Made by a program: the position numbers and the translations under genes. 48,755 bases of DNA from Octopus bimaculoides (lineage: Eukaryota), in assembly GCF_001194135.2 (NCBI RefSeq), contig NC_069002.1:24622514-24671268 (forward strand), in the 5' to 3' direction. The notes under the pieces are model-generated. The model had not been told where the DNA came from. It worked only from the letters and a program-made list of their open reading frames with translations, and did no database searches. This document shows, one piece after another, positions 1-48,755 of this stretch (position 1 is the stretch's first letter; each line of letters opens with the position of its first letter).

Positions 1-135
<135 letters not shown>

Positions 136-136
136 A

Positions 137-339
137 GGCGACGAGTTGACAGAAATTTAGCCCGCTGGACGAAATTCTTAGCAGTATTTCGCCCATCACC
201 ACGTTCTGAGTTCAAATTCCCCCAAAGTTGACTTTCCCTTACATCCTTTTGGGGTCGATAAATTATGTACTAGTGTAACTCTGGCTCGATGTAATTGACA
301 CTCCCCCAAAATGGCTTCTCTCGTGGCAAAATTTGAAAC

Positions 340-340
<1 letters not shown>
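137..340 (+). mobile_element. tRNA-headed SINE family A (tail 1), embedded in (TTA)n
   Basis: Head GGCGACGAGTTGACAGAA, B-box-like GAGTTCAAATTCC, body GACTTT..CATCCTTTTGGGGTCGATAAA, tail GTGGCAAAATTTGAAACC-(ATT)n; homologous to many other copies in the window. Confidence 0.9.
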
Positions 341-393
<53 letters not shown>

Positions 394-499
394 TATTATT
401 AGCACGCCAAACAAAATGCTTCGCACCCATTTCTAAAAGAGAGAAACAGAGATGAATAGACAGTGAGAGTGGGAGAGCCAGTTGAATCTGCTCCCAGTC

Positions 500-605
500 C
501 GTAACTGATCGTTTTTGATTTTTGCTGACTACGGAAGAATTAAAAGTTGACTTGTGTGGGATTTGAACTCAAATGCAAAAGTAGGATTAGTTGACTGCCC
601 TTAGT
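500..605 (-). mobile_element. Degenerate SINE A fragment
   Basis: AAAGTTGACTTGTGTGGGATTTGAACTCA matches the reverse complement of the family A B-box/body. Confidence 0.6.
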
Positions 606-1429
606 ATTGTCCTCAGGCATACCGTATTATATTGAAATATATCTCTACATATTTTGGCAGCTGTCGTTAAAATTTGTTCTATCTTTGACAATTTCTTTTC
701 TCTCGTTTACAGCACTGAAAAAGATTGAAATGGTAAATAATAGCTTTTCTGTTTGGTTTCTTTCGATTTTTCAAACATCTATGATTCAACTGACACTTTG
801 AATCCTCAAGTTAGAAATATAATACACACTGCATAAGAAGTTGTGAAAGAGAAATAAGCTGTGTGTATGGAACTAGTCAAGAGTAAGTAAACAGATGATA
901 AATCGATGAAGTGGGTAGAAGTTTCCAAGCGACCAGAAAGTTGAAGGTTATAAAGAATGGATTTAACGGGAATTTAATTGGTTTACATCGTAATTACTTT
1001 TCTGGACTAGCACATTTCTTCATTGCGATTTAAAAAGGTAATTATGTTGGTAGGAATGCGAATATAAAATCGTGAAACACTTGAAAATATAGAATAATAT
1101 TGGATTGTATAATGGAATATATTATAAGAATAATGGAATATAAAAGTGGGATCACAAATTGAAGTGAATAAATAACTTTATTACAAAAGCCATGAACGTC
1201 CATAAATTTTCTTACGGTATCGTTTAACTGCAATTCGGCGTTTCTTCAATGATTATTCTTCAATTCACATTATTAAACAAATAAACTATAGTTATTACAA
1301 CTATACATATTCTACCAGGCTTTTATTATGTAAATGTTATGTTGTTTCCATATGAATTTGAAAGACAAACCAAACACGTACCAAATATTTTTATAATGCT
1401 TCGTCCGATTCCAAATTATGGAAAAGAAC

Positions 1430-1434
1430 GCACG

Positions 1435-1488
<54 letters not shown>
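1430..1488. repeat. (CA)n microsatellite
   Basis: Perfect CA run preceded by (CACG)n. Confidence 0.99.
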
Positions 1489-1489
<1 letters not shown>

Positions 1490-1952
1490 TGGTTGAATTA
1501 AAAAGAGGGAATTGAATAATATATGAATATATATATAATGGACAGCTAATTTAAAATATATCATTCTGTATATTGACTCATTCTTAATATAGACCACGAA
1601 AGGTTATTAATCGCCTCCTCCTCACCAGTGATGCTCAGGGTTAAACTACATTAGTTCATCAAACGATTGATTAAATCACATTGATTCCACTCCTGTGACA
1701 TGGTATTAGACTTATTTCAGACACAGACGTATAAACATAGATATATTCAAACGTTTTATTTAATTATCTAAATGCTTCTAAGCATCAATATTAACTGCCT
1801 AAAGGTGGGTTACAAAGGCCACGGGTAATGCATTTTCTGCAAGAATGAACAAGTAACCACACACAACTATTAGTGCTACTACTACTACCACGCACACACA
1901 CACACACACAAATACACACACATACGCACACACATTCGCACACACATATATA

Positions 1953-2804
1953 GTGGGTGTGATGGATAAATTGCTGCCATTTTTCTATTTTTAATTTCGC
2001 GCGTGCGCTTTTTTGCTTCTGGTTTTGTCGACTACACAATACAGTAGGGTCTGCTGGGCACCGTCTGTGAGAAAAATAGCACCATGACGCAATTCACTCA
2101 GCCAAAAATTTGCAAACTACGTGCTGTATTGCTTGGCATTCGCGCCGAAAGCTTCAATACGAATATCTCAGAGTATTGGGTGTCAACCTGATTCCCTAAA
2201 ACACGTACCGGGAGTGATAAAAATCAAACATCCAGTCAATATCATACGTGTTTGGAGTGATTACTAATGATGGCGATGTTATGCCTCCTTTCATCTTCCC
2301 ACACAGCCTCAGGCTCAACATAGAGATCTACATCAAGTATCTGGAGGAGGTGCCTGGGTCAAGAGAGTGACTGCTGGAAGACCCTGTGTCTGTCAACAGG
2401 ACTCTGCACCATGCCACACAAGCAGGAGAACACAAACGACCTCATTACTCCTTAATACCTGGCTACCTGACTCCCCAGACTGCAATCCCCTTGATTATTA
2501 TGTGTGGGGTGCAGCTGAGCGAGAGACCAGCAAAACTCCTCATAACACCAAAGATGATTTGAAGGCAAGGATTATGGCAGCATTCACCAACTTAAACAAG
2601 GAGACCGTCCAGCAGAGTTGTAGGAGACTCCGAAGTCGTCTGGAGGCTGTGGTTGAAGCCAGTAGCGATTTTATTGAAGAAATTTACTCTTTAGAATTTC
2701 AAGACATTGTTTTGTAAATTTGATAAATATATCTGTAAAAATGAGATGTCAGTGTTATTTTTATTTTTGCCTAATTTAGACGACAATTTATTCACCACAC
2801 CCTG
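1953..2804 (+). mobile_element. Internally deleted Tc1/mariner-superfamily transposon, maT/DD37D-like transposase remnant
   Basis: Imperfect TIRs GGGTGTGATGGATAAATTG (1955) and CAATTTATTCACCACACCCTG (ends 2804). Translation gives KHPVNI..VFGVITNDGDVMPPFIFP, QQDSAPCHTSRRTQ and WLPDSPDCNPLDYYVWG (ORF 2367-2717), typical catalytic-domain motifs. Frameshifted. Confidence 0.85.
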
Positions 2805-2836
2805 TGTATATACATACACACAGACACACACACACA

Positions 2837-2879
<43 letters not shown>

Positions 2880-3006
2880 ACACACATATATACACATATA
2901 CATATACACACACATACACACACACACACAAACACACACATACACACACATACACACACATACACACATATATACACATATATAGACACACACATACACA
3001 CACACA

Positions 3007-3048
<42 letters not shown>

Positions 3049-3050
3049 AA
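2805..3050. repeat. Compound (CA)n/(TA)n microsatellite
   Basis: Imperfect CA/TA array; the source of several HT/VC pseudo-ORFs. Confidence 0.98.
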
Positions 3051-3088
3051 AGTATAAAGGTAAAAAATTAAAATAATTTATAACCAGT

Positions 3089-3480
3089 GGCGTAGGAGTG
3101 AATGCGTGGTAAGTAGCTTGCTTACGAACCACATGGTTCTGGGTTCAGTCCCACTGTGTGGCACTTTGGCCTCGAGCCGACCAAAGCCTTGTGAGTGGAT
3201 TTGGTAGACGGAAACTGAAAGAAGCTCGTCGTATATATGTATATAATCATATATATGTATATGTGTGTATATCTTTATGTGTCTGTGTTTGTCCCCCCAT
3301 CATCGCTTGACAACCGATGCTGGTGTGTTTACGTCCCCGTAACTTAGCGGTTCGGTGAAAAGTGACCGATAGAATAAGTACTAAGCTTACAAAGAATAAG
3401 TCCTGGGGTCAATTTTCTCGACTAAAGGCGGTGCTCCAGCATGGCCACAGTCAAATGACTGAAACAAGAAAAAGAACAAA
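3089..3480 (+). mobile_element. tRNA-headed SINE family B, near full length with small internal deletion
   Basis: Head GGCGTAGGAGTG..GGTTCAGTCCC, internal TA/TG microsatellite, body CATCGCTTGACAACCGATGCTGGTGTGTTTACGTCCCCGTAACTTAGCGGTTCGG, tail GGCGGTGCTCCAGCATGGCCACAGTCAAATGACTGAAAC; homologous to copies at 26290, 38505 and 48575. Confidence 0.9.
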
Positions 3481-3597
3481 AAAAGAGTGGTTCACATGCT
3501 TAATATATTTTATATAAGAGAATATAAAGATTTATACACGGAGAGAAGACACCCGACAGAACTTTGATGTTTCCTCTTTCTCATTTCACCAATACTT

Positions 3598-3670
3598 TCC
3601 TTGTGACGAAGGACCTACTTTTCGAAACGTAAAACTTCTTTCTATTGTTTTGAGCGTTAAAGTAATACAG
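3598..3670 (+). repeat. Short repeat with minimal hammerhead-like motif (Penelope-tail-like), copy 1
   Basis: GTGACGA-A-GGA(CCTACTT)TTC-GAAAC-GTA; downstream GAGCGTTAAAGTAATAC shared with the copy at 45468. Confidence 0.5.
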
Positions 3671-5327
3671 TACTGGTTAAAACATATCCTTCCAGTATTG
3701 ATATTTTCTAGTGGTTGCTATATCGTGGTGGAGTATATACACTATCAAAGCACCGCGTGTTAAAACACCTCAGTGTTATAGACAGGCGATGTCCATCACT
3801 CCCAAATGGGACTGAGGGGGAGTTGCCTCACCTGTCTATGGCTCTGTGTTTTAACTCTCGGCGATTTGAGAGCGAATATATTCCACCACGCTATTGCAGC
3901 CAGCGGAAAAATACACCATAGATAAATGCATGTACATGTACACACGCACCTCGCGCGCACACTCACACACACGCACATGCACACACGCATATATATATAT
4001 ATATATATATATANNNNNNNNNNNNNNNNNNNNNNNNNNNNNNNNNNNNNNNNNNNNNNNNNNNNNNNNNNNNNNNNNNNNNNNNNNNNNNNNNNNNNNN
4101 NNNNNNNNNNNNNNNNNNNNNNNNNNNNNNNNNNNNNNNNNNNNNNNNNNNNNNNNNNNNNNNNNNNNNNNNNNNNNNNNNNNNNNNNNNNNNNNNNNNN
4201 NNNNNNNNNNNNNNNNNNNNNNNNNNNNNNNNNNNNNNNNNNNNNNNNNNNNNNNNNNNNNNNNNNNNNNNNNNNNNNNNNNNNNNNNNNNNNNNNNNNN
4301 NNNNNNNNNNNNNNNNNNNNNNNNNNNNNNNNNNNNNNNNNNNNNNNNNNNNNNNNNNNNNNNNNNNNNNNNNNNNNNNNNNNNNNNNNNNNNNNNNNNN
4401 NNNNNNNNNNTTTAATGAACAATATGAGATTTTGCTTTTGCAGATTCAAAGCGATAAATTTTATTGATGCGCGCCGTTATTTACAAAATTCTTCAGAGTG
4501 AACTCTGCACTTTACAACCGTTTATTCTATGGGATAATATCCATTGTTTATCGATGAACTGTTTATCAATCCCTGTTTGTCAATTATTGTATATCAATGT
4601 ACACGAATATTCTGTCTTCTAACAGTTGTGTCTTTGTACGAAATTACGAAACCATTTTAATTAAATGGGTATTTTCATGAATGAGTTTTAATATTTAAGA
4701 TCTATGTCTTCTACACAGAACAATAAGCAAAATACACGCATGATAAAAAAAAATTAAAATAAACAAGGTCAAAATATAAAGGTGAAAATTATATTAATAT
4801 TAGATAATATTTAAATTACATAGATACAATATACATATGAAAGAGAATGAAATATGATTCGGATTTCATTGTATTTTCTATGGGTTGTTTTTCCCTTCTT
4901 CGTTTATATTTAGTTTACATATAAGAGGGAATTAATATGATTTTCATCTTGACATTTGCAGCCGTTAATCTTGCTTTTGACTTCTGATTATTGTTTTGTC
5001 AATGGCGAAGATGTTCATCTTCATAAAGCAGCCTCCCGTTATAATATGCTGTAAGCAAAGCAAAAGACAGCGGGTGACGGAGAGAGAGTGAAAGAGAGAA
5101 GAAAGGGATAGTGAGTGAGAAATGGAGAGAGGGAGAGAATCAGAAATCAGTGGAGATAAAAGTTTAAGGAAGAATAATTGAGAAGGAAATGATTCTGATA
5201 TTTATCTCAACTATAATTTATCTTCATTCCACGAGGAATCTGTAATTATTCTGCATTTCCATTAATGAGAATGCTACAGGCATCTGAACTTAATACGCTG
5301 ACAATGTGTTTCGAAGAAATCTGATGT

Positions 5328-5328
5328 A

Positions 5329-5405
<77 letters not shown>

Positions 5406-5465
5406 TGTGTGTGTGTACATACATAGGTGCATGCATACCAACATACATACATACATACATACATA
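5328..5465. repeat. (GT)n, (GCGT)n and (CATA)n microsatellites
   Basis: Direct inspection. Confidence 0.98.
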
Positions 5466-5887
5466 CATATTGAGTGTTTCCATTATAAGACTATTCTCAA
5501 ATCAGCATCGTTAATATTCGCATATGAAACTCACTGAATAACAACCTCTTATGACTAATCTTATAATTAACTGTATCTAACAGCGAACCCAAGGCATCGT
5601 TCATTCAGATATTTGCATTGCCCAATGTTAACTTTACATTTTACAGCAGTGTACATAAAAGCACAGAGATATATTATGCGTATATAATTTATGTTTAAGG
5701 AGCCAGGATGATAGCAATAATGATTAACATCATACGGAATAATGCTCTTATAGAATTCAATTTACAAACCACTTACGCAGTTTCTATGATTCCATTTATT
5801 ATGGAAATATTACTTTGACAGACACAGAACTCAACGAGACAACGTATTTCTATCATTATGCAAGTTTTGAAGATCTTCTCCTACTAT

Positions 5888-6102
5888 ATTCTTCTCTACT
5901 CTAGGCATAAGGCTCGAAATTTTGTGGGAGGGGCCCAGTCGATTAGATCAACCCCAGTACGAAACTGGTACTTAATTTATCGACACCGAAATGATGAAAG
6001 GCAAAGTCGACCTCGGCAGAATTTGAACTCAGAACGTAAAGACAGACGAAACACCGCTAAGAATTTCGCCCGGCGTGCTAGCGTTTCTGCCAGCTCGCTG
6101 CC
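5888..6102 (-). mobile_element. SINE family A (tail 3), well preserved
   Basis: Reverse complement of head (CTGCCAGCTCGCTGCC), B box (GAATTTGAACTC), body (GATGAAAGGCAAAGTCGACCTCGGC) and tail (TAGGCATAAGGCTCGAAATTT). Confidence 0.92.
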
Positions 6103-6388
6103 TTCTTATCCAACCATATTACTGCAATAATGAGTGCAATATTGTACTCGTAAACTAAAGAGCGACAATTTTCTCGCTTCAAGTTCTCTGGGGTTCAATC
6201 CTTATCGCAGTTTCTTCAGAAAGATGACACTGTTTTAATTCAACTATTGGTGTTTCCATAACTTTCTTCTCAATATATTTCTGCCTTAATCTACACTTGC
6301 TATTATAAATCTTAAAAACAAAATCTGGATGAGGAAGAAAAAATAGATTCTTGCATAGTCCATGTTTGTTTTGTTACTGTCAGTAGAA

Positions 6389-6558
6389 GGCGGTGAGCTA
6401 CGAGAATCGTCAGCACGTAGGACAAAATGCTGAACCATTTCTTCCGGCTCTTTACGTTCGAATACCGCCGAGCTGAACTTCGCGTCATCCCTTCGAGGTC
6501 GATAAAATAAAATACTAGTGAAGTGCTGTGGTCGATGTAACAGACTTTCCCATCAAAT
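6389..6558 (+). mobile_element. SINE family A, diverged
   Basis: GGCGGTGAGCTACGAGAATCGTCAGCACG..CATCCCTTCGAGGTCGATAAAATAAAATACTAGT. Confidence 0.85.
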
Positions 6559-6932
6559 TTGCTATTTTTGAAGCATGTAATGGACCGGTGCCCTGTTCAG
6601 GGAGAAAGTTGTGATTTCGGTCACGCGTTTAAGCCATAGAAACCGGATACCCGGCGTTGCTAGACCCTTGGCTAAAAAAAGAAACATGTGTAACATATGT
6701 TTTGTCTTTAAAGTAATATTTATTATAGTTTCAACTATCAACATTCTTTATTTTCGAAGGTTTTAAATGATAAAATATATCAACATACCAACAGTAGTCG
6801 TCGAACTTGATGACTTCTGTAACATTTAGCAACATCCCTTTCCATTAAATGCTGCAAAGGCTTCGTTTCGCTTTTCTCTTTCCGGTCAGGTTGTAGTGAA
6901 TACAATGACAATGGAATCAATTCTAATATGTA

Positions 6933-7467
6933 CAGGGTGGGGTAGAGAAGACGTACATTTTTTGAAATGGCTATTGCTCAGCCCCAGAGGGAGGGACATA
7001 TGTCCGACAGATACCATTCAGTCCGTGGTGTCTTAGCATTTTTTCTTCATGTGAAGCCCTGGTGCTGTGGACGATAGAGCATCACGTGTTTGCATACGAC
7101 AATTACGTGAAGAATAACGAGTCTGTCACAGTAGTTCATTGTGAGTTTCGGCACTGCTTCAACATTCACCGAGGCCGTTCGCATCTGTAACACAATCTTA
7201 CGTTGAGTGAATGCACTTCGTACACGAGATACACTAATGAATAGGAAATCGGTGGAGGTGCCACAAACGGTACGGACCCCAGAAAATCAGGAACGCGTCA
7301 GACAATCTTTGATACACCACATGATGGATGTTGTTTTCCACACCTTATTTTGACAAATGCTAATTCAGTTCGAACGCACTGATGTCAATAAGTTTTTTGT
7401 TTTTTTTTTTGCAGCTAAAATTAATGATTTTGTCAATTTCTCAAAAACGTCCTTCCTCTCTGCCCTA
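6933..7467 (+). mobile_element. Internally deleted Tc1/mariner-superfamily transposon (N-terminal HTH remnant)
   Basis: TA-flanked imperfect TIRs CAGGGTGGGGTAGAGAAGACGTAC and ACGTCCTTCCTCTCTGCCCTA. Internal translation WTIEHHVFAYDNYVKNNESVTVVHCEFRHCFNIH and VRTPENQERVRQS resembles Tc1-type transposase N-termini; catalytic domain deleted. Confidence 0.7.
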
Positions 7468-8337
7468 TATGATTTTATCCTAGAACGATTTGGCGTTATA
7501 CCAAGAAAATATTCTATAAATACATGACCTTATAGCATTATTAGTTTAAATTTCAAATAATTCTTTTTCAAGTTTTTTAAGTTTTGGATCAGAGGAACAC
7601 AAAGCAGATAACGCTACAATAGCATGTAAAAATTGGGTTAAAAATCCCATTTTGACAGAAAATTCGAAAGTTGTCTGTATAATATATTCAATGAAATAAA
7701 ATCCAAAAAGAAAAAGAGAAAATGGAAGCACGACATAGGAGTCATATAACAAACTAGTATATAAAAACCTCCAACTCCGGATTCCTTATTCAATGTCTAG
7801 ATACAAAAGATTACGTTTTCTAAAATTATAGGATGATTTTCGTTAAAGATATCGCTTCAGAAATTAATTCAATGTCTGTGTTTGTAATTGTTGCATCAGG
7901 GTCGATAGAATAAAATACTGTTCAGATAGGGACTAATCCCTCCCCTCAAAACATCCTAAAGTAAGATCCATGTTAAAACTATTGCTTGCCACTTTAGTTA
8001 GGAGGGATTTTATCTTGAGGTTTGGTGACACGAAGCCTCTTCAAATTTGAAGAATATTTCTTAGGAATTTTGCAGAATACGGGATGACACTTTCCTGCAG
8101 GTCGACAACGTGTCTCTGTTTCAATATCCTTCTGACTTTTAGCTGTCTGTTTGGGTGTTGTGCTGCATCACAGAAACAATTGTCATCTTTGTCTTCCACT
8201 TTCTCTCCTTCTCTCTGATTAAGTCCTGATATTTCTCAGTTTTGTTTTTGTTTTTTTCTAATGTTTTTGGTGTCCGTTCTGATATCTGTTGTGTTACAAA
8301 GAGTATGATTTACATTACTATGCTCTATCTTTATGTA

Positions 8338-9701
8338 TTGGGTTGATAACTAAGTTCCCACCGATTTTTTAAAGTTTGGAATTTATTGCATTTTTAAATT
8401 TTGGAATCTATTTCTTTCGAGAATTCTATTTTTGAATCATTTTGGAATCTATTTTGTTTTTAACTAGTTAATTTTAATAACTTTTTGTTTATTTTCAGAT
8501 CATTAAAATTGAATGTCAAGTTAAGATAAACAAGCATTTGACACCTCGTTTTTGCTTTTAATCAAGGTCCTAAGGCTGCAAAAGCTGTGTATGGAGAGGG
8601 TGCCATAGCTGAAAGAACCGCTCGTGATTGGTATGCCAAGTTCAAAAATGGAAGATTTTGACCTCAAAGACGCACCTCGTTCTGGCCATCCAGTTGAGTT
8701 CGATGAAGAGCGATTAAGCCAACTTTTGCACGAAAATTCTCGTCAAACGACAAGGGAACTGGCAGAGAAAATGGAATGCTCTCACACTGTTATAGAGAAG
8801 CATCTTCATTTGATAGGAAAGGTATGGAGCATGGGTTCCGCATACTTTAAGTGACAACAACAAGAATCAACGAACCACAATCTCCGCTGGTTTCCTCGAT
8901 CGTCATCGCTCAACTCATGGACACAAGCAACGATTCCTTTACCGAATCGTTACTGGCGACGAAAAATGGTGCCTTTACATCAACATGAAGCAGCGTAAGG
9001 AATGGCTTAGCCCCGGTAAACAAGCGACACCGCGCGTGAAACAAGATCTTCATCCGCATAAAACGATGTTGTGCGTATGGTGGGACTGAGAAGGGATTAT
9101 CCATTACGAATTGCTTGAACGGATCCAAATGGTCAGCGCAGAACTCTATGTTCAACAGATGGAACGACTCAACACGGCTGTTCAAGAGAAAAGACCTAAT
9201 CGGCAGCATGGAGTTCTTCTGCTGCACGACAACGCCCGCCCTCATGTCGCCAATATGACCAAGGAAGCCATTCAAANNNNNNNNNNNNNNNNNNNNNNNN
9301 NNNNNNNNNNNNNNNNNNNNNNNNNNNNNNNNNNNNNNNNNNNNNNNNNNNNNNNNNNNNNNNNNNNNNNNNNNNNNNNNNNNNNNNNNNNNNNNNNNNN
9401 NNNNNNNNNNNNNNNNNNNNNNNNNNNNNNNNNNNNNNNNNNNNNNNNNNNNTTCTTTCAAATACTATGCGCGAAGTTTCGTTCAATACTGATGCAGAAT
9501 TGAGAGCTTGGTTGCATCAATTTTTCGAGTCGAAATCGGATGATTTCTACCAACGAGGTATTGAAAATCTTGTTGAACGTTGGGAAGAAGTTGTAAATAA
9601 CAAGGGTGAATACATTATTGATTAATTAGTTGTTATTTTTTATTAAACCTTTTAAAAAATTTAAATTTTAAAAAACCGCGGTAAGTTAGTTGCCAACTCA
9701 A
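8338..9701 (+). mobile_element. mariner (DD34D-type) transposon, full length but inactivated, with an assembly gap
   Basis: TA target duplications; ~30-bp TIRs TTGGGTTGATAACTAAGTTCCCACCG and CGCGGTAAGTTAGTTGCCAACTCAA. Motifs PRSGHP, WVPHTL, RIVTGDEKWCLY, KTMLCVWWD, HDNARPH and LVERWEEVV occur across frameshifts and stops. Confidence 0.95.
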
Positions 9702-9940
9702 TAGAAATCCCATAAAATCCTGTTTGGGATTGATCATCACAAATTCTGGTTCATATGTAAATTACTTTTCTGTCATTTTGAACCCACACCTTGGGCAAGC
9801 ATTTCAATGGACTCTTCTACCGATGCAGTCGTGTTGCGCTGAAAAATCGTTTTTGTGCTAATGTTCACTCAAGAGATGTTTAATACTTTCGTCTCTTTTT
9901 CCGCAAATTCAATTCTTGCTTCATCCTCATCGTCGTCGTC

Positions 9941-10128
9941 GTGGCTGAGGCATTAGCATGCTGGGCAAAATGCTTAGCCCGTTTTTACGATTTGAGTTCC
10001 GCCGATGTCGACTTTGCCTTTCATCCTTTCGGGGGCCGATAAATTAAGTACCAGTAAATCACTGGCGACGATGTAATCGACTAGTCCCCACCCTCCAAAT
10101 TTCAGGCCTTATGCCTTTAATAGAAAGG

Positions 10129-10194
<66 letters not shown>
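9941..10194 (+). mobile_element. SINE family A (tail 3) with (ATT)n tail
   Basis: GTCGACTTTGCCTTTCATCCTTTCGGGG..AAATTTCAGGCCTTATGCCTTTAATAGAAAGG followed by ~21 ATT units. Confidence 0.9.
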
Positions 10195-10196
<2 letters not shown>

Positions 10197-10207
10197 AGCG
10201 ACAAGCT

Positions 10208-11160
10208 AGTTAAGGAAGAGATGAAAACAAGCCCAGAAGAAGAGCAAAGAATGGCTATTTTATTATTATTAAAGCGACATGCTAGTTAAGGAAGAGATGA
10301 AAAAAGAAGCCAAGAAGAAGAGCAAAGAAGAATGACTAAAAAACCGGTGCATGGCCGACACCCACGGAGAGTAAACAAACCAGACGTAGAAAAACGAGAC
10401 ACTCATGTATGGATGAAGTGCTCAGGACTGAAGGCTGAAACCGAAGGTTTTATCATAGCAGCACAAGATCAAAGCTTGGCAACCAGGGCTTACCACAACA
10501 AAATAATGAACGATGGCACTGACCCGAAATGCAGAATGTGTCATGAGCAGGATGAAAGAGTGGACCACATCTTAACTGGATGCACAACGCTTGCAAAAAC
10601 TGAATATATTCATAGACACGATATATATCAATTGGAAGATATGTAAACACTACCAGCTTCCAACTTTAAAAAGATGGTACCAACATAAACCTGAAGCTGT
10701 GACCGAAAATGATGATGTAACAGTACACTGGGACATGCCAATCAACACCGATAAAGAAATCATGGGAAACAGGCCGGACATAATCATCAAGGATGGGAAG
10801 AATAAGAAATGCTTGATGATAGATGTGACATTACCATCAGAGAGAAATGTGTCCATTAAAGAAGTTGAGAAGTTATTTAAGTACAAAGACCAAGAAATAG
10901 AAGTGACCAAGATGTGGGGAATGAAAAGCAGCACAGCACTAGTGGTGATTGGAGCGTTAGGGCGAACTAAAAAGGGCCTTGATAAGCAGCTCAACAAACT
11001 CCCTTACAGGGTTAACGTGGGAGAACTTCAGAAAATGGTGTTACTAGGTTCCGCACACATTTTACGTCATGTAATCTCCATGAGATGAGGACCTGCTGTG
11101 ACCCTAGGGCCAAGGGATAACTCCAGTTCAACAGAAGACAACGACCCATTTTTTTAAAAT
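10208..11160 (+). mobile_element. 5'-truncated R4/Dong-like non-LTR retrotransposon with restriction-like endonuclease (copy 1)
   Basis: ORFs 10332-10646 and 10591-11088 (frameshifted): LKAETEGFIIAAQDQSL, CCHC knuckle CRMC..DHILTGC, RHD, RPDIII..IDVT..K..KY. Short 3' UTR ending in (AAT)n. Confidence 0.9.
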
Positions 11161-11187
11161 AATAATAATAATACTATTATTATTATT

Positions 11188-12977
11188 CACTCCTCTTTTG
11201 TCTAGCCTTAATACCTCTCACGAAACTGCTCGATGATTTACAATATGTCTATAAAATGATTGATAAAAATATAAATCATCTCGTTTACATGTATGATTTA
11301 AAGAGCTTCGCAAAAAAGTGACCAACAACTCAAGGGCTTTCTAGCAATTGTTAAACAATTCAGTGATGACATCAGAATGCAATTTGGCCTCGATAAATGT
11401 GCAAAAGCTACCTTTATCAAAGGAAAACGACAGAAACATCCAATGTTAATCTTGACCAGCAAAATGTCATAAAGAAATTAGAGCCAGCGGAGAGCTACAA
11501 ACATCTAGGGTTATTTCAAGGGGACTGAATCAAACAGTGATGAGGGAAATAATCAGAAGAGAACGTTATCGCAGGGTAAGGGCAACACTGAAGACATTGC
11601 TGAATGCAAGAAACAAGATCGAAGAGATCAATACTTTAGCCATACCAGTCGTGACTTACAGTTTCAGTATCATTAACTGGTCAATTACTGAAAAATGTAA
11701 GCTTGACAGAAACATACGAAAATTGTTGGCAATGCATAGAATGCACCGCCCTAAGGCACATATAGAACGACTTTACTTGTCAAGAAAAGAGGATTGCCGT
11801 GGACTTTTACAACTGGAACTAACAAATAAGATTGCTACAATTGGTTTAGACACCTACCTGAAAAATTCTGATGACTGGATATTAAAACTTGTATCAAATC
11901 ATGAAAAGAAGAAAACATCATACTCAGTAACAAAACAGGCAAAGGAATATCTAAGTGAATTCCAAATGCAACAAATCCCAGAATTAGACGTACTGGAAAC
12001 AAGTACAGAAAATGCTAAGCGTATGAAAACCCGTGCTAAAACTGCTGCTTTAGATACTCTTACTGATAAATGGCAAGAAAAACCTCTCAATGGAAAATAC
12101 CCAAAGAGAGCTAATTGGGCCGATGTTGACAAAGCACTTACCCATCAATGGTTAGTGTCTTCTGTCTTAAAATCAGAAACAGAAGGGTTTATGATAGCAG
12201 CCCAAGATCAATGCCTACCTACAAGAATCTACCAGGCCAACATTTTAAAGAACGGCAGTAGCCCAACATGTCGTGTATGTAAACAACAAAATGAAACCAT
12301 TGATCATGTTAACTCCAAGTGCAGTATTCGTGCGCCTACGGAGTATTTCAACAGGCATGATAGAGCAGCACAGTGTATTCGCCGGGTAGTTTGCAAAAAC
12401 CTGGACCTGCTACATGATAAAAAGTGGTGGGAACACAAACTACCCCCAGTGCTTGAAAATTATTACATCACACTCCTCTGGAACTTCACCGTTCAAACTG
12501 ACAGAAAGACAGATGCGAATAGGCCAGACATTATATTGAAAGACTTCAAACAAAAATCATGCTTCTTCATTGATATGTGTCAAGACCTACCAAACATTAA
12601 GCAAGTATAAAGATTTTGAAATAGAAATTAACAAAATGTGGAACCTGAAGACTAAAACAATACCTGTTGTCATGGGTGTCATAGGAATGATAGCAAAAGG
12701 GTCTGATTCCAACCTAGCTCAGATTCCAGGAAACCCCCAAATGGCAGAAATTGAAAAGATAGTGCTCATGGGAACTGCCCATATTCTGCGTGTAATACTG
12801 TCTATGTAATCTCAAAATTTAAAACAAACTTATATTTTTTCTAGAAGAATACTATGTGCAAAGCCAGGTATATGACACCCTAGGCATAACAGCAACTTGA
12901 ACTTCTAACTTGTGTCTTGATGTTTGTGGGTAAGACTTGGAGTCAACTTATATAAATATAAAGTAAAAGTCAATCAT
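11188..12977 (+). mobile_element. 5'-truncated R4/Dong-like non-LTR retrotransposon, RT C-terminus plus RLE (copy 2, distinct subfamily)
   Basis: Starts inside the RT (SPLLFCLAL, HLVYMYDLK for YMDD, FGLDKCA). ORF 11537-12610 has RLYLSRKEDCRGL, CRVC..DH..C, RHD and RPDIIL; frameshift to KYKD..MW at 12570-12809. 3' UTR ends in (TAA)n. Confidence 0.93.
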
Positions 12978-12991
12978 GTAATAATAATAAT

Positions 12992-13027
<36 letters not shown>
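12978..13027. repeat. (TAA)n microsatellite
   Basis: Direct inspection; a second run at 13531-13570. Confidence 0.98.
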
Positions 13028-13028
<1 letters not shown>

Positions 13029-13530
13029 CAGTACCAGGCAGTAGCTCTCATGGCTTCTCATCTTAATTGATTGGAAGTGTTATCATGTACAGCCCATCTT
13101 TTATACTAATACCTCAGATTTGCTTGTCAGTTGTTTGATCTTAACTAGCTGAGCACGTCCTTCGGTGGCTGACAAAATGTGCATCTCCGATCAGTAGCAG
13201 AAGTAGTGGTGGAGCATCATTGCCATGTGTTGAGGGAAACTTTGGAGGCTTTGAGTAATTTACCTTTGGTAACATGGGTGTTTTGTTCAACATCCTTAAA
13301 CAACTCTTATTCAGGGACATCTTGATCGGGATCTGTTACTCAACCTGAAGAAAATTCTAACTGCGCCCCACCTGCAAAGTCATGCACTGTTGAGATCACC
13401 ATGTCATGCACATATGGTTGTGATGCATGTGCCTGGTGTACCCTTATCAGACGGGTAGTCATGATGGGTATATTGGGTTTCGTATATTTTACCCAGCCTC
13501 TCTTTGATGGCATGCACTGCTCTCTCACTC
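13028..13530. mobile_element. ~500-bp non-coding element inserted within (TAA)n
   Basis: Complex, GC-richer block sharply bounded by (TAA)n on both sides, with no informative ORF. Repetitiveness is inferred because there is only one copy in the window. Confidence 0.5.
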
Positions 13531-13571
<41 letters not shown>

Positions 13572-13597
13572 TAATATCTAATTTAAAATAATATAAG

Positions 13598-14022
13598 CGA
13601 TGAATACGATGATGATATGAAGATGACGATGATGATGATGATGACGACGACGACGACGATGATGATGATGATTATTATGATGATGACGATGACAATGACG
13701 ACGACGATGACGACGACAACGATGTTGACTATGATGATGATGTTGATGATGGTGATGATAGTGATGGTGGTAATGATGATTATTATAACAAGGATGATGA
13801 TAAGGATGAAAACGATGATGTTGATGATGACGATGACGATGATGATGACAACAATGATGTTGATGATGACGATGATCATATCGATTACGAAGACGATGAT
13901 GATGAATATGTTGCTGATGATGATCAGGATCAGGATCAGGATCATGATAGTGGTGGTGGTCATGATGATGATGATTGTAATAACAAGGATGTTGATAGAG
14001 ATGATGACGATGATGATGGTGA
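13598..14022. repeat. Long imperfect (GAT/GAC)n trinucleotide array
   Basis: ~420 bp of GAT/GAC/GGT variants; yields poly-M and poly-I pseudo-ORFs. Confidence 0.97.
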
Positions 14023-14683
14023 CTCTTGTATCTGACATTTCTACCCTATTGTTCAACATGTCTTTATCATATTCCCTCACAGCGTAGGACATTGTCATTG
14101 TTTTGTTTATCACGAATTTGCGATCGTTTTAATTAGCAGCATTCTTTCACGCTCCAACCAAACCTTTTCAGTTCCTATCAACAACAGCCATACGCAGGTT
14201 CACATTTTCCCTTTTCCAATGATCATTAACGGATTGAGCTTTTGTGCTTTTGTGCTTTTATTTTATGTTTTTACGCTGCTTTTATCTTTTACAAAATTAC
14301 ATTTGTCCAAGCAAAGAAAGATAAAAACCTCAGCATTAATATTAAAGTAACAGAGACGATAATCGATTGCTCAAATCTGTAACGGAACTCACGTCTGTTT
14401 TCTTTTTGCGCCATATTGTTTGGAAACGAAGGCCAGAAGTTGGAATGAATAGTCTATTGTTTTGTTTTATCTGTTTTGAATATTGCCCCAGATTCCGTTT
14501 AGCCACTACCTGATCTGATAACGGAATACCCAATATGCAACAGGAAATAGGTTTGGATAGGTCGGGATTGCATGAAAGATCCAAGAAAATTTTGATAGGA
14601 AGAATCCAAATACAATTTGGAACGAAGGGGTGAAGTTACGTTAATGGAAACAGAATTAATTTTCAATACCTTATTTCCACAAA

Positions 14684-15895
14684 GAGCGACAAGCCGTGGC
14701 AGAGTCGTTAGCACACTGGCCTGAATGCTTAGTGGCCTTTCGTCTGTCTTTACGCTCGCAGTTCAAATTCCGCCAAGGATGCCTTTGCCTTTCATCCCTC
14801 TGGGGTCGATATCATAAGCACTTTTTGAGCATTGGGGTCGGTATAATTGATTTAACCCCTCCTCTGAAATCGCAGGGCCAGTGCCAAAATTTAAAACCAA
14901 TATCTCAAGTTCACAAAGGGCGGTGAGCTGGCAGAATCGTTAGCATGCTGGGTAAAATACTTCGTAGCATTTCGTCTATCATTAAGTTCTGAGTTCAAAT
15001 ACTGTCTAGGTTGACTTTGCTTTTAATCCCATCGGAGTTGATAAAATAATTACAAGTTGAGTACAACAATAAACCTCATCACGAAGGCGGCGAACTGGCG
15101 GGATCGTAGAACGCCGGGCAAAATGCATTGCAGCATCACATCCTTCTAAATTCAAATTCTGCGGAGGTCGACTTTGCTTTTCATCTTTTCTGGCTCAATA
15201 AAATATCTACCAGTTGAGTGCTGAAGTCGATGAAATCAACTTAACCACCCCCGCCGAAATTACTGGCCTTGTGTCAAAAATTGAAGCCAAAATCTTATTT
15301 TCACGGGAAGTCTGACTGCAACATATAGAGATAGAAATAGCCAATAGGAGTTTTTTTTTTTACAGTGTAGACATAAATCATTGATAATTTCTGGTGAAAT
15401 CGTGCCAAAATATTTTTTTTAATCCCTGCAAACATATACATAATGAGTATCGAGTTAGTGATGCATTAGAGCCAAGTACATTCGTTGCTATTGTATTATT
15501 ATATTATTATTAAGGCGGTGAACTAACAGAACCGCTTGCCTGCCAGCAAAGTGCATCGAGGCATTTCGTTCGTCTTTACGTTGTGAGTTCAAATTCTGCC
15601 GATGTCGACTTTGCCATTCATCCTTTCGGAGTCGATAGAATAAGAGTACTGAAGTCGATGTAATCGACTATCCCTCTCTCTTTCATATTTCAGAACTGGT
15701 GTCTATAATAGAAAGGATGATTATTAAAGCGGTGAACTAACAGGACCGTTACCCATCAGACGAAATGCTGTTAGGCATTTCGTCCGTCTGTTCGGCATCG
15801 ATAAAATATATACCATTTAAGTACTGAAGTCAATGTGATCGATTTCTCTCTCCTCGAAAACCCACTTGCCTTGTGCTAAATTTTGAAATGATTAT
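14684..15895 (+). mobile_element. Head-to-tail cluster of five SINE A copies
   Basis: Copies at about 14684-14900, 14919-15065, 15086-15290, 15514-15724 and 15727-15895, each with a GGCGG-type head and GTCGATA body; four retain the GTTCAAA box and the fifth is internally deleted. Confidence 0.88.
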
Positions 15896-15959
15896 ATTAT
15901 TATATTATCGATCCGGTAACTATGAAGGAGGGCGTTAATAACTATTTTAAACACAGATA

Positions 15960-16669
15960 CTGAGCTCCAAATTTGAAGAGAAGGAAGTAGTTCATTATAT
16001 CGATCTAAGCAGCCGACTGGTGCTTTATTGTATTGACCTCGGAATTATCAAAGACGGAGGTAATTTCTACATAATTTCGACTCGAGATCTAAAGAGACGA
16101 AGCATATAACGCAAAGCTAACGACCCTCTAATGATTCTGTCACTCCACTTCCCCTTATATTGCATTTGTATTAATAACGGGATATCATTTGTGTGTTTTT
16201 TTTGTTTTTTTTTGGCACAAGGCCAGCGATTTTGAGGGGTAGGCAAGACGATTACATCGGCCCCAGTCTTCAACTGGTACTTATTTTATTGACACCGAAT
16301 CGACCGCAGCGGAATTTGTGCTCAGAACGTAAAGACGGATGAAATGCCGCTAAGCATTTCGTCCGGCATACTAACGTCTCTGCTTGCCCACCGCCTTAAA
16401 TAATATGCATTGGGATATCAATAATAGCATGGTAATAGTTCTCTACTCATTCGTCGTAAATATTGGATCGAAATTCTGGTAGAATGCCAGCAATTTCGTG
16501 GGCAGGCGTAAGTCGATTACACCGATCCCACTGATCAGGTGGTACTTGATTTATCGACCCCATAAGGACGAAAGTCAAAGGCGACCTCGACGGAATTTGA
16601 GCTCAGAACGTAGAGACGGACGAAACGCTGGTACGGATTTTCCCCATGCGGCTGTGTTAGCACGCCGCC
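15960..16669 (-). mobile_element. Cluster of three minus-strand SINE A copies
   Basis: Copies at about 15960-16120 (degenerate), 16210-16395 and 16478-16669, with reverse-complement head (CCGCC) and GGAATTTG..CTCAGAACGT. Confidence 0.82.
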
Positions 16670-17405
16670 TTAAATAATAGCATAGTAATATCATTAACAG
16701 CATGGAAACAGGCCTGTTTTTGTGGTTCTTTACTTATCTATAATAAATATATAAGATATTAATGTCCAAGTCCACCGGCTCGTTTAAGGACAAAACTAAG
16801 ATCAATGATCAATCATGTATATTATTATTTCAAGTTCGATAAAATATGCGTCAATACTACAGTTGTAATATTTGGAGTCATTTAATCTCATATGTATAAT
16901 GTCTTTCAAGAAAAATATATTCTATTAGAATGATACATTTTTTACGTGATTTATCGAGGAGCTATTTGGAGAGAAGTGGGTAAATAGTAAAAAGAAATGA
17001 AGTATTCTTTGAGATATGTAGTCTGCAAACTTTCTGATTGAGTTCAACTTCTACTGAGATAGACTTCCTTATTCATTCCTCAAGAGTAGAATTGAATTAT
17101 TTGACGCTCTTTCAATCACACGTTTATATAAGTATGGCCTTGTAACTTTAGGAGCAATTAGTAATATCATTGTGAGAGTATAATTCTTACAGCTCTAAAT
17201 GCTTTCTTACACAAACTCACGCACGCGAATATGGCTCCGAAACGGTTAGCATTCTCTCCTGATGACCCCTAAAACCTAATAGCATCCGGTCAGCGGAGTT
17301 TTATACTGGTAGCACTTGCACAAGGAAGCTGTTTGCAAGTTTCTAAATATGCACACACACATACATATACACAAATGCACGTACATACATATACACAAAT
17401 GCACG

Positions 17406-17449
<44 letters not shown>

Positions 17450-18167
17450 NNNNNNNNNNNNNNNNNNNNNNNNNNNNNNNNNNNNNNNNNNNNNNNNNNN
17501 NNNNNNNNNNNNNNNNNNNNNNNNNNNNNNNNNNNNNNNNNNNNNNNNNNNNNNNNNNNNNNNNNNNNNNNNNNNNNNNNNNNNNNNNNNNNNNNNNNNN
17601 NNNNNNNNNNNNNNNNNNNNNNNNNNNNNNNNNNNNNNNNNNNNNNNNNNNNNNNNNNNNNNNNNNNNNNNNNNNNNNNNNNNNNNNNNNNNNNNNNNNN
17701 NNNNNNNNNNNNNNNNNNNNNNNNNNNNNNNNNNNNNNNNNNNNNNNNNNNNNNNNNNNNNNNNNNNNNNNNNNNNNNNNNNNNNNNNNNNNNNNNNNNN
17801 NNNNNNNNNNNNNNNNNNNNNNNNNNNNNNNNNNNNATATATATATATATATATATATATACATGGAAATACACAATGTTGTTGATGCAACAAACATTAC
17901 ATGAGAAACAGAGCTCAATTTTAGTGAGAATAAGTTTGTAAAAAGGAATATCATTGAAAAGCTGAACGAATTCTCTTGATGGTGATCTCACATATAACTG
18001 TTATTGATACGATGATTGCAGTATTCTTTTGAATAAACAACGAACATTGGCATTGATTTATCGTTTCACTGTCTTGTTTACTAAGAGAAACAATATGCTA
18101 TTAATACTTATACGATATTGCCCAGAGTAAATATTCGCTATTGTTCTTTATATACATACATACATAG

Positions 18168-18226
<59 letters not shown>

Positions 18227-18548
18227 TACTTAACCTGAATCGGTTTTTATAAAAGAGTCAGTTGACAACGCTGGATGATGGAACGAAGAATAAGTGGAAG
18301 AGAGACATTGATATCCATCTAAACGAAATATCCCTAAGATATACATTTACTTCTTAAGAACAAACTCCATTAAGTTATTAACTTCGCATATAATTGACAT
18401 ACAACACGGAATTAAAACTTCCCACGCTAGAATTACTGCTTCCTGTGAAACGAGAACATGCAAACATTTTTAACGAAGGCTTATAAACTTAGTCACCGCA
18501 GTAACATCAATATATAGTCATTGCATATTATAGTGCCTTATTCAGCGT

Positions 18549-19690
18549 GGTGGCGATTTGACAGAACCGTTAGGACGCCGGGCGAAATGCTTAGCTGCAT
18601 TTCGTCTGTCTTTACGTTCTGAGTTCAAATTCCGCCGAGGTCGACCTTGCCTGCCATCCTTTCGGTGTCGATTAAATAAATGCCCTGTACGCACTGGGGT
18701 CGATGCTCTTAATCCCTTTGTCTGTCCTTGTTTGTCCCCTCTATGTTTATGTGGGCAATAAAGAAATAAATTTCGCAGAATCATTAGCACGTCAGGAAAA
18801 TATGATTTGCGGCATTTCTTTCGGTTCTCAAGGTTCTGAGTTCAAATGCCACCGTGTTCGACTATGTTTTTCATTCTTTCGTGATTGATAACACAAGTGC
18901 CACATGAGTACTAGGGATCGTTGTATGGCCCTCGCCTCAAATTTCAATCCTTAGAAAGGATCATTATAGCACACACCAAGGCGGCAAGCTAGCAGACTCG
19001 TTAACACGTCGGATAAAAAGTGCTTAATGACTTTGCGTACGCTTCTTTACCTTTTGAATTAGAATCCCGCTGAGGGCCATTTTGACTTTCATTCCTTCGA
19101 AGACGATAAAGTAATCTACCAGTGAAATACTGGGGTTGATGTAATCGTCTAGCTCACTCTTAAAATTGCTGGCATTGTGCCAACATTTTAAGCCATTATT
19201 GTGCCTCATCCTTTCTAGTCACGTACAAGAAATTACCAAAGCTTTCAAAGTCGTGTCATGCTGAGCTTCCATGATGATGTCTTGTGGTAGCATCAGATAT
19301 ATCTCCAAAAAATACCAGTATTCCATGGCGAGGCTGCAGAATACTTTGTGGTTGATCATCAAAGTATTAGTGAGACCATCGTCCGTGTGCTGCACATACC
19401 ATATTTCCAGTGCTCCATAGTAAGCATCGTATACTTCATATGATAAAAGTTCGATCAAGGAAGGTAATTCAAATGACAGTCAAATATTCCCTTAATAACC
19501 CACAACAATATATCTCGTGATTTGCTGGCAGAATCGCTAGCAAGGTACCTAGAGGCATTTCGTCCGTCTTTACGTTCTGGTTTTAAATTCAGCCGATAAA
19601 ATAAGTTCCAGCTGAGAACGGGGTTCACTGTAATCGACTTAGCTCCTCCACCGGAATTGCTGGCCTTGTGCCAAAATTTGAATTCAATAC
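18549..19690 (+). mobile_element. Cluster of four SINE A copies (tails 2, 3, 1, 1)
   Basis: Copies at about 18549-18768, 18772-18965, 18980-19200 and 19520-19690, separated by short unique spacers. Confidence 0.85.
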
Positions 19691-20732
19691 ATCTCATCAT
19701 GTCACCCCTCCTAAGTTTTATCTCCCAGACTTATCACTAAAAATAGACGTTGATAGTTTTAATGAAGTGTAGACTTCCTTAATTTGCAAATAATATCTGG
19801 GGTTGGGAGGTATATCACGGTAAGTAGCCAAGATATGAAAATACGAAAATTAAAAGAATCACATTTTCTCTCACTCATTATACGTTCGTCCATACATACA
19901 TATATGTATATAAATAAATATATACATGTGTGTGTGTTTGTGTTTGTAAATGTATTACAGAAGAAAAAGAAAAAAACCTGTAGCTTTAAACTAATATCGT
20001 TAAGCATGGTTCTAGTAGCAAACTAATACTTAATACTAACAGTGAATGAATTAATCTCGCATAGTTAAACATAGATTGAAATATCTGCCGGCTTTATTGG
20101 ATGTTAATATTCTGCGGAAAACTGCCAGTAATTAGAGCTAAATATTTGCCGTAAATGATGTACCTAAAACGTAGCTCATTAGATTTGAATGTTGAAGTCT
20201 AATTAGATGGAAATAACACGTGTTTAAATGAACACTTCTCAATTAGAGGATATCATGAGTCGCAGACTCGCCTAAACTTTGTGAATTATCTCAATGTAAT
20301 CTGATTACATTAATGGGACAGAATGAAAAGGACATGTACATATTCATCTAGTGTAATTATCTTGTTGCTTACATACTGTCAGTTGCTCTGCAATCTTTAC
20401 ACGGAGCAAATTTCTTGCGCATGTTCTGTTATTCGTTATCTGTAAGTTAAAGACTTCTTATTTGATAGTAAACGATGTTGCAGATTTTGAATGGATAGTT
20501 TATTTGCCTTCCATTTTACGATCTGCTCAAGTGAAGTGACATCAACAAGGTGCAACCCATGGCATTAAGTTTGGAGAACATTCTGGCATAGATTTTCAAT
20601 ATTGATTCAAAACCAGATATTTGTGGGGAAGGTTGCTCTAGACTTAACTGACTCCTAATACAATTATCTGATTTAATTTAATCAATACCAAAAATATTGT
20701 AGGGTATAATGTATAGACCTACAATTAATAAA

Positions 20733-20948
20733 CTTTTCTACAATAAGTACCGAAGCCTGAAATTTCGAGGAGAGGAACTGGTCGATTTCATCGATTCCAG
20801 TAATTAACTGGAAATTATTTTATCGACTCCGAGAGGATGAAAAGCGAAGTCGACCTCGGCAGAATTTGAACTCAGAACGTAAAGACAGATGAAATACCAC
20901 TGAATATTTTTTTACCTGGCATGCTTATGATTCTGCCCGTTCGCTGCC
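20733..20948 (-). mobile_element. SINE family A (tail 3)
   Basis: GAAGTCGACCTCGGCAGAATTTGAACTCAGAACGTAAAGACAG and terminal TTCGCTGCC. Confidence 0.9.
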
Positions 20949-21194
20949 TTCAAGGTACATATTTAATAATATGGCATTTTGACATACTCAGGCATTTCGA
21001 CCGGCCAAATTCATTTTAAAATGGTCCTAACTGTTTCTGTATAATTTGGAAACAAGAATACCAGTTTTTAAAGGAGGAAATAGTCTATAACATCAACAAG
21101 TCCTTCCATCAAAACTATTAGTATTGTGTCTTCTAAATTATTTGATTTATACTTAAATCTATCCATCTTAAAAAGACAAAAACAAAACAATAGT

Positions 21195-21340
21195 TGACTG
21201 ATACCTAATTTTATCGACTTCGAAGGGATGAAAAGACCAGGTGGATATCAGAAGGATTTGAACTCAGGACATAAAATCCCAGCACAAATACCGGAAAGCT
21301 AGTTGTCGTCGTTCTAACGAGTCTCCTAATCCCTACCTTT
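21195..21340 (-). mobile_element. Diverged SINE A
   Basis: TTTTATCGACTTCGAAGGGATGAAAAG..GGATTTGAACTCAGGAC. Confidence 0.7.
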
Positions 21341-21819
21341 GAGCTGCTCCTAATTGCAATGTTTTACTAGTTTAACATTTTCCAATGTATGTTATTCTGG
21401 AGACCCACATTACGTCATCTTCTCAAAATATGTTTTACATTCATCGTTTGAATGGTTTACAAACCACTGCAGATTCTTTGGATGCTTGTGAGATATTTGA
21501 ATTGTGTGGATGTCAGTCGATAGGTGGGGTAAAGGAATGACCCTTCTGCCGAAGCAAACATTTCCACAGATTTCCATTTAGCCATCAATAAGAGATAGAA
21601 CACACGCCATAAATTCCCCGCAGTTATTGGCAAGAAATTGTCTGTGTCTGTATTTTAGATACCATTTTTTAAAGATTACAATGCTGAATAAAAATATCAG
21701 TTCTTTTTTTGGAACGTTGGATCTCGAAGCACATCACGTAAAGTTATAAATAATTGCATGTAAATATTAGGCTGGGAAATCCTTTTAGATAGAAGCGGTC
21801 GAAGGCTGCTTATGTGTGT

Positions 21820-24452
<2,633 letters not shown>

Positions 24453-25271
24453 TATATGTCAAATGGGTTTGTTCAAGCCAATATTAGCATGTTATTTTGT
24501 AAAGCTTTATGTGATGCACTTCGTCATCCAATGTTCAGAAAAATTACTTATTCACATTCTCTCGAAACTATTTAAAATTCATCTGGCGTCAAAAACAAAA
24601 TATTTATATATCAAAATTTAGAATTTTCTGCGTTTTGGTTTTTGCTATGGTTTTTTACAAAAAGTTTTTTCATCAATCATCTCATTGACCAATGGGGAGA
24701 CGCCATAGAATGATTTTGTTAAATCTAAGCTTCTGTCAACTCCCTCAACGGACATTAAACGGTCAGTAATAACGGAATAAACATTTTTTGGAAATAAAGC
24801 AAATCGAATAAAGTCGTAATTTATTGCAAGGCCTTTTCATTACATCTAGCCTCATTTCTCAGTTCAGTTTCTGATCACAAATACCAGATCACCTCCAATA
24901 CAAGCGATACTTTCATTAAATCGGAGCTAAACAATGGGTCGAATCGCCGGCGCACGAGGGACTGCTGACCATCAATATTAATATTTACAATCCAATATAT
25001 CTCTAGACAATATAAATATTTGATTTTAAAATGAAAGGCGAGGACATAATCGATTAAATATGTATAACAGGTTCTACATGATCGCAAATTAATCATACGG
25101 TGTGTAATCAAAGCTAGCTCTGCAGTGTACATTAGAGTCAGACTAGCATACTCGGCAGGAATTAGTTGTACGGGTAACTCGATCATAGAAAATTGCAGAT
25201 AAATCTACAGTAAATTTGCCATCACTTCTTAGTCTAGCAACCAGAACTATCAGTGTTTGGGCTTGCTAACT

Positions 25272-25304
<33 letters not shown>

Positions 25305-25334
25305 CTCGCCGATTATTCCTTTTATCTTTTATCT

Positions 25335-25378
25335 CTTCACTAGTTTCAGTCGATGGACTGTCGTCATGCTGGAGCAGG
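25335..25378 (-). repeat. Solo copy of the shared SINE B / CR1-like 3' tail
   Basis: Reverse complement TGCTCCAGCATGACGACAGTCCATCGACTGAAAC. Confidence 0.75.
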
Positions 25379-25401
25379 TAAGTAGTTAGGTAGGCAGGTA
25401 G

Positions 25402-25464
<63 letters not shown>

Positions 25465-25538
25465 ATGTCAGATTGTATTCATAATTATATATATATATGC
25501 ATATATATATATATATGCATATATATATATATGCATAA

Positions 25539-25623
25539 CAGTGGTTCTCAACCGGCGTTCATATGGTTCTTGGACGGCGGGGTGGGGGCCATAAAAGATT
25601 CTGGTATTAAATTTATAATTTCT
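25539..25623 (+). mobile_element. hAT/Charlie-like terminal fragment (cut by gap)
   Basis: Begins CAGTGGTTCTCAACC, the canonical Charlie-type TIR; the other end is lost in the N-run. Confidence 0.55.
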
Positions 25624-26289
25624 NNNNNNNNNNNNNNNNNNNNNNNNNNNNNNNNNNNNNNNNNNNNNNNNNNNNNNNNNNNNNNNNNNNNNNNNNNNNN
25701 NNNNNNNNNNNNNNNNNNNNNNNNNNNNNNNNNNNNNNNNNNNNNNNNNNNNNNNNNNNNNNNNNNNNNNNNNNNNNNNNNNNNNNNNNNNNNNNNNNNN
25801 NNNNNNNNNNNNNNNNNNNNNNNNNNNNNNNNNNNNNNNNNNNNNNNNNNNNNNNNNNNNNNNNNNNNNNNNNNNNNNNNNNNNNNNNNNNNNNNNNNNN
25901 NNNNNNNNNNNNNNNNNNNNNNNNNNNNNNNNNNNNNNNNNNNNNNNNNNNNNNNNNNNNNNNNNNNNNNNNNNNNNNNNNNNNNNNNNNNNNNNNNNNN
26001 NNNNNNNNNNNNNNNNNNNNNNNNNNNNNNNNNNNNNNNNNNNNNNNNNNNNNNNNNNNNNNNNNNNNNNNNNNNNNNNNNNNNNNNNNNNNNNNNNNNN
26101 NNNNNNNNNNNNNNNNNNNNNNNNNNNNNNNNNNNNNNNNNNNNNNNNNNNNNNNNNNNNNNNNNNNNNNNNNNNNNNNNNNNNNNNNNNNNNNNNNNNN
26201 NNNNNNNNNNNNNNNNNNNNNNNNNNNNNNNNNNNNNNNNNNNNNNNNNNNNNNNNNNNNNNNNNNNNATATATGTATGTATGTATGTA

Positions 26290-26522
26290 TATATATATCT
26301 ATGTATGCGTGTCTTTGCATCTGTGTTTTTCCCCTCACCATCGCTTGACAACCAATCTTGGTGTGTTTACATCCCCGGAACTTAGCGGTTCTACAAAAGA
26401 GACCGACAGAATAACTACTAGGCTTACTAAAAATAAGGCCCGGAATCGATTTGTTCGACTAAAGGCGGTGCTCCAGCATGGCAGCGGTCAAATGACTGAA
26501 ACAAATAAAAGAATAAAAGAAT
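26290..26522 (+). mobile_element. SINE family B, 3' half
   Basis: CATCGCTTGACAACC..CTTAGCGGTTC..AAAGGCGGTGCTCCAGCATGGCAGCGGTCAAATGACTGAAAC. Confidence 0.9.
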
Positions 26523-26568
26523 ATTGACTGGGTATATTTGGGCAATTGCAGCCCTTGTGAGCATGTAT

Positions 26569-26630
26569 GTATAGAAATATGTATAGAAATATGTATAGAA
26601 ATATGTATAGAAATATGTATAGAAATATGT
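26569..26630. repeat. 12-bp minisatellite (GTATAGAAATAT)x5
   Basis: Five perfect copies counted. Confidence 0.97.
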
Positions 26631-26861
26631 GCTTTTCCTACGGCATTAAAGCGTTTTAGCTCTTATTTGTAGCAATGCAGTCTTGACGCCCTTAGTCGAA
26701 TTCAGTGACAATTACATCTTTCCTATATATACGTTTCTTATATATAATTTTTTTTTATTTCTTATAGTTTTTATACTTTAATACATTTTATATTCTTTAC
26801 TATTTTTTTATAGATTCTTTTATACAATATTTTATACACTTGTGTAAAGATTAACAAGTTA

Positions 26862-27264
26862 CACAAGCAGTAGATCGGGGCGCCACTGGATAGTGCAAAA
26901 GATCCTAGTATCTCCATCAAAATACAGGACAAGATACTGTAGCAACGTGGGTTTCAGGGGCCCACAGCTCTTCAATATCCTTCGAAAATGCCTGAGAGAC
27001 CTGCATGGAGTGGATGTAGGTATCGTCAAAGCAAAACTGGATCTCCTCCAGTCAACGGTTCTGCAGGAAACACAGATGTGAGCAGCAGCATTCACCAAAT
27101 GCCACATATCAGAGGAAGTTTCAAATAACGGTGTAGCACAGCCAACGGTGTAGCACAGCCAACGGTGTAGCACAGCCAACGGTGTAGCACAGCCAACGGT
27201 GTAGCACAGCCAACGGTGCTGCCCCAGCATGACCGCAGCTTTAAAACTGAAATAATTAAAAGAA
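26862..27264 (+). mobile_element. CR1-like LINE extreme 3' end
   Basis: RTRYCSNVGFRGPQLFNILRKCLRDLHGVDVGIVKAKLDL resembles CR1/L2-group ORF2 C-termini; followed by a 3' UTR and the tail CCCCAGCATGACCGCAGC..CTGAAA..AAAAGAA. Confidence 0.75.
27127..27218. repeat. 17-bp tandem repeat (AACGGTGTAGCACAGCC)x5.4 inside the LINE 3' UTR
   Basis: Five perfect copies plus AACGGTG, with no spacers. Confidence 0.98.
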
Positions 27265-27285
27265 TTTAAGAATTTAGATAATATT

Positions 27286-27338
<53 letters not shown>

Positions 27339-27361
27339 ATGTATATATATCATTGACATAA

Positions 27362-28320
27362 ACATCAAATTCGAGTTTCAACATCCAGACGAATCCGGAA
27401 CCTTCTTTCTACTCGACTTTCAACTCAGGATCACAGAGGAAGACTCCATGTTTACCAACTTCCACAGAAAAGCCGCTAGCAGAAAACTTTTCGTCCACTA
27501 CTAGTCGGCCTTACCTAACAGAGCTTCTCGTGAGAAGCGAGATTGCCCGTATAAGCAACAATTGCAGCAAAGTGACCGACAATCACTTCCTCAGAGACCA
27601 AACCGGGAATGGCTACTCACCATCTTTAGCCAAACAACGGCACCTAAAAAACATCAGGGTCAATAAACCCCGGAAGAACCATCATACTTCTAAATCCGGC
27701 ACGTGTTTCCTAAAGCTACCACATTTTGACGACAGAACTACTGCAACGATACTACACGCAGTCCGCATGGAAGGACACGACATACAGATAGTGCACACCG
27801 GCTCTTCCCTGAGAAGATCTCTGTCCAAGAACAACACCTCTCACTACTCCGAGGAGTGCACATTATCAAACTGCTCTATCAATGACCCTGAATTTTGCCA
27901 GAGGACCTATGTTGTATACGAGATCGTCTGTGGCAAATGTTGCGCATCCTACATAGGAAGCGCAACAAGAAGACAACATATACGCATAATGGAACACATG
28001 CAGGCAAACACTTCCGTGAAGAAATATCTACGGAAATGCCAGACCCGAGAATTCCCAGTGCACATCAGAGCAACACAGCGGAACAGGAGCAACCTTAGAA
28101 TCTTTGAGGCCATCCCCATACACCAAAGAAAACCAAATATCAACAACAGAAGAAAGTTACAGGAAGCTAACTGTATGCCACTAATGGATGCTTAGCTGTA
28201 TGCCACTTATAGATGCTTAATGTCATTTCCGAAACTCTTGGCCACTGATACATTTTGCAGCTTCTGCCGATTAAGAAATACGAAGTAAGCATATTTCGTG
28301 TATTTAAATCTACTTTTCTA
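27362..28320 (+). mobile_element. Penelope-like retroelement remnant (RT C-terminus plus GIY-YIG endonuclease)
   Basis: KFEFQHPDESGTFFLLDFQLRI..FHRKAASRKLFVHY*SALP upstream. ORF 27530-28195 has FLKLPHF and VVYEIVCGKCCASYIGSATRRQHIRIMEH..LRIFEAIPIHQRKPNIN. Confidence 0.88.
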
Positions 28321-28419
28321 TGTTCTAGGAAAACTGTACCGTATATCTACTTACCTCTCTCCCACAGCAAATAAGCCAAAAGCTGCAACAAAGGCACACA
28401 CGAGAGTGGTGATGTGAGA

Positions 28420-28534
28420 CTCCCAGCTTGAAGAAATCAGCCAAAGGATAACCATTTGTAACGGCGCAAAAGTACGGTGGTGCTCCAGCATGACAGCAGC
28501 CGCATAGCTGAAACAAACCAAAAACTAAAAGAAT
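28420..28534 (+). mobile_element. LINE/SINE-type 3' tail fragment
   Basis: TAACGGCG..GGTGGTGCTCCAGCATGACAGCAGCC..GCTGAAACAAA..AAAAGAATA, homologous to the tail at 27212-27264. Confidence 0.7.
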
Positions 28535-28541
28535 ATATATA

Positions 28542-29206
28542 CGAAGGGAAGTCAAAACTATCCGCACTTTCACCATAACATATCTTTATTATTGTCACAC
28601 TGCCTTCTGTGCTTGCGTGCTTATAGTTGGTACTATTGTGGTCATGTGATTGCAGTTTGAGCCTGATAGTGCCATTTTTCTTTCTGGCTTTACAGTGTAA
28701 GCATGGCCGCTCCACCTGCAATGTGCGCCAAAGAAGAACAAAGAGCAGCGATCTGAGTGGCGATAATGGCGAACTGGTTTACCATTACTATCTCTTGAGC
28801 TTGTTGAACCTTCTCGTCAGTGGTGGAGGTTGACGGGCGTCCTTGTTTCCTCTTCGTGCGTCACGCTTGTCCGGCCACTTTTAAACTACTCGATCCACTC
28901 ATCCAAAATTATATGCAGTAGTGCACTCTCCCCGTATTATGCAAAGAGCCTCCGATGAATTTCAACAACTCAAAGATTCCGACCAGAAAAATCGGATCAC
29001 TGCTCTTTGTTCTTCTTTGATGCATAAAAATGTGAAGCGGCCATTCTTACACTGGAAAGTCAGAAGGAAAAATGGTGCGATCAGGCTAAAACTTGGATCA
29101 CGTGACTATAATAGTACCAACTATAAGCACGCATTCGCAAAAGGCAGTGGAACAGTAATAATGATATATTATGGCGAATGTGCGGATGACTTTTGACTTC
29201 TGCTCG
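28542..29206. mobile_element. mariner-derived fold-back MITE with ~215-bp inverted arms
   Basis: TA|CGAAGGGAAGTCAAAACTATCCGCAC ... GTGCGGATGACTTTTGACTTCTGCTCG|TA. The arms are about 80% identical by eye; the left arm includes a transposase start (MCAKEEQRAAI) and the right arm retains the KEEQRA codons. Confidence 0.85.
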
Positions 29207-29306
29207 TATGTGTGTGTATATATATATATATACATACATACTTACATATATACATGCATACATACATATATACATACACATGCACATACGCAGGTATATA
29301 TTATAC

Positions 29307-30009
<703 letters not shown>

Positions 30010-30375
30010 CACAAATGCATATCGATATGCATATTTAGGCAAGGATGCAAATAAACAAATGAAACTTCTTGGGTTTAATAAACAAAATATATTATATATA
30101 CATCTATACGTGTAATTAGAGAGAAAGAAAAACCTTAAATTTTTCAGACAATGAATATTCTAGTATAAATACAAAGATACTTATATATTAAGTGAGCAAG
30201 CTTACACAGAGAACATAGACAGAGAAAAGCGGGAGAAGGTATGGTGTTTTTGTGTCTTTTTAGTCTGAGTAAATGTGTTCTGTTAATATATAATTATCTA
30301 TAAATTTATGCATGAATATTCATCGTTTGATTATTTTCAGGCTTTGTTTCTCTTTGTTTACATGCATCTGTACTA

Positions 30376-30764
30376 CTACGGCACTCCGTCGGTTACGACA
30401 ACGATGGTTCCAGTTGATCCAATCAACGGAACAACCTGCTCTGGAAATTAACGTGCAAGTGGTTGAGCACTCCGCAGACACGTGTAGCGTTAACGTAGTT
30501 CTCGAGGAGATCAGGCGTGACACAGAATGTGACAAGGCTGGATCTTTGAAATACAGGAACAAGAGAATCAGGAAGAAAGAGTGAAAGTTGTGGTGAACGG
30601 GTACAGCAAGGTTCGCCACCCCTACCCGCCCCCCCCCCGCCGGAGTATTGCGGGCTTTAAGCGTGTTCGCTCAATAAAGCACTCACAAGGCCCGGTGTGG
30701 GAATCGAAACCGCAATCCTATGACCACGAGTCCTCTGCCATAACCACTGGCCATTGCGACTCCA
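30376..30764 (-). mobile_element. tRNA-headed SINE sharing the family C 3' tail
   Basis: Minus-strand head GCAATGGCCCAGTGGTTA..GTTTCGATTCCC; ~190-bp tail homologous to 33690-33868 and 41368-41517. Confidence 0.85.
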
Positions 30765-31059
30765 CACATGTATGTGCTTTTTCTACAGCATTAAAGTATA
30801 TGTGTGTGTGTGTGTATACACATATATATGTACATGCATATATATATGTATGTGTGTGTGTGTGTGTGTGTGTGTATACACATATATATGTACATGCATA
30901 TATATATATATGTATGTGTGTGTGTGTGTGTGTGTTTGTGTATATTTACATATGTATAACTATAAGTATATATAAACATGCACATATACATGTGTGTGTG
31001 TGTATTGTATATAGAGTCTGTGTGCAATTTAAACTATTTGTAGCTTTGTAACTAGACAC

Positions 31060-31529
31060 GATAGAACTAATCTGTAAAAGGGATAAGAACGAACAAGTAT
31101 TAAATTTATTAGTAGCATTTTAATTTTCATTATGTCCACCATCATTTCGTATACAAATGGTACTAATCACATGAATTATCCCACCTTGAACGTCCTCTAA
31201 AAATGAAGGTTTAGTTGAATAATGAGTTCTTAACCTCCTTTGGAAAGCGACGGTAGGTTTTCGTTCATCTTACCAAAGAGAACAATTTCCTTTCTCTTCC
31301 AGGGAAGACATAGGTCAACAGTAATTCCGCACAAAAAAGAATAAGTAATGTTGAAGTTTCAAGAAATAGATTAAAAAAAAATAGGTAAAACAAATAATAA
31401 CCAATTTTCTGAAGACGAGAAAAATAGAAACATCAAGATTTCTTAGCTTTTTTTACTGATTCGTTCTCTGAAATATAGATACAAATATGTAGATATTTGA
31501 AATTGCGTACAGACTTTATAGACAACCTG
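31060..31529 (-). mobile_element. Internally deleted Tc1-like transposon
   Basis: Minus-strand TA|CAGGTTGTCTATAAAGTC TIR and C-terminal CIRNDGGHNEN* typical of Tc1-type transposases; the other TIR is not clear. Confidence 0.55.
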
Positions 31530-32269
31530 TATATATATATATATATATNNNNNNNNNNNNNNNNNNNNNNNNNNNNNNNNNNNNNNNNNNNNNNNNNNNN
31601 NNNNNNNNNNNNNNNNNNNNNNNNNNNNNNNNNNNNNNNNNNNNNNNNNNNNNNNNNTATATATATACATATATATAGGTATATATATTTGTGTGTATGC
31701 ATTTATGTATTTATGTACACATATATACATACGTATGATGTAATTGTGTGCGTATGCATCAATTTATAGCGATTGATTAGGTAAGCTTACCGAACCATCA
31801 CAACGTTTATATGATTTGAATCTCCAACAAACCGACTCCTAATGATCAGTGGTGCATACTTTGAAAGAAATAACTTATAACAATTTTTGTTTGTTTTGGT
31901 TCATGATTGCTTCAATTTCATCCATAGACATAGATGAGGGCTTTCAAGTGACAGAAATATTTCGAGACGGCTAGTTAATGTTGATTTTTGCAAACTTCGT
32001 TCGAAGTATATAGCAAATGTTGATAACTTCCCACACACAAATACACACAGAAAACCTGTGTCACGCTTGACTTTTTCAATCAATTGCCTGTCTACACATG
32101 AATGACTTGTGTCCGGTCGTCATTCGTGGATAACGAACTTTTGTCTCAAAGAATATGATACGTTGGCTTGTAACGGGTCTCATCATTCGATATTTATATT
32201 AGGTGCTGTGCTAGATGTTGACGAAGACAGTGTTATCGGATCGTGAATATAGGGGGGAAATGGAAAGGA

Positions 32270-32298
32270 TTATAATAATGATAATAATAATAACATCA

Positions 32299-32370
<72 letters not shown>

Positions 32371-32398
32371 GTAATAATAATAATAATAATAATAATAG
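32270..32398. repeat. (AAT)n microsatellite
   Basis: Direct inspection. Confidence 0.99.
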
Positions 32399-32612
32399 TG
32401 TAGCCTGAGGATTGGAATTTCTTCCAACAGTCTCATCTGTTATGCGTCAAGTAAAGCATACATTACACACTCGTCGTAAATATGCAGTGAATCAATTGAC
32501 TTAGATTTTGTGAACAGACGTTTTTACAAATGACAGATTAGTTATTTGAATATGTGTGTGCGTGTGAGTGCGTGTGTACGTATATATATATGTATGTTTA
32601 CGGAGATTGATA

Positions 32613-32945
32613 GATGAAAAGAAAATGTTATTTGCACTGTGTACAGCGAGACCTGAAACGATTATTGGCATATTAATTCTTAACACGTCTAGGCGGGTTT
32701 AGACGTAAAATGTGATGGTCGCTGTAGCGTGCGTCACAGGAAAATAACCTCTCATTATACGATTACAGTGGATTCAACACGGTCACCTCGGTCGTCATAA
32801 AACAGAGAAGTTATTGTGCTATGATGCACGCTAAAAAGATCAGCGTATTTTGTGTCTGAATCTGTCAAAACGTGTTAAGAATGAATGTGCCAGTAATTGC
32901 TCCAGGTTTTGCAGTACACGGTGCAAACGGTGATTTTTTTTCATC
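32613..32945 (+). other. 333-nt imperfect fold-back (rod-like hairpin) with G.U-biased mismatches
   Basis: Hand alignment of 141 gap-free columns gives 104 Watson-Crick pairs, 21 G.U on the + strand, 7 G.U only on the - strand, and 9 transversion mismatches; 11-nt terminal loop at 32772-32782. Confidence 0.9.
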
Positions 32946-33016
32946 AGTTGGCAGATATAAGCATTAGACAGCATTTTGTTCGATGAAAGCATAAACAAGG
33001 CCAGCGACCTTGTTCA

Positions 33017-33085
33017 GGCTCAGAGTTCCGGTTGCTTCTGACTGATGAGACACAAAATGTCGAAATACTAGTGTTCTATAATGTC
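33017..33085 (+). ncRNA. Hammerhead ribozyme-like core, probably decayed
   Basis: CTGATGA (33042-48), GACA/CAAAA/TGTC stem II, GAAA (33062-65). Stem I hairpin TCAGAG/TTCTGA abuts the core. In this type-III geometry the cleavage triplet reads GGC instead of GUC, and stem III is weak. Confidence 0.55.
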
Positions 33086-33171
33086 ATACGCCAATGAGCC
33101 GAGTGTGTCGAATACACTTTTGCATAAAAGGAAAAGTTATTCTTTTGTCACCTACGCCTAGACATATTCAT

Positions 33172-33365
33172 TTCAAATCTTGGCACAGGGCCAGCAATTT
33201 CGGGGTAGGGTGTGTGTCGATTATAACGACCAGTTCAACTGTTACTTATTTTATCGTGCCCCGATGGATGAAAGGCAAAGTCAACCTCGGCGGAATTTCA
33301 ACTCAGAACGTAAGGACAGACGAAATGCAGCCAAGCAGTGCTCACGGTTCTGACAGCTCGCCACC
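33172..33365 (-). mobile_element. SINE family A (tail 1)
   Basis: TTGGCACAGGGCCAGCAATTT..GATGAAAGGCAAAGTCAACCTCGGCGGAATTTCAACTCAGAACGT..CAGCTCGCCACC. Confidence 0.88.
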
Positions 33366-33428
33366 TTTGCCCTGCCAAGACATATTAAGAATAAACATAC
33401 AAATAGTCATATACATGTAGATGTGTGT

Positions 33429-33520
<92 letters not shown>

Positions 33521-33545
33521 ATGTGTGTGTGTGTGTGTGTGTGTA

Positions 33546-33868
33546 TGAAGGTGGGTGATTTAGTGGCTTAAGGTATTCGGCTCACGATCATAAGGTCGTG
33601 AGTTGGATTCCTGGTGGTGCGTTGTGTCCTTGAGCAAGACACTTTGTTTCACATTGTTCCAGTCCTCTCAGCTGGCAAAAATGAGTTGTACTTGTATTTC
33701 AAGGGGCCAGCCTTATCACATTCTGTGTTACGCCGAATCTCCATGAGACCTGCACTGAGGGTATGCGCGTGTCTGTGCAGTACTCAGCCATTTGCATGCT
33801 AGTTTCACACGCAAGATGTTACGTTGATCGGATCAACTGGGACACACGTCGTCATAACCGACGGCCTG
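33546..33868 (+). mobile_element. tRNA-headed CORE-like SINE family C
   Basis: Head GAAGG..TTAGTGG..GAGTTGGATTCC; central GTGTCCTTGAGCAAGACACTT..CTCAGCTGGCAAAAATGAGT resembles the CORE domain; tail ends GTCATAACCGACGG. Confidence 0.87.
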
Positions 33869-36020
33869 TCATTTTAAAAATGTATATATATATATATATA
33901 CACATGCATTTGTGTGTATGTGGGGGTTATATATGTGTGCGTGTGCGTGCATGCATGCGTGTATGTATGTATGTATGTATACTTACAGATAATAATAGCC
34001 ACAAAATGGAAGTGGCTATTTGGCGTTCATTCCTTTCTGTAAGTCAGAAGTAGCGTTTATAACATTGCTACTTTTGGGAACATGTATTTCTCAGCAACAT
34101 TTATGGAAATTCAATTCACAGAATGTAAATATTATTTTTTGCAACATATTTATGAAAGCAATATCTTTGAGAGTCAACAAATTAAAGATTTGAAGTTGTT
34201 CCTTTATAAAATCAATGTTTTAATTATAATGTAAACAGTTGGGGGTGGGGTTCAGTTTAAAAACTCAGTGATTTTATATATATTTTTTCACTTTATTCAC
34301 TTTTGCTTTAATCATGCTTTCATACACTTTCTGGATCATGAATACATAAATAAATTTAAAAGTTTAAAAAAATTATATCAGAATCAAATTAAGATGAAAA
34401 AAATTGTTAATATTTAAAAGAAATACAGGTACGACTGAGATATCCTCACCGGAAGCAATAAGGAAAATATATTACTGATTGCAAATTTAACGAGATTGTG
34501 AATAATTTTACGAATGATATTACCAAAGAAACGACAGATAAAAAAAACAAATGCATGAAATGAAAGAAATATAAAAAAACAAATAGTATCAATACAAACT
34601 TAATATCAGTAAATTTATTTTTAAAATTTAATATTTTTCACGAATATAACATTGATTTGAATTCATAACTGCTTGAAATTTCTACAATTTTTTAGACAAA
34701 ACTGATCATTGTGGCAATAAAATAAACTTGATATCGACAGAATTTTATGAAAAAAATGTGAAATTTAAAATGAAGAACTGTTCTATTTCTCACAGCTTCA
34801 ACATATTTTACTGCAATATAGCAGTTTCTAATTGAGTACGGACATTCTGGAGGTAATGATATACTTGCAGTAACTGAAGTCCAGGATCACCACAGATTTT
34901 TAAAATTTCTCACTTTTTTTTCAACTGGTGACTTTCTATCCATACATAATCAATACGGAGATTTAACATCAAACCCAACAATATATGAGGGCAAATTATA
35001 TGATATATGCGAGGAGTTTAAAGTAGAAAAGACTTTAGTTTGAGAGCATACATCCGGATCTCAAGCTTGTGATATGGCTGAGTTATTGAACCACGTTTAC
35101 TCTTTGTATTCACACTTTCCAATTGTGCATATGAAATAATAGCCTGTCATTCTAACACGCTGAGGAATACCACATGAATGCATTTTTATATGATACTCAT
35201 AGTAACTAAATAATTTGCTATGCTTTTGTTTCAATGTATACATTAGTCCCTGACGTCGTTGACTATATATGTGTGAAGAGAAAGGAAAACGAAAACAAAA
35301 CTGAAGAAAAAATACGAAAGAAATATAAGGAAGAAGAAATAAAAAAGAAAGTGCTATGATAATCTAAAATGAAATATAAATACCTAATAATGTTTTTGTA
35401 TCCCACAATACTTGTCAAAATGTGGTTTTACAAATTTCAGGCAAATACTTGAATTCAAACACCGGCAGGAAATGTAAAAACTGAAAACTAACTCCGTCTT
35501 AACATCGAAGTCAACGAATATGGAATATGATTAAATTGAAGCAAGACACCTAATTTAAAAGAAAAAATAAAGCATGAAAGCATTAGAAAACATATGAAAT
35601 AGTGCTTGAAGTTATGAATTTTGTGTACAATAGAATAATGTTTAAAAGTCAATAGAAGCGTTTAGTTAGGAGGCGAAGAAATATAATTAAAATCAAATCA
35701 AATAAAAACAAACAAAAGTGAAGAAATATTTTCAACGTACTTGATGCATCTCATTGGGGTTCTTCTTAATTCGTTCTGTGTACTTTTAGTGGCAATGCAA
35801 AACAATGACGGCAACTACAGACACATAGGAAGTATCATTGTCTAACTTCAGTGTGAATTTGAAGATCTTTATCGGATTTTGGCTGCAGGGAAGATAAGCT
35901 GGCATGTGAAAGGAAGCATGATATCGCGAGAAAGTTCGTGAGTTACCATTCTCTTTCTTCACCTTTAGCATTTGCAGGAGACGTGTGTAATTGTGTAAAC
36001 GCTGAGACGGTAAATGTTTC

Positions 36021-36062
<42 letters not shown>

Positions 36063-36192
36063 NNNNNNNNNNNNNNNNNNNNNNNNNNNNNNNNNNNNNN
36101 NNNNNNNNNNNNNNNNNNNNNNNNNNNNNNNNNNNNNNNNNNNNNNNNNNNNNNNNNNNNNNNNNNNNNNNNNNNNNNNNNNNNNNNNNNNN

Positions 36193-36223
<31 letters not shown>

Positions 36224-36321
36224 GGACAGACAGATAGATAGATAGACAGATAGATGTGCACATATATATATATGTATATAGGTAAAATAAGAATATACGT
36301 AAAAATAGGTCCTATTCGCGT

Positions 36322-36353
<32 letters not shown>

Positions 36354-36653
36354 TGTATGTATGTATGTATGTATGTATGTGTGCATTGAATGTATGCTGA
36401 TGTGTGTGTTTATTTTGTCATTTTGCAAACTTTTACTTACGTATATATCGATAGATAAATGACATTCTGTGTCAATGTGTTTGATAGTATCGATGTTCGT
36501 ACATACGTTTGTCTCTGAATATTCCAATTGAATATAAGTTTCCGTTTCGCTTGATCCGTGCTTCTATATTGGCATATAAAACTGCGTGTCTCCTATACTA
36601 AAAGTACTCACGCTGTGTTGTTCATTGTTTATATACTTTAATACACCTCATCA

Positions 36654-36688
<35 letters not shown>

Positions 36689-38135
36689 CAGTGCTGCACT
36701 TGTATTCGTTTATTCCTATCCAATGCGTCTAATGACATTTGACAAATCTATTAACGTTCTGTTATTAAAGTGTGATTCTACATTTCATTGTTTTAAAGTG
36801 ATTATTTAATTCAAAAGGTTACAGTTTATAATGGGAATGTTACATGGCTGACGTATGCTTATAGTGACAATATCTTCAGTACTCGCCCTGATAATAAAAC
36901 GTATAACTGTGAACGTATGAATTGCTTACTGCGTAAAATTTAACCTTAAGGTCAGGGAAACTGCTGAAATTAATAGCTGTGTTACTTGTAACAAATTTGA
37001 TGTTGTTGAAAGCAACGTTAGTCTAAGCAGATAGGAGAAAATCCAAGTGCAGAAATAGCAAGCAGGAAGCAGTCTTTAAGGGAAAAGCAAGCTCACTGTG
37101 CAGAATTGGGAAAAGGATAATTTGAAAAGAAGAAATGCAGGACAAACTGAAAATACGGGTATTATTTAGGTCAGATGATCAATAAGACTTGGAATTTTTT
37201 AAGGGATAAACTCAATTTATGGAAAATGTCCATTCTTGAATTGTGTCACAGCAATCACTCAACACTATTAAAGTAAATGTCCCTAAGTAAAAGCGGGTAC
37301 CATGCTGGACTTAATGCTTATATTTGTTATGTTTTTTGTTTTCCTTTTTTCCTTTTATCACTTGTGTTATGTGTTTTACAATTTACAGCGATGTTGCGCT
37401 GGTTTCTAAAATAGACAAATAACTGACCCCTACTAATCCCGACTCTTCTGATTCTCTAAATACCTTCGGTCATTTCGATGTCTTCACAGTATCCCGTTAC
37501 AACAAACGCTGTTTCTACTTCAAAGTTTGCCGGGCGCACCGATATTACTGGCATTGATCCTGTCTTTGTTTTAACCAATCAGCTTTCGGTTTACATGTAA
37601 TGGTGTTATGCGTGAGCAAACTTAGTTGGTTTCGACCGTTTTATTTCATTTGGTGGGAGTCATTTGTAATTTGTTTATACTCATATGTTAAAAATATTTT
37701 TACCCTTTATCAATAACTGGTTGTTATATTATTGTTGTTATTTCCTTTCAGAACAGGTCTGAACATTTTAATAAAACGTTTTGCTTTCATATATATATAT
37801 ATATATATGGGGGGGGGGTTATCTGTCTGTCTATCTGTCTGTCTGTCTGTCTGTTTCTGTGTGTATACAAACGTGGAGTAGGTGAAACAGGGACAACTGA
37901 TGAAGGGAATGTTCTTTATGTTGCATGTCTCGGTTCTCTGTTTTTTTCGTTGCTCGAAAAAATGTTCGTTTTCAATGTTTTTGTTTTTATGTTTTCGTTT
38001 CTCATTGTGTCTACGTTTTTTTTTATGTCCTGTACCCATATATGCACGTATATATACATATATATGTATGTATGTAGATATATGTATGTATATATGCATA
38101 TATTTGTATATTATTTATATTATGTACATATATAT

Positions 38136-38226
<91 letters not shown>

Positions 38227-48755: not shown

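What the first reader, a model, noticed from the sequence alone, without database searches (positions are those of the whole stretch)
32613..32945. 333-nt rod-like hairpin whose mismatches are G.U wobbles on one strand
Seen: the arms align for 141 columns with no indel at only ~74% identity. Of the 28 transition mismatches, 21 form G.U pairs if the + strand folds and only 7 do if the - strand folds (exact binomial, one-sided p about 0.006, computed by hand). The + strand would therefore be ~89% paired. Established: neutral decay of an inverted repeat gives no such strand asymmetry, whereas selection on a folded single strand does, as in hairpin-RNA loci and rod-like circular RNAs. Inference: this is or was a structured + strand RNA (or ssDNA intermediate) under pairing constraint. 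It lacks a TA-flanked TIR and matches no other element in the window.
Basis: partly seen in the sequence, partly recalled or inferred. Interest (0 to 1): 0.75.

Follow-up and report, generated by a model that had tools for sequence, protein, structure and literature searches.

The report
Decaying inverted-repeat transposon copy, wobble-skewed
The 333-base hairpin is real and its wobble-pair skew is real, but it is an old, untranscribed copy of a dispersed inverted-repeat family, so selection on a folded RNA remains an unproven minority reading.

Summary
The arms 32613-32753 and 32805-32945 align without gaps. They give 104 Watson-Crick pairs, 21 G.U on the + strand, 7 A.C and 9 transversion mismatches. 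The + strand folds at -159 kcal/mol and the - strand at -122. The skew survives MFE folding and gapped alignment. It is absent from 16 SINE copies (132:145) and from four other inverted repeats in the window.

The p-value is 0.0125 two-sided and was chosen post hoc. The mismatches cluster: 9 lie in one 26-nt patch and 4 are adjacent. Collapsing neighbours gives 15:6, p 0.08.

The hairpin is not unique. Each of four related species holds 49-79 contigs matching the arms, mostly as solo 60-100-nt pieces. Orthologues about 95% identical exist in three other species.

Three RNA-seq libraries give no read from this locus, and no indexed RNA run holds its words. Rfam finds nothing.

Between species there is one A:U to G:C double change and three or four more pair-restoring changes, one of them an adjacent dinucleotide. 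There are also four or five pair-breaking changes, and stem divergence is close to flank divergence.

Best reading: an old MITE-like inverted-repeat copy, with arm-templated DNA repair and a skew of unresolved cause. RNA selection is about 0.2 probable.

The parts
32613..32753 (+). Left arm of the inverted repeat. Its outer part, 32617-32727, is the segment shared with most family copies.
   Evidence: Family depth is 35-80 times single copy at 32630-32690.
32754..32804 (+). 51-nt spacer (loop). It is single copy and the most diverged part between species, with 4 substitutions in 51 nt.
32805..32945 (+). Right arm. Only 32846-32881 recruits many family contigs (7-18 times single copy). The outer part is much more diverged from the family than the left arm is.
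32693..32718 (+). 26-nt patch holding 9 of the 21 G.U mismatches and no A.C. The left arm has G or T where the reverse complement of the right arm has A or C. By family majority, at least 32695, 32700, 32706 and 32712 are private changes of this copy (A>G, C>T, C>T, A>G).
32625..32630 (+). 6-nt block in which every base differs from the partner arm (ATGTTA against TCACCG). It gives four adjacent G.U, one A.C and one transversion. The family carries the right-arm version, so this is probably not six independent events.
   Evidence: and the loose-end consensus.
32731..32731 (+). Left member of the pair 32731:32827. The pair is G:C in the source species and A:T in species B and C. Species D and the family majority also have T at 32827. 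This is the one full compensatory double change.
32827..32827 (+). Right member of the compensatory pair 32731:32827.
32906..32907 (+). Adjacent dinucleotide, GT in the source species and AG in species B, C and D. GT is exactly complementary to 32651-32652 (AC). Both pairs were restored together, which suggests copying from the other arm.
32931..32931 (+). T in the source species (G.U with G32627) and C in species B, C and D (G:C). The family state implies the path A:T to G.T to G:C.
32538..32605 (.). TG/TA microsatellite directly upstream. It is not part of the element.
   Evidence: It gives only weak mir-297-like Rfam noise.
33165..33367 (-). Flanking copy of the hyper-abundant tRNA-like SINE. 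It was used as a neutral control and gives 6:4 for the two classes of transition (C>T+A>G against G>A+T>C on the + strand).

Best explanation
The hairpin is an old, non-coding inverted-repeat copy of a dispersed repeat family. It is either a MITE-like deletion derivative of an element with terminal repeats of about 110-140 bp, or a head-to-head pair of that terminal unit. It was in place before four related species diverged (shown). Its arms have decayed to 74% complementarity (shown). It is not detectably transcribed (shown for three libraries and for the indexed RNA runs). The excess of G.T-type over A.C-type arm differences on the + strand is real. It rests on a small number of partly clustered events, and some of those are shared with family sub-types. 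I treat it as a stochastic or clustered mutational outcome, not as evidence of function (inferred). The pair-restoring substitutions seen since the species split are best explained by DNA-level copying between the arms. That copying could be template switching during replication or short-tract arm-to-arm conversion, and neither needs an RNA (inferred).
For: Family membership: 49-79 contigs per species match the arms at 80% or more. They lie in both orientations, at 35-80 times single-copy depth on 32630-32690. Most are solo 60-100-nt matches inside contigs of up to 1.6 kb. A few contigs join both arms, such as 32689>32838 through 39 nt, present in all four species.

Age: the orthologues are about 95% identical, while the arms differ by 26%. 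None of the 21 G.U sites in the covered part changed, apart from 32627:32931.

No transcription: depth is 0 on 32606-33149 in three RNA-seq runs, while the flanking SINEs have thousands of reads. At 80% likeness only 5-10 reads per library map. All carry family-specific letters and run on into unlike sequence. All 15 listed RNA runs of the species that are kept as indexed contigs hold 0.00 of the words.

No known RNA family matches.

Weak constraint: divergence between the source species and species C is 8-11/282 (2.8-3.9%) in the stem, about 4.9% in the right flank and 4/51 in the loop. There are 16 disruptive mismatches. Four or five pair-breaking substitutions are seen: 32834, 32938, 32680, 32916 and possibly 32907. 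In species B and C the base of the stem is disturbed by a 12-nt duplication and a 1-nt deletion.

Clustering: 9 G.U lie in 26 nt and 4 are adjacent. The collapsed count is 15:6, p = 0.078.

Templated repair: 32906-32907 changed as a dinucleotide to the exact complement of the other arm.

Pathway: a survey of molluscs, including an octopus, found no dedicated endo-siRNA pathway and no clear Dicer processing of long dsRNA (PMC12479628).
Against: The 21:7 skew is not explained by a regional strand bias (132:145 in 16 SINE copies, none individually skewed). It is not seen in other inverted repeats of the window (10:5, 16:12, 7:8, 8:9). G.U-type mismatches are 57% of all mismatches, against 28% expected from the SINE spectrum. 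A.C and transversion mismatches are both depleted about 3-fold relative to G.U, which is what + strand pairing selection predicts. Seven G.U sites have CpG>TpG form and no A.C site has CpG>CpA form. Four or five of the 9-10 placed stem substitutions create a Watson-Crick pair, where 13.5% are expected (P = 0.035 to 0.006). The + strand stays about 32-34 kcal/mol more stable in the partial reconstructions of species B and C. Arm-to-arm conversion at 74% identity over 141 bp is not known to be efficient. The RNA libraries were sampled at about 6%, and no small-RNA data could be examined.
Confidence: 0.55

Rival explanations
1. The + strand is, or was, transcribed into a long hairpin RNA. This could be a domesticated MITE hairpin such as a small-RNA precursor or a dsRNA-binding or ADAR substrate. 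Selection keeps it paired: G.U is tolerated, while A.C and transversion mismatches are purged or compensated.
For: The skew is 21:7 and is robust to alignment. It is absent from the neutral controls. A.C and transversion mismatches are depleted equally relative to G.U. There is one A:U to G:C double change, one A:U to G.U to G:C path (32627:32931), and mismatch-to-pair changes at 32906 and 32740. The excess of pair-creating substitutions has P = 0.006-0.035. The + strand fold is favoured in three species. A run of eight T ends the + strand hairpin.
Against: No read from the locus appears in three RNA-seq libraries at 90% or 80% likeness, and no RNA run holds its words. The hairpin is one of tens of family copies, most of them solo arms. 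Stem divergence is close to flank divergence. There are four or five pair-breaking changes, and the base of the stem is disturbed in species B and C. If G.U were at the neutral level, each arm would have to be about 30% diverged, yet the left arm is only about 7% from the family majority. The formal covariation count has no power: one pair, with 162 of 500 shuffles as high. No endo-siRNA pathway was detected in molluscs.
Confidence: 0.2
2. A single-stranded DNA hairpin forms preferentially on the + strand, either on the lagging-strand template or in a transposition intermediate of the family. G.T wobbles are tolerated there, and template switching restores the pairs. The constraint or bias is at DNA level but specific to one strand.
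For: The strand skew. The dinucleotide 32906-32907 rewritten to the complement of the other arm. Pair-restoring changes without any RNA.
Against: There is no evidence on replication direction. Most family copies are solo arms, so a hairpin intermediate is not a family property. G.T is the best-recognised mismatch for repair, so it would not be spared. No mechanism that purges A.C in this way is established for eukaryotic repeats.
Confidence: 0.08
3. Strand-asymmetric mutation raised C>T and A>G on the + strand of this locus, through deamination of the non-transcribed strand or of the lagging-strand template.
For: Both C>T and A>G are in excess on the same strand. That is the direction of transcription-associated asymmetry (established knowledge: Green et al. 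2003, recalled from memory and not checked here). Seven CpG>TpG forms stand against no CpG>CpA form. The 2-kb window has GC skew +0.18.
Against: Sixteen SINE copies in the window show no such bias (132:145). The copy 220 nt away gives 6:4. The unique flanks show no transcription in either direction. Known asymmetries are about 1.2-1.6-fold, not 3-fold.
Confidence: 0.07
4. One or both arms passed through an RNA copy that was hyper-edited by ADAR and then reverse-transcribed. That would leave clustered A>G changes on the + strand.
For: Clusters of A>G are inferred on both arms: 32695, 32712, 32883, 32887 and 32893.
Against: About half of the G.U-forming changes are C>T. Three of the six candidate A>G sites in the patch have a 5' G, which ADAR disfavours (sequence; the ADAR preference is from my own knowledge). 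The arms have no 3' poly(A) in any orientation. Nothing else suggests retroposition.
Confidence: 0.03

Closest known systems
MITEs and foldback-type non-autonomous DNA elements with long terminal inverted repeats
   Same: It is small (333 bp), non-coding, and made almost entirely of two inverted arms with a short spacer. It is multi-copy and dispersed, old, and shared by related species. Deletion variants that join both arms exist.
   Different: No target-site duplication or TA flank was found. The termini are an A-run and a T-run, not a recognised superfamily terminus. Most genomic matches are solo arms. No autonomous partner was identified.
Hairpin-RNA (hpRNA) or long-inverted-repeat loci that give endo-siRNAs, as in Drosophila hpRNAs and plant LIRs
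   Same: It has a long, nearly continuous hairpin of several hundred nt. G.U pairs are tolerated on one strand only.
   Different: No transcript was detected and no small-RNA data were available. A survey of molluscs found no dedicated endo-siRNA pathway (PMC12479628). The hairpin has no known target gene.
Hairpins created or maintained by template-switch mutations in DNA replication (10.1101/2023.04.19.537475; only its title and abstract were seen)
   Same: Pairing is restored by clustered changes that copy the complement of the other arm, as at the dinucleotide 32906-32907. No selection is needed.
   Different: Template switching predicts no strand skew of G.U against A.C. The event was not modelled formally here.
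Rod-like circular RNAs: viroid-like RNAs, retrozyme circRNAs and deltavirus-like agents
   Same: The predicted structure is rod-like, about 330 nt long and about 89% paired.
   Different: There is no ribozyme or other Rfam match, no tandem genomic repeats and no RNA reads or circular junctions. The copies are dispersed DNA copies.

Membership tests
MITE / foldback element | Terminal inverted repeats making up most of a short (under 800 bp) non-coding element | tested here: met
   141-nt arms, 51-nt spacer, no ORF.
MITE / foldback element | Many dispersed copies in the genome | tested here: met
   49-79 matching contigs per species, at 35-80 times single-copy depth. Most are solo arms.
MITE / foldback element | Target-site duplication flanking the element | tested here: not met
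   The flanks are ...GATTGATA|GATG...CATC|AGTTGG. TA occurs on the left only, and there is no 2-11-nt direct repeat.
MITE / foldback element | An autonomous element sharing the termini | not testable with these tools
   Contig sequences of family members cannot be retrieved. The mariner remnants in the window show no arm similarity.
hpRNA / endo-siRNA locus | Transcription of the inverted repeat as one strand | tested here: not met
   Depth is 0 in three RNA-seq libraries at 90% and 80% likeness, and no RNA run holds the words. Sampling was about 6% per run.
hpRNA / endo-siRNA locus | Phased 21-23-nt small RNAs from the stem | not testable with these tools
   No small-RNA run could be listed.
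Structured RNA under selection (general) | Significant covariation across orthologues | tested here: inconclusive
   One pair changed on both sides in three sequences, with 162 of 500 shuffles as high. The excess of pair-creating substitutions has P = 0.006-0.035 and depends on how the changes are polarised.
Structured RNA under selection (general) | Stem more conserved than loop and flanks | tested here: inconclusive
   Stem 2.8-3.9%, flank about 4.9%, loop 7.8%. An earlier Fisher test gave P of about 0.05-0.07, before two more stem changes were found.
Viroid-like / retrozyme circular RNA | Self-cleaving ribozyme motif and tandem or circular copies | tested here: not met
   Rfam at gathering and at E-value thresholds finds nothing on the hairpin. 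There is no tandem arrangement.
pre-miRNA | Hairpin of about 60-80 nt matching a known family | tested here: not met
   The hairpin is 333 nt and has no Rfam match.

The most novel reading that the evidence does not exclude
A MITE-like hairpin, kept in at least four octopod-like species, is expressed from the + strand in a tissue or stage that was not sampled. It would be a long structured RNA whose pairing is maintained by selection, through G.U tolerance and compensatory A:U to G.U to G:C changes. This would be a lineage-specific hairpin-RNA gene in a phylum where no endo-siRNA pathway has been found, perhaps acting as a dsRNA or ADAR ligand.
Probability: 0.18. Interest if true: 0.6.

Novelty: new member of a known kind. 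Interest (0 to 1): 0.3.

Why it matters
If the skew reflected selection, this would be a rare case of a transposon-derived long hairpin RNA under structural constraint in a mollusc. That would bear on how these animals handle endogenous dsRNA. As the evidence stands, the result is mainly a caution. One decayed inverted repeat can show a nominally significant G.U strand skew, and even compensatory-looking changes, while being an untranscribed repeat copy. A strand-skew test needs a family consensus, neutral controls and expression data before it is read as function.

Tried and rejected
- **Six-kb RNA lay:** I repeated it on 32300-33300.
- **Orthologue-only lay at 94% on 32590-32960:** this lost the contigs of species B and C because of the 12-nt duplication. 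I redid it at 95% on 32606-32952.
- **Second copy in the window:** none found. Only microsatellite noise, plus one 24-nt similarity at 33035-33058 (z about 3).
- **Rfam at gathering and at E-value thresholds:** nothing on the hairpin.
- **Metagenome and viral pattern scans for the family core:** no hits.
- **miRNA-labelled runs:** none listed.
- **Bacterial-type promoter and terminator scan:** nothing found, and it is not relevant to a eukaryote.
- **Regional mutational strand bias:** rejected by the SINE control.
- **ADAR-edited retrocopy:** rejected on sequence context and on the equal share of C>T changes.
- **Full family consensus and element classification:** not achieved, because the tools return differences and depths but no contig sequences. 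The family majority letters come only from contigs at least 80% alike to this copy, each placed on its best-fitting arm. They are therefore biased towards this copy.
- **Unplaced orthologue differences:** three differences in species B and C (most likely in 32610-32629) could not be placed.

Full report
**1. The observation**

The repeat finder reports an inverted repeat with arms 32613-32753 and 32805-32945. The arms are 141 nt, 74% complementary, 51 nt apart and have no indel. Pair by pair, I count 104 Watson-Crick pairs and 21 G.U pairs if the + strand folds. I also count 7 A.C pairs, which would be G.U on the - strand, and 9 transversion mismatches.

The binomial test gives 0.0063 one-sided and 0.0125 two-sided. 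The two-sided value is the fair one, because no strand was named beforehand.

RNAfold gives -159.2 kcal/mol for the + strand (z = -15.3 against shuffles) and -121.5 for the - strand (z = -12.4). The skew is not an alignment artefact. The MFE structures contain 19 G.U (+) against 9 (-), and an optimal gapped alignment gives 23 against 9.

The sequence is genuine. Eleven DNA runs hold all its sampled words, and independent contigs match it 100%.

**2. Is the skew more than chance or mutation bias?**

I ran two controls.

- I aligned 16 copies of the abundant tRNA-like SINE in the window and compared each with their majority consensus, counting in + strand coordinates. C>T+A>G is 132 and G>A+T>C is 145 (89 against 106 outside CpG). 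Transitions to transversions are 277:195.
- No single copy is skewed, and the copy 220 nt downstream of the hairpin gives 6:4. A regional strand-asymmetric mutation process is therefore not the cause.
- The other long inverted repeats in the window give 10:5, 16:12, 7:8 and 8:9.

Against the SINE spectrum, G.U-type mismatches are over-represented: 21 of 37 against 28% expected. A.C and transversion mismatches are each about 3-fold depleted relative to G.U. Seven G.U sites have the form CpG>TpG with the partner arm keeping CpG. No A.C site has the mirror form.

Three things weaken the statistic.

- The mismatches are clustered. Nine of the 21 G.U lie in 32693-32718 and all point the same way.
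- Four more are adjacent, inside a block of six consecutive differences at 32625-32630.
- Merging adjacent sites and dropping that block leaves 15:6 (p = 0.078). The test was also chosen after seeing the data.

**3. What the element is**

Within the window the hairpin has no second copy. In the genome it does.

- Contigs of four species were laid at 80% likeness or more: the source species A and species B, C and D (coded ids). The left arm 32617-32727 then carries 35-80 times single-copy depth, and the right arm 32846-32881 carries 7-18 times.
- Each species has 49-79 matching contigs, in both orientations. Most match for only 60-100 nt inside contigs of up to 1.6 kb. They are solo arms, or terminal repeats of longer elements.
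- A few contigs join both arms. One joins 32689 to 32838 through 39 nt and is present in all four species.
- Homology begins at the A-run at the left end and stops at the T-run at the right end, so the family unit coincides with the arms.
- There is no target-site duplication.

The window is otherwise full of transposon debris. It holds weak, sub-threshold Pfam matches to a mariner transposase and to an RT zinc-binding domain. It also holds a textbook young TA-flanked MITE at 29403-29872.

I conclude that the hairpin is a MITE-like or foldback copy of an unclassified family with long terminal repeats.

**4. Polarising the mismatches**

The family majority differs from this copy at twelve positions: 32652 (T), 32667 (T), 32675 (T), 32695 (A), 32700 (C), 32706 (C), 32712 (A), 32731 (A), 32827 (T), 32834 (C), 32883 (A) and 32887 (A).

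- At least four G.U pairs in the patch are therefore private A>G or C>T changes of the left arm.
- Several outer G.U pairs are A>G or C>T changes of the right arm.
- At 32693, 32697 and 32705, both the left-type state (G) and the right-type state (A) occur in many family members. Those arm differences may be inherited from family sub-types.
- In the outer 61 nt the left arm is about 5% from the family majority, and I estimate the right arm at about 20%. Two arms of one insertion decaying independently would not be expected to differ this much.

These inferences are biased. Only contigs at least 80% alike to this copy are seen, and each is placed on the arm it fits best. Contig sequences cannot be retrieved with these tools.

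Half of the G.U-forming changes are C>T. Three of the six candidate A>G sites in the patch have a 5' G. An ADAR-edited retrocopy is therefore unlikely.

**5. Comparison between species**

Orthologous contigs of species B and C cover 32610-32952, and the contig of species D covers 32778 onward. All are about 95% identical. Stem changes that could be placed:

| Pair | State in A | State in the other species | Effect |
|---|---|---|---|
| 32731:32827 | G:C | A:T in B and C (D and the family majority have T at 32827) | full compensatory double change |
| 32627:32931 | G.U | G:C in B, C, D (family implies A:T to G.T to G:C) | pair strengthened |
| 32652:32906 | C:G | C.A in B, C, D | pair restored in A |
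| 32651:32907 | A:T | A-G in B, C, D | pair restored in A, or broken in the others |
| 32740:32818 | G-G (also in C) | C:G in B | pair created in B |
| 32724:32834 | G-A | G:C in B, C, D | pair broken in A |
| 32620:32938 | A:T | A.C in B and C | pair broken |
| 32680:32878 | T:A | A-A in C | pair broken |
| 32642:32916 | T:A | T-T in D | pair broken |

- The changes at 32906 and 32907 are adjacent. Together they turn AG into GT, the exact complement of 32651-32652.
- Three further differences in B and C could not be placed, and probably lie in 32610-32629.
- A 12-nt duplication behind 32609 and a 1-nt deletion at 32934 disturb the base of the stem in B and C.
- Under the SINE-derived spectrum, only 13.5% of stem substitutions should create a Watson-Crick pair. 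Four or five of the 9-10 placed changes do (P = 0.035 to 0.006).
- The formal pair count on three sequences finds one double change and has no power (162 of 500 shuffles as high).
- Divergence between A and C is 2.8-3.9% in the stem, about 4.9% in the right flank and 7.8% in the loop. That is a hint of constraint at most.
- The + strand stays about 32-34 kcal/mol more stable in the partial reconstructions of B and C.

**6. Transcription**

- No indexed RNA run holds the hairpin's words. All 15 listed RNA runs of the species that are kept as indexed contigs score 0.00.
- In three raw RNA-seq runs, about 12 million reads were sampled from each. Depth is 0 on 32606-33149 on both strands, while the flanking SINEs have thousands of reads.
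- I lowered the threshold to 80% so that hyper-edited reads would not be missed. Only 5-10 reads per library map, and only to the left arm. They carry family letters and run on into unrelated sequence, so they come from other family members.
- Rfam finds nothing.
- A survey of mollusc small RNAs, including an octopus, found no dedicated endo-siRNA pathway (PMC12479628).
- Small-RNA libraries could not be examined.

**7. Verdict**

The best-supported account (about 0.55) is an old, untranscribed inverted-repeat copy of a dispersed family. Pair-restoring changes come from DNA-level copying between the arms. The dinucleotide 32906-32907 is the clearest sign of this. The G.U skew is treated as a small-sample, clustered outcome of unresolved cause.

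Selection on a folded + strand RNA remains a live minority reading (about 0.2). The skew resists the neutral controls, and compensatory paths through G.U are seen.

The decisive tests are a genome-wide, element-oriented analysis of the family and deep stranded and small-RNA data. Neither is available here.

Noticed in passing
window 29403-29872: A young, textbook MITE of about 470 bp, with 97-nt terminal inverted repeats that are 99% complementary. It starts TAGTTTTAGGG and ends CCCTAAAACTA, and sits inside a (TA)n microsatellite, so it is TA-flanked (Tc1/mariner- or Stowaway-like).
   Followed up: partly
window 28560-28715 / 29032-29187: Another inverted repeat, with 156-nt arms at 83% complementarity and a 316-nt spacer. 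Its G.U:A.C ratio is 10:5, so it is not skewed. It is probably another non-autonomous DNA element.
   Followed up: partly
window 33010-33122 (core 33035-33065): A separate dispersed repeat unit of about 110 nt, at roughly 35 times single-copy depth in all four species. The 24 nt at 33035-33058 weakly resemble the inner part of the hairpin arm (TTCTGACTGATGAGACACAAAAT; z about 3).
   Followed up: partly
window 134-299, 5937-6104, 14685-16680, 18547-19150, 20781-20950, 33213-33367, 41520-41690 and others: At least 16 copies of a tRNA-like SINE of about 168 nt, in both orientations. It is hyper-abundant in the genome (depth 10^5-10^6) and heavily represented in RNA-seq on both strands.
   Followed up: partly
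behind window 32609 (orthologues of species B and C): Species B and C carry a 12-nt tandem duplication (ATAGATG[T/A]AAAC) at the left foot of the hairpin. With species D they also lack one T of the T-run at 32934. The two calls print the duplicated letters slightly differently, and this is unresolved.
   Followed up: partly
window 2367-2717, 9111-9503, 10591-12610: Transposon coding remnants. There is a mariner-type transposase fragment (Pfam Transposase_1, E = 0.006, below the curated cut-off) and an ORF with a zf-RVT match (E = 0.001, also below the cut-off). The window also has 3222 N in assembly gaps next to microsatellites.
   Followed up: partly
window 32653-32683: A 31-nt stretch of the left arm recurs at 97% identity in an otherwise unrelated single-copy locus that is conserved in species A, C and D. 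Its flanks there read ATCGTTACTTTGCCCTGTGCGCTGAGAAAT ... TGTTACGCTACATTCACACACAATTACACT.
   Followed up: no
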